A DNA stretch of 53,824 nt from Acidobacteriota bacterium (GTDB taxonomy: Bacteria; Acidobacteriota; Thermoanaerobaculia; Multivoradales; UBA5704). Both the position numbers and the translations under genes were made by a program. The notes beneath the pieces were generated by a model. That model was given only the letters and a program-made list of their open reading frames with translations. It had not been told where the DNA came from and did no database searches. Shown piece by piece: positions 1 to 53,824 of this stretch (its first letter is position 1; each line of letters begins with the position of its first letter). The stretch covers positions 1 to 53,824 of the forward strand of contig JBDTZG010000037.1 of the NCBI GenBank assembly GCA_040005235.1, read 5' to 3'.

Positions 1-1823
1 CCCAGCCCGAACATCAGCACCGGCCCGACCTTCGGCTCGGAAGAGAGGCCGAAGATGATCTCCCGGCCGCCGCCCGCCATCTCCTGGATCAAGAAGCCTT
101 CGATCCTGCCGCCGTCGCTCCGGATGCGAGTTTCCATCGCGGTGAGAGCATCGGAGAGCTGAAGGGGATCGCGCAGATCGAGACGGATCGCGCCCGCTTC
201 GCTCTTGTGGATCAGATCGGCAACGATCGCCTTGGCCACCACCGGATAACCGAGCCGGCGCGCGGCGTGGAGCGCCTCTTCCCGGGTGGTCGCCACTTCA
301 TAGCGGGCGACCGGAATGCCGTACAGCTCCAACACCTGGAACGCATCCCCGGGAGGAAGATACCCCGAGCCGGTGCGCGCGAGCAGGGCGGCCACCGCCG
401 CGTCGTCGGCCGGAAACGGCTCGGGGAGCGGCTCGTCCGGCCGTCGGCGCCACGCGGCGTAGCGGGAAAGCTGCTGGAGCGCCCCGGCCGCCGATTCCGG
501 AAAGCGATAGACGGGCGGCAGGCCCGGCCGCAGCTTGATCGATTCGTAGAATTCCTCGGTCGCCATCATCACCGCGAGAACCGGCTTTTTGCGCGTCCGC
601 GCGGCCTCGTCGATCGCTTCCAGAACGTCGATCGGGCTCGTCAACAAGGGGGTCACGTTGATCGCAATTGCCATGTCGACGTTGGGATCGTCGAGCATTT
701 CGGCGAGCGACTTGCCGTATTTTTCGGCATTCGCCGAAGCGATCATGTCAACCGGATTGTTCACGCTCGCCTCAGCCGGCAGGAAGGAGCGCAGGTGTTC
801 TTTGGTTCCCTCGGCCAGCTCGGCAATCTCTAACCCAAGATTCACGCAGGCATCGGTTGCCATGATCGCCGGCCCGCCCGCGTTGGTCAGAATCGCTACC
901 CGATTCCCCTCCGGGAGCGGGCAGGCGTCGAGAGCGCGGGCGACGTCGAACAGCTGTTCGATCGTGTCGGCCCGCAGCACGCCGCACTGGTCGAGGATCG
1001 CGGAAACCGTGACGTCGGCCCCCGCGATTGCTCCGGTATGAGACGTCGCGGCGCGCGCTCCCGCCGCGGTCCGCCCCGATTTGACCACCAGGATCGGCTT
1101 TTTCCGAGACACGCGCTTGGCGATTTCGGCGAACCGGCGCGGGTTGCCGAACGATTCGAGGTACATCGCGATCACCCGCGTCTCGGGGTCGCCCTCCCAA
1201 TGCTCGATCAGATCGTTGCCCGAAACGTCGGCCTTATTGCCCATCGAGGCGAACTGCGTAAGGCCGATACCCAGATCGCTCGCAACGTTCAAAATCGCCA
1301 CCCCGAGCGCGCCCGATTGCGACACGAAGCCGATCGACCCCACCCGAGCGGGGGTCGGCGCAAACGTCGCGTTCAGGCTCACTTTCGCCTCGGTGTTGAT
1401 GATCCCCATGCAATTCGGGCCGATCATCCGAACCCCGGCCGCGCGCACTTTCTCGCGCAGCAACCGCTCCCGCTCCGCCCCCTCGGCCCCCGTCTCGCCG
1501 AACCCGGCGGTGATCACGACCAATCCCTTCACCCCGTGCTTCAAACACTCGTCGACCGCCCCGAGCACGGCCTCTTTGGGCACCACGATCACCGCCAGAT
1601 CGATCGGATCGGGAATCGCCCCGATCGTCGGATAGCACCGCAGCGAGTGGATCGCCTTGGCCAGAGGGTTCACCGGATAGATGGCACCCGCGAACTCGTT
1701 TGCGACCAGGTTGTGCAGCAACGAATACCCAATCGAATCGCGCCGACGCGAAGCGCCGATCACCGCGATTGAGCGGGGGGAAAACAGAGGATCGAGCGGT
1801 CGGTCGGGGCGGGTTTCGGGCAT
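1..1823 (-). CDS. Acyl-CoA synthetase (NDP-forming), acetate--CoA ligase family; runs off the left edge
   Basis: Manual translation from ATG 1823 gives MPETRPDRPLDPLFSPRSIAVIGASRRRDSIGYSLLHNL...YPVNP, then IGPNCMG, SQSGALG, MGNKADV and TNAGGP, followed by an ATP-grasp region. Absent from the ORF track because no stop lies in the window. Confidence 0.9.
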   Translation of the reverse strand, partial: MPETRPDRPLDPLFSPRSIAVIGASRRRDSIGYSLLHNLVANEFAGAIYPVNPLAKAIHSLRCYPTIGAIPDPIDLAVIVVPKEAVLGAVDECLKHGVKGLVVITAGFGETGAEGAERERLLREKVRAAGVRMIGPNCMGIINTEAKVSLNATFAPTPARVGSIGFVSQSGALGVAILNVASDLGIGLTQFASMGNKADVSGNDLIEHWEGDPETRVIAMYLESFGNPRRFAEIAKRVSRKKPILVVKSGRTAAGARAATSHTGAIAGADVTVSAILDQCGVLRADTIEQLFDVARALDACPLPEGNRVAILTNAGGPAIMATDACVNLGLEIAELAEGTKEHLRSFLPAEASVNNPVDMIASANAEKYGKSLAEMLDDPNVDMAIAINVTPLLTSPIDVLEAIDEAARTRKKPVLAVMMATEEFYESIKLRPGLPPVYRFPESAAGALQQLSRYAAWRRRPDEPLPEPFPADDAAVAALLARTGSGYLPPGDAFQVLELYGIPVARYEVATTREEALHAARRLGYPVVAKAIVADLIHKSEAGAIRLDLRDPLQLSDALTAMETRIRSDGGRIEGFLIQEMAGGGREIIFGLSSEPKVGPVLMFGL

Positions 1824-1897
1824 GGCGGGCGGAAGTTTGTCATAGGGGAGGCGCGACCTCCTGGGCCGCCCGCCGGCCTGCGGTAGAGTTACCCGCC

Positions 1898-2275
1898 ATG
1901 GACGACAAGGATACGAAGGCGGTTCTCGCCGTGGTGCAGCGGGCGGTGGCGGCGGCGCCGGGACGCAAGCACGACCTGGAGTCCGCGATGGGCATAGGGC
2001 ATGGTCGGCTCATCGACCTGGTCAACGGCCAGCTGGAGCTGCGTTCTCGCCATCTAACGGGCCTCGCACGTTATCTGGAGGTGCCGGCGTCTGACTTTTA
2101 CCGCCTGGCGCTCAGCGAGACCGAACGCACCGCGCGGCGCCGGCTGGAAGAGTGGATTGATCCGCTCTCCGCGCCGCCGTTTCCGCGCAGAGACGCACAG
2201 CCGGCCGCCTCCGACGACCGCTTGCGTGCATTGATCCGAGAAGAGTTCGCCGCGGCGCTCGCCGCGCTGAGGTAA
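1898..2275 (+). CDS. Putative XRE/Cro-like helix-turn-helix protein, 125 aa
   Basis: ESAMGIGHGRLIDLVNGQLELRSRHLTGLARYLEVPASDFY resembles an XRE HTH. TAGAGT lies 8 nt before the ATG. Divergent from the synthetase. Confidence 0.6.
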   Translation: MDDKDTKAVLAVVQRAVAAAPGRKHDLESAMGIGHGRLIDLVNGQLELRSRHLTGLARYLEVPASDFYRLALSETERTARRRLEEWIDPLSAPPFPRRDAQPAASDDRLRALIREEFAAALAALR

Positions 2276-2280
2276 AAGAC

Positions 2281-2520
2281 GCGCGCGTCTCGAAATCACC
2301 GCGCGCGACCCAAAACCACCGCACACGTCCCAAGGTTACAGCGCGAGTCCCATATTTACCGGTCAGGTCCCAGGCTTACCGAATTCGTCCCAGAATTACC
2401 GCGCGCGTCCCAAGTTTACCGAACACGCCCCGGGTTCACCGCGCGCGTCCCAGATTCACCGCTGAAGTCCCAGGTTCGGAGAATATGTCCCGGATTCACC
2501 GCGCACGCCCCCGATTCTGC
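2281..2520. repeat. Degenerate tandem array, 12 x 20 bp (consensus ~GCGCRCGTCCCARRTTYACC)
   Basis: Units in exact 20-bp register, e.g. gcgcgcgtcccaagtttacc (2401), gcgcgcgtcccagattcacc (2441), gaattcgtcccagaattacc (2381). Confidence 0.92.
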
Positions 2521-2575
2521 TGTTTGCACCGCGCAGTCAGTCCGTGTTCGGCCGAGAGAACAGTTGCCCGATCAT

Positions 2576-2818
2576 TTAGCGTCCCGCCGCCACCTTTCGT
2601 GCTGCGCCACCAATCGAGCGGCGAGGCACGATCCGTCTCACCTTGCCGGCCGAGATCTCCTCTCGCAGGACCTGACGAACCGCGTCGAGCATCGAGCCCT
2701 GCTGAATTTGGCTGACGAGCGCGTCGTTGATCAGCGTCTGGTAGTTCCCGCCCCCCGCCCGTTCAACGAGCGTCCGGAAATGCTCGATCACCCGGTTGTC
2801 GAGGCGGATGGAGATCTT
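2576..2818 (-). pseudogene. brnA: 5'-truncated BrnA antitoxin (RHH) fragment
   Basis: KISIRLDNRVIEHFRTLVERAGGGNYQTLINDAL is the BrnA core. The N-terminus is missing and the fragment joins out of frame to the end of the upstream ORF. A GTG at 2791 could give a 71-aa product. Confidence 0.75.
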
Positions 2819-3378
2819 TTGTAATATCCACCGGCTTCAGCCAGGAAGTTGAAGAAAATCACTCTTTCCCCTTCAAATGAGACGACAACGGCGTCCTCGA
2901 CGCTAAAGCCTCTGGGTAGGTCCAGCCCGCTGATCACATGGTGTTTCCACACGAGAACCACTTGCCGTTGGTGGGCTTCCAGGCCGATCCACGAAGCCTT
3001 ACCAAAAAGAAGAAGCTTGTTCCTCTCTGCGTCTAGGTCAGCGTACACCTGATCAGCGACAACCCCAAAGCCTCCCTTCCCACGACAGAGTTTTATGGTT
3101 TTTGGTGCCGGCACCTTCTTTCTGCCAAGAATGAAATGACCAGCTACAGTCCCTTGAACCGCTTCCAGCATCGATCCTTGGAGGATCTGACCGACGAGCG
3201 CCTTGTTGATCGAGGCCAGGTAATTTCCATTCCCCACCTCAGCCAACTCGCGGAAATGATCGATCACCCGATTATCGAGGCGAATAGAGACCTTGGTCTT
3301 TCTCGGCTCCGGCTCGACTACCGGGCCGCCGACGGAGAAATCGATGTCGCGATAGGATTCAGTTTCGACCTTTTTCAT
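2788..3378 (-). CDS. BrnA-antitoxin domain fused to an unknown C-terminal domain (copy B), 196 aa
   Basis: N-terminal DIDFS..GPVV...KTKVSIRLDNRVIDHFR...GNYLASINKAL is BrnA-like. The C-terminal ~105 aa are beta-rich and unassigned. Confidence 0.75.
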   Translation of the reverse strand: MKKVETESYRDIDFSVGGPVVEPEPRKTKVSIRLDNRVIDHFRELAEVGNGNYLASINKALVGQILQGSMLEAVQGTVAGHFILGRKKVPAPKTIKLCRGKGGFGVVADQVYADLDAERNKLLLFGKASWIGLEAHQRQVVLVWKHHVISGLDLPRGFSVEDAVVVSFEGERVIFFNFLAEAGGYYKRSPSASTTG

Positions 3379-3440
3379 ATTGCAGCCTCTGTCTATGGTT
3401 CGCCTTCAAGCGGAGATGATCCAGACGATAACGGGAATCC
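3359..3440 (-). pseudogene. brnT: Frameshifted C-terminal remnant of BrnT toxin
   Basis: VWIISA followed by a 1-nt deletion, then KANHRQRLQYEKGRN*. It overlaps the brnA start in TATGAAAAA, as in intact brnTA operons. Confidence 0.6.
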
Positions 3441-3501
3441 ATGAAGCCTGCGCGGTCCAGACCCCGCCTGAATCGCAACGAGATTGTTCCGCGAGAGCGT
3501 C

Positions 3502-4095
3502 TCAAGCCTTTCCTAAAACATCTGCTCGCCGCAAGTAATATCCACCGCATTCATCCAGGAAGTTGAAGAAACTCACTTTTCTCCTTTCAAATGAGACGAC
3601 AACGGCGTCCTCAACGCTAAAGCCTTTGGGTAGGTCCAGCCCGCTGATCACCTGCTGTTTCCACACGAAAACCACTTCCCGTTGTTCCGCTTCCAGGCCG
3701 ATCCACTGAGTGGTGTCAAGAAGGATTCCGTTCTTCCCTGTAGTTAGATCAACGTATACGGAATCAGCGACAACCCCATAGCCTCCTTTGCCACGACAGA
3801 GTTCTAGGGTTTTTGGCGCCGGCACCTTCCTTCTGCCGAACATGAGCTCATCAGCAATGGTCCGCTGAACGGCTTCCAGCATCGATCCTTGGAGAATCTG
3901 ACCGACGAGCGCCTTGTTGATCAAGGCCAAGTAATTTCCATTCCCCCACTCAGCCAGCTCGCGGAAATGATCGATCACCCGATTATCGAGGCGGAGGGAG
4001 ACCTTGGTCTTCCCCAGCTCCGGCTCGATTACCGGGCCGCGCTTGCCGACGGAGAAATCGATGTCGCGATAGGGTTCAGCTTCGACCTTTTTCAT
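3502..4095 (-). CDS. BrnA-antitoxin domain fused to an unknown C-terminal domain (copy A), 197 aa
   Basis: Paralog of 2788..3378 starting MKKVEAEPYRDIDFSVGKRGPVIEPE at ATG 4095. The longer ORF-track start runs into the repeat array. Confidence 0.75.
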   Translation of the reverse strand: MKKVEAEPYRDIDFSVGKRGPVIEPELGKTKVSLRLDNRVIDHFRELAEWGNGNYLALINKALVGQILQGSMLEAVQRTIADELMFGRRKVPAPKTLELCRGKGGYGVVADSVYVDLTTGKNGILLDTTQWIGLEAEQREVVFVWKQQVISGLDLPKGFSVEDAVVVSFERRKVSFFNFLDECGGYYLRRADVLGKA

Positions 4096-4160
4096 ATTGC
4101 AGCCCCTGTCTTTGGTTCGCCTTCCAGGCGGAGATGATCCAGACGATAACGGAGAACCAT
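4076..4160 (-). pseudogene. brnT: C-terminal remnant of BrnT toxin
   Basis: VIVWIISAWKANQRQGLQYEKGRS* matches the BrnT tail (consensus ~IRIISARKAxxxERxxYE). The 5' part is replaced by the 21-bp array. Confidence 0.65.
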
Positions 4161-4174
4161 GAAGTCTGCGCGGT

Positions 4175-4560
4175 CCAGACCCCGGTCGCAGCGGCCGGGA
4201 CCCAGGCCCGGGCCGTCCAGACCTGGATTGCGACGCGCGAGACCTGGTCCGAGCCGTCCAGACCTGGATCGCGACACACGAGACCTGATCCGAGTCGTGC
4301 GGACCTGGATCGCGACACACCCGACTTGGGTGTGAGCCACCCAGACTTGGATCGCAACAGCCCGGACTTCGGTCCCGACCGTTCAGAGCTGGGTCAGGTC
4401 GCCCGGACCTGGGTCGCGACGATCCGGATCCAGGTCTGCGTCACCCAGACCTGGATCGCAACGGCCCAGACCTCGGTCCCTGCCGTTCAGACTGGGTCCG
4501 AGTCGTCCGGACCTGGATCGCGACGACCCAGACCCGGGTCTGAACCGTCCAGACCTGGAT
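4175..4560. repeat. Degenerate tandem array, 19 units of 20/21 bp (core TCCAGACCTGGATCGCGAC)
   Basis: GAC/GAG/GAT anchors at 4178, 4199, 4220, 4241, 4261, 4282, 4302, 4323, 4344, 4365, 4386, 4406, 4427, 4448, 4469, 4490, 4510, 4531 and 4552. Confidence 0.92.
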
Positions 4561-4593
4561 GATCCCTTTGACGAGGCCGTGGGGGGCAAACAG

Positions 4594-5087
4594 GGCCTCG
4601 TCAAAGTCGGAAGCGGCTTGCCGCCTCAGCGCCCGTCCTCGCCGTCCCTCCGCCCTCCCACCGCCCGGGAGAGGGGCGCCCCCGGCGGCCCGTCCGGCCC
4701 AACGGGCCGGGAGAACCCAGCCCAGGGCTGAGGCCGAAGGCCGATGCCCTGGGTTCTAAGACCCTACGGAAAGGCGGCCTGAAAGGCCGCGAGAGCTTTC
4801 AGGCCCACGCGTTAGCGCTCGTCAAATTCGTTTTTCTAGGCCTCCAGGAACGCACGGAGTTCTGCGGATCCGTCGAGCCTGGGTTCTCGCGGCCTTTCAG
4901 GCCGCCAGGAGGTGGAGATCCTTGACCCAGGGCATCGGCCTTCGGCCTCAGCCCTGGGCTAGGTTCTCCCGGCCCGTTGGGCCGGACTCTTGGGTTGCCG
5001 GTGCCGCCTCCTCGCGGTCGATGCCGGCTCCCACCCCGGAGACCGGCGGGGGGAGAGGGCTCCGCAAGCGCTGACTTTGACGAGGCC
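4594..5087. mobile_element. MITE-like element with 15-bp terminal inverted repeats
   Basis: GGCCTCGTCAAAGTC (4594-4608) is the perfect inverse of GACTTTGACGAGGCC (5073-5087). An extra end copy CTTTGACGAGGCC lies at 4566-4578. No transposase ORF. Confidence 0.55.
4692..4987. repeat. REP doublet / REPIN-like long inverted repeat
   Basis: 63-bp arms 4692-4754 and 4925-4987 (1 mismatch), plus perfect 22-bp inner arms 4773-4794 and 4885-4906. Built from GGCC-loop-GGCC hairpins. Confidence 0.85.
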
Positions 5088-5168
5088 TTGCGGGGGGGGC
5101 GCACCCGCCTTGCGCCGATCGCGGCACGGGCGTATCGTTACGCTCAGCTTTCACTTCAAGAGGCATCA

Positions 5169-5717
5169 GTGACCACCGAACACCACAAATTTCGCGAGCT
5201 GATCGTGTTCGTCGCGCGCGAGACAGAAGACGATCGGAGCTGCGGTGCCACCAAGCTCAACAAGATCCTCTTCTACTCCGATTTCCGCGCCTACGAGCAA
5301 CTCGGCCAGTCGATCACCGGCGAGCGCTACCAAAAGCTTGAGCATGGGCCCGCGCCACGACGGATGGTCCCGGTGGCTGAGTCGATGGCTGCCGAAGGGC
5401 TCTGCACGTGGGAAGAGCGCGATTATTTCGGCTTCCCCCTACGCAAGCTTGTGCCGCTCCGCGAGCCGGACCTCTCACAGTTTTCCGCGTCAGAAATCGA
5501 CCTGGCGCGGGGCGTGATCGGCGAATTGGCTTCCTTGAACGCGAAAGAAGTCAGCGACCTGTCGCACCGCTTTGCCGGCTGGCAGGCGACTGACATCGGC
5601 GAGGACATTCCTTACGCCACCGTATTCGTGGACGAGTCGCGGCCGTTCACCCTCGACGAACTCACTTGGGCGCTCGAGGTCGTGGATGCCTACGAAGCGG
5701 CCGAGAAAGCTTGTTAG
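5169..5717 (+). CDS. Panacea-domain (DUF4065/SocA-like) antitoxin, 182 aa
   Basis: Motifs GATKLNKILFYSDF...G.SITG..Y.KL.HGP.P and SDLSH...W....GEDIPY. GTG start with AAGAGG upstream. Confidence 0.88.
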   Translation: MTTEHHKFRELIVFVARETEDDRSCGATKLNKILFYSDFRAYEQLGQSITGERYQKLEHGPAPRRMVPVAESMAAEGLCTWEERDYFGFPLRKLVPLREPDLSQFSASEIDLARGVIGELASLNAKEVSDLSHRFAGWQATDIGEDIPYATVFVDESRPFTLDELTWALEVVDAYEAAEKAC

Positions 5718-5790
5718 AAAGCGGGAGTACCAGCAAGAGGTCGACAGAATCCGGCATGAGGTCGTTAACGACGATGAAGAAAGAATATGA
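5686..5790 (+). pseudogene. 34-aa chimeric toxin remnant (start of the Panacea partner joined to a BrnT-like tail)
   Basis: GAGGT RBS then MPTKRPRKLVRKREYQQEVDRIRHEVVNDDEERI*. It overlaps the Panacea stop and ends in the ATGAAGAAAGAATATGA overlap typical of brnT/brnA junctions. Confidence 0.45.
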
Positions 5791-6076
5791 CTTCACCGCG
5801 GGCCGACGTGGCCCCGTGGTCACCAACCCGCCGGGGAGCCGGATCTCGATCCGGCTCGACGATGACCTTCTCGAGTGGTTCAAGGAACAGGTTCATGCGG
5901 CAGGGGGAGGGAACTATCAAACCCTCATCAACTCCGCACTCCGGGAGCACGTCCATCAGAGGCGGGAGCCGTTGGAGGAGACGCTGCGGCGCGTTGTGAG
6001 AGCTGAGCTGGACGCTAAACTTTCGCCTGCCAACATGGGTACGCGCCAAGCGGTATCTGCAGGCCGGCGGCGCTGA
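5774..6076 (+). CDS. brnA: BrnA antitoxin family protein (orphan), 100 aa
   Basis: MKKEYDFTAGRRGPVV...RISIRLDDDLLEWFK...GGGNYQTLINSALRE. Confidence 0.9.
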   Translation: MKKEYDFTAGRRGPVVTNPPGSRISIRLDDDLLEWFKEQVHAAGGGNYQTLINSALREHVHQRREPLEETLRRVVRAELDAKLSPANMGTRQAVSAGRRR

Positions 6077-6177
6077 GCCACGCTATTCGGCAGGGTCGCA
6101 TGCGATCCCGGCCCGAAATCAGCGATCTCGCCGGTGGGAAGAGTGATGCCGCCAAACGCGAAGAAGGAGATAGAAGT

Positions 6178-6672
6178 ATGGCGACCGAAGGTGGCAGATG
6201 TCACTGGGCACGAGCCGGAGGGCTCGTTCTTCTCTGCCTGGCCGGGTGCCTTTCGACGGCCGGGAGTCGAACGTCTCCGCCCAAGGTCGGGGGTCGCCTC
6301 CCGTGCGAGTTCGAAGGGACGCACTATGGAATCAGCTCAGCCCAAATCGCGCCGGGTTGTACCGTCACGATCGCTGGTATCACCTACTTCGTTGCCTCTT
6401 TGGATCGGCGACACGTGGCGTACATCCAGACTGCGGACTCCCGGTTCGTCTCGCCGGAAGGATTGAGGGTCGGTTCGTCACTCCAAGACGTGAGGAATGC
6501 CGGAGGAGGCGAAAGGGTCGGAGAGAGGGGTTGGAAGTACTTTTCAAACTTGCCTTCTGGTTGGCGGGCCGAATTCACTGGCATGCCCGATCATGGAGAG
6601 CCGCGACCCAACGACCTACTCTCGAATGTGCCGGGCGACACCGTGGTCTCATTCAGCCGAAGAGGCGATTGA
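6178..6672 (+). CDS. Hypothetical lipoprotein, 164 aa
   Basis: AAGGAG RBS, hydrophobic stretch and LAGC lipobox. Contains SPEGLRVGSS. Confidence 0.65.
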   Translation: MATEGGRCHWARAGGLVLLCLAGCLSTAGSRTSPPKVGGRLPCEFEGTHYGISSAQIAPGCTVTIAGITYFVASLDRRHVAYIQTADSRFVSPEGLRVGSSLQDVRNAGGGERVGERGWKYFSNLPSGWRAEFTGMPDHGEPRPNDLLSNVPGDTVVSFSRRGD

Positions 6673-6728
6673 CAGCTGAGCGGGAGGCGAGGTCGCCATC
6701 AACACAACGAGAGGAGAGCCTTCAAACC

Positions 6729-7619
6729 TCAAGGCGCCAGCACCCGCAGCTTCTCACTCATCACAGAAAGCACCAGCTCGCCGCAGCCGCCAACCGAGTC
6801 TCCGTCGATCTGGGCGCAGGTTCCTTCGGGCAGCTTGATCCGGATTTCTCCTTCGACCGGCACGATCCGGACGTCCTTGCGACGCACGTGCCGGCCGAGG
6901 GTGAGCGCCAAGGCGAAAGCCAGCGTGGCGGCTCGGGTTTTGCCGTGGAAGAGGACCAGCTCCAGGCGGCCGTCGTCGGGACGGGCGGCGGGGGCGATTC
7001 GGTAGCTTCCACCGTAGAGGTCGATGTTGCAGACCGCGACCAGCGAAGCGGTATAGCGCTGGCCTCCGGCTTCGATTTCGATCGAAGGGTAGCCGTAGCG
7101 CCACCAGGCGGCGAGCCCTTGGAGGCCGATTCCGAGCTGGCCGAGGCGGCGTTTCCAGCGGGGGTCTAGGGTTTCGAGCAGCCAGGCGTCCAGGCCGCAG
7201 GAGACCATCATCAGGAACGGATGTTGGGCGCCTGCTTGGGTCGAGCAGAGACCGACGTCGAGCGGCAGGGTGCGGTAGCTTCCCGCGGCTCTCGCGGCGG
7301 CTTGGGGGACGAGGGGAATCCGCAGTGCGCGGGCGAGGACATTGGTCGTTCCGCCGGGGAGGATGCCGAGCGCGGTCGGGGTGCCGAGCAGGCCGGCGGC
7401 CGCTTCGCGGATCGTTCCGTCGCCCCCGAAGGCGAAGACCGCCTCGTCCCCCGCCGCGGCGCGCGCTTGGGCGAGGTGGGTGGCATCGCCCGGGCCGGAG
7501 GTAGGCAGCGGGGCGGCGGCGAAACCGGAGGCGGCGAGCGCTTCGACCAGCGCGGGGACTTGCCGCCCAAGTTGGTGCCGGCCGGCGGCGGGGTTGTAGA
7601 TCAGGCTGGCTGGACGCAT
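6729..7619 (-). CDS. Diacylglycerol kinase family lipid kinase (YegS/DgkB-like)
   Basis: Motifs IYNPAAG, FGGDGTIRE, LPGGTTNVLAR and QIDGD. Confidence 0.92.
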   Translation of the reverse strand: MRPASLIYNPAAGRHQLGRQVPALVEALAASGFAAAPLPTSGPGDATHLAQARAAAGDEAVFAFGGDGTIREAAAGLLGTPTALGILPGGTTNVLARALRIPLVPQAAARAAGSYRTLPLDVGLCSTQAGAQHPFLMMVSCGLDAWLLETLDPRWKRRLGQLGIGLQGLAAWWRYGYPSIEIEAGGQRYTASLVAVCNIDLYGGSYRIAPAARPDDGRLELVLFHGKTRAATLAFALALTLGRHVRRKDVRIVPVEGEIRIKLPEGTCAQIDGDSVGGCGELVLSVMSEKLRVLAP

Positions 7620-7641
7620 GGGGCGAGGAGACGCCGACGCC

Positions 7642-8661
7642 CTAGAACAACATCCGCTCGCCCGGGGGGGCCGTGTAGCCCAGGTGGTCGTAGGCGCGCC
7701 TTGTGGCGACCCGGCCACGCGGGGTGCGCTGGAGGAAGCCCTCTTGGATCAGGTACGGCTCGTAGAAATCCTCGATCGTCCCGGAATCTTCGCCCACCGC
7801 GGCGGCCAGCGCTTTCAGGCCCGCGGGGCCGCCATCGTAGTGCTCGATCAGGGTGTTCAGGATCTTCCGGTCGAGATCGTCGAAGCCGAACTGGTCGACT
7901 TCGAGCAGGGTGAGCGCGTTCTGCGCGACCTCGTTGTCGATCCCTCCGGTCCCCAACACCTCGGCGAAATCGCGGACGCGGCGGAGCAGGCGGTTCGCGA
8001 CCCGCGGAGTGCCGCGGCTTCTCCTCGCGATTTCGTTCGCTCCCGCGTCGTCGATTGGAATGTTCAGCAGCCGGGCCGAGCGGTGGATGATCCGCGCCAG
8101 CTCTTCCGGGCGGTAGAAATCGAGCCGGTGGACGATGCCGAACCGGGCGCGCAGGGGCGAGCTGATCATTCCCGCGCGGGTGGTGGCCCCCACCAGGGTG
8201 AAACGCGGCAGCTCGATCTTCACCGTCCGCGCGGCGGGGCCCTGGCCGATCACCAGGTCGAGGTTGTAGTCTTCGAGCGCGGGGTAGAGGATCTCCTCGA
8301 CCGTCGGCCCGAGGCGGTGGATTTCGTCCACGAACAGCACCTCGCCCGGCTCCAGATTGGTGAGAATCGCCGCCAAGTCGCCCGCCCGTTCGAGCACCGG
8401 GCCGGAGGTGGTCCGCAGCGGCGCCCCCATCTCGGTCGCGATGATGTGCGCGAGCGTCGTTTTGCCCAGCCCCGGCGGGCCGAACAGTAGAACGTGATCG
8501 AGCGACTCGCCGCGCCCCCGCGCCGCGCGGATGAACACGCGCAGGTTTTCGAGGATCTTCACCTGCCCGACGTATTCCTCCAGGCTTTGCGGCCGGAGGG
8601 TCGCCTCGACCCCCAGATCCTCGGTGCTCGGATCGCCCGAGACTAGCTTGCCGTTGAGCAT
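7642..8661 (-). CDS. ruvB: Holliday junction branch migration helicase RuvB
   Basis: [53 protein letters not shown]. Confidence 0.98.
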
Positions 8662-8686
8662 AGAGGGGTCATTGTAGCTTGGGCGG

Positions 8687-8803
8687 CCGCGAGGGATTGA
8701 AATCCCTCGCTAGGCTAGTCGTCCCTCCGGGACGAATGCAGAGCTGCGCGCCACGTCCCGCCAGGGACGTCGTATGCGAGCGAGCGATTTCAATCGCTCG
8801 CGG
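8687..8803. repeat. REP-like palindromic doublet between divergent ruvB and pcrA
   Basis: GCGAGGGATTGAAATCCCTCGC + CGTCCCTCCGGGACG, mirrored by CGTCCCGCCAGGGACG + GCGAGCGATTTCAATCGCTCGC. Confidence 0.8.
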
Positions 8804-8872
8804 GGTCGGCGGGCTCGAAGGCCGCTTCTCTCCTTGCCTTCCGCGCCCCCTTCCGCGAAACTTGGCCGCCTC

Positions 8873-11287
8873 ATGCGCGGACGCCCCCTCGACCTCGAGA
8901 AGCAATTGAACCCGGAGCAGATCGCCGCGGTCACCCACGGCGAGGGGCCGCAGCTCGTCCTCGCGGGAGCCGGATCGGGGAAGACCCGGGTGATCACCCA
9001 CCGGATCGCCTGGCTCGCCGACGAGCGGGGGGTCGATCCGTCACAAATCGTCGCCATGACGTTCACCAACAAGGCGGCGGGCGAGATGAAGGAGCGGGTG
9101 GGGGATCTCCTTGGGATGCACCCCCTCCCCACGTTCGTCGGCACGTTCCACCGCTATGCCCTCATCCTGCTCCGCCGTTACGGCGAGCGGGTCAACCTGC
9201 GGCGCGATTTTTCGATCCTCGATACCCAGGACCAGCAGAGCCTGATCAAGCAGGCGCTTGGCACCGAGGGGCTGTCCGAAAAGGCCTTCGCGCCGCGCGC
9301 CGTGCTCGCCGAGATCAGCTCGGCGAAAAACCGGCTGCTCGATCCGGCCGGCTACGAGAAGACCGCCGAGAACTTTTTCCAGCGGAAGGTCGCCCAGCTC
9401 TATCGTCGCTACCAGGGGCTGCTGCAGCAGGCGGGCGGCGTCGATTTCGACGACATGATTTCGCTCTCGGTCCGGCTTTTGACCCGCGAGGAGGAGGTCC
9501 GCCAGAAAGTCAGAGCGCGGACCCGCTATCTGCTGGTCGACGAGTACCAGGACACGAACCACGCGCAGCTTCGCCTGGTGCAAGAGCTGATCGGCGAAAA
9601 CGGCAACCTGACCGCCGTGGGCGACGAGGACCAGGGGATCTACCGCTGGCGCGGGGCGGACATCGACAACATCCTGGAGTTCGAGAAGACCTTCCCGGGC
9701 GCGGCGATCCGCAAGCTGGAGCGCAACTATCGCTCGACCCAGACGATTCTGGACGTCTCGGGCGCTCTCGTCGCGCACAACGTCCATCGGCGCGGCAAGA
9801 AGCTCTGGACCGAGTCGGGGCCGGGGGCGAAGGTCGAGCTGTACAAGGCGTCGGACGAGATCGACGAGGCGCGCTGGACGGTGGGCAAGCTGCAAAAGCT
9901 GCGCGAACAGATGCGCTGGCAGGATCTCGCGGTCCTGGTGCGGACGAACGCCCAAACCCGCGCGATCGAAGAAGAATTGCTCAAGCGGGAGATTCCCTAC
10001 ACGCTGGTCGGCGGCACGCGCTTTTACGAGCGGACCGAGATCAAAGACCTGGTCGCCTACCTGAAAGTGCTGCGCAACCCGCACGACAGCCTGTCGCTCG
10101 CCCGGATCTTCAACCAGCCGCCGCGCGGTTTGGGCAAAACCACGCAAGCGATGCTCGAACAGCGGTCGGCCGAATTGGGTCAGCCGTTCTGGAACGTCAT
10201 CGCGCTCGACGATCTGGGGAGCCTGCCGGCGCGCAGCGCCACGGCGGTCGGCAAGTTTCGCGACCTGATCCGCGGCCTCCAGAAGGCGGCGGCCGAGCTG
10301 CCGCTTCCTGCGCTGCTCGACCGGCTGCTCGCGGCGACCGGCTATCTCGATCTCTATGGCCGGGGCGACGACGAGGACAAGGCTAGATTGGAAAACATCC
10401 AGGAGTTCCTTTCCGCGGCGCAGGAGTTCACCGAGGCGAACAGCTACAACGCGACCACCGACGAGGATCTGATGACCGCGTTCCTCGACCACGTCTCGCT
10501 GGTCGCCGACCTCGACGGCTGGGAGGGGGAAAAAGGCGTTTCACTGATGACCCTCCACAGCGCCAAGGGGCTGGAATTCCGCGCCGTGGTGGTCTCCGGT
10601 CTCGAAGACGGGCTGCTCCCCCATTTCAACTCGCAGGGGGCGCGCGAGAATCTGGAAGAGGAGCGCCGGCTGCTCTATGTCGGGATGACCCGCGCCAAAG
10701 AGCGGCTCTACCTCACCAGCTGCCGCAGGCGGCGGATCGCGGGGCGCTACCAGGATCAGCTCGAATCGGCGTTCCTTGGCGAGCTGCCGGAGGAGCTGTT
10801 GATCGTCACGCGTAGCCCCGAACTGGCCGGCTACGAGCGCTTCTCGCCGCAGTTTTCGCAACAGAATGCGGGGATCTATTCGTTCTTTGGCCAGGCGCCC
10901 GCCTCGGGGGGGACGACGGCCTCTGCCGCCCCGGAGCCGCGCTCCGCCTCGCCCCAGAACCCGGAACAGCGGCGCTCGACCGAGGGCTACGGTCGCCCGG
11001 CGAGCCCGTCCTATGTATCGAACCAACCGGCACACCGACCGGCATCACCCGCCAGGCCCGCCGCGCCTTCAAGCTCCGGCTACCGGGAGCGCACGCTCGA
11101 GCCCGATCCGGACACCTTGCCCCGCCGGCCGGTCAAGCGCGGCAGCCGCGTCCGCCACCCGACCCTCGGCCAGGGGGTCGTGCTCGAAATGGACGGCCTG
11201 GGCGACGACGCCAAAATCACCGTCTTCTTCGACAAGGCGGGAAAGCGGAAACTGGTGGCGAAGTTCGCCAACCTGGAGATGCTCTAG
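8873..11287 (+). CDS. pcrA: ATP-dependent DNA helicase PcrA/UvrD
   Basis: LNPEQ, AGAGSGKT, DEYQD, VGDEDQ.IY.WRGA, NYRS, TLHSAKGLEF, EEERRLLYVGMTRA, and a C-terminal Tudor-like V.HP..G.G.V domain. Confidence 0.96.
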   Translation: MRGRPLDLEKQLNPEQIAAVTHGEGPQLVLAGAGSGKTRVITHRIAWLADERGVDPSQIVAMTFTNKAAGEMKERVGDLLGMHPLPTFVGTFHRYALILLRRYGERVNLRRDFSILDTQDQQSLIKQALGTEGLSEKAFAPRAVLAEISSAKNRLLDPAGYEKTAENFFQRKVAQLYRRYQGLLQQAGGVDFDDMISLSVRLLTREEEVRQKVRARTRYLLVDEYQDTNHAQLRLVQELIGENGNLTAVGDEDQGIYRWRGADIDNILEFEKTFPGAAIRKLERNYRSTQTILDVSGALVAHNVHRRGKKLWTESGPGAKVELYKASDEIDEARWTVGKLQKLREQMRWQDLAVLVRTNAQTRAIEEELLKREIPYTLVGGTRFYERTEIKDLVAYLKVLRNPHDSLSLARIFNQPPRGLGKTTQAMLEQRSAELGQPFWNVIALDDLGSLPARSATAVGKFRDLIRGLQKAAAELPLPALLDRLLAATGYLDLYGRGDDEDKARLENIQEFLSAAQEFTEANSYNATTDEDLMTAFLDHVSLVADLDGWEGEKGVSLMTLHSAKGLEFRAVVVSGLEDGLLPHFNSQGARENLEEERRLLYVGMTRAKERLYLTSCRRRRIAGRYQDQLESAFLGELPEELLIVTRSPELAGYERFSPQFSQQNAGIYSFFGQAPASGGTTASAAPEPRSASPQNPEQRRSTEGYGRPASPSYVSNQPAHRPASPARPAAPSSSGYRERTLEPDPDTLPRRPVKRGSRVRHPTLGQGVVLEMDGLGDDAKITVFFDKAGKRKLVAKFANLEML

Positions 11288-11294
11288 AAGCGGG

Positions 11295-11846
11295 TCAAGC
11301 GGCAGGCTTGAGCCGGGCGTAGAGGTAGTTGTCGACCCGTGTGCCGCGGAGGCGGAAGTAGGAACGGAGAATCCCTTCGCAAACGAAGCCGGTGCTTTCG
11401 AGCACCTTTTGGGAACCGACGTTGTCGAGCGCGCAACGGGCTTCGAGCCGCTCGATCTGGGTGCTTAGAAACAGGTCTTCGACCAGCAGGTTGATCGCGC
11501 GCTTCATGAAGCCGCGGCGTTGAAACGGGGTCGACAGCGCGTAGCCCACTTCGGCCAGGCCGTGTTCCCAATTGCCGATCACCAGGGTGATCCAGCCCGC
11601 CGGCTGTTCGCCCACCTGAATCACCCACTGGTATTTGTCGCCCCGCCCTTTGTAGAGGTCCGAGATCCGCTGGTGCGCGAGGTCCGAGCGCAGCTGCGAG
11701 CTGGGCAGGTCGTTGAGCGGCTGGAAGCGGCGGACGGCAGGCTCCGAGCGCCAGAAGCGGAGCAGGTCGGCGTCGCGGGGGGTCGCGGGCCGGAGCGTCA
11801 CCTCGTCCGGCAAGGGGTCGGGCTCGCTCTTTTCCAGGGGGTGCAT
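11295..11846 (-). CDS. GNAT N-acetyltransferase, RimJ/RimL family
   Basis: EVGYAL...QRRGFM and N.GSQKVLE..GF..EG.LR. Confidence 0.9.
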   Translation of the reverse strand: MHPLEKSEPDPLPDEVTLRPATPRDADLLRFWRSEPAVRRFQPLNDLPSSQLRSDLAHQRISDLYKGRGDKYQWVIQVGEQPAGWITLVIGNWEHGLAEVGYALSTPFQRRGFMKRAINLLVEDLFLSTQIERLEARCALDNVGSQKVLESTGFVCEGILRSYFRLRGTRVDNYLYARLKPAA

Positions 11847-11860
11847 GGAGATCTCTTCGG

Positions 11861-13387
11861 CTAGAGCTGCGACTCCGCGACCGCGACCAGAGCCTTCTCG
11901 CGGCGGCGACCGAACCGTGGCAGAACCGAAAGGAGGAACATATACGAGAAGCCCTGGAGGAAGAGATAGAGAAACGGGATCGACATCCACATGCCGGCGG
12001 CAAGCGCCCAAAGCGTGCAGCCGAGAAAGTAGAGCGCGAATGCCCCTTCGAGCCACCAGAGGCGCGAAACGTCCGCGCGATAGGCCTTGTGGCGCCACTC
12101 CTGGCCGGCGCGTTCGATCTGATATTTCGGGGTGCGGTGGAACGTGCCGCCGCTTTGGAACAGCCCCGAGATCACGGCGCGCGCGTTGTTGAGCGACAGG
12201 CCTATGCCCATGCCGAGGAGGGCGGGCAGGTAGCGCGCCTGGCGTCGCCAACGGCCGGGGGAGGAGATCCCGGGGCCGGCCGGCAACACCGCCTGGCTCA
12301 CCAGGTAGAAGACGACGACCGAAAGCGTGGCGAACAGGAACAACGGCAGGTCGACCAGCAGCAACACCGAAGCCGGCGAGCCGCGGCGCAGCACCATGGC
12401 CGGAAAGATCAACAGCGCGATCCCCACCATCAAGACGTAGCTCGCGTTGTTGGTCAGGTGGACGAACGCCTCGATCTTGGCACGCCATGACAGGCGGCTG
12501 CGGAGGATGCGCCAGAGGAGCTTGCGGCCGGTCTGGATCGACCCCTTCGCCCACCGGAATTGCTGGCTCTTGAATCCCTGGACGTCGACCGGCAGCTCGG
12601 ACGGCACGTCGACCTGCGGCAGGTAGAGGAAGCGCCAGCCGGCGAGCTGCGCCCGGTACGAGAGATCGAGATCCTCGGTGAGAGTGTCGTGCTGCCAGCC
12701 GCCCCCGTCGAGAATCGCCTGGCGGCGCCAGATGCCCGCCGTGCCGTTGAAGTTGAAGAAGCAGCCGGTCCGGTTGCGCGCCGTATGCTCGATCTGAAAA
12801 TGCCCGTCGAGCAGGATCGCCTCGACTTGGGTGAGCAGCGAGAACCCCCGGTTGATGTGGCTCCAGCTCCCCTGGACCATGCCTATTTCCAAGTCGGCGA
12901 AATGCGGCACCGTGGCGCGCAGGAAACTCGGGCGCGGCACAAAGTCGGCGTCGAAGATCGCGAGGAATTCACCGCGGGCGACTTGAAGTCCCGCGGCGAG
13001 CGCGCCGGCCTTGAATCCGGTTCGATCCGTGCGATGGAGATGCACGATGTCGAGCCCCGTCCTTCGGAGCTCCTGGACTCTTCCGGCGACGATCTGGCAG
13101 GTCTCGTCGGTCGAGTCGTCGAGCACCTGGATCTCCAGCCGGTCGCGCGGGTAGTCGAGCGCGGCCACCGCGTCGATCAGCCGGGATGCCACGTACATCT
13201 CGTTGTACAGTGGCAATTGCACCGTCACCCACGGCCAATCGGAGGGCTCCGGGGGTCGGACGGCCGCGCGATTGCGGGTCCGCAGGAAATCGAACACCAA
13301 CAGCAGCCGGTGGATGCCGTAGAACGACAGAATCCCGAGGATCAGATAGTAGGACCCGAGGAGGGCCGTTGCCCAAGGCTGCTGCAT
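11861..13387 (-). CDS. Glycosyltransferase family 2, cellulose-synthase-like membrane GT
   Basis: VQLPLYNE, LDDSTD, GFKAGAL, FDADF, TEDLDLS and QQFRW (QxxRW), with flanking TM helices. Confidence 0.93.
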   Translation of the reverse strand: MQQPWATALLGSYYLILGILSFYGIHRLLLVFDFLRTRNRAAVRPPEPSDWPWVTVQLPLYNEMYVASRLIDAVAALDYPRDRLEIQVLDDSTDETCQIVAGRVQELRRTGLDIVHLHRTDRTGFKAGALAAGLQVARGEFLAIFDADFVPRPSFLRATVPHFADLEIGMVQGSWSHINRGFSLLTQVEAILLDGHFQIEHTARNRTGCFFNFNGTAGIWRRQAILDGGGWQHDTLTEDLDLSYRAQLAGWRFLYLPQVDVPSELPVDVQGFKSQQFRWAKGSIQTGRKLLWRILRSRLSWRAKIEAFVHLTNNASYVLMVGIALLIFPAMVLRRGSPASVLLLVDLPLFLFATLSVVVFYLVSQAVLPAGPGISSPGRWRRQARYLPALLGMGIGLSLNNARAVISGLFQSGGTFHRTPKYQIERAGQEWRHKAYRADVSRLWWLEGAFALYFLGCTLWALAAGMWMSIPFLYLFLQGFSYMFLLSVLPRFGRRREKALVAVAESQL

Positions 13388-14799
13388 CGTCAGGGGATTC
13401 CGATCTCGCCGATCTCGAACGCTTTCCGGCCCCGCCGGCTGGTAGGCGCCGCGGCGCGCTCATCCTCGCGGCCCTGCCGCCGGTCGCGACGAGCCTCGCT
13501 CTGCTTCTGCTTTACGATCTTGCCCGCCATCCGGCTTTCACCCTGCTCGCGCTCGGCCTCGGTGCGGCCGGTCTTTGGTTCTCTGTGCGTCGCCTGGAGC
13601 GCCTGGCGGACCCGCCGATTTCGCTCGGCCCGGCGATTCTGTTCGTCGCTCTCCTGATTCGCTTGCCTCTGATCGCGCTGCCGCCCACCCTGTCCGACGA
13701 TGCGCTGCGCTACCTTTGGGATGGGCGGGTGGCGGCAGCCGGTTTCAACCCGTACCAGGAGCCTCCCGATTCCCCAGGCCTCGTCCCTCTGCGCGACGAA
13801 CTCTGGAACCGCCTGCCGCACCGGCAGGTCCCGACGGTCTATCCGCCGCTCGCTCTCTCCGCGTTCAGTATAGCCGCCCGCTTCCCGGTTCCCATGCCTA
13901 GGATGCCGATCTGGAAGCTGCTCGCCTGCGCCGCGGATTTCGGCGCCTGCGCCCTCCTTCTCGCGCTGGCCCGGCGCTCCGGCCTGCCCGAGGCGCGGGT
14001 CGCCTGGTACGCCTGGAATCCGCTCGTCGTGCTGGAGGTCGCGGGGATGGGGCACGTCGATGCGCTCGGAGCGGTTGCCTGCATTGGGGCGGTCTGGGCG
14101 ATCACGATCTTGCCGAAGAGGCCCGTGACCGCGGGAATGGCCGCCGCGGCGGGAATTCTCGCCAAGCTCGCACCGCTCGCCGCCCTGCCAATGTGGGCGC
14201 GCCAGAGCCGCAGGCCTTGGATTTTCCTGCTCGCCGCGCTCGGTCTTTCCGGGTTGGCGCTCGCTCCGGTGATCGCCTCGGTCGGCGGCCTGCCGCCCGG
14301 GCTCGCCACGTATGGAGTGTCCTGGGAGTGGAACGGCCCGCTCTACGAGCCGCTCTGGCGCGGGCTCGAAGCGTTGGGAGCCGGACCGGCCGCCCACGCG
14401 GCACTCGACGCGGCCAAGACGCGCACCGAAGGGTGGACATTCTGGAACCGCTTCTACCCCTACGCTTACCCGCGATTCTTCGCCAAGCTCCTGCTCGCCG
14501 CGGTGGCGCTCGCCGCGGTCGCCGCATCGTTCCGCGAACGCGATCCGATCCTCGGCACCGGCCGCCTGTTCGGCCGGCTGATGCTCACCTCGGCGACGCT
14601 CTATCCCTGGTATCTCCTCTGGGTGCTCCCCTGGGCGGCGCTGCGCGAGGAGAAACGCTGGCTACTGCTCGCAGCGCTCATGCCGCTCTCCTACATTCCC
14701 GCTCTGTTCGGCGTGCCGCTCTGGCCCTGGGTGTACCTTTCGATCTGGGCACCGTTCGCGCTCTTCTCCATACTGGGAAAACGATGGTCGCCCTCCTGA
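13369..14799 (+). CDS. GT-C fold membrane glycosyltransferase (GT87/DUF2029-like); start uncertain
   Basis: LSDDALRYLWDG...G.NPY, TVYPPLA, YAWNPL...E.AG.GH.D and T.YPWY. Best start is TTG 13369 after GAGGAGG. Confidence 0.8.
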   Translation: MPKAAASSGDSDLADLERFPAPPAGRRRGALILAALPPVATSLALLLLYDLARHPAFTLLALGLGAAGLWFSVRRLERLADPPISLGPAILFVALLIRLPLIALPPTLSDDALRYLWDGRVAAAGFNPYQEPPDSPGLVPLRDELWNRLPHRQVPTVYPPLALSAFSIAARFPVPMPRMPIWKLLACAADFGACALLLALARRSGLPEARVAWYAWNPLVVLEVAGMGHVDALGAVACIGAVWAITILPKRPVTAGMAAAAGILAKLAPLAALPMWARQSRRPWIFLLAALGLSGLALAPVIASVGGLPPGLATYGVSWEWNGPLYEPLWRGLEALGAGPAAHAALDAAKTRTEGWTFWNRFYPYAYPRFFAKLLLAAVALAAVAASFRERDPILGTGRLFGRLMLTSATLYPWYLLWVLPWAALREEKRWLLLAALMPLSYIPALFGVPLWPWVYLSIWAPFALFSILGKRWSPS

Positions 14800-15545
14800 C
14801 CCTCTCTTACCGCGGCACGGCCTATGCCGGCTGGCAGAGGCAGGACAACGCCCTGGCCGTGCAACAGGTGGTCGAGGAAGCGCTCGCCCGCCTGCTCGGC
14901 TTGCCCGAGGAGGAGATCGTCCGCATCGTAGGCGCGAGCCGGACCGACGCCGGAGTCCACGCCAGAGGCCAGAGAGCGCATTTGGATCTTGCGGCCCTCG
15001 GCCGGCCCGACTTTCCGCTCCGCGGTTTGGTCCACGGCACGAACCACCACCTGCCGGAGGACGTTCGGGTGCTCGCGGCTAAGGAAGTCCCGGAAGGGTT
15101 CCACGCCCGGAAGTCCGCCGTCTCCAAGCAGTACCACTATCGCCTGAGCCGCGCTGAAGTTCTCTCGCCGCTCGACTCGCCGTTCGCGGTGAAGGTCTCG
15201 CCAACGATCGAAATCGACCGCTTGAACCAGGCCGCGGCGCTCCTTCCCGGCCGCCACGATTTCACCGCGTTCACCCTCGCCGGAGCGGCCCCGGGCGACC
15301 GGCATCGCGAGATGTTCGCCGCGGGCTGGACGGAAGCGGGGGATGAGCTGCACTTCCGCATCGAAGGCGAAGGTTTCCTCCGCGGCATGGTACGCAGCCT
15401 GGTCGGCACGATGATGGAGGTCGGGCTCGGCGAGCGATCGGTCGAAGATTTCGCGAATCTTTTGCGGGGTGCCGAGCGAGGGGAGGCGGGGCCTACGGCT
15501 CCGGCGCAGGGGTTGGTTTTGGAGTGGGTTCGGTACGAAGACTAG
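14784..15545 (+). CDS. truA: tRNA pseudouridine(38-40) synthase TruA
   Basis: Y.GT.YAGWQRQ, GASRTDAGVHA.GQ, FHAR, GFLRGMVR, TAPAQGL.L. Confidence 0.96.
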   Translation: MVALLTLSYRGTAYAGWQRQDNALAVQQVVEEALARLLGLPEEEIVRIVGASRTDAGVHARGQRAHLDLAALGRPDFPLRGLVHGTNHHLPEDVRVLAAKEVPEGFHARKSAVSKQYHYRLSRAEVLSPLDSPFAVKVSPTIEIDRLNQAAALLPGRHDFTAFTLAGAAPGDRHREMFAAGWTEAGDELHFRIEGEGFLRGMVRSLVGTMMEVGLGERSVEDFANLLRGAERGEAGPTAPAQGLVLEWVRYED

Positions 15546-16035
15546 GCGCAATCTTGAACGGAATCTCCCGCCGCGTCTCCCGAGAAGGCTCCCCGATCTG
15601 TACCCCCACGCGGCCCGCGCCCAGAGTCCAACCTGCGCTCGGCGCGGTGTAGGAGAGGTAGCTCTCGCCGCCGATCGCGGTCGTTCGCTGATTCGTGACG
15701 GCTCCGTCTGGGGCGGTCCAGTCCACGATCACCGACGTGCCGCTGGGCAAATCATCGGACTCAACCGACAGGAAGATCAACGCGCCGCGAGCGAAAAGGC
15801 TCTTTCGATCGGGCGCTTGGATCGAGCCGTCCGGAGAAAATAGATTGCCGATTGCGATCTCGCGCGGCGGGGCCGGATCGAGGAGCGGCGGAAGGCTGGA
15901 GGTCGCGTCCGTGGAGACCGAGGACGTCGTTCGTCCGGAAGGTTCGGCCTCCGGCCGGCACGCAGCGATTTCCAGGGCGACGAGAAAAAGGGCGGCGAGG
16001 GGGAGAGAGCTACGGAGCACGCCGGATTCTCCCAC
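15493..16035 (-). CDS. Hypothetical lipoprotein with an Ig-like beta domain
   Basis: Signal peptide with IAAC lipobox, S/T-rich linker and V.WTAPDG. The 3' end overlaps truA by 53 nt. Confidence 0.6.
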   Translation of the reverse strand: MGESGVLRSSLPLAALFLVALEIAACRPEAEPSGRTTSSVSTDATSSLPPLLDPAPPREIAIGNLFSPDGSIQAPDRKSLFARGALIFLSVESDDLPSGTSVIVDWTAPDGAVTNQRTTAIGGESYLSYTAPSAGWTLGAGRVGVQIGEPSRETRREIPFKIAPSLRTEPTPKPTPAPEP

Positions 16036-16148
16036 GCGATGGGGCCAACGCGTACAAGCGACATTACCGCCTCTTTACCGCCGTAATCCGCAATGGTAAG
16101 CTTCAGCCCCCGCCCGGAAGTATCCCGGGCGGGCCAGGGAGGTAGTTT

Positions 16149-16580
16149 ATGGTCAGCGTCCATGACGTCGCCGCCTACATCCTGCGCAAGCAGGGCGAAA
16201 TGACCGCGATGAAGCTGGAAAAGCTGGTCTACTACTCGCAGGCTTGGTCGCTCGTCTGGGACGAAGAGCCGATGTTTAAAGAGCGCATCGAAGCATGGGT
16301 CAATGGACCTGTGGTTCCGTCCCTCTACCGACTTCACCGAGGCACATTCAAGATCTCAGAGTGGCCCCAGGGCGACCCGGATGCGTTGACTGCTACTCAG
16401 CAGGAAACGGTCGATGCGGTCTTGAACTTCTACGGCAAGAAGTCCTCGCAATGGCTCAGCGATTTGACCCACCGTGAGGCCCCCTGGGCACAGGCCCGGA
16501 AGGGCCTTGAGCCCGGGGACCCGTGCAAGCGCGAGATTTCCTTCGCTTCCATGGCGGAGTACTACAGCAACCCTTACTAG
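16149..16580 (+). CDS. Panacea-domain (DUF4065/GepA-like) antitoxin, 143 aa
   Basis: MTAMKLEKLVYYSQAW, IEAWVNGPVVP.LY and L.DLTH.EAPW. GGAGGT RBS. Confidence 0.93.
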   Translation: MVSVHDVAAYILRKQGEMTAMKLEKLVYYSQAWSLVWDEEPMFKERIEAWVNGPVVPSLYRLHRGTFKISEWPQGDPDALTATQQETVDAVLNFYGKKSSQWLSDLTHREAPWAQARKGLEPGDPCKREISFASMAEYYSNPY

Positions 16581-16582
16581 CC

Positions 16583-17044
16583 GTGGGGAAAAAACCTCGA
16601 CACAAGAAGTTCGAAGCACCTGGCAAATCCCCGACTGCGGCCCGAGAGCCTGACTCCGGCAAGGTTCCTCGGGCCGTTTACGGTACCAGCTATCATCATC
16701 TCCACCCCTCGTGGCGAGTTGCCAACATGGAACTTGTCGACCCTTTTGGTTGGCATGGAATGAGCGGCGAGAATCTCCTTGCCATCCGGGAAAAGCTTGC
16801 CAGCTTCGAGAGCATGACCTGGAATGAGATCCTGGTCAGGGGCAAGAAGTTTCATCACTCCATCCGGGTTTCCGACATCACCCTCGAGGCCCAGAATCGC
16901 CTGGAAGCCGCGGGACTTGCCTTGGAAGAGGTAGTGTCCCTGCGGCTTTCCAATCTCGAGAGGGTCTTCGGGTACTTGGTCAACGGGGTCTTGGTGCTGC
17001 TTTGGTGGGATCCATCTCACCAAATTTGCCCCAGCCGGGGCTGA
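16583..17044 (+). CDS. Putative RelE-like toxin partner of the Panacea antitoxin, 153 aa
   Basis: GTG 2 nt after the antitoxin stop. MTWNEI...HH.I and SLRLS..ERVFG......L.LLWWDPSHQICPS. Confidence 0.72.
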   Translation: MGKKPRHKKFEAPGKSPTAAREPDSGKVPRAVYGTSYHHLHPSWRVANMELVDPFGWHGMSGENLLAIREKLASFESMTWNEILVRGKKFHHSIRVSDITLEAQNRLEAAGLALEEVVSLRLSNLERVFGYLVNGVLVLLWWDPSHQICPSRG

Positions 17045-17056
17045 AGGCGCAGGCGG

Positions 17057-17842
17057 CTATGCGGCCCGCCGGGCGATCTCGGCCTGAATTTGGGGCATCA
17101 ACGCCGGGCTTGCCGCGAGCAGGCGGGTGAGCAGCGGGTGAGGCCGATTGAAGCGTTCCTCTTCTGGAGAGCCACCGACGATCACGCCCCCGGCGGCCAG
17201 GATCAAGGCCACGCCCGCCGCGACGTCCCATTCGTGCTTCGGCACCAGGGTCCAGGTCGCGTCGGCGAGGCCGGCGGCGACCAGGCCTAGCTTGTAGGCT
17301 ACGGAACCGATTGGGCGGATCTCCAGCCCTGAGTCGCGGAACGCCTCCCACTGGCCTCGCCCCACTTCGCTGCGGCTGGCGAGCACGACCGCGCCGGCCA
17401 GCTCGGTCCGGGGGGAAAGTCCCACAGGTTGGCCGTTCAACTTCACACCGTGACCCAGGGCGCCGAGGATCAACTGATCCGTCGCGGGGTTCAGGATGCC
17501 GCCGGCCACCGGCCGGCCGTCTTCGACCAGGCCGACCGAAACCGACCACTCGGGCAAACCTTGCACGAACTCCTTCGTGCCATCCAGCGGATCGACCACC
17601 CAGACCCGCCGAGCGGAAAGCCGCGCGGGATCGTCGAGCGTCTCTTCCGAAAGCCACCCCTCGCCGTTTTGGGGCAGCATCTCTTTGAGCAGGGCATCGA
17701 CCGCCGTGTCGGCCTCGGTGACCGGATCGCCGCCCGATTTCTTCTGGGCGTCGACGGCTCCCGGGGTGAAACGGGCGAGAAGCTCGCGCGCCTTGGCCAA
17801 GGCGGCTTCGATCCGCGCAAGCTCCTCTCCGTATCCGCCCAT
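17057..17842 (-). CDS. cysQ: 3'(2'),5'-bisphosphate nucleotidase CysQ / inositol monophosphatase family
   Basis: DPVTEAD, LSEE, WVVDPLDGTKEF and EWDVAAG. Translationally coupled to sat-cysC. Confidence 0.85.
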   Translation of the reverse strand: MGGYGEELARIEAALAKARELLARFTPGAVDAQKKSGGDPVTEADTAVDALLKEMLPQNGEGWLSEETLDDPARLSARRVWVVDPLDGTKEFVQGLPEWSVSVGLVEDGRPVAGGILNPATDQLILGALGHGVKLNGQPVGLSPRTELAGAVVLASRSEVGRGQWEAFRDSGLEIRPIGSVAYKLGLVAAGLADATWTLVPKHEWDVAAGVALILAAGGVIVGGSPEEERFNRPHPLLTRLLAASPALMPQIQAEIARRAA

Positions 17843-19608
17843 CAGCGCTCTCCGCGGGCGCCGATATAGCCTTCCTTCTCAAGATAGAGAAGGATCTCCT
17901 GCGCCGCTTCGTCCGGCGAGAGGCCGTCCGTGTCGATCACCAGCTCCGCATCGGTCGGGACTTCGTACGGATCGGAGATGCCGGTGAACTCCTTGACGAT
18001 TCCGGCGCGCGCCTTGGCGTAGAGCCCTTTGCGATCGCGGCTCTCGCACACTTCGAGCGAGGTCGCGACGTGGAGCAGGGCGAAACCGCCGACCGGCGCG
18101 ATCATTCCCCGCACCTCCTTGCGCACCGCGTCGTACGGCGCGATCGGAGCACAGATCGCGATGCCACCGTTCTTGGTGATCTCGGAGGCGACGTAGCCGA
18201 TCCGCCGGATGTTGATGTCGCGGTGCTCCTTGGAGAAGTTCAGCTCGGAGGAGAGGTGCTTCCTCACCATGTCGCCGTCGAGCAGGGTTACCGGCCGGCC
18301 GCCCATTTCGAGCAGCTTGACCAGGAGGGCGTTGGCGATCGTCGACTTGCCCGAACCCGAAAGCCCGGTCATGAAGATCGTGAACCCTTGCGCCTTCCGA
18401 GGCGGATGGGTGCGGCGCAGCTCGGTCGCGACTTCGGGGAAGGTGAACCAGGAGGGGATTTCCAGCCCCTCGGTCAGGCGGCGGCGCAGCTCCGTGCCCG
18501 ACAGGTCGAGCGCGCGCGAGCCTTCCGGGATCTGGTCGTCGGGGAAATAGCTGTCGCGATCCTCGACGTAGACCAGGTTCTGGAAGGGCACCATCTCGAC
18601 GCCGATCTCTGCGGCATGTTCTTTGAGCAGATCCTGGGCGTCGTAGGGACCGTAGAACGGCTTGCCGTTCGAGTCCTTGCCCGGCCCGGCGTGATCGCGG
18701 CCGACGATGAAGTGGGTGCAGCCGTGGTTCTTGCGCACGATCGCGTGGAGCAGCGCCTCGCGCGGACCGGCCATCCGCATCGCCAGGTTCAACAGGGCGA
18801 GCATCGCGGTCTGCTGGGGATAGCGATTGAAAATCGCCTGGTAGCAGCGGACGCGCGTGTAGTGGTCGAGGTCGCCCGGCTTGGTCATGCCGACCACCGG
18901 GTGGACCAACAGGTTCGCCTGCGCTTCGCGGGCCGCGCCGAGAGTCAGCTCGAAGTGGGCGCGATGCATGGGATTCCGGGTCTGGAACGCCACCACCCGG
19001 CGCCAGCCGCGGCGCACGAACGAGGCGCGCACTTCAGCCGGAGAGAGGCGCATGGTGCGGTAGTCGTAATGGGTGGGCAGCTGGAGCGCCTCGATTCGCC
19101 CGCCGACGAACACCGGGTTCGATTTCTGAATCAGGTGGGCGGCGCCCGGGTGAAGCTTGTCGGTGGTGCCGAACGCCTGCGCCGCGAGCTTCTCGCGGTC
19201 GGGGGTCCAGATGTCCTCGACGTGAAGGGCGGCGAGCATCACCCCTTCGGGATCGCGCAGGGCGAGCATGCCGCCGACGGTCAGCTTCTCGGCCAAGGCC
19301 GCGGGGATGTCGAGGTTGATCGGCAGCGGGAAGATCACCCCGTTGGCCAAGCGTATCTTTTCGCCCACCGATTCGGTGTCGGCCTGGTTCATGAAGCCGA
19401 CGAGCGGCGAGAATGAGCCGTTCGCCAGTAGCTCGAGGTCGCAGATCTGGCGCAGGTCGAGATCCAGAGACGGCCAATCGCGGGAGGCTGCTTTGAGTTC
19501 GGCGCTGCGTTCGGGGGTGGCAAGAAGGTCGATCAGGACGCCGCCGTGCGGCGGGATCAAGTGATCGGCGGAACCGGCTCCGGAGGGGGCGGGCGGAGTT
19601 TGACTCAT
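17842..19608 (-). CDS. sat/cysC: Bifunctional sulfate adenylyltransferase / APS kinase
   Basis: FQTRNPMHRAH, HFIVGRDHAG, TGLSGSGKST, LLDGD and FTGISDPYE. Confidence 0.96.
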   Translation of the reverse strand: MSQTPPAPSGAGSADHLIPPHGGVLIDLLATPERSAELKAASRDWPSLDLDLRQICDLELLANGSFSPLVGFMNQADTESVGEKIRLANGVIFPLPINLDIPAALAEKLTVGGMLALRDPEGVMLAALHVEDIWTPDREKLAAQAFGTTDKLHPGAAHLIQKSNPVFVGGRIEALQLPTHYDYRTMRLSPAEVRASFVRRGWRRVVAFQTRNPMHRAHFELTLGAAREAQANLLVHPVVGMTKPGDLDHYTRVRCYQAIFNRYPQQTAMLALLNLAMRMAGPREALLHAIVRKNHGCTHFIVGRDHAGPGKDSNGKPFYGPYDAQDLLKEHAAEIGVEMVPFQNLVYVEDRDSYFPDDQIPEGSRALDLSGTELRRRLTEGLEIPSWFTFPEVATELRRTHPPRKAQGFTIFMTGLSGSGKSTIANALLVKLLEMGGRPVTLLDGDMVRKHLSSELNFSKEHRDINIRRIGYVASEITKNGGIAICAPIAPYDAVRKEVRGMIAPVGGFALLHVATSLEVCESRDRKGLYAKARAGIVKEFTGISDPYEVPTDAELVIDTDGLSPDEAAQEILLYLEKEGYIGARGER

Positions 19609-19783
19609 AACGGAAGGAAACCTCTCTCAGGGGGGGTCGCGAAGGCCTGCGGTGAAGGGGCAAGCCGGGTGAGGAGCAGACGAGCGGCGGCACCGCGAGC
19701 GAACCCGCGTTTCTGGCCACCAAGCTACAGAGTGCAGGAAAGGCCCCGAGGCGGGACCAAACGGCGACTTTCGGGTTTGCGGG

Positions 19784-20434
19784 CTACGGACTCGCCGGGG
19801 AGGGGTTCGGGTCTTCGTCGGTGACGATCGCGGTCGTCGTGAACAGCGGACCGAAGATCGCGCGCTTCTGCCAGAAGGCGACGACGCAGGTGCGACAGAG
19901 GTTGTCGGCCCGCAGCACACCGCCGGCATCGATCCGCGACACGATCCCGTCGCAGAGGAAACCGAGCACGGAGCGGCGGTTTTGCGGCTGCACGGTCTCG
20001 CCGATGACCAGGTTTTCGGCCTGGCCCAGCTCTTTTTCGGTGAGCGGCAGCTTGCAATCCTGCCGGTCCTTCACGGAGACCATGGCGACCTTCGAGCGCG
20101 AAATCTCCTTGCCGTCCGCGGTCACGACGGAGCCGTAGTACTCGACCATTTCGTTGCGCCGCTCGGGTTTCGGCAGCACGGTCCAATAGCGCCCGTTGCC
20201 CTTGCCGGTCATCGGCACGAAGTAGTTGTCGCCGCGGTCCTTCCAACGGAAATAGAGCCGGACCAAAGATCCGCCGACCTCGGGCGACACCTTCGCTGTG
20301 ATCACGCCGTTGTCTTCAGACGGCAGACAGGAGGTCGGATCGACCGTGATCATGGGAACCTGCGCGCGGGCAGCAGCGGCGAGCGCGAAGAGAATGGCGC
20401 CGAAGAGAATGATGGAAGTGCGGGTCGTTTTCAT
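19784..20434 (-). CDS. Hypothetical secreted protein with several cysteines
   Basis: Signal peptide MKTTRTSIILFGAILFALAAAARA and a beta-rich body. Last gene of the export operon. Confidence 0.7.
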   Translation of the reverse strand: MKTTRTSIILFGAILFALAAAARAQVPMITVDPTSCLPSEDNGVITAKVSPEVGGSLVRLYFRWKDRGDNYFVPMTGKGNGRYWTVLPKPERRNEMVEYYGSVVTADGKEISRSKVAMVSVKDRQDCKLPLTEKELGQAENLVIGETVQPQNRRSVLGFLCDGIVSRIDAGGVLRADNLCRTCVVAFWQKRAIFGPLFTTTAIVTDEDPNPSPASP

Positions 20435-20522
20435 GGGGCTGATCTCCAAACACGAGAGATACCAGAATTTAGCGCCGTTAGGAAAGCGGCGTCAAGCACG
20501 GGCGAAACGGGAGGGCGGAAGC

Positions 20523-21896
20523 TCACGGCCCTTCCTCGCGCAAAATCTTGCGGGTGTATTCGTCGACGAACGGGGAGGGCTGCAAATTGGGCAGCGACCG
20601 CCTGAGGATCGTCGCGGCGCCCCGGCGATCTCCCGATTCGAACAGAGAAACGGCGAAGTAAAACAACAGCTCCGGGCGATCGTCCCCCGGATCGCCCGCC
20701 CGGCGGAAATAGCTCGCGGCCTCTACCCAGCGGGAATTCCGGTAGGCCGCTTCGGCCATCAGCAGCTGGGCGTCGCGCCAATCGGGATGGGCGTCGGCGA
20801 TCGGCTTCGCCAGCTCGCGCGCACGCTTTAAATCCCGGGTCGGCGCCTCGGGACCGAGAAAACCGCGCACCTTTCCGAAGCTCTCGCGCTCTTTGGCGGT
20901 CGGCTCAGAGGTCGAGGGCCGGCCCGAGGGAAGGGTCGGGGGCGTTGCCGGGGGAACGGGCTTGGCGGCCGGTGGGGCGGCCGCGGTGGAAGGAGAGGGG
21001 GACAGAAGGGGGGCAGAGACCGCTGCGTCGTCCAGCGGCAGCTGACGCACCAAGCGGGAGAGTTCGCGGTCGTCGAGCAGCGCCTGCGGCAGACCGGCGA
21101 CGAAGGTGCGCGCTTCGGCCCAGCTCTTGCGCTCGACCAGACAACCGAGGCGGGCGGCGGCGGGGGTCGCAAACTGGGTCGTTTCGGCGCAGTCGGACAG
21201 GTCGGGCAGCGCTTCGGCGCAGGCGCCGAGCCGTGCTTGGGCCAGGCCGCGCAGGCAGATCGCGCGCGACTCTTCGGGCGCGAGTCCTAGGGCGGTCTGG
21301 GCGGCGGACAAGGCGAGCGCCGGTCTGCCCTCGGTCACCTCCAGCCGCCCGAGCAGAATGCGCCAGATCGGGTTCTTCGGATCGGCGGCGATCCGCTTTT
21401 GCAGCTCCCCGCGGCGCGCTTTCGGCGCCAGCGCTTCGACCTTGGCCGCATCCTTCTCTCCGCGGAGGCGGGCGAAGGCGGGCGAAGCGAGAAGCATCTC
21501 TTCGGGAATTCGTGCCGCCGCCTGGGCTTCGAAGGCCTTGCGCACCACGGGCGGCAGATCCGCCTGGGTGTAGCCCGAATAGCCGGTTTCGACCTCGGTC
21601 AACCGTCGGAAGCTCTCGCGAAAGCCATCGCCGTCACCGCTCTGCGCCTGCGCCACCGCGAGCCGGGTGAGGCAGCCGCCAAGGGCTTTCGGCTCGTCGA
21701 GCAGGCCGAAGCAGGCGAGCTGCAGCCAGCGCGCGGCGGTCGGGTAGTCGCCGCGATCGTAGGCTTGAACCCCGTCCGAATTGAGGCTCCGATAGAACGG
21801 ATCGATCGCCGCCACCGCGGGACGCTCGACGAGGACCGGGCCAAAAACTCCGAGCACCGCTCCAAGCAACGCGAAATTTCGGAGCCGAACGTTCAT
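20523..21896 (-). CDS. Secreted tetratricopeptide-repeat protein, 457 aa
   Basis: ATG 21896 overlaps the phosphatase stop (ATGA). Signal peptide, TPR-like helices and a Pro-rich linker. Confidence 0.75.
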   Translation of the reverse strand: MNVRLRNFALLGAVLGVFGPVLVERPAVAAIDPFYRSLNSDGVQAYDRGDYPTAARWLQLACFGLLDEPKALGGCLTRLAVAQAQSGDGDGFRESFRRLTEVETGYSGYTQADLPPVVRKAFEAQAAARIPEEMLLASPAFARLRGEKDAAKVEALAPKARRGELQKRIAADPKNPIWRILLGRLEVTEGRPALALSAAQTALGLAPEESRAICLRGLAQARLGACAEALPDLSDCAETTQFATPAAARLGCLVERKSWAEARTFVAGLPQALLDDRELSRLVRQLPLDDAAVSAPLLSPSPSTAAAPPAAKPVPPATPPTLPSGRPSTSEPTAKERESFGKVRGFLGPEAPTRDLKRARELAKPIADAHPDWRDAQLLMAEAAYRNSRWVEAASYFRRAGDPGDDRPELLFYFAVSLFESGDRRGAATILRRSLPNLQPSPFVDEYTRKILREEGP

Positions 21897-22672
21897 CGGA
21901 CCTCCCGACCGGCGGCGGTTTCGATCCGACCGGCCGGGGAGAGTCCGGCGAGCGGCTGGTCTGCGACCACGGCGCGCGGATTCAGGTCGAAAATCCGTTC
22001 GGCTAACTCGTCGCCGTAGCGTGCCTCGATCAGCCGGCGGGCGCGGGAAAGTCCGGGCCTCCGCCGCGTCATCCCATGACAGTCGCTGGCGACGAAATGA
22101 ACCAGGCCGCTGTCGAGCAGCTGATGGACGTCGCTTTGCGCCCGCCGCCCGAACTCGCCCGTGACGCTCATCGCGGTGACCTGAACGGCGGCGCCGAGCC
22201 CCACCAGCCGGGCCACCAGGTCGGGCTCGTCGGCGAGCCAGGGGATCAGCTCGGGGTGCGCGAGGATCGGTCGCCAGCCGGAAACCGCGAGTTCGTGGAT
22301 CAGCTCGTAGGTGTCGCGCGGCATGGCATTGACGTCCAGCTCCAAGAGCAGCCAGCGCGACCGGGCGAGCGGCAACACGCCGCACTCCTCGCCGGGCGCG
22401 GCGAGAAAGTCGTCGAGAAACCGCCGGTCGACGTGAATTTCGCCGCCCGGATAGAGCGCGATCTGAAGCCCCACTTCGCGCTCGATCCGCTCTCGGAGGG
22501 CGTCGAGCAGCTCGATGTCGTCGTTCCACCAACTGCCGCGGCGTTGGTGCGGTGTGGCGACCAATCCGGTGCAACCGTCGAGCGCCGCGTGGCGGCACAT
22601 GGCGACCGCTTCGGCGAAATTCTCGGCACCGTCGTCGATGCCGGGGAGGAAATGGCTGTGTAGATCGATCAT
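21893..22672 (-). CDS. PHP-family protein-tyrosine phosphatase (CpsB/CapC/YwqE type)
   Basis: MIDLHSHFLPGIDDGA, ATPH, ILAHPE and ASDCH. Confidence 0.93.
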   Translation of the reverse strand: MIDLHSHFLPGIDDGAENFAEAVAMCRHAALDGCTGLVATPHQRRGSWWNDDIELLDALRERIEREVGLQIALYPGGEIHVDRRFLDDFLAAPGEECGVLPLARSRWLLLELDVNAMPRDTYELIHELAVSGWRPILAHPELIPWLADEPDLVARLVGLGAAVQVTAMSVTGEFGRRAQSDVHQLLDSGLVHFVASDCHGMTRRRPGLSRARRLIEARYGDELAERIFDLNPRAVVADQPLAGLSPAGRIETAAGREVR

Positions 22673-22686
22673 CCGAGTCCCGGGCG

Positions 22687-24960
22687 TCAGACCGCCTGGG
22701 CCTCCTTCTCATAGCCGCCGTACGATTCGTAATACCGGGTCTTTCGGCCGTAGCGGGCCGCTTCGGAACGATGCCGATTGAGCACCACGCCAAGGATTCG
22801 CAGCTCCGCCATGCGTAGGCGCTCGGCGCAATCCTTGGCGTCCTCGCGAGTCACCTTGCCGGCGCGGAAGGTGAGCACGAGACCGTCGGACAGCGCGCCG
22901 ACGATCGTCGCATCGGTCACCGCGAGCGACGGAGGGGTGTCGATGATCACGTAATCGAACCGGGCGCGCATGGCGTTCAACCACTCGCGCATCCGGTCCG
23001 AAGAGAGCAGCTCCGAAGGGTTGGGCGGGATCGGACCGGAAGGGATCAGCCAGAGATTGGGTATGCCGGTTTCGGCGAACACCGCGTCGGGCTCGACCAC
23101 CCCCGTGAGCTGGTTGACCAGGCCGGTCCGATTCGACACCTTGAACACCTGATGCATGCGCGGCTTGCGCAGGTCGGCGTCGACGATCAGGACGCGCCGG
23201 CCGAGCTGCGCCAAGACCACGCCGAGGTTTGAGGTCGTCGCGGTCTTGCCTTCGCCGGCCGTGGCCGAGGTGACGGCGATCACCTTGAGCTCTTCGGCGG
23301 TGGAAAGGAGCAGCGAGGTGCGCAGAGAGCGATAGACCTCGGAGATCGGCGAACGCGGCCGGTCGTGGGGCACCAGCTCGATCTGCTCGCGATCCGAAGC
23401 CGAGGCTTTGGCCCGATCGGCCGCCCCCTTGCCGGTCTTGCCGCCGCGCGCCCCTTTCGCCGGCTCGGTACCGTACCCATAGACCCGGCCGGTCTCGGAG
23501 ATGTCGGGCACCACGGCGAGCGTCGGCAGCTTGAGCCGCCGCTCGATCTCTTCCGGCGACTTGATCGTCCGGTCGAGGAATTCGATCAGGAACGCGATGC
23601 CGACCCCGAGCAGCAGACCGAGCATCAGCCCGTAGGTGACGTCCTGGCGCAGCGAGGGGCGGAACGGGCCGCCGGGCATGAGCGCCGAATCGATGATCCG
23701 GATGTTCGAGTCGCGCGTCCCCTGGAGCCGCGCCGAGACCTCGGTCTCCGACTGCTTCTTGAGCAGCTCGTCGAACATCTGGCGGCGGGTCTCGATCTCC
23801 ACCTTGAGGTTGGTGTACTCGACCGCGGCGGAGCTCTGGTTGATCGCCTCGCCCTTGCTTCGGTCGACCTCGGCGGAAAGGGTCTGCTCCTGGCGCAGCG
23901 CGGTCTGGTATTCGGCGTAGGCGTCGCTGCGCGCCCGCGCGCCCATCTCCTCGATCAGCCCCTTCAAATGCTGCTGGCCCTTCTCGATGTCCGCCTTGAG
24001 CGTGACCATCGCCGGCCAATCGGGCTTGTAGGTCTTGAGCTTGGTCTCGTAGTCGCGCTCCATCTTGAGCTGGTTCGAGCGCAGCTCTGAGACCACTCCG
24101 CCGGACAAGCTGTCGGCCACCGATTCCTTGGCCGCGATCTGCAGCTCGTGGAAACGCGCCTCCTTCTCGATCCGGACTCGCTTGGCTCCCAGGTAATCGG
24201 TGTTGAGCGTTTCGAGCCGCTTCAAGACGTCGTTCGACGCCGGATCGACGCCGCCCACGATGTCGCTGTTGCGGCTGAAGCGCTGCAGCTCGTTTTCTTT
24301 ATCCTGGATCTCCGATTTGAGGGTCTCGATCTGCGACGACAGAAAGGAGGACGCCTTGCCGGCCGAGGTGTAGCGATCCTCGATCCCGAGATCGATGTAG
24401 GCCTCCGCGAAGGCGTTGGCGACCCGCGCGGCGTCCGCCGGGATTTTCGAGCGATAGCCGATCCGGACCAGCGAGGTGTTGCGGATCGGCTCGACCGACA
24501 GGCCGCCGAGCAACCCTTGGGCGGCCGCGCCGAGCGACGCCGCGTCGTCGGCGGCGCTGGCTGGCGTTCCGGGTGGCTTCGTCGGATCGGATGTTGCCCG
24601 CTCGCCGCGACTGTGGGTCAGATCGAGGTTGCGCACCACCCGTTCGGCCAGGCCGCGGCTGCGCAGCAGCTCATATTGGGTGGGATAGAACTCGATGTTC
24701 CAGTAGTTGTCCCAGGTGTTTTGTTCCGAGAGGACCGGCGCCGCGCTCTTGCGTTCGATCTGAACGGTTGCGGTCGCCATGTACTCCTTCGGCGTGATCG
24801 AGTAGTGCGCCACCCCGAGCACCAGGGCGGTGATCGAACAGGCCGCGATCATCCGCCAATGACGGCGCAACATGCCGACGTATTCTGCGATGTCGAATTC
24901 AGATTCGGCCGGCTCGCCAATCAGCTCGAGCGCCGGATCTCTAAACGGCAGGTTTTTCAA
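22687..24960 (-). CDS. wzc: Polysaccharide co-polymerase / BY-kinase Wzc
   Basis: Two TM segments, a coiled coil, SEVYRSLRT, Walker A GEGKT, IVDADLRKP, IIDTPP and a Tyr-rich tail. TTG start overlaps the OPX stop. Confidence 0.93.
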   Translation of the reverse strand: MKNLPFRDPALELIGEPAESEFDIAEYVGMLRRHWRMIAACSITALVLGVAHYSITPKEYMATATVQIERKSAAPVLSEQNTWDNYWNIEFYPTQYELLRSRGLAERVVRNLDLTHSRGERATSDPTKPPGTPASAADDAASLGAAAQGLLGGLSVEPIRNTSLVRIGYRSKIPADAARVANAFAEAYIDLGIEDRYTSAGKASSFLSSQIETLKSEIQDKENELQRFSRNSDIVGGVDPASNDVLKRLETLNTDYLGAKRVRIEKEARFHELQIAAKESVADSLSGGVVSELRSNQLKMERDYETKLKTYKPDWPAMVTLKADIEKGQQHLKGLIEEMGARARSDAYAEYQTALRQEQTLSAEVDRSKGEAINQSSAAVEYTNLKVEIETRRQMFDELLKKQSETEVSARLQGTRDSNIRIIDSALMPGGPFRPSLRQDVTYGLMLGLLLGVGIAFLIEFLDRTIKSPEEIERRLKLPTLAVVPDISETGRVYGYGTEPAKGARGGKTGKGAADRAKASASDREQIELVPHDRPRSPISEVYRSLRTSLLLSTAEELKVIAVTSATAGEGKTATTSNLGVVLAQLGRRVLIVDADLRKPRMHQVFKVSNRTGLVNQLTGVVEPDAVFAETGIPNLWLIPSGPIPPNPSELLSSDRMREWLNAMRARFDYVIIDTPPSLAVTDATIVGALSDGLVLTFRAGKVTREDAKDCAERLRMAELRILGVVLNRHRSEAARYGRKTRYYESYGGYEKEAQAV

Positions 24961-25784
24961 AAAAAGGACTCCTTCACCACCAGGACATCCCCTTCGACCA
25001 ACGCGACGTCCTGATCCTTGCCGGACAGGACTCGCTTGTAGTCCACGACGATCTCGCGCGGTCCGCCGGCCGTGCGTTTGATCGTCAGCCGGTTCGCCGC
25101 GCGATCGGAAAGTCCGCCCGCCCGAGCGATCGCGGCGAGCAGGGTGATTCGATCGGTGCTCTTGAAGGTCAGGGCACCCGGACGCGCGACCTCGCCCAGA
25201 CAATAGATGTTTACTTCGACGGCGGTCGGAACGTTGATCAGATCGCTCGCCAGGATCGGGATGTTGACCCGCGGATCGGCGCGCACGAGCAGGTCGGAGA
25301 CGTCGATCGCCACCTGATCCGACAAACCGTTTTCAGCCTTGCGCAGGACGTAGATCCGATTGCCGTGGTTTTCGGCCAGGCCGCCCGCGGCGGTGAGCGC
25401 TTCGATCAGCGTCCAGCGGCCGGAAAACGCGAGGTTGCCCGGAGTCTTCACCGCTCCGATCACCGAGATCGGCTTCGAACGGAACTCGGTCACCTCGACC
25501 GCGGTCGAGGCACGTTGGAGCAATTTCACTTCGAGCAGCGCCTTCAAGCGGAGGGCCAGCTCCTCTTCGGTCAATCCGGCCGCGGGCACATCGCCGATCA
25601 GCGGCAGGTTGATCTGGCCGTTTTCGCTCACCCGCCGGTCGACGTTCAGCTCCGGTACCTCGAAGACCTGAATCTTCAGCTGATCCTTCGGACCAATGCG
25701 ATAGCCGGGGTTCTTGGACTGCGCGCCCACGGAAGCCCCGGAGAGACCGAGAGCCAAAGCGAGCAATAGGGCTGATTTTTGCAT
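24957..25784 (-). CDS. wza: Polysaccharide export OPX protein (Wza-like, short form)
   Basis: YRIGPKDQLKIQVF, G.I.LPLIG.V.AAGLT and two SLBB repeats. No lipobox Cys. Ends at VVKESFF. Confidence 0.9.
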   Translation of the reverse strand: MQKSALLLALALGLSGASVGAQSKNPGYRIGPKDQLKIQVFEVPELNVDRRVSENGQINLPLIGDVPAAGLTEEELALRLKALLEVKLLQRASTAVEVTEFRSKPISVIGAVKTPGNLAFSGRWTLIEALTAAGGLAENHGNRIYVLRKAENGLSDQVAIDVSDLLVRADPRVNIPILASDLINVPTAVEVNIYCLGEVARPGALTFKSTDRITLLAAIARAGGLSDRAANRLTIKRTAGGPREIVVDYKRVLSGKDQDVALVEGDVLVVKESFF

Positions 25785-25895
25785 GTCTCGAAAGCCTGTG
25801 TTCTTGATGCGATGCCTCTGCGTTTCGACCAAAGTCCTCAAAATGAATTCAAATTCTATGCCTGAAGTCCCGGAAGCGCCAGAGATCCCGGCGCT

Positions 25896-27206
25896 TTAGC
25901 CTCCGTCGCCGCTGCGTAAGGTCAGGCCGGCACCGATCGTGGTGACCGAACGATCGAAGCCGGGCCGATCCGAAGTGAGATCGATCCGGTGGAAGCGGAT
26001 GCCGAAAGAAGAGGAGCGCCCGGTGGCCAGGTTGAGCTCCGCGCCGTAGGCACGCAGGTCGTCCCGGCGTTCCGGAGTGCCCAGAACGGCCACCCGGTAG
26101 GTGTCGCGTCCCAGCTCGGCAAACGCTCGGAGGCTGGTCCGACGGCTCGCCTTCCAGGTCAGGGCGCCGCCGACGCGATCGTCCTCCAGATAGGAATATC
26201 CGGAGGCGAGCGTATAGACGATGCCCCGGCTGCCGTAGACGGAGGTCGACAGCCGGCTGCCGGTGCCGAAACCCGCGGCGAGCTTCGCCGTGGTCGAGCT
26301 GAACGGCACGAAGCTCGATCCCGGGCGCGGGTCCGCGGAGCGCGCCGCGATTTCCAAGGTGAAGAAACGGTCGTCGTTCTGCTGGCTGAGCACCAGAAAC
26401 GGCGAGGTGCCGAAGTTGGAACGATCCGTCCGCTCGGGTGCGTCGACGAAGTCGATCACCGCGTGCTCGACTCCGGCACCGATCGAAAATCCGCGGGGCA
26501 ACCGGTAGCGGGCGCCGCCGCGGAGCAGGCTCTCGTCTCGGTCGAATTGGTCGAAAGGAGCCTCGCCCGGCGCCCGCGATGCCAAATTGCGCAGCCCGAT
26601 TCTTTCCGCCCCGGCGAAGAGAGAGATCCGGTCGGTGACCCTGAAGTCGAGCGCCAGGGCACCCCGATCGCTCCGCGCCTGCGTGAGCTCCGCGACTTCG
26701 GGCGAAACGAATTTTTGCTCTTGAACCCGGTCGGCGGTCGCTTCGAGGGTCAGGTGGTTCCAAAACGCGTAGGCACCCAAGCCATATCGCCCGTTGAGCC
26801 GCCGCCGGTCGGCGTTGTCTCGCCACCAGACGTACTCGGGCAGAGCCTGGATCCGCCAATAGACTTTGGGTCCGGTGCGGAAATACGCCCGGAGTCCGGC
26901 GCCCGCCGTGCCGGTCAGGTCTCCCTTCTTGCCGTCGCTCGCCCCGAAGGCGTTGTCGACGTATTGAATGTCCCGTAGCTCCCACCAAGGGGACAACCGG
27001 ACCGGACCGAGATGCCAGCGCGCAGATTCCGAGGCGTTCTTGAGCGCCCCCTTGCGATCGGCGGGCGGTTCGATCACGCCGCCGGGAGGTCTATACTCGT
27101 CAAATTGAGCCAATGCAGGGGCGGCGATCGACGCCACTCCGACAAGGAATAGAAATGCGAGCGGGCGGCCGGTCTTCCGGCGGAACGAGGCTAGGGGATT
27201 TTGCAC
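25896..27206 (-). CDS. Outer-membrane beta-barrel protein of the polysaccharide export locus
   Basis: Signal peptide, YVDNAF motif and alternating aromatic/Gly beta strands. Lies directly upstream of the OPX gene. Confidence 0.75.
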   Translation of the reverse strand: MQNPLASFRRKTGRPLAFLFLVGVASIAAPALAQFDEYRPPGGVIEPPADRKGALKNASESARWHLGPVRLSPWWELRDIQYVDNAFGASDGKKGDLTGTAGAGLRAYFRTGPKVYWRIQALPEYVWWRDNADRRRLNGRYGLGAYAFWNHLTLEATADRVQEQKFVSPEVAELTQARSDRGALALDFRVTDRISLFAGAERIGLRNLASRAPGEAPFDQFDRDESLLRGGARYRLPRGFSIGAGVEHAVIDFVDAPERTDRSNFGTSPFLVLSQQNDDRFFTLEIAARSADPRPGSSFVPFSSTTAKLAAGFGTGSRLSTSVYGSRGIVYTLASGYSYLEDDRVGGALTWKASRRTSLRAFAELGRDTYRVAVLGTPERRDDLRAYGAELNLATGRSSSFGIRFHRIDLTSDRPGFDRSVTTIGAGLTLRSGDGG

Positions 27207-27274
27207 GAAGACCTCCGACCCCGGATGTTAGACCGGCGGTGCAGCCGCCCGGGCGTTCTGGGAACGGTCGCGCG

Positions 27275-28870
27275 ATGATACGCCAAGCGGAATGGCTGGT
27301 GGCCGGTGCGGTCTCGATTCTCCTGGTTTGGGCGCCGCTGCCGTTCGGCAGCGTCACCCCCTGGAGCGAAGCACTGCTCGAAATCGCGGTCTTCGCGCTC
27401 TTCGCCCTGGCTCTCGCGGGCGGCGAAGCGCCCGGCGCCTTACGCCGTTTGAAGTGGCCGGCCGGAGCGCTCGTTTGCATCGCCCTTCTCGGCCTCGTCC
27501 AGACGCTCCCTTGGCCTCGGTCGCTCGCCGCCCTCGTCTCCCCCGATCACGTTCGTCTGTTCGATGCCGCCCGCGAGGTTCTGGGCCGCCCGCCGGAAGG
27601 CTCGTTTCCCCTGTCGCTCGCTGCGGCCGAATCGCTGCGGGCGGCGATTTCGTTCGCCGCGGTCGCCGCCGCCCTGCTCGCCGCCGGAATCGCCGGGCGG
27701 GATCGCCGCTGCCGGCGGTCGTTCGCTTTCGCCCTGATCGCCTCGGCGCTTTTCCAGGTGCTCTACGGCGCCCGGCGGTGGTTCGCGCGGTCGAACGAAA
27801 TCTGGGGCCGCGAAGTTCCGGGCACCAACGAACGGCTGCGCGGAACGTTCGTCAACCCCAACCACCTGGCGTTCTTTCTCGGCCTGGCCCTGCCGGTGGT
27901 CTTCGCCTGGGGCTGGTGGTCGTTCCGCCGCGCGCGCGAGGAAACCCAACTGGAGCGCCGCCTGCTGCGGGTCGCGCCGCCGATCATCGTCTGGCTGCTT
28001 CTGTTCGCCGGGCTGGCGTTTTCCGGTTCGCGCGCCGGGATGCTCGCCGGGCTGGCGGCGGTGGTCGCCCAGGGCGCGCTGCTCGCCGCGGGCGAGAAGC
28101 GGAGGCGCTGGTTCGCGGCCGGGCTGGCGATCGCCCTGGCCGGCCTCGCGGTGGTCGCCCTGATCGGCCGCCAGGAGGGCTTCGGCCGGCTGATCGGCCT
28201 GTCGAGCAACGGCGGCTCGTCCGTCCGGGTCGAAGCGTGGCGCGCCACCCTCGGCCTGATCCGGCGCTTTCCGCTGCTCGGCACCGGTCTCGGCTCGTTC
28301 CGCGAGGCGTTCCCCCTGGTGCAGCCGGCGGATCTCCCCGGCACCTGGAGGCACGCGCACAACGACCCCCTGGAGCTGCTCGCCACGGCGGGGATCGTCG
28401 GCCTGGCGCTCGCGATCGCGGGTCTCGGCGGGCTTCTCTACCACCTGGCGCGCGTCCTGCGCCACGGGCGGCGCTCGGAGGACCGGGCGGCCGCGCTCGG
28501 AGCGCTCGGGGCGCTGGCCGCCGCCGGGCTTCACGAGCTGGTGGATTTCAGCCTGACTCTCCCGGCCAACGCTTTCGCCGCGGCCGTTCTGGTGGGCGCC
28601 GCGGTCTCAAGTCGTCGGAGCCAGGAGGCGAACGGCACCCGGCCGGACGGGGCCGCCGTCGAGCGCCGTGATCTCCAGCAGGTGGAGCCCGGGAGAGATC
28701 GAGATCGGCAGGCTGAGCGACGCCCCCGCGGCGACCATGAACGTGCCGACGAAACCGCCGTCCACGCGGACCTCGACCACCGCGCGCTCGGTGGCCACCT
28801 CGAGAATCGCAATCTCGACCCCCGGAGCGTTGCGGGCGGCGACCAGCTCCCGGCGCTCCCTTCCTCCTAG
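27275..28870 (+). CDS. O-antigen ligase / Wzy_C family membrane protein
   Basis: WAPLPFGSV, RLRGTFVNPNHLA, SGSRAG, PLLGTGLGSF and HAHNDPLE. Confidence 0.88.
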   Translation: MIRQAEWLVAGAVSILLVWAPLPFGSVTPWSEALLEIAVFALFALALAGGEAPGALRRLKWPAGALVCIALLGLVQTLPWPRSLAALVSPDHVRLFDAAREVLGRPPEGSFPLSLAAAESLRAAISFAAVAAALLAAGIAGRDRRCRRSFAFALIASALFQVLYGARRWFARSNEIWGREVPGTNERLRGTFVNPNHLAFFLGLALPVVFAWGWWSFRRAREETQLERRLLRVAPPIIVWLLLFAGLAFSGSRAGMLAGLAAVVAQGALLAAGEKRRRWFAAGLAIALAGLAVVALIGRQEGFGRLIGLSSNGGSSVRVEAWRATLGLIRRFPLLGTGLGSFREAFPLVQPADLPGTWRHAHNDPLELLATAGIVGLALAIAGLGGLLYHLARVLRHGRRSEDRAAALGALGALAAAGLHELVDFSLTLPANAFAAAVLVGAAVSSRRSQEANGTRPDGAAVERRDLQQVEPGRDRDRQAERRPRGDHERADETAVHADLDHRALGGHLENRNLDPRSVAGGDQLPALPSS

Positions 28871-30163
28871 AGCCGTCCAGCCCGCCTCCGGCCAGGAATC
28901 CGCGGCGAGGGCGGCGAGGATTTCGGGCGCCGGGCGTGCGGCGAGCGCCTTCGTCTCGCCGAACGGCTGGCCGGCTTGGGCTTCGAAGCTCCGGGCGAGA
29001 TCGAGATCGCCCGCGAGGTGGGCGGCGAGTGCCGCGGACGCCGGATCGGCATCGCCGGAGAGGCGGGCCAAGCGGGAAAGCGCCGCCGGACCGAGCGGAC
29101 ACGCCGCATACCGGCAGCGGTCGAGGATCCACCCGAGCGCCGCGGCCAGGCGGGTCGCGGTCGCGGCATCGGCCCGGCCCGCCGGGCACTCGTCGACCGC
29201 CGAGGCCAGCAGCGACTCCCCGTCGTCCGCTTCGCCCGCCCGGGCGGCCAGCTCCAGGTAGAGCGCGCGCCCGCCGTCCACGTCGCCGCGCCGGACCTCC
29301 CGGCGCGCCTCTTCGAGAGTCGCGCCGAGCCGCGCGCTCTGCGCGCCGCGAAGGCGCAGGCGCGCGTCGCGCATCGCCGGCCAATCGGGCTTCTGGCTAT
29401 AGATCTGGCGAACCTCGGCCCACGCTTGCGGATCGTCCGGAACGACGGAAAATGCCAACCTGCGATCCGCGGCCACCGCGAGCCAGGCGGGGAGCAAATC
29501 CTGCCGAGCGTAGAGATCGGCGAGCCCGCGGCGGATCAACCCGAGCGCGACGCGACGCTTGGCCGGAGAGAGCACCGGCCAGAGCCGGGTATAGGCATGG
29601 GCGAGCACGATTTCCGGCTCGAATCTGCCGGGTGCCAGGGCGCGCGCGGCCTCCAAGGGAGCCTCCCACTCGCGGTACGCCTGGATCAGGCGGTCGTCCT
29701 CGGTGCGCAGACGGCCGAGATAGATGGCGCCGCCGATCACCAACGGCCCCTCCCAGGCGGCCGGCCGTTCGGCGAACGACTCCGCGGCGAGGCTCGCGGC
29801 AGAGGCCAACCGGGCCGCGCTTCGGGAGGCATCGGCCGCCGCAGCCGGCGAGCCGGGGGGAAGGTCGGGCGGCCGGCGCGAAAACTCCGCGGCGAACACC
29901 CCGCGAGCCGCGCGGAGACGAGCCCGCGCCGGGTCGCTCTCGCGCGCCACCTCGACCGCCAGCCGATCGGGCAAAACCAGCGGCGCGGAGGCCGCGAGAA
30001 AAGCGGTCAGCCGCGCTTGCTCGGCGCGCTCTTCCACGGCCTCCTCCCCTGCCGCCACCGCCAGGCCGAGCGACGCGAGGGCGACCAGCGCGCGCAGCAC
30101 CCCCAAGCGACCGGGCGGGGCGGTCGGCGGACGAGAGCTCGAAGCGGCGGCCGAAGGGCTCAT
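28607..30163 (-). CDS. Hypothetical membrane-anchored alpha-helical protein, 518 aa
   Basis: Long ORF with an N-terminal TM segment, Ala/Arg-rich helices and a C-terminal beta domain (VEVRVDGGFVG...PGLHLLEI). Confidence 0.65.
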   Translation of the reverse strand: MSPSAAASSSRPPTAPPGRLGVLRALVALASLGLAVAAGEEAVEERAEQARLTAFLAASAPLVLPDRLAVEVARESDPARARLRAARGVFAAEFSRRPPDLPPGSPAAAADASRSAARLASAASLAAESFAERPAAWEGPLVIGGAIYLGRLRTEDDRLIQAYREWEAPLEAARALAPGRFEPEIVLAHAYTRLWPVLSPAKRRVALGLIRRGLADLYARQDLLPAWLAVAADRRLAFSVVPDDPQAWAEVRQIYSQKPDWPAMRDARLRLRGAQSARLGATLEEARREVRRGDVDGGRALYLELAARAGEADDGESLLASAVDECPAGRADAATATRLAAALGWILDRCRYAACPLGPAALSRLARLSGDADPASAALAAHLAGDLDLARSFEAQAGQPFGETKALAARPAPEILAALAADSWPEAGWTALGGRERRELVAARNAPGVEIAILEVATERAVVEVRVDGGFVGTFMVAAGASLSLPISISPGLHLLEITALDGGPVRPGAVRLLAPTT

Positions 30164-30216
30164 GGCTGAGGGCTGAGAGGGCTGAGGCGGTGACCGAGGT
30201 CGCTATAGTAACGAAG

Positions 30217-30648
30217 ATGTCCCTCTCCTTTCGCTCCGCCCACGGCGCCTCGGTGCTCGCCGCCCTGGCGGTCGCGATCCTGTTGCTGCTGCCCGCCCCT
30301 CCCGGTCCCCCCGGATGGTTGGCGGACGAGCTGCCCGCCGCGCTGTCGAGCCGGCTGGACAAGGTCGTCCACGCCGGCATGTTCTTCACCCTCGCCGGGA
30401 TCTGGCTCCGCTCGTTCCGGCGCCTGCCCGCCTGGCCTCGGCCGATCGGTTCGGCCGTGCTGTTCGCGACGGGGTACGGCGCGCTGCTCGAAGTCCTTCA
30501 GGCCCTCACCCCCGAGCGGACCTCGTCGTTCGCCGACGCGCTCGCCAACCTGACCGGGGCGCTGCTCCTCGGGGCGGCCGCAGCGGTCGCCGGCCGGAGG
30601 GATCGCGTTTCGGAGCGCCGTCCGGGTCGCATTCCGGAGATACCGTGA
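30217..30648 (+). CDS. VanZ family membrane protein
   Basis: DKVVHAGMF, YGALLEVLQ...P.RTSSFADALANLTG. Confidence 0.88.
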   Translation: MSLSFRSAHGASVLAALAVAILLLLPAPPGPPGWLADELPAALSSRLDKVVHAGMFFTLAGIWLRSFRRLPAWPRPIGSAVLFATGYGALLEVLQALTPERTSSFADALANLTGALLLGAAAAVAGRRDRVSERRPGRIPEIP

Positions 30649-31895
30649 GACGAACCGGCCTCCGTTTCGCGCCGCCGCGGCTCGCGCCCGAGATTCTCCC
30701 GGATCTCGCCTGGATGCTTGCCCGCGCCTTCGGCCCGGACGAGCCGGGATCGAGAGTTCGACCCGCGGAGCCCCGAAGGGCGGTCGACCTCGCCCGCCGG
30801 TTCGGGCTCGCGGCGCGGATCGCCGCCCGCGCCGAACGGGCCGCGCTCACGGCGGAGCTGGGCGACGCGGCGGAGGCGCTCCAGGCCGAACGCCGGGTGA
30901 CTACGGCGGGCGATCTTCGCCTCGAAGCGGCGGTCCGGGAGATCGCCGGGGTCGCGGCCGACAGGGGGATTCCGATCGGGTACCTCAAGTACGCGGCGCT
31001 GGAGCTGGCCGGCGTGCTCGCCCCCGGGGGCCGGGGCGCTTCGGATGTCGACGTCCTCGCGCCGGCCGGCCGGGAGGAGGAGCTGCGGGACGCCCTGGCC
31101 GCCGCGGGTTTCGCGATCTGCGATAGCCCGGGCTACGAGCACCAGCTGGCCCCTCAGATCCATCCCCGGCTCGGCGCGGTCGAGGTGCATCGAATAATCC
31201 TCGGGGTCCGGCTGAGCGGCGGCTCCGGCGGCTTCAGCGGCTCCAGCCACCGCCGTTCCGCGACGCTCGACGCGCTGCTCGACGCCGGCCTGACCGTGAC
31301 CTGCGCAGGCCTGCCCGGCGCGGCCGTCCTGCCGTCGCTCGACGTGCTCGCCGCGCACGCCGCGGTCCACGGGCTCGGCCAGCACGGGTTCGAGCCGAAC
31401 GCCTATCCGGCGCTGCGGACGTTCGCCGATCTGATCGATCTCGGCTGGGCAGGACCCGGCGGGAGGGAATGCGCCGCGCGGATCGCCCCCTGGCTCGCCG
31501 AGGACCTCTCGGAGGCGGAGATCGGGGCGCTGGTCGACCTCTGCGCCGAGCTCGCCGCGGGAACTGCCCGGCCCGACGACGACGGCCCTGCGTCCCTCCT
31601 GCTCCGCCACGCGATCGCCGGGCGCCTCGACCCGGGCTACGCCAACGCTCTCAAGCTCTCGCTGCTCGCGCCGCGGCCGAGCGAACGAACGCCACTGGCG
31701 AGAAAGCTCGCCGCCTTGGCCGCCGCCCTGTGGCCCTCGGCGGCCCAGCTCGACGCGATCTACGGCCGGTCCTCCAGCCCCTGGGGGCGGCTCGGCCGCC
31801 GCCTGTTCCGGCCGGTCGACCTGCTGCGCCGCGCCGCCCGAGCCGCGGCAAGCGCCCGCGATCTCGACCGGCGCGACGACGAGCGCGAGGGCTGA
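30645..31895 (+). CDS. Uncharacterised nucleotidyltransferase (NTP_transf_5-like)
   Basis: LKYAAL......RGASDVDVL and VEVH. GTGA overlap with the vanZ stop. Confidence 0.78.
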   Translation: MRRTGLRFAPPRLAPEILPDLAWMLARAFGPDEPGSRVRPAEPRRAVDLARRFGLAARIAARAERAALTAELGDAAEALQAERRVTTAGDLRLEAAVREIAGVAADRGIPIGYLKYAALELAGVLAPGGRGASDVDVLAPAGREEELRDALAAAGFAICDSPGYEHQLAPQIHPRLGAVEVHRIILGVRLSGGSGGFSGSSHRRSATLDALLDAGLTVTCAGLPGAAVLPSLDVLAAHAAVHGLGQHGFEPNAYPALRTFADLIDLGWAGPGGRECAARIAPWLAEDLSEAEIGALVDLCAELAAGTARPDDDGPASLLLRHAIAGRLDPGYANALKLSLLAPRPSERTPLARKLAALAAALWPSAAQLDAIYGRSSSPWGRLGRRLFRPVDLLRRAARAAASARDLDRRDDEREG

Positions 31896-31913
31896 GGTAC
31901 CATTCGCCGCGCC

Positions 31914-33212
31914 ATGAAGCCCCCCTCCCCCACGCCATCGACCGCTCCGCCGTTTGCGGTCGTCGCGATGTGGGCGCTGATCTACACCGTTCCGCTGTTG
32001 GTGATTCCCGGTCTTCACGAGTCGTTTCGCACCCCCAAGCTGCTGATCGGCGAGCTGCTCGCGCTCGGCTCACTGATCGGACTCGCGTTTCGCCTCTACG
32101 GCCGAGAGATCGATTTTCGCGCGGTCGCCAAAAGACCCGAGGTCGCGGCGCTGGTCCCTCTGCTGCTGCTCGCCGCGGCAAGCCTCGGCTCGACCGCCCA
32201 CATCCTTCATGTGCGCGAAGCGGTCGCGAGCTTAGGCGTCGGCGCCGCTTGTCTGATCGGCTGGACCGCCGGCTTCGATCGCGCCCAGAAGGAGCGTTTC
32301 CTGATCGGCTCGCTGGTCCCGGCAGCGCTCTCCGCGCTGCTCGCGATCGTTCAGTTCCACCAGCTTTGGGAGCCGCTTCGCTTTGCCGGAATCGGCTACG
32401 ACTCGCGGCTCGGCGTCACGGCGCTCGCCGGCAATCCGGGCGATCTCGGCGCCTACCTGGTCCTGCCCTGCCTGATCGGGCTCTGGTGCCTGCCGCGCCT
32501 CGCCGGGCGGCAGCGAATCCTCGCGGGGGTGGCGTTTGCCCTCTGCCTGTACGCCCTGATCGTCACCCAGACGTTGGCCGCTCTCGCCGCTCTTGCGGTC
32601 GGCGCCCTGGTCTACGCGTTCGGCGCCCTGCCGCGGCGGCAACTGTTCGCAGGGCTTGCGGCGGTTGTGATTCTCGGCGCCCTCGCTCTGCTCGCCGTGG
32701 CACCGCTGCAAAAGCGGGTCGCGGTGAAGGTCCAGTCGATCATCACCGGCGACTGGAACGACCTGCTGACCGGCCGGCTCGACGGCTGGCGGGCCGCCCT
32801 CTTAATGTGGCACGAGAACCCCTGGACGGGGGTCGGACACGGCGCCTATCGGCCGGAATTCGTGCCGGCCAAGCTGGAGCTCGCCTATGCCGGAACGCGC
32901 TTTTACGCGGGCCACACCCAGCCGGTGTTCGCCAACGCCCACAACGAGTTTCTGGAGGTGGCCGCCGACCTCGGCTGGCCGGGGGTGATCGCGCTCGCCT
33001 GGGGAATCGGGGTGATCGGCTTCGCGGCGTTCCGCCGGGCCGGCACCGAGGACGGGGAATTCCGGGAACCCAGGGATCGCGCCCTTTTCCTCGCCGGCCT
33101 CGCCGCGCTCGGGGTGCTCTCGGTCGCCTACTTCCCGTTCCGCATCGCCCTGGTCGCATTCCCCGCGCTGTTGTTTCTCGCCTGGGGCCTCGACCGCACG
33201 GAGATCCCCTGA
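31914..33212 (+). CDS. O-antigen ligase / Wzy_C family membrane protein
   Basis: LAGNPGDLG, GRLDGW, PWTGVGHGAY and NAHNEFLE. Confidence 0.88.
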   Translation: MKPPSPTPSTAPPFAVVAMWALIYTVPLLVIPGLHESFRTPKLLIGELLALGSLIGLAFRLYGREIDFRAVAKRPEVAALVPLLLLAAASLGSTAHILHVREAVASLGVGAACLIGWTAGFDRAQKERFLIGSLVPAALSALLAIVQFHQLWEPLRFAGIGYDSRLGVTALAGNPGDLGAYLVLPCLIGLWCLPRLAGRQRILAGVAFALCLYALIVTQTLAALAALAVGALVYAFGALPRRQLFAGLAAVVILGALALLAVAPLQKRVAVKVQSIITGDWNDLLTGRLDGWRAALLMWHENPWTGVGHGAYRPEFVPAKLELAYAGTRFYAGHTQPVFANAHNEFLEVAADLGWPGVIALAWGIGVIGFAAFRRAGTEDGEFREPRDRALFLAGLAALGVLSVAYFPFRIALVAFPALLFLAWGLDRTEIP

Positions 33213-33766
33213 TGGCTCGACGAGCGGGCACGCAGCGAACGCCCCGTGCAGCCGGGACACCGGCCGGGACGCCGGTCAAGTCGACCTCCAAGTGGGCCGC
33301 CCAAGCCGGCGGTCGCAAGCCCGCCGGGCGGGCGTTCTTGATCGTCTTGGTTCTGCTGGTCGCCGCGCTGGTCGGACAGGTTCGCCTGACCATTTCCCGC
33401 CTTGGCGCCAGCCGGGCGCTCGATCAGGTCGAGCTGCGGTCCAAGGCGGCGCTCGCCGCCGGTCGGGCCTCCCGCATCCTGTTCGCCGAAAACCTGCAGG
33501 TCCTGCGGCGCGCCGCCGAGCTCGATCCTCTGGAGCCCGGCGTGCCGATCGCCCGCGGCGCCCAACACCTCCTGCTGGGCAGCGCGGAGGCCGCCGAAGA
33601 AGCGTATATCGACGCCCTGCGCCTGGAACCGCGCCCCGAGATCTATCTGAACCTCGGGCGCGCCCAGCTTCTGGCCGGCACCCCCGACGCCGCGCGAAAG
33701 AGCTTCGGAACCGCCGTCACGCTCGACCCCAACCTGGGGCAATTCATACCCCCCGCCGGGCGGTAG
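33212..33766 (+). CDS. Membrane-anchored TPR protein, 184 aa
   Basis: TGATG coupling, one TM segment, and AEEAYIDALRLEPRPEIYLNLGRA TPR helices. Confidence 0.8.
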   Translation: MARRAGTQRTPRAAGTPAGTPVKSTSKWAAQAGGRKPAGRAFLIVLVLLVAALVGQVRLTISRLGASRALDQVELRSKAALAAGRASRILFAENLQVLRRAAELDPLEPGVPIARGAQHLLLGSAEAAEEAYIDALRLEPRPEIYLNLGRAQLLAGTPDAARKSFGTAVTLDPNLGQFIPPAGR

Positions 33767-33983
33767 ACCGAGCACGAACGGGTAGGGACGCCGCGCACCA
33801 AACGAGAGGCCAACAGCCCACCTGTTTTGACGGGTCGGAATCGCAAAAGGACGGAAATCCGCTGGACCCTTCCAACGAGTATAGAATTGCAGGTATATTT
33901 CGAACTAAGCCGATAATTTGGCGCGTCGGTGGGCCGATCTACCTGTTCTTTCCCTCGCTCGGACCCGGCCTTCAGGAGGTTTC

Positions 33984-35495
33984 ATGAAGCGAATAGCCGT
34001 CGCAGCCCTCTTGCTCCTGTCCAGCGTGGCCTCCCGCGCCACCACGTACAAAATGATGTCCGACGACCATTTGGCCGACGCCGCCTCGGCGATCGCCCAG
34101 GTTAGGGTGACCGCGGTCGAGCCCTCGCCGGCCGTCGGCATGCCGAGCACCGACTACCTGGTCGAGATCGAGAAACTGGTCAAGGGTTTCGTCCCGGGCA
34201 GCACGCTGGTCGTCCGGGTCCCCGGGGGGATCGGCGCCGACGGCTTGGGCCTGAAGATCTGGGGCGCTCCGGCGTTCCGGACCGGCGAGCGGGCGCTTCT
34301 CTTCCTGGCGCCGCACGACGAAGACGGCACCTATCGGGTGGTCCAGATGATGCTCGGCGCCTTCCACGTGGTGGAAAAGGGCGGCCGCCGCTTTGCGCTC
34401 CGCGACCTGTCGGAGGCGCAGGAGTTGGTCGGCAAGGCCGGCGGCTCGACGTTACGCCCGGGCATCGACCGGGTGCGCGAGCTTTCCGGATTCACGCGCT
34501 GGCTGGAGGATCGCGCGGCCGGCCGGACGCGCGCCGCCGACTACCTGGCCACCGCGCCGGTCGGAGCCCTCGAGAGCAACTTCACCTTCCTGCTGCCGGA
34601 AGACGGTTTCGCCATCCGTTGGTTCCGCTTCGACACCGGCCTTTCGGTGCGTTGGCGGGTCAACCAGTCCGGGCAGGCGGGCGTTCCGGTCAGCCTCGCC
34701 CTCTCCTCCCTCGGGGTCGCGGTCGGCGTTTGGAACGACGACTCCTCCTCGAACATCAACTACGGAGTCGACGGAACGACCTCCGCTTCCAACGGCCTCG
34801 GCCGGTCGGACGACATCAGCACGATCCTGTTCAATGATCCGAGCGACCAGGTGCAGGGGAGCTTCGACTGCGATACCGGCGGGGTGATCGCCGCGGGCGG
34901 GCCGTTCTTCTTCGACTCCACCCGGGAATACAGAGGGGTGCGCTATCACGAGGCGGTCGAGGCCGACATCGTGACCAACGACGGCACCGATTGTTTCTTC
35001 AACGGCGACGCCAAGACGGTCGAAGAGATCTTCGGCCACGAGCTGGGCCACACCCTGGGCCTCGGCCACTCCAGTGAGCGGCAGGCGCTGATGTTCGCCA
35101 ACGCCCACGCGGACGGCCGGGGAGCGAGCCTCAATCCGGACGATCGGGCGGGCATCGCGGTGCTCTACGGCGATGGCTCGACCCCGCCCCCCCCTCCTCC
35201 GCCGCCGCCGGGACTCAAAACCCCGACCCACGTCGTCGCCATGATCCTCAACTCGACGAAAGTGAAGCTGACCTGGACCGACAATTCGACCGTCGAGGAG
35301 CAGGTCCTGGTCGAACGCAAGAGAATCGGCGGCAGCTGGCGCCAGGTGCTCGCCTTGCCGGCCAACTCGGTCACCGCCACCGTGACCGGCCTCACCCCCG
35401 GCAAGCCCTACGCCTTCCGGCTTCGGGTGAAGAAGGGGACCGCGTTCTCGCCCTATAGCGAGACGGTGCGAACCGCGAACCTGCCTGCCCATTGA
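33984..35495 (+). CDS. Secreted matrixin-like metzincin protease with a fibronectin type III domain
   Basis: AGGAGG RBS, signal peptide, HELGHTLGLGH, Met-turn ALM, poly-Pro linker and LTWTDNS...GLTPGKPY.FR. Confidence 0.92.
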   Translation: MKRIAVAALLLLSSVASRATTYKMMSDDHLADAASAIAQVRVTAVEPSPAVGMPSTDYLVEIEKLVKGFVPGSTLVVRVPGGIGADGLGLKIWGAPAFRTGERALLFLAPHDEDGTYRVVQMMLGAFHVVEKGGRRFALRDLSEAQELVGKAGGSTLRPGIDRVRELSGFTRWLEDRAAGRTRAADYLATAPVGALESNFTFLLPEDGFAIRWFRFDTGLSVRWRVNQSGQAGVPVSLALSSLGVAVGVWNDDSSSNINYGVDGTTSASNGLGRSDDISTILFNDPSDQVQGSFDCDTGGVIAAGGPFFFDSTREYRGVRYHEAVEADIVTNDGTDCFFNGDAKTVEEIFGHELGHTLGLGHSSERQALMFANAHADGRGASLNPDDRAGIAVLYGDGSTPPPPPPPPPGLKTPTHVVAMILNSTKVKLTWTDNSTVEEQVLVERKRIGGSWRQVLALPANSVTATVTGLTPGKPYAFRLRVKKGTAFSPYSETVRTANLPAH

Positions 35496-36877
35496 TGGCC
35501 GAAGATCCCGGATTCCCCCTCGCCTTCGAGGGGGGTTGTACCCCGCTGCTGCTCGCCCTGTTCGACCAGACCCCGGTCGTCGACGGGGCTCGTCTCGCGA
35601 TCCACGCCGCGGACGACATGATGAACCACTTCCTCTGGAACTATGGGGCGGATGGCCGGGGATGGCGCCTGGAGCAGGCGCTCTCCGCCTACTACCGTTC
35701 CGGCCTGGTGATCTGGGAGCACCAGCGCCGGATTCTCGAATGGCGGTTCGGCGACCTGGCGAAGGTCGAAAGTGTGCTCGATTTCGCCAGCGGTTACGGC
35801 CGGGCGACCCGCTTCATGATTCACGATCTCGGCGGCGACCGGATTTGGGCGGCCGAGATCGACCCGGACGCGGTCCGGTTCCAAAAGGAGATCCTGGGCG
35901 CCCACGGCCTGCTCTCGACACCTATCCCCGAGGATCTCGCCTGCCCCCGGCGGTTCGACGCGATTCTCGTCTCCTCCCTCTTTACCCACCTGCCCGAGGC
36001 CACGTTTCGCCGTTGGCTCAAGAAGCTCTGGGCGCTCGTGGCGCCCGGCGGGGTGCTCGCGTTCAGCGTCCACGGCGAGCACCTCCTGCCGGCAGGCGCG
36101 GCACTTGCGGAATCCGGCATCCATTTCGTCAACCAGAGCGAAAGCCGCCTACTCGATACCGATCTCTACGGCAGCACCTGGGTGAACGAAGCGTTCGTCC
36201 GCGGCGCCCTCGCCGAGTTGGCGCCGGGGGCTTCCGCGGCGCTCTTCCCGCGCGGCCTCGCGAACTTTCAGGATCTGTGGGTCGTCGTCGACGCCCCGAA
36301 TCTGGACTTCTCCGGGCTCGACCTCCGCGCTCCTCTCGAAGGATTCGTCGAAAGCTGCCGCTTCGAACCGCCGCGCCTACGCCTCGCGGCCTGGGCGGCC
36401 GATCGCACCACGGGCCGGGCGCCGGTCGAAGCGCAACTGTTCGCGGCCGACCGGCAGCTCGCCTCGACCCGCGATTTCACCCCTCGGCCTGAGGTGAAGG
36501 AACTGTTCCCGAGCGAAAATGTCGCGGCGGTCGGATTTCAGCTCGAAGCCGATTGGCCGGCCGACCTTCCCCGCGCCTCGACCCGGCTCGAAGTCCGGGT
36601 GATCGACGCGGACGGACGGACGAACACCCTGCTTTCCACCCCGTGCGAGACCGCCCTGCTCCGCGCCGCGCGCTTCGACGCCTGGCTGGGCGCGCGCCAT
36701 CAGGAGAGCGAGCAGGCCCGAATCTCCGTCGAGCGCGAAACGGAACGGTCGCTCGCCGAACGCACCGAGCGCGAGCTGCGCGCCCGGATCGAGGCGATGC
36801 AGGCGAGCCGGTTCTGGAAGCTCAGGAACGCCTGGTTCGGGATCAAGCGCGGTTTGGGCCTCACCCAAGAAACCTAG
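35495..36877 (+). CDS. Class I SAM-dependent methyltransferase with a C-terminal coiled coil
   Basis: VLDFASGYGR, SSLFTHLP and PGGVL.FS. Tail RELRARIEAMQASRFWKLR. Confidence 0.85.
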   Translation: MAEDPGFPLAFEGGCTPLLLALFDQTPVVDGARLAIHAADDMMNHFLWNYGADGRGWRLEQALSAYYRSGLVIWEHQRRILEWRFGDLAKVESVLDFASGYGRATRFMIHDLGGDRIWAAEIDPDAVRFQKEILGAHGLLSTPIPEDLACPRRFDAILVSSLFTHLPEATFRRWLKKLWALVAPGGVLAFSVHGEHLLPAGAALAESGIHFVNQSESRLLDTDLYGSTWVNEAFVRGALAELAPGASAALFPRGLANFQDLWVVVDAPNLDFSGLDLRAPLEGFVESCRFEPPRLRLAAWAADRTTGRAPVEAQLFAADRQLASTRDFTPRPEVKELFPSENVAAVGFQLEADWPADLPRASTRLEVRVIDADGRTNTLLSTPCETALLRAARFDAWLGARHQESEQARISVERETERSLAERTERELRARIEAMQASRFWKLRNAWFGIKRGLGLTQET

Positions 36878-36892
36878 ACGTACAATCGACCG

Positions 36893-37753
36893 ATGGCACT
36901 GCCGCGGATCGAAGAAGTCCTCGCCGAAGCCGAGCGCTCCCTCACCCGTTGGGGACGGCTCGCGCTCTGCCAGATCGTCCGCGCCGAGGGTTCGACCCCC
37001 GGCAAGGTCGGCTGGAAGCTGATCGTCCTGCCGGACGGCACGGCGGCCGGCAATCTCGGCGGGGGGGCTTTTGAAGCCATGGTGCGGACCGACGCCGCGG
37101 CGAAGCTGGAAAGCGGCGCGGATTCCGAAATCAAGCGCTACTACTTCACCGAGGAGGCGGTCAAAGGGGAGCCGACCGGGATGGTCTGCGGCGGCCTGGC
37201 CGAGGTTTTTCTGGAGGTGCTCCACGCGGCGCCGCTGCTTGTCATCTGCGGTGGAGGCCCGGTGGGTCAGGCGCTCGCCCGCGCCGCGGTGCTCGCCGGA
37301 TTCGACCTCCTGATCGCCGACGACCGCGAAGAGTTTCGCCGCCCCGAGCTGTTTCCGGACGGCAGCGAATTTGCTTCGGTCGATCGCGAGTATGCGGGGG
37401 ATTTCCTCGCTCCGTTCATCCGCAGGGACCTGTTCGTGGCGATCGTGTCGCGCTGTTGGGAAACCGACACCGCGGCTCTCGCCGCCGTGCTTCGCGCCGA
37501 ACCGCCCCATCTGCGCTATCTCGGCCTGATGGGCAGCCGCCGGAAGATCGAGCGGGTTCGCGCGGAGGTCGCGGCGCGGGGCGAAGATCTGACCCAAACC
37601 GATCTGCGGGCGCCGATCGGGTTGCCGATCGGCGGCGATTCGCCGGGCGAAATCGCGATCTCCATCCTCGCCGAGATGATCCGTGACCGCCATGCCTTTC
37701 CGGTACCGGCCGTCCCAACCGATTCAAGAGAGGTCGTCGAACAAGATGCTTGA
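36893..37753 (+). CDS. xdhC: XdhC/CoxI family molybdoenzyme accessory protein
   Basis: GSTPGK.G, G.LGGGAFE, GMVCGG, YLGLMGSRRK and APIGLPIGGDSPGEIAISI. Confidence 0.92.
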   Translation: MALPRIEEVLAEAERSLTRWGRLALCQIVRAEGSTPGKVGWKLIVLPDGTAAGNLGGGAFEAMVRTDAAAKLESGADSEIKRYYFTEEAVKGEPTGMVCGGLAEVFLEVLHAAPLLVICGGGPVGQALARAAVLAGFDLLIADDREEFRRPELFPDGSEFASVDREYAGDFLAPFIRRDLFVAIVSRCWETDTAALAAVLRAEPPHLRYLGLMGSRRKIERVRAEVAARGEDLTQTDLRAPIGLPIGGDSPGEIAISILAEMIRDRHAFPVPAVPTDSREVVEQDA

Positions 37754-39671
37754 TGGGCTGATGTGGAACCGCCGGACCGCTACGTTCGGTGCCTCGATTC
37801 TCGGACTCGCACTTGCCTTTTTCGTCGCCGAGGTCGCCCCGGCGGCTCCCATGGCTCCCATGGCTCCGACACCTCGGGCGATCGACGAGCCGGCAGGATA
37901 TGCCGTCTGGCAACCGCTGCCCCTCGAAGGTGCCGACGTCCGGTCGCTCGCGATCGAACCCGGAAATCCCGACCTGCTGCTCGCCGGAACCTCCGCCGGA
38001 CAGGTCTATCGAACCCACGACGGCGGCGAAACCTGGACCGACGCGGGAGCGGCCCTGCCGTTCCCGGGTTGGGTGGTCAGCTCGCTCCGCTTCGAGACCC
38101 CTGCCGATTCCCGCAGGTTGGGAGGCAAAGACGGCGCGCCGCCGCGGCTTTGGGCCGGCCTCTGGGGCATCTGGAGCGGCGGCCACGTCGCCTCCTCGGA
38201 CGACCTGGGCGCCACCTGGGCTTCGCGGAGCGGCGATCTGCCCGACATCCAGGTTTATGCGATCGCCACGGTCCCCGGAGAGGAAGGCCGGCTCTATGCC
38301 GCGACCGCCCAAGGGGTCTGGGGGACGGCGAACGGGGGCAAGAGCTGGCGCCAACTGACCGCGGCCCTCCCCGAAATCGGCAAGGTGACCAGCCTGCTGG
38401 TCGATCCGCAACGGCCGGGAACGATTTTCGCGGGCACCTGGCGCCAGGCCTACAAGAGCGACGACGGGGGAGCCACTTGGAGCGGAGTGTTCGACGGAAT
38501 GGTGCTCGACTCGGAAGTCTTCACTTTGACCCCCGGCCGGGAGTCGGGCGAGATCTGGGCCTCGACCTGCGGCTGGGTCTACCGGACGGAGAACAGCGGC
38601 GGCACCTGGCGGCGCTATCAACAGGGCCTGGGCGAACGGCGGACCCCCAGCTTCGCGGTCTTGCCCGACGGCCGACTGCTCGCGGGCACGGTGGCCGGCG
38701 CCTATCTTTCGGCTGACGGCGGACTGACCTGGAAGCTCGGCTCGGACCCCGCGCTCTCGGTCCTCGCCGTCGCGGTCGACTCATCCCGGCCGGACCGGAT
38801 CGTCCTCGGCACCGAAGGGTCGGGGATCTGGATCTCGGGTCAAGACGGTTTCCACCCGGCGAACCGGGGCCTCGGCAACCTCCGCATCGGAGCGCTCGCC
38901 ACCCTGCCGACCGAGCTGCTGGTCGCGGTCAACAACGCCGGACCCTCCTCCGGCGTCTACCGCTCGATGGACGGCGGGCGGAGCTTCCCGGATTTTTACC
39001 CTCTGCCCACCATCCTGGATTTGACGCTCGATGCCGACCACGCGTTCGCCGCGACCGAGCGCGGCCTGTTCGAACGGACGGGAGCCGCCTGGACGCGGCG
39101 TCCGGAATTCAACGACCAGCGGGTGGATCAGGTGGCACGGATCGCCGGCCGGACCCTCGCTCGAACCGGCACCGGCCTGTTCGAGCTGCGCCTGCCGAAA
39201 AAAGGCCCTGAGCGTTTCGAGCCCCTGCTCGGCAAGGCTGTCCCACGCTCCGCCGTGCTCTGGTCGGGCGCCCTCTGGGGCAGCGACGAGCGGTCGATCT
39301 TCCGCCTCGATGGGGATCTCAAAACGCCGATCGCCACCCCGTTCCCCGGCGGCCGCCTGGAACGATCGAGCGCCGGCCTGCTCTACGCCGGCACCGGCGG
39401 CGCCTGGCTGCGCACCGCCCCGAGCCAGGACTGGATCGAGCTTTCGCAGGAACCGTCGCGCATCTTTCCAACCGGCGACGAACACCTCTCGGCAGTCATC
39501 GCCACGGCAGGCGCCGCCTTTCTTCTCGACCGAGGCGAAGACGCCGCCCGCCCCACGCTTCGGCGGCTCGCGCTGCCGTTCCCGGTCCGGGATCTCACCG
39601 CGGCGAAGATTTTCGACGGGCGGCTGCTGCTGGGTACGTCGGGCTACGGGGTGCAGGCGGCGGCGCCGTAG
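37746..39671 (+). CDS. Secreted beta-propeller protein with BNR/Asp-box repeats
   Basis: Signal peptide and repeated S/T-x-D-G-G-x-T-W boxes (RTHDGGETW, SSDDLGATW, KSDDGGATW, SADGGLTW). Confidence 0.85.
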   Translation: MLDGLMWNRRTATFGASILGLALAFFVAEVAPAAPMAPMAPTPRAIDEPAGYAVWQPLPLEGADVRSLAIEPGNPDLLLAGTSAGQVYRTHDGGETWTDAGAALPFPGWVVSSLRFETPADSRRLGGKDGAPPRLWAGLWGIWSGGHVASSDDLGATWASRSGDLPDIQVYAIATVPGEEGRLYAATAQGVWGTANGGKSWRQLTAALPEIGKVTSLLVDPQRPGTIFAGTWRQAYKSDDGGATWSGVFDGMVLDSEVFTLTPGRESGEIWASTCGWVYRTENSGGTWRRYQQGLGERRTPSFAVLPDGRLLAGTVAGAYLSADGGLTWKLGSDPALSVLAVAVDSSRPDRIVLGTEGSGIWISGQDGFHPANRGLGNLRIGALATLPTELLVAVNNAGPSSGVYRSMDGGRSFPDFYPLPTILDLTLDADHAFAATERGLFERTGAAWTRRPEFNDQRVDQVARIAGRTLARTGTGLFELRLPKKGPERFEPLLGKAVPRSAVLWSGALWGSDERSIFRLDGDLKTPIATPFPGGRLERSSAGLLYAGTGGAWLRTAPSQDWIELSQEPSRIFPTGDEHLSAVIATAGAAFLLDRGEDAARPTLRRLALPFPVRDLTAAKIFDGRLLLGTSGYGVQAAAP

Positions 39672-39705
39672 GCGACCGTTCCTCAGGGGGCGTACAATCC
39701 GACCT

Positions 39706-39924
39706 ATGAGAATGCTCACGGCTCAAGTGGTCAACGGACGGCTGGATGTCCCCGAGGGCAGCCTGCCCGAAGGGGGAACGATCACTCTGCTGGTCCCAGA
39801 GGGTGACGAGAGAGGCTTCGACCTCTCCTCTGACGAAAGGGCGCTTCTTTTGGAGTCGATCGCCCAGGCGGAACGAGGCGAAGTGGTCGACGGCTGGAAG
39901 CTCCTGGCCGAACTCGAGGCGTGA
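39706..39924 (+). CDS. Putative antitoxin (ParD-like tail), 72 aa
   Basis: Acidic protein ending ESIAQAERGEVVDGWKLLAEL. GTGA overlap with the toxin gene. Confidence 0.75.
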   Translation: MRMLTAQVVNGRLDVPEGSLPEGGTITLLVPEGDERGFDLSSDERALLLESIAQAERGEVVDGWKLLAELEA

Positions 39925-40226
39925 AGTTGCGTCTCCACCTGCTCGTCTCGAAAGAGGCCGAGCGACAGATTCGAACCGCAGCAAAGTGGTGGAACGAGAA
40001 CCGCCCAGCCGCGAGAGGTCTGCTTCGCCAGGAGCTGACCCAGGCATTCCAGCTGGTGACGACACAACCCGGTATCGGAACCCGCGCCTTCGACGCCTCG
40101 ATCCAGGGCGTGCGCCGCATCTACCTCTTTCGTGTTCGATACAACCTCTACTATCGAGAAATGAACCAAGCGGTGGAGGTTCTGGCCCTTTGGCACGCGA
40201 GCCGCGGCGAAGGTCCGCCGATTTGA
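39921..40226 (+). CDS. RelE/ParE family toxin
   Basis: AERQIR.A..WW.ENRPAA, PGIG, RRI.L....Y.LYYR and VEVLALWHASR. Confidence 0.88.
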   Translation: MKLRLHLLVSKEAERQIRTAAKWWNENRPAARGLLRQELTQAFQLVTTQPGIGTRAFDASIQGVRRIYLFRVRYNLYYREMNQAVEVLALWHASRGEGPPI

Positions 40227-40251
40227 AAGGCACTAAAGGCTGCGTGAATCG

Positions 40252-40365
40252 GACCCAGGCCGTTGACCTGGGCTAACGTGAGACGGCCTTTCAGGCCTAA
40301 AACTATTGCGCGTCGCGGCGGCCCAACGGGCCGCGTTACGTTAGACCAGGCTAACGGCCTGGGTC
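40252..40365. repeat. REP-like inverted doublet between convergent genes
   Basis: Arm 40252-40297 (GACCCAGGCCGTTG...GGCCTTTCAGGCC) is inverted at 40320-40365 (GGCCCAACGGGCC...AACGGCCTGGGTC). Confidence 0.75.
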
Positions 40366-40377
40366 ACGTACGTGGAT

Positions 40378-42768
<2,391 letters not shown>

Positions 42769-42930
42769 TGGAGGTTTAGCTTATCGTGGGGAGTGGAGAA
42801 CCCGCCGACGCTCCCGTTTGTTCCCACGGCCCCTTGCCTCCTTCGAAGGGAGCCTTCCTCAAAAAGCGCCGGAGGCGGAGCCACCCGCCCCGGCGCAGGG
42901 CTACGTTACGGTTTCGGCGTCACTCCCTGG

Positions 42931-43356
42931 TCAGACCACCTTGGCCAGTAGCTCCTTGGTGGTGGTCTTGTCTTGCGCCGCCTTCTCCACCTCGGCCTTC
43001 AGCAGCTCGAGCGCGCGTTTCGCCTTGCTCGTCCGGCGCGCACCCTCCACACGCGGATTGATGCCGAACTTCAAAAGGTCCGCGCTCTCGAAACCGAAAT
43101 GGCTCTGCAACGCGGCGGCGAGAACATTGCGCATCTTCCGGCCGCTCTTGATGAGAGCAGCGCGCTGCAACGCTACGTCCCGAAGGCCGGCGCGCTGCAA
43201 CTCGATCCGCTCACCCATGAGCCGCATCGTCTCCACCAACTCCTTGAACTTCGTGTGAGTCTCCTGGGTGTGAGCCAAGTCGCCGAGGATCGGCTCCATG
43301 TTCATCGCCAAAACGCCCCACGCCTGCACCTTGTCCGAATACGAGCTGACGATCAT
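42931..43356 (-). CDS. Orphan alpha-helical hypothetical protein, 141 aa
   Basis: AAGGGAG RBS, long amphipathic helices, HFGFESADLLKFGINPR motif and a basic tail. Confidence 0.7.
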   Translation of the reverse strand: MIVSSYSDKVQAWGVLAMNMEPILGDLAHTQETHTKFKELVETMRLMGERIELQRAGLRDVALQRAALIKSGRKMRNVLAAALQSHFGFESADLLKFGINPRVEGARRTSKAKRALELLKAEVEKAAQDKTTTKELLAKVV

Positions 43357-43487
43357 GACTGCTCCCTTCTCTGGACTCTCGTCCAAAAAGTCCAACGGCA
43401 AAACGCCGAAGGACAAATCATCTGGAGAATTCACGAGGGCGCAACGGAAACCACAAGATCTCACTCGGCGGGGGTGCGAAAACAGCA

Positions 43488-43672
43488 GCAATCACCAACT
43501 TGCCACCGTAATCACGGGCCAATTACCGCAATCAGAAATGAAACTTCGCCTATCCGGCTCGCATCCGCCGCAATCGCATGGAAATAGCGACAGCAACGCG
43601 GCGATAGCCGAAAACTTCGTTCTGATTGCGGAGGATTGGGTCCCGATAGCGGCTATTCCAAGACCATAGCGG
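43488..43672. repeat. Imperfect ~185-bp palindrome built from 20/21-bp phased motifs
   Basis: GCAATC-like motifs at 43488, 43508, 43528, 43549 and 43570, inverse GATWGC-like motifs at 43583, 43603, 43624, 43645 and 43665. Perfect 12-bp arms at 43526-43537 and 43620-43631. Confidence 0.8.
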
Positions 43673-43762
43673 CTATCGCGGCTCAACTTCAGCCCCTTCC
43701 GAGGAGCGACCCTACCTACTGGCGCCCCTGTGAAACTTCAAAGAACCGGTTCGACGGGAAGA

Positions 43763-43792
43763 AGTCTGCGGGACGGGGACAGCGCTTGTCAA
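43763..43792 (-). promoter_or_regulatory. Putative sigma70 promoter firing through the palindrome into the orphan gene
   Basis: Minus strand TTGACA-18 nt-CAGACT. Confidence 0.45.
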
Positions 43793-43944
43793 GTGCCTGG
43801 GCGAGATTTGTTTCGGCTTCTGGGAATTGGGGTATCGCGTCCGCCAGAGGGGGCCAGGGTAAGACGCCGATAGGCAGTCAACCAGGAACGTCCAGGAAAA
43901 GCGGTATCAGGGCCGAGACTCTGGAGTAACCGGCAATTCGGCGA

Positions 43945-43973
43945 TTGACACGCGTCACGTGACGGATTACATT
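43945..43973 (+). promoter_or_regulatory. higBA sigma70 promoter with palindromic operator
   Basis: TTGACA-17 nt-TACATT with the perfect palindrome CGTCACGTGACG (43953-43964) in the spacer. The GTG start lies 6 nt downstream. Confidence 0.8.
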
Positions 43974-43979
43974 GACCCG

Positions 43980-44261
43980 GTGATCAAGACGTTCGCGGAC
44001 AAGCACACTGACGAGCTGTACGCGACGGGCAAATCGCGACGGTTCCCATCGGACATCACGAAGCGAGCCGTTCGAAAACTGGAGTACATCGACTTGGCGA
44101 CCTGTCTCGACGACCTGAAGGTTCCACCCGGCAATCGGCTGCACGAGCTCGAAGGGGACCGGAAGGGTCAGCACTCCATCGCCGTCAACGATCAATGGCG
44201 GATCTGTTTTCGCTTCGACGATGGAGACGCCTATGACGTCGAGATCACCGATTACCACTAA
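43980..44261 (+). CDS. higB: HigB toxin (RelE/ParE superfamily)
   Basis: MIKTFADKHT, PPGNRLHELEGDRKGQHSIAVNDQWRICFRF and VEITDYH. Confidence 0.95.
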   Translation: MIKTFADKHTDELYATGKSRRFPSDITKRAVRKLEYIDLATCLDDLKVPPGNRLHELEGDRKGQHSIAVNDQWRICFRFDDGDAYDVEITDYH

Positions 44262-44274
44262 AATGAGGAGTGAG

Positions 44275-44589
44275 ATGAGCATTCCAAATACTGGTCGTAG
44301 GATAATCCGGCCTACGCATCCGGGCGAGATGCTGCGGGAAGACTTCCTCCCGGACTTCGAGCTGACCGCCTCCGGTCTCGCTGAAGCTATAGGTGTCTCA
44401 CGCCAGACTGTCAACGAGTTGCTCCGAGGACGGCGGGCCGCGAGTCCTGGTATGGCCCTTCGGCTCTCACGCTTGTTCGGCAATTCGGCGGATTTTTGGC
44501 TCAACGCCCAGCGTGCTGTGGATCTATGGGATGCGGCTCAAGCCATCAAGGAAGAGGTCCAGCGCATCAAGCCCTTAAAGGCCGCATGA
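44275..44589 (+). CDS. higA: HigA antitoxin (XRE HTH)
   Basis: PTHPGEMLREDFL and MALRLSRLFGNSADFWLNAQ. GAGGAG RBS. Confidence 0.95.
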   Translation: MSIPNTGRRIIRPTHPGEMLREDFLPDFELTASGLAEAIGVSRQTVNELLRGRRAASPGMALRLSRLFGNSADFWLNAQRAVDLWDAAQAIKEEVQRIKPLKAA

Positions 44590-44623
44590 CCTCGGCATCT
44601 AATTCCGAGGCGAACGCCAGCCG

Positions 44624-44866
44624 CTATCCTTCGGACGCGCGTTCCGCCACGAGTTCGGCAACGGAGTCCCGATCCGGCGAGAACCGGCGGCCCGCCCCAA
44701 TCAGCCGACGCGCCGTCTCGCCACGGTCGGGGATCACGCGGACCAGGATCTCGTTCCGTCCTTCGACCGGCTTCCAGTCGAGCCGCCAGCCGGGTTTGAT
44801 CCCGAGCTTGCGCCTCACCTCAGCAGGGATCGTGACCCTGTTCTTCTGTGTGATCGTCGTGACCAT
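44624..44866 (-). CDS. AbrB/MazE/SpoVT-family antitoxin (orphan), 80 aa
   Basis: TTITQKNRVTIPAEVRRKLGIKPG. AAGGAG RBS. No downstream PIN toxin ORF. Confidence 0.85.
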   Translation of the reverse strand: MVTTITQKNRVTIPAEVRRKLGIKPGWRLDWKPVEGRNEILVRVIPDRGETARRLIGAGRRFSPDRDSVAELVAERASEG

Positions 44867-44960
44867 GGAAGGATGGTTCTCCTTGGGGGTTGGCGTGTCA
44901 AGGCAGGCCGCACACACTGGAAGTATCCCTGCCGTTCCCACAAAGCGTACAATCGAAGCG

Positions 44961-45173
44961 ATGAGAATGCTCACGTCTCAGGTGGTCCACGGAAGACTAG
45001 ACGTTCCCGAGGGTAGTCTCCCCGCAGGCGGAACGATTACCCTGCTGGTTCCGGAGGGCGACGAAGAGGGCTTCGAACTCTCCAACGAAGACAGGGCGCT
45101 CCTCCTGGAATCGATCGCCCAGGCGGATCGAGGCCAAGTCATCGACGGCTGGAAGCTCCTGGCCGAACTCTAA
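44961..45173 (+). CDS. Second copy of the 39706 antitoxin, 70 aa
   Basis: 59/70 aa identical to 39706..39924 by manual alignment, with the same CGTACAATC upstream element. Confidence 0.8.
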   Translation: MRMLTSQVVHGRLDVPEGSLPAGGTITLLVPEGDEEGFELSNEDRALLLESIAQADRGQVIDGWKLLAEL

Positions 45174-45175
45174 AC

Positions 45176-46546
45176 ATGCTTGAATCGCGACACGGGAAAG
45201 TACAAACCTTTTTTAAACGGTTGTTTGCCGACTACCTCCGGAAAGTAATTAACCTCCTGACGCGCCTTCGCAAGCGACTTAGCTATCACCCTCTATCTGA
45301 TTCTTGGGATTTCTTCTCCTCTGCCACCACGCGCGGTCCATACGACCTACGCCAATTCTTGGGACTAAACGAGCCGGATTATCGCTTTTCGGTGGGTTTC
45401 TCTCAAGAGAATGCCAGGTCATACTTTCTCTACGCAGCGCTGGACGAGGTTTCGAAGACCAGCGTAACAATAGGCCGCTGGGCCGAATTTCTCGACGCTC
45501 CGGAGGATGATGATCCGCGGGATTCGTTCGGCCATGTCAAGAGGGTCGTCCTTGAGTCGGTACTTGATGAGCAAGACTTCAGGCGGCGACGGCTCTTGGA
45601 AGTACTGATTGATCTACTCTGCTTTCGCACAACAAATGAACAGGGATACTATCGCGACCTCATGCAACTCCAAGATCTCCAGGACACGATCTCTGTAAAG
45701 GAAGATTTTCGCGAATTCTATGGTTTTAACAATGAAGTACTCCGATCGCAGATCGATGAAAAGTCGCTGCAAATTCATCAGACTGAAGACACCATTGAGC
45801 TCCGTCGGTGCTGGTATCGCAAGGATACCAAACGCCTTGGGGGCAATCCGAAACCGGGCGGGTTGCTGACAAGCATTAGACAACGCCTAAAGATTGCTCT
45901 CGCCCAGGCCGATGCCCATGAGAAGCTGGTGCTAGGTTTGAGCTATCAGGCCTACTCAAGGGCAAGCAGTGGGGTACATTTCCAAACTAGCCGCTCGCGT
46001 CCCTCCAATTGGCTGGAACAAGCAGGCCGTGGTGTGTCTGAAATTGGAAATCTGGCTCTGGCATGTCTCGTATCAGTCCAGAGGTTGCTTGGTATCTCAC
46101 CGGATGGATTGAATAAAGATATCCGCAACGTACTCGAAGGTAAAGAGGTGAGGCAGATTTTTTCTTCTGCCGTCAGCTCTCCGGCGAAAATCGGTGACTT
46201 TGTTCTTATTCATAACCGATACCTGGCTGAGGTCGTAGAAAAGTGCGCTAATCCGTTCGGATATGAGTCATTCCAAGTAAGGTTCCTCGACGAGGATCCA
46301 CCGTGGGGGATCGTAGAGGATTGGCTTCCGCCGCAGGAAGTCCGCCGCTTATATGCGCTGGACAACCTGATCAGTGCTACCAGAAGTGACTTGGAGAAGA
46401 ACGGTGTGTCGCCGGACAGTCTGAGCGCCGAATTGCTAAGCAGCCTTGTCAAGCAAGCCATGATTGAAATTTGGAAAAGCGGCCTTCGTGATGCTGTGGT
46501 GAAAGGCGGAGCCCGGCAGGAGGATCCCACTGCTGAAAGCGAATAG
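45176..46546 (+). CDS. Low-GC hypothetical protein, 456 aa (possible HEPN/DUF5677-like helical domain plus SH3/KOW-like domain)
   Basis: Long ORF with atypical codon usage. Contains YQAYSRASSGVH and KIGDFVLIH..YLAEVVE....GYESFQVRF. Confidence 0.7.
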   Translation: MLESRHGKVQTFFKRLFADYLRKVINLLTRLRKRLSYHPLSDSWDFFSSATTRGPYDLRQFLGLNEPDYRFSVGFSQENARSYFLYAALDEVSKTSVTIGRWAEFLDAPEDDDPRDSFGHVKRVVLESVLDEQDFRRRRLLEVLIDLLCFRTTNEQGYYRDLMQLQDLQDTISVKEDFREFYGFNNEVLRSQIDEKSLQIHQTEDTIELRRCWYRKDTKRLGGNPKPGGLLTSIRQRLKIALAQADAHEKLVLGLSYQAYSRASSGVHFQTSRSRPSNWLEQAGRGVSEIGNLALACLVSVQRLLGISPDGLNKDIRNVLEGKEVRQIFSSAVSSPAKIGDFVLIHNRYLAEVVEKCANPFGYESFQVRFLDEDPPWGIVEDWLPPQEVRRLYALDNLISATRSDLEKNGVSPDSLSAELLSSLVKQAMIEIWKSGLRDAVVKGGARQEDPTAESE

Positions 46547-46550
46547 TCCA

Positions 46551-46767
46551 ACCGAGCCGAAGGCCACGCTCTACGATATTGCGGAGCACCTGGGCACCGC
46601 TGAGCAGAGGGCTACCTACCTGGACGCCTGGCGTGAAGAGGCTCCGGACGACGCAGCCGGTATTGCCAGAGCCCTTGGGGACATTGCTCGCGCGAAGGAA
46701 TGACCAGATTGCCATGGATGCCTGCCTGAGCCGCGGAAGCTTCGATCGCACCTTAAAACGGCACTGA
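46551..46767 (+). pseudogene. Frameshifted HI1420-type addiction module antidote
   Basis: YDIAEHLGTAEQRATYLDAWREEAPDDAAGIARALGDIARAK, stop at 46701, then QIAMDACLSR in another frame. Confidence 0.8.
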
Positions 46768-46834
46768 ACCGCCGGAGCCTTTGGAGCTTCGCTGGTCGCA
46801 GGAGGGATCGAATCCTCCGTCGGCCAGCAACGGA

Positions 46835-46863
46835 TTGCAACGCGATACAAAAAATTGTATAAC
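46835..46863 (+). promoter_or_regulatory. TA-type promoter with palindromic operator
   Basis: TTGCAA-17 nt-TATAAC overlapped by ATACAA-AAAA-TTGTAT (46845-46860). Confidence 0.65.
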
Positions 46864-46931
46864 CGTCGGCGGCCATAAAAAGACCTCCTTTGGCAAGCGC
46901 CGAAACGGCTGAAGGGGAGGTAATTCTCACC

Positions 46932-47240
46932 ATGGCTGCTTTGAAGATCACGCCCTCCAGCGGGAACGTTTTCGCGGATCTCGGATTCGATGAGGAAGAA
47001 GCCGAGCGCCTTCGGAATCGTTCCTCTCTCATGATCGCGATCCGAAAGCTGATCGAGGGCCGAGGCCTGGCCCAGGTCGATGCCGCCAAACTTTTCGGCG
47101 TCACCCAACCGCGCATCAGCGACCATGTCCGCGGCAAAATCGATCTCTTCAGTATCGATACCCTCGTTGACATGTTAGCTCGGGGCGGAATCCACGTTGA
47201 TGTGGTCCTGTCCGAGTCGTTGAGACGGGGCGCCGCGTGA
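46932..47240 (+). CDS. XRE/HTH_37 HigA-like antitoxin (orphan), 102 aa
   Basis: SSGNVFADLGF, AAKLFGVTQPRISD..RGKIDLFSIDTLVDML. Confidence 0.9.
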   Translation: MAALKITPSSGNVFADLGFDEEEAERLRNRSSLMIAIRKLIEGRGLAQVDAAKLFGVTQPRISDHVRGKIDLFSIDTLVDMLARGGIHVDVVLSESLRRGAA

Positions 47241-47299
47241 AAGCCCGCCCCGGTATTTAATGCAAGGGCTTGAGGTTCGGAGTTCAGGAGGTAGAAACC

Positions 47300-47518
47300 A
47301 TGACCAAATTGCTTGAGCAGGTCGTCGCCCAAGCGTCTGCTCTCCCGGAGGCCGAACGGGAGTCTCTTGCAGGCCGCTGGCTGGCCGAACTCGTTGACGA
47401 GCAGGGCTGGCAGGAAAGATTTGCCAGCTCGCAGGACGTTCTCGCTAGCCTGGCTGAGGAAGCCCTCGCCGAGCATCAGGCTGGTCTCACAGAGAAGCTG
47501 GACCTGGATCGGTTGTGA
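47300..47518 (+). CDS. Putative antitoxin, 72 aa
   Basis: AGGAGG RBS. MTKLLEQ...LPEAE......W...F..SQD.L..LAEEALAEH.AG.TE. GTGA overlap with the toxin. Confidence 0.8.
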   Translation: MTKLLEQVVAQASALPEAERESLAGRWLAELVDEQGWQERFASSQDVLASLAEEALAEHQAGLTEKLDLDRL

Positions 47519-47730
47519 CTTCGAGAACCACCCGGCGATTCCGCGAGTTGCTCGCCGCGCTCCCACAGGACATCAGGCGACAAGCGCGAGCCTCCTATGG
47601 CTTATTTAGCGACAACCCCAACCATCCGAGCCTCCAGTTCAAGCTCGCTCATGCCAACTTGCCGATCTACTCGGCGTGGACCGCCTGGGGTGTCGGTGTG
47701 CGCCCAAACGCCAATCTTAGCCGCTGGTAG
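47515..47730 (+). pseudogene. C-terminally truncated ParE/RelE-like toxin
   Basis: SRTTRRFRELL..LP..IRRQAR..Y.LF..NPNHPSLQFK....PIYS. The usual YRALG...WFWIG.H..Y tail is absent. Confidence 0.7.
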
Positions 47731-47751
47731 GCTGTTTCGTTGGGCGCAAGT

Positions 47752-48855
47752 ATGAAGATCGGTCGAAACGATCCGTGCTGGTGCGAGTCGGGGAAAAAGT
47801 ATAAGCGGTGCCACTTGGAAAGGGAACGGCAGGAACCCCTGTCGCGAGGGCAGATCCTTTCTGCGGTGCGTGCTTCCCACTCGCGAAAGGAGTGCCTCCA
47901 CCCGCTGGCTTCACTTGAGAGCTGCAGCGGTGAAGCGATAAAGGCGCACACGATATCCCGGTCGTCTCTGCAAAGAATTGCCCGCGCCGGGCACGTTTGT
48001 CAAATCTGTGGTGATCTTCCTACTCTCGGAAAGCATGAAGGAAGGTTCGTTCCAAAGCTTGTTGGCATAAACAAGGCGTCGGTATTTAGCGGATTTTGTG
48101 CAGCCCACGATCAGTCCATATTCCGACCTGTTGAAGCCAACACCTTTGAATCCCTAGAGCAGGCGAGTTTCCTTTTGGGCTATCGATCTCTTTGCCTCGA
48201 ACTCTCCAAAAAGCGAGCAGCAAGCGGCCTATATCCGGTTGAACGTGATCTTGACAAAGGAAGAGACACTCTCTTTCAGTATGAACACCAGGCGCACCAG
48301 GCTTCACGACACGCCGGAATAGAGCTTGCCCTTCGAGACCTCGAGGATGAAAAGGTGCGGCAAGACGAAGCTCTAATCCATTGCAATTATCAACGGGCGA
48401 AGTACCTACTTTTTGAACTCCAAGGGGTTCCGGAAATCATGTGTAGCACAGTCCACTTTCCCGCGTTTGATTTTGCCGGGAATCAACTGCAAGACTTGAT
48501 GGACCCAAAGCCTTCAGACATCTTGAGCTTCTCGGCTCTGGCGAATGGCGGCAGTGGCTGGCTCCTGTTTAGCTGGTTTGGAGAAGCGAATGCAGCCAAG
48601 GAACTGATCCGCTCTCTTGTAGAATTGGGCGAAGCCGCCATTCCCCACGCTATTGTTCGATTCATATTTGAAAACTCTGAGAATACTTACATGTCGCCTT
48701 CGTGGTGGGAGGCGATCGGTGCGTCGCGGCGAAATCAACTAGTAGAGCGACATCAGAAATCTGTAAAAGTAGAGCAGTTGCCTGATTACCTCAAGGATGA
48801 CGGGTTAAGGGTTGTTGACTGGAAACTAGTGAGAACAGTGACAAACGCTATGTAG
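47752..48855 (+). CDS. SEC-C motif protein with a putative His/Cys (HNH-like) domain, 367 aa
   Basis: KIGRNDPCWCESGKKYKRCH, then CLHP...C...IKAHTI and ASVFSGFCAAHD. Low GC. Confidence 0.8.
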   Translation: MKIGRNDPCWCESGKKYKRCHLERERQEPLSRGQILSAVRASHSRKECLHPLASLESCSGEAIKAHTISRSSLQRIARAGHVCQICGDLPTLGKHEGRFVPKLVGINKASVFSGFCAAHDQSIFRPVEANTFESLEQASFLLGYRSLCLELSKKRAASGLYPVERDLDKGRDTLFQYEHQAHQASRHAGIELALRDLEDEKVRQDEALIHCNYQRAKYLLFELQGVPEIMCSTVHFPAFDFAGNQLQDLMDPKPSDILSFSALANGGSGWLLFSWFGEANAAKELIRSLVELGEAAIPHAIVRFIFENSENTYMSPSWWEAIGASRRNQLVERHQKSVKVEQLPDYLKDDGLRVVDWKLVRTVTNAM

Positions 48856-48933
48856 TAGCGTTCCAGTGACACCGTGAGCCCTTTTCCTCATACTTCTCGC
48901 GTTCTCATAGGATGAACGGGGAGAGGGACAGTC

Positions 48934-49644
48934 ATGGCCCAGCGAGCACCAAAGTGTCTCAGGATGTTCGGCAGCCTTGCTGCTTCGGTATTGCTCGCTA
49001 GTGCGTGTCCAAACTCCACGTCTCAACCATCGGCGTCTCCTCCCCCCGAAGATCAGGAGACGCGCTACCGGCGGGAGCTTGCCGAATTCGCTGCGGATGC
49101 ACCTGCCGACAAGATCGCGGAGGCGTGTCACTTTCTGCGTCTTGCGCCCAACTCTCCGAAGTTGTCAAGCGACGAACTTGCACGCTGCAAGGCTGCAACC
49201 CTTTCGGCCATTGGAGCCAGCAAGGTGAGTGAAGGATCCACAATCTCGCTTGAAATGTTGCTTGAGGACTCGCGAGCCTGCGGAGCAGGCGAAGCCGAAA
49301 TCCATGCCGCTTCTGAGAAGCGGAAACGGAAAGAGCCGAAGTGGGCCGCCGCAGAGGCTCGCGAACGGGCGGCTGAGAAGCGGCAGGCACTTGTCGACGG
49401 GACAGAAAACCGTCAACTCGTCGCCGATCGCCTCCGAGAGAATTTCCTTGATCAGGGTCTTGACATCAAGGTGCGACTAAAAGGTAGGTACAAAGAGCGC
49501 ATCACTTTCACCTACGTACTGTTCAGTGATGTCTGGTCGCATCGTTTTGAGACCGAAGGAATCTTGGATTCCCTTCAGGCTGCTGGCTACCAGAGGGTGG
49601 ACATGACTGACGACTATGACTGGCATGTTCACTGGACGTTCTGA
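48934..49644 (+). CDS. Hypothetical lipoprotein, 236 aa
   Basis: GAGAGG RBS, LLASAC lipobox and a helical body. Confidence 0.65.
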   Translation: MAQRAPKCLRMFGSLAASVLLASACPNSTSQPSASPPPEDQETRYRRELAEFAADAPADKIAEACHFLRLAPNSPKLSSDELARCKAATLSAIGASKVSEGSTISLEMLLEDSRACGAGEAEIHAASEKRKRKEPKWAAAEARERAAEKRQALVDGTENRQLVADRLRENFLDQGLDIKVRLKGRYKERITFTYVLFSDVWSHRFETEGILDSLQAAGYQRVDMTDDYDWHVHWTF

Positions 49645-49649
49645 CCTTG

Positions 49650-49726
49650 CCGGAACCAACGAAACGCCATAGACAAAGCCGGTTCCAAATGGTGGGCGAG
49701 ATTCCCATGTCGAGAGAGAGCTTCAG
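49650..49726 (-). pseudogene. N-terminal remnant of a DUF5615 (PIN-like) toxin
   Basis: LKLSLDMGISPTI resembles the MKFLLDMGISP start of this family and overlaps the DUF433 stop. Confidence 0.55.
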
Positions 49727-49953
49727 GACGCCTGCGGGAGAATCAAGACTTCCTAGGCGAGCCAGGTCGCACACTGAAGGGCCTGCTGGACGTCCTCGGC
49801 TTCGAGGTACGGATACTCGGCCGCGATCTCCGCGGGAAATATGCCGTTTGCGATGAGGTTAATCAGCAACGTGACTGACCCCCGCAGGCCGCGAATTCAA
49901 GCCCTGTCGGCCGTCACGGCGGGGTCAAAGGTGACGCGATCGAATCCGAGCAT
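49723..49953 (-). pseudogene. DUF433 antitoxin pseudogene
   Basis: MLGFDRVTFDPAVTADRA*IRGLR, a frameshift, then SVTLLINLIANGIFPAEIAAEYPYLEAEDVQQAL...LA*. Confidence 0.8.
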
Positions 49954-50033
49954 CGCGAGCCCTTCCTTGGCCATAGTTTAGGAACCTCGGAGAAAGCTGA
50001 ACCCAAGGGCGGCCTCGCCGCTTTCCAACCCCC

Positions 50034-51881
50034 TCACTCCACCGTCACACTCTTAGCCAGATTCCGCGGCTGGTCCACGTCCGCTCCTCGCCGTACCCCT
50101 ATGAAGTACGCCAGCAGCTGAAGCGGAACCACGTTCACGATCGGCTGGAGGAGCGGCGAGACCCTGGGGACTTCGATGATTTCGTGGGCTAGTCCTTCGA
50201 AGTCTTCGGCGGGGCCGTCGGTGACGACCAGGAGGTGGCCGTCTCGGGCTCGGACTTCTTGGAGGTTGGAGCGGACTTTTTCGTAGACGCCGTCTCCGGT
50301 CGCTATGGCGATGACGGGGAGGTTTTCGTCGATCAGGGCGATCGGGCCGTGCTTCATTTCTCCCGCGGGGTAGCCTTCGGCGTGGATGTAGGAGATCTCT
50401 TTGAGCTTGAGCGCTCCTTCGAGAGCGATCGGGTAGTTGATGCCGCGGCCCAGGTAGAGGACGTTTTCGGCCTTGTGATAACGGCGGGCGAGATCTTCAA
50501 GATGGGCCTCTTGCTTGCGGATGACCTGATCGACCGCTCCGGGCAGGTGGGCCAAGTCGTCGAGATAGAGGCGGTCGATGGTTCCTTCCCGCTGCTGCTT
50601 CAGATAGAGCGCGAGGAGGTAGAGCGCGACCAGCTGGGTGGTGAAGGCTTTGGTCGAGGCGACTCCGATTTCCGGCCCGGCGTGGGTGTAGATGACGCCT
50701 TGGCTGATGCGGGTGGCCTGGGAACCCTCGACGTTGCAGACCGAGAAAAGCTTGGCGCCCCGTTCTTTCGCGGCTTCCATGGCAGAGAGCGTGTCTGCCG
50801 TTTCGCCGGATTGGGAGATGCCCACCGCGAGCACGCGGCTATCGACGATCGGGTCGCGGTAGCGATACTCCGAGCCGTAATCGACTTCGACCGGAATGCG
50901 GGCGATCGATTCGATCAGGAACTTGCCGATCAGCGCCGAGTGCCAGGAGGTACCGCAGGCGAGTAGGTGCAGGCGCTCGATTTTGCGGAGTTCCTCGGGC
51001 GGCAGCGTCACCGTGTCGAACAGGATCTCGCCGGTCTCGAAATCCACCCGGCCGGCGAAGGTGTCCTGCACCGCCTGGGGCTGCTCGTGGATCTCCTTCG
51101 CCATGAAGTGCTTGTAGCCGCCTTTTTCGGCCTGGACCGGGTCCCAGTTGAGACGCTGGACGGGCCGTTCGGCGGGTGCGAGCAGACGCCCGGTGCGGTC
51201 GTAGATTTCGATCTTCTCCGGGGTCAGCTCGGCGAGGTCGCCGTTTTCGAGGAAGATCACATTGCGGGTGTAAGCGAGCAGCGCGGCCGGGTCCGACGCG
51301 AGGAACTGCTCGTTGTCGCCCGGTCCGCCGACTCCCAGCACGAGCGGCGGCCCTTGGCGGGTTGCCACGATCTCCTGACCATTGCCCGCGGTGGTGACCA
51401 CCGCGAAGGCGTACATGCCTTCTACCTCGCCAATCGCGCGGGCGACCGCTTCGCGCAGCGTCGACCCGTCGAGGTAGGAGGAGATCAGGTTCGCGACCAC
51501 CTCGGTGTCGGTGTCGGAGGCGAAGGTCCACCCTTCGGCGAGCAGCCGTTTTTTGAGCGGCAGGAAGTTCTCGATGATGCCGTTGTGGATTAGCGCCACC
51601 CGGCCTTTGGAGTCGACCATCGGGTGGGCGTTCCGCTCGCTCGGCGGTCCGTGGGTCGCCCAACGGGTATGGCCCAAGCCGTAGACGCCGGTGATCGGCG
51701 CCGCGGCGAGCTTGACCCGCAGGTTTTCGAGCTTGCCTTCGGCCCGGGCGGTCTGGAAATGACCGTCTTCCACCGCAACGATGCCGGCCGAGTCGTACCC
51801 GCGATATTCCATCCGGCCGAGGCCGTCCATCAAGAGGGGCACCACGTCCCGGTGCCCAACGTATCCGACGATGCCGCACAT
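50034..51881 (-). CDS. glmS: Glutamine--fructose-6-phosphate aminotransferase
   Basis: MCGIVGY, GHTRWATHG, SQSGETADT and PRNLAKSVTVE. Confidence 0.98.
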   Translation of the reverse strand: MCGIVGYVGHRDVVPLLMDGLGRMEYRGYDSAGIVAVEDGHFQTARAEGKLENLRVKLAAAPITGVYGLGHTRWATHGPPSERNAHPMVDSKGRVALIHNGIIENFLPLKKRLLAEGWTFASDTDTEVVANLISSYLDGSTLREAVARAIGEVEGMYAFAVVTTAGNGQEIVATRQGPPLVLGVGGPGDNEQFLASDPAALLAYTRNVIFLENGDLAELTPEKIEIYDRTGRLLAPAERPVQRLNWDPVQAEKGGYKHFMAKEIHEQPQAVQDTFAGRVDFETGEILFDTVTLPPEELRKIERLHLLACGTSWHSALIGKFLIESIARIPVEVDYGSEYRYRDPIVDSRVLAVGISQSGETADTLSAMEAAKERGAKLFSVCNVEGSQATRISQGVIYTHAGPEIGVASTKAFTTQLVALYLLALYLKQQREGTIDRLYLDDLAHLPGAVDQVIRKQEAHLEDLARRYHKAENVLYLGRGINYPIALEGALKLKEISYIHAEGYPAGEMKHGPIALIDENLPVIAIATGDGVYEKVRSNLQEVRARDGHLLVVTDGPAEDFEGLAHEIIEVPRVSPLLQPIVNVVPLQLLAYFIGVRRGADVDQPRNLAKSVTVE

Positions 51882-51935
51882 GGTTGGTTCTCCTAAGAAG
51901 CGTGCCCTCGGAGGGGTCACAACACCGGACGGAGG

Positions 51936-53381
51936 TTACTCCTTCCCTTCCGTCCTCGCCCGGCGCTGACCCTTCAAACGCTCGACGGCCCCCTCTAAAT
52001 TCTTCTGCCGGACCCGGGTCACCGCGAGCGCCCCTTCGGGCACGTCCTGGGTGATCACCGAACCGGCTCCGGTCTGGGCGCCTGCGCCAATTTTGACCGG
52101 GGCCACGAGCATCGTGTCGCTGCCGATGAACGAGCCCTCGCCGATCTCGGTTCGGTGTTTCGATTCCCCGTCGTAATTGCAGGTGATGACCCCGGCCCCG
52201 ACGTTTACGCGGGGCCCGATCGTGGCGTCGCCCAGGTAGGCGAGGTGCCCGGCTTTGGCACCGGGACCGAGCTCCGAAGCCTTCACCTCGACGAAGTTGC
52301 CGACTTTGGCGCCGGCCCGAAGCACCGTCCCCGGACGCAGCCGGGCGAACGGCCCGACGCGGCAGCCGATTTCGATCTTGGCGCCGTCCAGCACGCTGTA
52401 GGGCTCGATTGTGACCCCCTCGCCGAGGACCGTGTCGCGCAACCAGGCGCCCTGGCGAAGCTCGCAGCCAGGGCCGATCTCGGTCGCTCCAGAGAGCGAG
52501 ACCTCCGGGTGGATCAGCGCATCGCGGCCGACCACCACGCCCGGCTCGATCGAGGTGCGGGCGGGTTCGAGGATCGTCACTCCCGAGCGCATCAGCGCTT
52601 CCAGATGGCGGTCGATCAGGCGGCGGTGCGCCTGGGCCAGCTCCACCCGGTCGTTGATCCCCCAACTTTCGGACGGATCGGCGAGCGGATGCAGCTCGAC
52701 TCGGTGCCCATCGCGGGCGGCGTCGGTCACCGCGTCGGTCAAGTACAGCTCCCCTTGGGCGTTGGTCGCCCGCAGGCGGTGGAGGTATTCGAACACCTCC
52801 GGGGCGGGGAAGGCGTAGAGCCCGGCGTTGATCCGCTTCTGGTCGCGCTGCTCCGGGGTCGCGTCGCGCGCCTCGACGATCTCCCCGAGCGCGCCGAAGG
52901 CGTCGGCAAACACCCGGCCGAGCGAACCGGGATCGGAAAGCTCCGCGACCGCGAGCGCCCCCCAGGCGGATTCGCTTTCGGCCAGTTCGGCCAGCGCCTC
53001 AATCGTCGCCGGGGTGACCAGCGGCGCGTCGCCCGACAGGACGATCAACGTCGCCTCGTGGCCGGGATCGGTGCGCAGATAGGGCTCGACCTGCTGCAGC
53101 GCATGGCCGGTGCCGCGCTGCTCGGCCTGAAGCACGAATTCGACGTCGGGGGCCGCCAGCTCCGCCTTGACCTGGTCGGCGCCGTGGCCGACGATCACCA
53201 GAATCCGCTCGCAGGAGGCGGCCCGAGCCGCGTCGAGCACCCAGGCGAGAAGCGGCCGGCCCGCGGCGCGGTGGAGCACCTTCGGCAAGCTGGAACGCAT
53301 GCGCGTCCCCTGGCCCGCGGCGAGGACGACGGCGATTCGCGGACCGCGGGCGGCGGGAGTCCGGTTCATCGGTCCGTTCAT
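51936..53381 (-). CDS. glmU: Bifunctional UDP-GlcNAc pyrophosphorylase / GlcN-1-P acetyltransferase
   Basis: LAAGQGTRMRS.LPKVLH, NAQGELYLTD, GNFVEVK, CNYDG and hexapeptide repeats. Confidence 0.97.
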   Translation of the reverse strand: MNGPMNRTPAARGPRIAVVLAAGQGTRMRSSLPKVLHRAAGRPLLAWVLDAARAASCERILVIVGHGADQVKAELAAPDVEFVLQAEQRGTGHALQQVEPYLRTDPGHEATLIVLSGDAPLVTPATIEALAELAESESAWGALAVAELSDPGSLGRVFADAFGALGEIVEARDATPEQRDQKRINAGLYAFPAPEVFEYLHRLRATNAQGELYLTDAVTDAARDGHRVELHPLADPSESWGINDRVELAQAHRRLIDRHLEALMRSGVTILEPARTSIEPGVVVGRDALIHPEVSLSGATEIGPGCELRQGAWLRDTVLGEGVTIEPYSVLDGAKIEIGCRVGPFARLRPGTVLRAGAKVGNFVEVKASELGPGAKAGHLAYLGDATIGPRVNVGAGVITCNYDGESKHRTEIGEGSFIGSDTMLVAPVKIGAGAQTGAGSVITQDVPEGALAVTRVRQKNLEGAVERLKGQRRARTEGKE

Positions 53382-53824
53382 CGGTCCCCCCCGGGGGGCC
53401 GCGGCCCCCGGGCGGCCAGCTCCAGAGCAGCTCGGGCGAGCTTTTTCGAGTCGTGGCGCACCAGCTCCTCCTCGGCCGAGTCGGCGAGCAGATCGGCTTC
53501 GACCAGCTCGACGCCCATCTCTTCCAGCTCTTCGCGGACGTAGCGCACCGGTTCCGATCCGACATCGGCATAGTGCTCGACCCAGCGTTCCGGGATCGGG
53601 CTCGAGCTGGCGAGCACTCCGTGGACCAGTCCCGCCCCCAGGTAGCGCTGGGTTTCGCGCAGGTGGTCGACCCCCATCATGCGATCGGTCTCGCCCGGTT
53701 GGGTCATCAGGTTGAGCAGCAGGATCACCCGTGCTTTGCTCCGCTGGATCGCCTGCCGGATGCCGGGGATCAGCAGGTTCGGCAGGATCGAGGTGTAGAG
53801 CGAGCCGGGGCCGAGCAGGATCAG
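53378..53824 (-). CDS. yvcK: YvcK/GlmR (CofD-like) protein, 5' part outside the window
   Basis: LGPGSLYTSILPNLL, NLMTQPGET and VRHDSKKLA. ATGA overlap with glmU. Confidence 0.9.
   Translation of the reverse strand: MILLGPGSLYTSILPNLLIPGIRQAIQRSKARVILLLNLMTQPGETDRMMGVDHLRETQRYLGAGLVHGVLASSSPIPERWVEHYADVGSEPVRYVREELEEMGVELVEADLLADSAEEELVRHDSKKLARAALELAARGPRPPGGDR

What the first reader, a model, noticed from the sequence alone, without database searches (positions are those of the whole stretch)
2576..4184. Tandem BrnA antitoxins that lost BrnT and gained an unknown, patchily diversifying C-terminal domain
Seen: two ~0.7-kb duplicated units each encode a BrnA-like RHH region fused to ~105 extra residues ending FSVEDAVVVSFE...FFNFL...GGYY. 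A third, unfused BrnA fragment follows and marks where normal BrnA ends. DNA is nearly identical in blocks, but substitutions cluster in patches (RTIADELMF vs GTVAGHFIL, TTGKNGILLDTTQ vs DAERNKLLLFGKAS, RRKVS vs GERVI). Both frames stayed open while the brnT upstream of each decayed. Known: BrnA is normally a stand-alone ~100-aa antitoxin and repressor. Inference: a domesticated antitoxin DNA-binding module coupled to a sensing or binding domain with diverging specificity.
Basis: partly seen in the sequence, partly recalled or inferred. Interest (0 to 1): 0.72.

Follow-up and report, generated by a model that had tools for sequence, protein, structure and literature searches.

The report
Antitoxin fused to captured secreted domain
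Two neighbouring, diverged copies of a one-off hybrid gene join a BrnA antitoxin that has lost its toxin to the body of a small, normally exported protein of unknown function; it is a local gene fusion of uncertain usefulness, not a new kind of system.

Summary
On the minus strand lie two ~715-nt units, 81-87% identical. Each holds a ~25-codon brnT stub and an open 196/197-aa frame. A 5'-truncated plain brnA follows.

The extra C-terminal ~100 residues are not an orphan sequence. They are the mature part of an unnamed family with 156 cluster representatives at E<=0.001. It has no Pfam or NCBIfam model and models as an all-beta fold (pLDDT 95) with no PDB neighbour. Elsewhere this family mostly carries a signal peptide, and 10 of 12 genome loci are Acidobacteriota. 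Here BrnA replaces the signal peptide.

The fusion has no counterpart in the protein collections searched. Contigs of close relatives carry a plain 110-aa BrnA.

The "patchy diversification" is patchy at silent sites too (p=0.0007). That points to mosaic ancestry or gene conversion, not diverging specificity.

Evidence for selection is mixed:
- BrnA core dN/dS is 0.31.
- Changes in the captured domain avoid conserved columns (p=0.01), but its overall dN/dS is 0.91.
- The BrnA stem branch is about tenfold accelerated.
- Copy 2 has lost near-invariant BrnA residues.

Best reading: a young chimeric gene pair. Copy 1 is probably still a working toxin-less ribbon-helix-helix protein, and copy 2 is drifting. 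Modest interest.

The parts
4175..4560 (.). Upstream tandem array, about 19 units of 20-21 bp (CCAGACCTGGATCGCGAC-like, containing the dyad TCCAG-NN-CTGGA). It occupies the place where the rest of brnT and its promoter would lie.
   Evidence: TRF rows, register print, motif confined to this site.
4074..4160 (-). brnT 3' stub of unit 1 (28 codons plus stop, ...IISAWKANQRQGLQYEKGRS*). It overlaps the start of copy 1 by 22 nt and carries the Shine-Dalgarno-like AGGGG 7 nt before the ATG.
   Evidence: Translation; weak end-to-end match to an annotated BrnT; same overlap geometry as annotated brnT-brnA pairs; not recognised by Pfam.
3805..4095 (-). Copy 1, BrnA-derived part (residues 1-97): conserved N-terminal segment, ribbon-helix-helix core (strand near 31-37, helices 38-50 and 55-69), third helix 72-87, basic linker 88-97.
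   Evidence: Pfam, homologues, alignment, AlphaFold model, tree.
3502..3804 (-). Copy 1, captured all-beta domain (residues 98-197, with stop). This is the mature part of an unnamed family of small exported proteins.
   Evidence: phmmer against 1.84 billion representatives, alignment A2, AlphaFold pLDDT 95.3.
3467..3534 (-). Sequence unique to unit 1: the last 10 codons and stop of copy 1, then a 35-nt spacer before unit 2.
   Evidence: Unit alignment.
3379..3466 (-). One array-like unit and the brnT 3' stub of unit 2, broken by a stop and a 1-nt indel. The Shine-Dalgarno-like AGAGG is retained.
3094..3378 (-). Copy 2, BrnA-derived part (residues 1-95). It has a 2-codon in-frame deletion and more losses of near-invariant BrnA residues than copy 1.
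2788..3093 (-). Copy 2, captured all-beta domain. Family homology ends at GGYYKR (about 2815). The last 8 codons are read out of frame from the truncated native brnA.
2576..2818 (-). Native-type brnA lacking its first 30 codons (codons 31-110 plus stop). GC3 is 0.80, like host genes. It sits next to P0004 in the tree.
2287..2520 (.). Downstream tandem array, about 12 units of 20 bp (GTCCCAnnnTYACCGnnnnn).

Best explanation
A lineage-specific chimeric gene, duplicated in tandem.

How it arose:
- An in-frame join put an almost complete BrnA antitoxin in front of the mature part of a small all-beta protein. The BrnA part spans residues 1 to about 90-97: the conserved N-terminal segment, the ribbon-helix-helix DNA-binding core and a third helix.
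- Everywhere else that all-beta protein is exported, so the signal peptide was replaced by BrnA and the domain is now cytoplasmic.
- The toxin gene brnT survives only as a ~25-codon stub that still supplies the ribosome-binding region.
- The ~715-nt unit (stub plus fused gene) was then duplicated.
- The block sits where close relatives probably carry a plain 110-aa brnA. Its arrival cut off the first 30 codons of that native gene.
- The patchwork of near-identical blocks and diverged patches reflects mosaic ancestry (gene conversion or recombination between paralogues). It does not reflect selection for new binding specificities.

How it probably works (inferred, about 0.4-0.5 on its own):
- Copy 1 is still made and works as a toxin-less ribbon-helix-helix dimer that binds DNA. 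That would make it an autoregulator or orphan antitoxin carrying two beta domains on flexible linkers.
- Copy 2 is drifting towards a pseudogene.

Shown here: the anatomy, the homologies, the lack of any counterpart in the collections searched, the composition and the substitution patterns. Inferred: expression, DNA binding, and any role of the captured domain.
For: Anatomy and the BrnA part:
- In one search, 115 of 117 hits are BrnA proteins covering only 31-68% of the query; 114 of them are 108-145 aa and one is 226 aa.
- In the tree (110 rows) the fused pair (support 100/100) sits inside a 13-row clade (99/98) that also holds the native fragment.

The captured domain:
- 156 hits at E<=0.001 and 45 at E<=1e-10.
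- 104 of 149 relatives have a hydrophobic N-terminal segment ahead of the domain (heuristic). By eye, so do 11 of 12 genome loci.
- The fused proteins have no such segment (maximum hydropathy 1.37).
- AlphaFold gives pLDDT 95.3 for the domain alone. In the full-length model the domain scores 97 and the linker about 57.

Foreign or late origin:
- GC3 is 0.52-0.58 in the domain and 0.62-0.71 in the BrnA part, against 0.80-0.84 in host genes and 0.80 in the native fragment.
- The neighbouring acs gene has 93-96% identical homologues on contigs of the same lengths as those carrying intact BrnA P0004, P0009, P0010 and P0006.

Mosaic ancestry:
- Silent and replacement differences cluster together.

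Constraint:
- BrnA core dN/dS is 0.31 (8 silent, 9 replacement changes; one-sided p=0.024).
- Differences in the captured domain hit 5 of 36 family-conserved columns against 23 of 58 variable ones (p=0.010).
- All 13 invariant or near-invariant family positions are kept in both copies.
- Both indels inside the frames are multiples of 3, while the one in the stub is 1 nt.
- The chance of no stop after 76 random substitutions is 0.09-0.13.
- The domain's root-to-tip length is ordinary for its family (1.52 and 1.47 against a median of 1.37).

Copy 2 decaying:
- Its end branch is 0.24 against 0.073 for copy 1.
- It keeps 34 of 47 near-invariant BrnA columns against 39 of 47 for copy 1.

Literature:
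- BrnA alone binds its own promoter, according to a passage in PMC10714953 that cites Heaton 2012.
Against: - dN/dS of the captured domain between the copies is 0.91, not different from neutral (11 silent, 33 replacement changes; p=0.85).
- The BrnA part sits on a stem of 0.72 changes per site, against a median end branch of 0.072.
- Both copies have lost residues that are 100% conserved in 106 BrnA relatives (Q56L, R77Q). They keep fewer conserved columns than any of those relatives (39 and 34 of 47; family minimum 40 of 44).
- Both score below Pfam's gathering cutoff.
- Differences between the copies in the BrnA part do not avoid conserved columns (8 of 47 conserved columns differ, by my count).
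- No sigma-70-like promoter was found in 2200-5000. This is weak evidence, because the promoters of this phylum may differ.
- A domain built for export may not be useful in the cytoplasm.
- The fusion was seen in one contig only.
- Synteny with relatives rests on equal contig lengths, not on sequence I could read.
- The statistics rest on small counts. The tests are not independent of the mosaic structure.
Confidence: 0.55

Rival explanations
1. Both fused frames are dead relics. A rearrangement in a decaying toxin-antitoxin islet joined a brnA remnant to a fragment of a secreted-protein gene. The frames are open by luck, and neither protein does anything.
For: - The fusion is a singleton in about 15 billion proteins.
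- brnT is reduced to stubs.
- The native brnA is truncated.
- The captured domain has lost its signal peptide.
- dN/dS of the domain is 0.91.
- The BrnA stem is about tenfold accelerated, with losses at invariant positions.
- GC3 lies below the host level, as expected for unselected DNA under AT-biased mutation. That bias is recalled general knowledge; the GC3 values are.
- Open frames after 76 random substitutions are not rare (0.09-0.13).
- No promoter-like site was found.
Against: - BrnA core dN/dS is 0.31 (p=0.024).
- Replacement changes in the captured domain avoid conserved columns (p=0.010), and all 13 key positions are kept in both copies.
- 2 of 2 indels inside the frames are in frame, while the non-coding stub has a 1-nt indel.
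- Both copies retain a Shine-Dalgarno-like motif at the right distance.
- The domain shows no excess branch length in its family tree.
Confidence: 0.3
2. One reading: a domesticated antitoxin DNA-binding module coupled to a sensing or binding domain whose two copies are being driven apart by selection for different specificities.
For: - The architecture is real, and the domain is a compact fold on a flexible linker.
- Differences cluster.
- Residues 132-187 have 15 replacement against 2 silent differences (dN/dS 2.3).
- Replacement changes fall on family-variable columns.
Against: - The most diverged patch is equally diverged at silent sites (dS 0.79, dN/dS 0.65; heterogeneity p=0.0007).
- The 2.3 ratio is not significant (p=0.21).
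- The family is exported elsewhere, and no ligand or partner is known.
- Copy 2 looks degraded in its BrnA part, not specialised.
Confidence: 0.08
3. Assembly artefact: the lower-GC block (about 2820-4170), bounded by tandem arrays, comes from another organism in the sample and was joined in by the assembler.
For: - There is a sharp GC drop (0.51-0.57 against 0.63-0.73 in the flanks) and a GC3 drop.
- Tandem arrays, which are hard to assemble, lie on both sides.
- The contig appears to be from a metagenome-assembled genome. Its best-named homologues are MAG proteins.
Against: - The two copies differ by 13-19%, so they are not a collapsed or expanded repeat.
- The BrnA part of the block belongs to the same narrow BrnA clade as the native fragment and the relatives' genes.
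- The junction with the native brnA falls inside a gene with no long shared sequence that could mislead an assembler.
Confidence: 0.05

Closest known systems
BrnT/BrnA type II toxin-antitoxin system (Pfam PF04365 / PF14384, formerly DUF4415; Brucella abortus prototype)
   Same: - Residues 1 to about 90 are homologous to BrnA (E down to 7e-31). The shared features are the conserved N-terminal AEPYRDIDFS segment, the strand K-[VI]-S-[IL]-R-L-D and the two helices.
- A brnT-like stub overlaps the start codon, as in annotated operons.
[quoted passage not shown]
   Different: - There is no intact toxin gene.
- The protein is twice the normal length, and the basic C-terminal tail is replaced by a ~100-residue beta domain.
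- The Pfam score is below cutoff.
- Q56 and R77, invariant in 106 relatives, are changed.
- The branch is about tenfold accelerated.
Orphan (toxin-less) antitoxins
   Same: It is an antitoxin gene kept without its toxin. The review PMC7354431 (passages read) lists three proposed roles: remnants of degraded systems, regulators, or anti-addiction modules.
   Different: Those cases are plain antitoxins. Here the antitoxin is fused to an unrelated captured domain and duplicated.
Unnamed family of small exported all-beta proteins (e.g. P0119-P0267; loci L001-L012, 10 of 12 from Acidobacteriota)
   Same: - Residues ~98-192 share the family motif KGG.G...Y.....N.L.....W.G...V........P..F......SFE....FF.F....GGYY.R.
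- The domain is 37-49% identical to its closest members.
- The model is a confident fold of nine strands.
   Different: - Family members start with a signal-peptide-like segment or another extracytoplasmic domain. The window's copies start with BrnA instead.
- The family has no Pfam, NCBIfam, PHROGs or PADLOC model.
- It has no PDB or viral fold neighbour (0 matches at E<=0.001, best TM below 0.3 for PDB).
Ribbon-helix-helix regulators with a C-terminal effector domain, such as NikR (named from memory as the type case)
   Same: The order is the same: an N-terminal ribbon-helix-helix DNA-binding part, then a separate C-terminal domain. This is what the fused protein would work like if it is functional. 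The window's fourth BrnA-like gene gives weak NCBIfam hits to the NikR N-terminus (E 0.004, far below cutoff).
   Different: No homology of the C-terminal domain to NikR or to any known sensor was found. No ligand is known. This is a resemblance of layout only.

Membership tests
BrnA antitoxin family (PF14384) | Scores at or above the Pfam gathering cutoff (26.1 bits) | tested here: not met
   Copy 2 scores 22.1 bits and copy 1 20.2 bits. The truncated native fragment scores 30.3 bits and the fourth gene (5774-6076) 43 bits.
BrnA antitoxin family (PF14384) | Significant sequence homology to BrnA proteins over the BrnA length | tested here: met
   115 BrnA hits with E from 7e-31 to 6e-15, and 68% identity to P0004 over residues 1-96. 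The fused pair nests inside a BrnA clade with 99/98 support.
BrnA antitoxin family (PF14384) | Keeps the near-invariant residues of the family | tested here: inconclusive
   Copy 1 keeps 39 of 47 and copy 2 keeps 34 of 47 columns that are at least 90% conserved. Both have Q56L and R77Q. The native fragment keeps 31 of 31. The least conserved of the 106 relatives keeps 40 of 44.
BrnA antitoxin family (PF14384) | Stand-alone protein of about 100-110 aa | tested here: not met
   The proteins are 197 and 196 aa with a second domain. 114 of 115 relatives are 108-145 aa.
BrnT/BrnA type II toxin-antitoxin system | Intact brnT directly upstream, overlapping brnA | tested here: not met
   Only stubs of about 25 codons remain. 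Pfam sees no BrnT. tblastn found no BrnT N-terminus anywhere in the window.
BrnT/BrnA type II toxin-antitoxin system | Antitoxin neutralises BrnT and represses its own promoter | not testable with these tools
   This needs toxicity-rescue and DNA-binding assays.
Unnamed exported all-beta protein family (P0119 and relatives) | Significant homology over the whole ~95-residue domain | tested here: met
   E 1.7e-20 to P0119 over query residues 6-97. 45 representatives have E<=1e-10.
Unnamed exported all-beta protein family (P0119 and relatives) | Invariant and near-invariant positions (W37, F75, R95; G11, G13, N28, G39, F65, S74, E76, F82, G91, Y93 in domain numbering) | tested here: met
   13 of 13 are kept in both copies.
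Unnamed exported all-beta protein family (P0119 and relatives) | N-terminal signal peptide or other extracytoplasmic N-terminal part | tested here: not met
   104 of 149 relatives have a hydrophobic N-terminal segment. The fused proteins have none (maximum 11-residue hydropathy 1.37 against a threshold of 2.0).
Diversity-generating retroelement target (considered for the patchy variation) | Differences confined to adenine positions of one copy | tested here: not met
   At the 76 differing sites copy 1 has A at 20 and copy 2 at 17. All four bases are involved, with 47 transitions and 29 transversions. I did not look for a reverse transcriptase gene.

The most novel reading that the evidence does not exclude
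Copy 1 is a newly born, working DNA-binding protein. It would be a re-tooled ribbon-helix-helix dimer that uses a beta domain captured from an exported protein as a cytoplasmic partner-binding or self-association module. It would act on the dyad-bearing 20-21-bp arrays that bracket the locus and form a repeated protein-DNA array, as iteron- or centromere-binding ribbon-helix-helix proteins do. It would be a caught-in-the-act case of an antitoxin turning into a new regulator through capture of a secreted domain.
Probability: 0.08. Interest if true: 0.7.

Novelty: new variant of a known kind. Interest (0 to 1): 0.4.

Why it matters
If copy 1 works, this is a dated example of gene birth. An antitoxin outlives its toxin, fuses to a domain taken from an exported protein, and is duplicated. 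Close relatives still seem to show the starting state.

It also flags an unnamed family of small exported proteins, mostly from Acidobacteriota. The family has a confidently modelled all-beta fold with no solved neighbour and deserves a family entry and a structure.

If both copies are relics, the locus is simply a well-preserved record of how toxin-antitoxin islets decay. That is ordinary. Either way it does not open a long-standing question.

Tried and rejected
Searches that found nothing:
- Diversity-generating retroelement: rejected from the substitution spectrum.
- Known RNA families in 1800-6300: none.
- Defence-system and phage family libraries: no hit for the fused proteins or three family members.
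- NCBIfam: none for the fused proteins or the family.
- PDB by sequence: none for copy 1 or for the family profile beyond E 0.79.
- Foldseek against PDB and viral models: 0 matches at E<=0.001. The weak top hits were beta-propeller or PRYSPRY-type proteins with TM below 0.3 for PDB.
- ESM Atlas: no usable hit for the domain or for P0124. Its own models are poor, with pLDDT 0.47 and 0.37.
- Plasmid collection: no relative of the captured domain.
- Word-index protein search with the domain alone: one hit only, P0269 at 49% identity, and no source names.
- Internal duplication within the domain: none (hhalign of the two halves).
- Gene-conversion tract from the native brnA fragment into either copy: none visible.
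- Promoter and terminator scan of 2200-5000: nothing found.

Context of the domain in 12 genome loci:
- I scanned 59 of the 78 listed neighbour frames. I dropped 8 frames holding only the domain, plus 11 distal or short antisense frames.
- There is no conserved partner and no BrnA or BrnT. One locus (L010) has an RHS-repeat protein directly upstream.
- No similar tandem arrays occur near those loci.

Steps that did not run:
I used a degenerate motif scan instead.
- Complex prediction, to test dimerisation of the BrnA part, was never accepted because the queue was full. There is no verdict.
- Heaton et al. 2012 is not held. What I say about BrnTA biochemistry comes from passages in PMC5086665 and PMC10714953.
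Full report
**Observation**

The finding is real and lies on the minus strand. Two open frames, 3502-4095 (197 aa, copy 1) and 2788-3378 (196 aa, copy 2), sit in direct repeats spaced 711-718 nt apart. The two units align over 721 columns at 81% identity, with blocks of 84-94%.

Right after the ...GGYY of copy 2, in another frame, a BrnA gene starts at its codon 31 and runs to a normal stop (2576-2818). It is 87.5% identical to the 110-aa BrnA P0004 over residues 31-110.

The 76 differences in 555 aligned coding positions are clustered. The index of dispersion is 2.0, reached by 9 of 10,000 permutations.

Upstream of each start codon there is an ~85-nt stretch that is ~91% alike. In copy 1 it reads ...IISAWKANQRQGLQYEKGRS* and overlaps the ATG. 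In copy 2 it carries a stop and a 1-nt indel. An annotated BrnT ends ...LISARRATRQEAKAYEG and overlaps its brnA by 11 nt. The match to the stub is weak (6 of 16 identities, E 0.066) and Pfam does not see it. "brnT remnant" is therefore likely but not proven. No BrnT N-terminus was found anywhere in the window.

**The BrnA part**

Of 117 proteins found with copy 1, only the window's own two cover it fully. The other 115 are BrnA proteins that cover 31-68% of the query; 114 of them are 108-145 aa.

Homology to BrnA runs from residue 1 to about 90. DNA identity to the native fragment falls to chance after codon ~90.

The full-length AlphaFold model shows:
- a poorly defined N-terminus;
- helices at 38-50, 55-69 and 72-87;
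- a low-confidence linker at 88-97;
- a domain at pLDDT ~97.

In a tree of 110 BrnA sequences the fused pair (support 100/100) lies inside a 13-row clade (99/98). That clade also holds the native fragment, which pairs with P0004 at 88/83. The fused pair sits on a stem of 0.72 changes per site, against a median end branch of 0.072.

Of 47 columns that are at least 90% conserved in 106 relatives, copy 1 keeps 39 and copy 2 keeps 34. Both have Q56L and R77Q. The native fragment keeps 31 of 31. Both fused proteins score below Pfam's cutoff.

**The C-terminal part**

Residues 95-197 of copy 1, searched against 1.84 billion cluster representatives, gave 156 hits at E<=0.001 and 45 at E<=1e-10. Typical members are 125-150 aa, with the domain at the C-terminus behind a signal-peptide-like segment.

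- By a simple hydropathy rule, 104 of 149 relatives have such a segment. 27 have fewer than 20 residues ahead of the domain; many of these are fragments, and in some my anchor fired too early. 18 have none.
- A few members carry another N-terminal extracytoplasmic part, for example CarboxypepD_reg in P0210 and L001.
- None of 148 scanned members has BrnA, and 145 of 148 have no Pfam family at E<=0.01. I left out the window's own copy 2 and a 1327-aa repeat protein that matched only a short stretch.
- NCBIfam, PHROGs and PADLOC give nothing.

With the family alignment the domain models at pLDDT 95.3 and pTM 0.86 as nine beta strands. Foldseek finds no neighbour at E<=0.001 in the PDB or in viral models. 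A profile search of PDB sequences also finds nothing.

A degenerate motif scan of one genome per species found 12 loci. Ten are from Acidobacteriota, one from Verrucomicrobiae and one from Pseudomonadota. Their neighbours vary and include no BrnA or BrnT. The window's own genome was not among the 12 loci.

So the "unknown domain" is the mature part of an unnamed family of exported proteins. In the fusion, BrnA stands where the signal peptide should be.

**History of the locus**

GC3 values:

| Sequence | GC3 |
|---|---|
| Host genes | 0.80-0.84 |
| Native brnA fragment | 0.80 |
| Fused BrnA part | 0.62-0.71 |
| Captured domain | 0.52-0.58 |
| Genes of the domain family elsewhere | 0.49-0.59 |

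The adjacent acs gene has 93-96% identical homologues on contigs of 100187, 40219, 11590 and 13535 bp. These are the same lengths as the contigs that carry the intact BrnA proteins P0004, P0009, P0010 and P0006. Close relatives, which by the source names of more distant homologues are Thermoanaerobaculia, therefore probably have a plain brnA here. This is indirect, because I could not read those contigs.

Each fused protein is a one-member cluster on one contig.

The likely order of events is inferred:
1. brnA fused to the captured domain.
2. Most of brnT was lost.
3. The unit was duplicated.
4. The block was joined to the native brnA at codon 31.

The position of step 4 in this order is not fixed.

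**Selection**

Between the copies (Nei-Gojobori method; Fisher tests):

| Region | Silent / replacement changes | dN/dS | p |
|---|---|---|---|
| BrnA core, residues 1-77 | 8 / 9 | 0.31-0.32 | 0.024 (one-sided) |
| Residues 78-98 | not listed | 0.91 | not tested |
| Captured domain | 11 / 33 | 0.91 | 0.85 |
| Residues 132-187 | 2 / 15 | 2.3 | 0.21 |

The most diverged patch (residues 112-131) is also diverged at silent sites, with dS 0.79. It has 7 silent differences in ~14 silent sites, against 2 in ~38 for residues 132-187 (p=0.0007). The patchiness therefore reflects different ages of segments, which means gene conversion or recombination. It does not reflect selection on the protein alone.

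Replacement differences in the domain do avoid family-conserved columns (5 of 36 against 23 of 58; p=0.010), and all 13 key positions are kept in both copies. The domain's branch length is ordinary for its family.

Both indels inside the frames are multiples of three. Open frames after 76 random substitutions have a chance of 0.09-0.13.

Copy 2 carries most of the post-duplication losses at conserved BrnA positions.

**Reading**

I favour a young chimeric gene pair in which copy 1 is still a working, toxin-less ribbon-helix-helix protein and copy 2 is drifting (0.55). BrnA alone can bind its own promoter, according to a passage in PMC10714953. Orphan antitoxins are discussed as remnants, regulators or anti-addiction modules in passages of PMC7354431.

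The main rival is that both copies are relics (0.3). An assembly chimera cannot be excluded without reads (0.05).

**Left unchecked**

- The relatives' contigs could not be read.
- No expression data were examined.
- The dimer prediction never ran because the queue was full.
- Heaton et al. 2012 is not held.

Noticed in passing
window 2287-2520 and 4175-4560: Two tandem arrays bracket the locus in the same orientation. One has about 12 units of 20 bp (GTCCCAnnnTYACCG...). The other has about 19 units of 20-21 bp (CCAGACCTGGATCGCGAC...) containing the dyad TCCAG-NN-CTGGA. Their periods are not multiples of three, and both motifs occur only here in the 54-kb window. Each duplicated unit begins with one array-like unit. 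They could be protein-binding repeats. Nothing similar lies near the domain's relatives elsewhere.
   Followed up: partly
window 4692-4987: A 63-nt inverted repeat, 98% complementary (4692-4754 / 4925-4987), has a nested perfect 22-nt inverted repeat (4773-4794 / 4885-4906). It lies between the upstream array and the Panacea gene. There is no Rfam match. It looks like a hairpin-forming or miniature mobile element.
   Followed up: partly
window 5136-6076 (+): A SocA/Panacea-domain protein (5136-5717; Pfam E 1.4e-14) is followed 56 nt later by a fourth, very divergent BrnA-like gene (5774-6076; Pfam E 6e-11; end branch 2.3 in the tree). This is two antitoxin-type proteins side by side with no recognisable toxin. 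The Panacea paper PMC8832971 does not mention BrnA or DUF4415 (term search).
   Followed up: partly
L010 3980-7902 (-): In one Acidobacteriales genome the small exported family member lies 15 nt downstream of an RHS-repeat protein of at least 1166 aa. This is the position where immunity genes of polymorphic toxins often sit (that point is recalled). It occurs in only 1 of 12 loci.
   Followed up: no
window 1889-2275 (+) and 6178-6672 (+): Two flanking open frames have no family match. One is a 128-aa protein next to the downstream array. The other is a 164-aa protein whose N-terminus looks lipoprotein-like by eye.
   Followed up: no
L003 and L011, L005: Three of the 12 loci with the exported family gene have transposase or integrase genes within 2-3 kb: Mu-type in L003, DDE transposase and phage integrase in L011, and IS200 in L005. 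The family may sometimes travel with mobile DNA.
   Followed up: no
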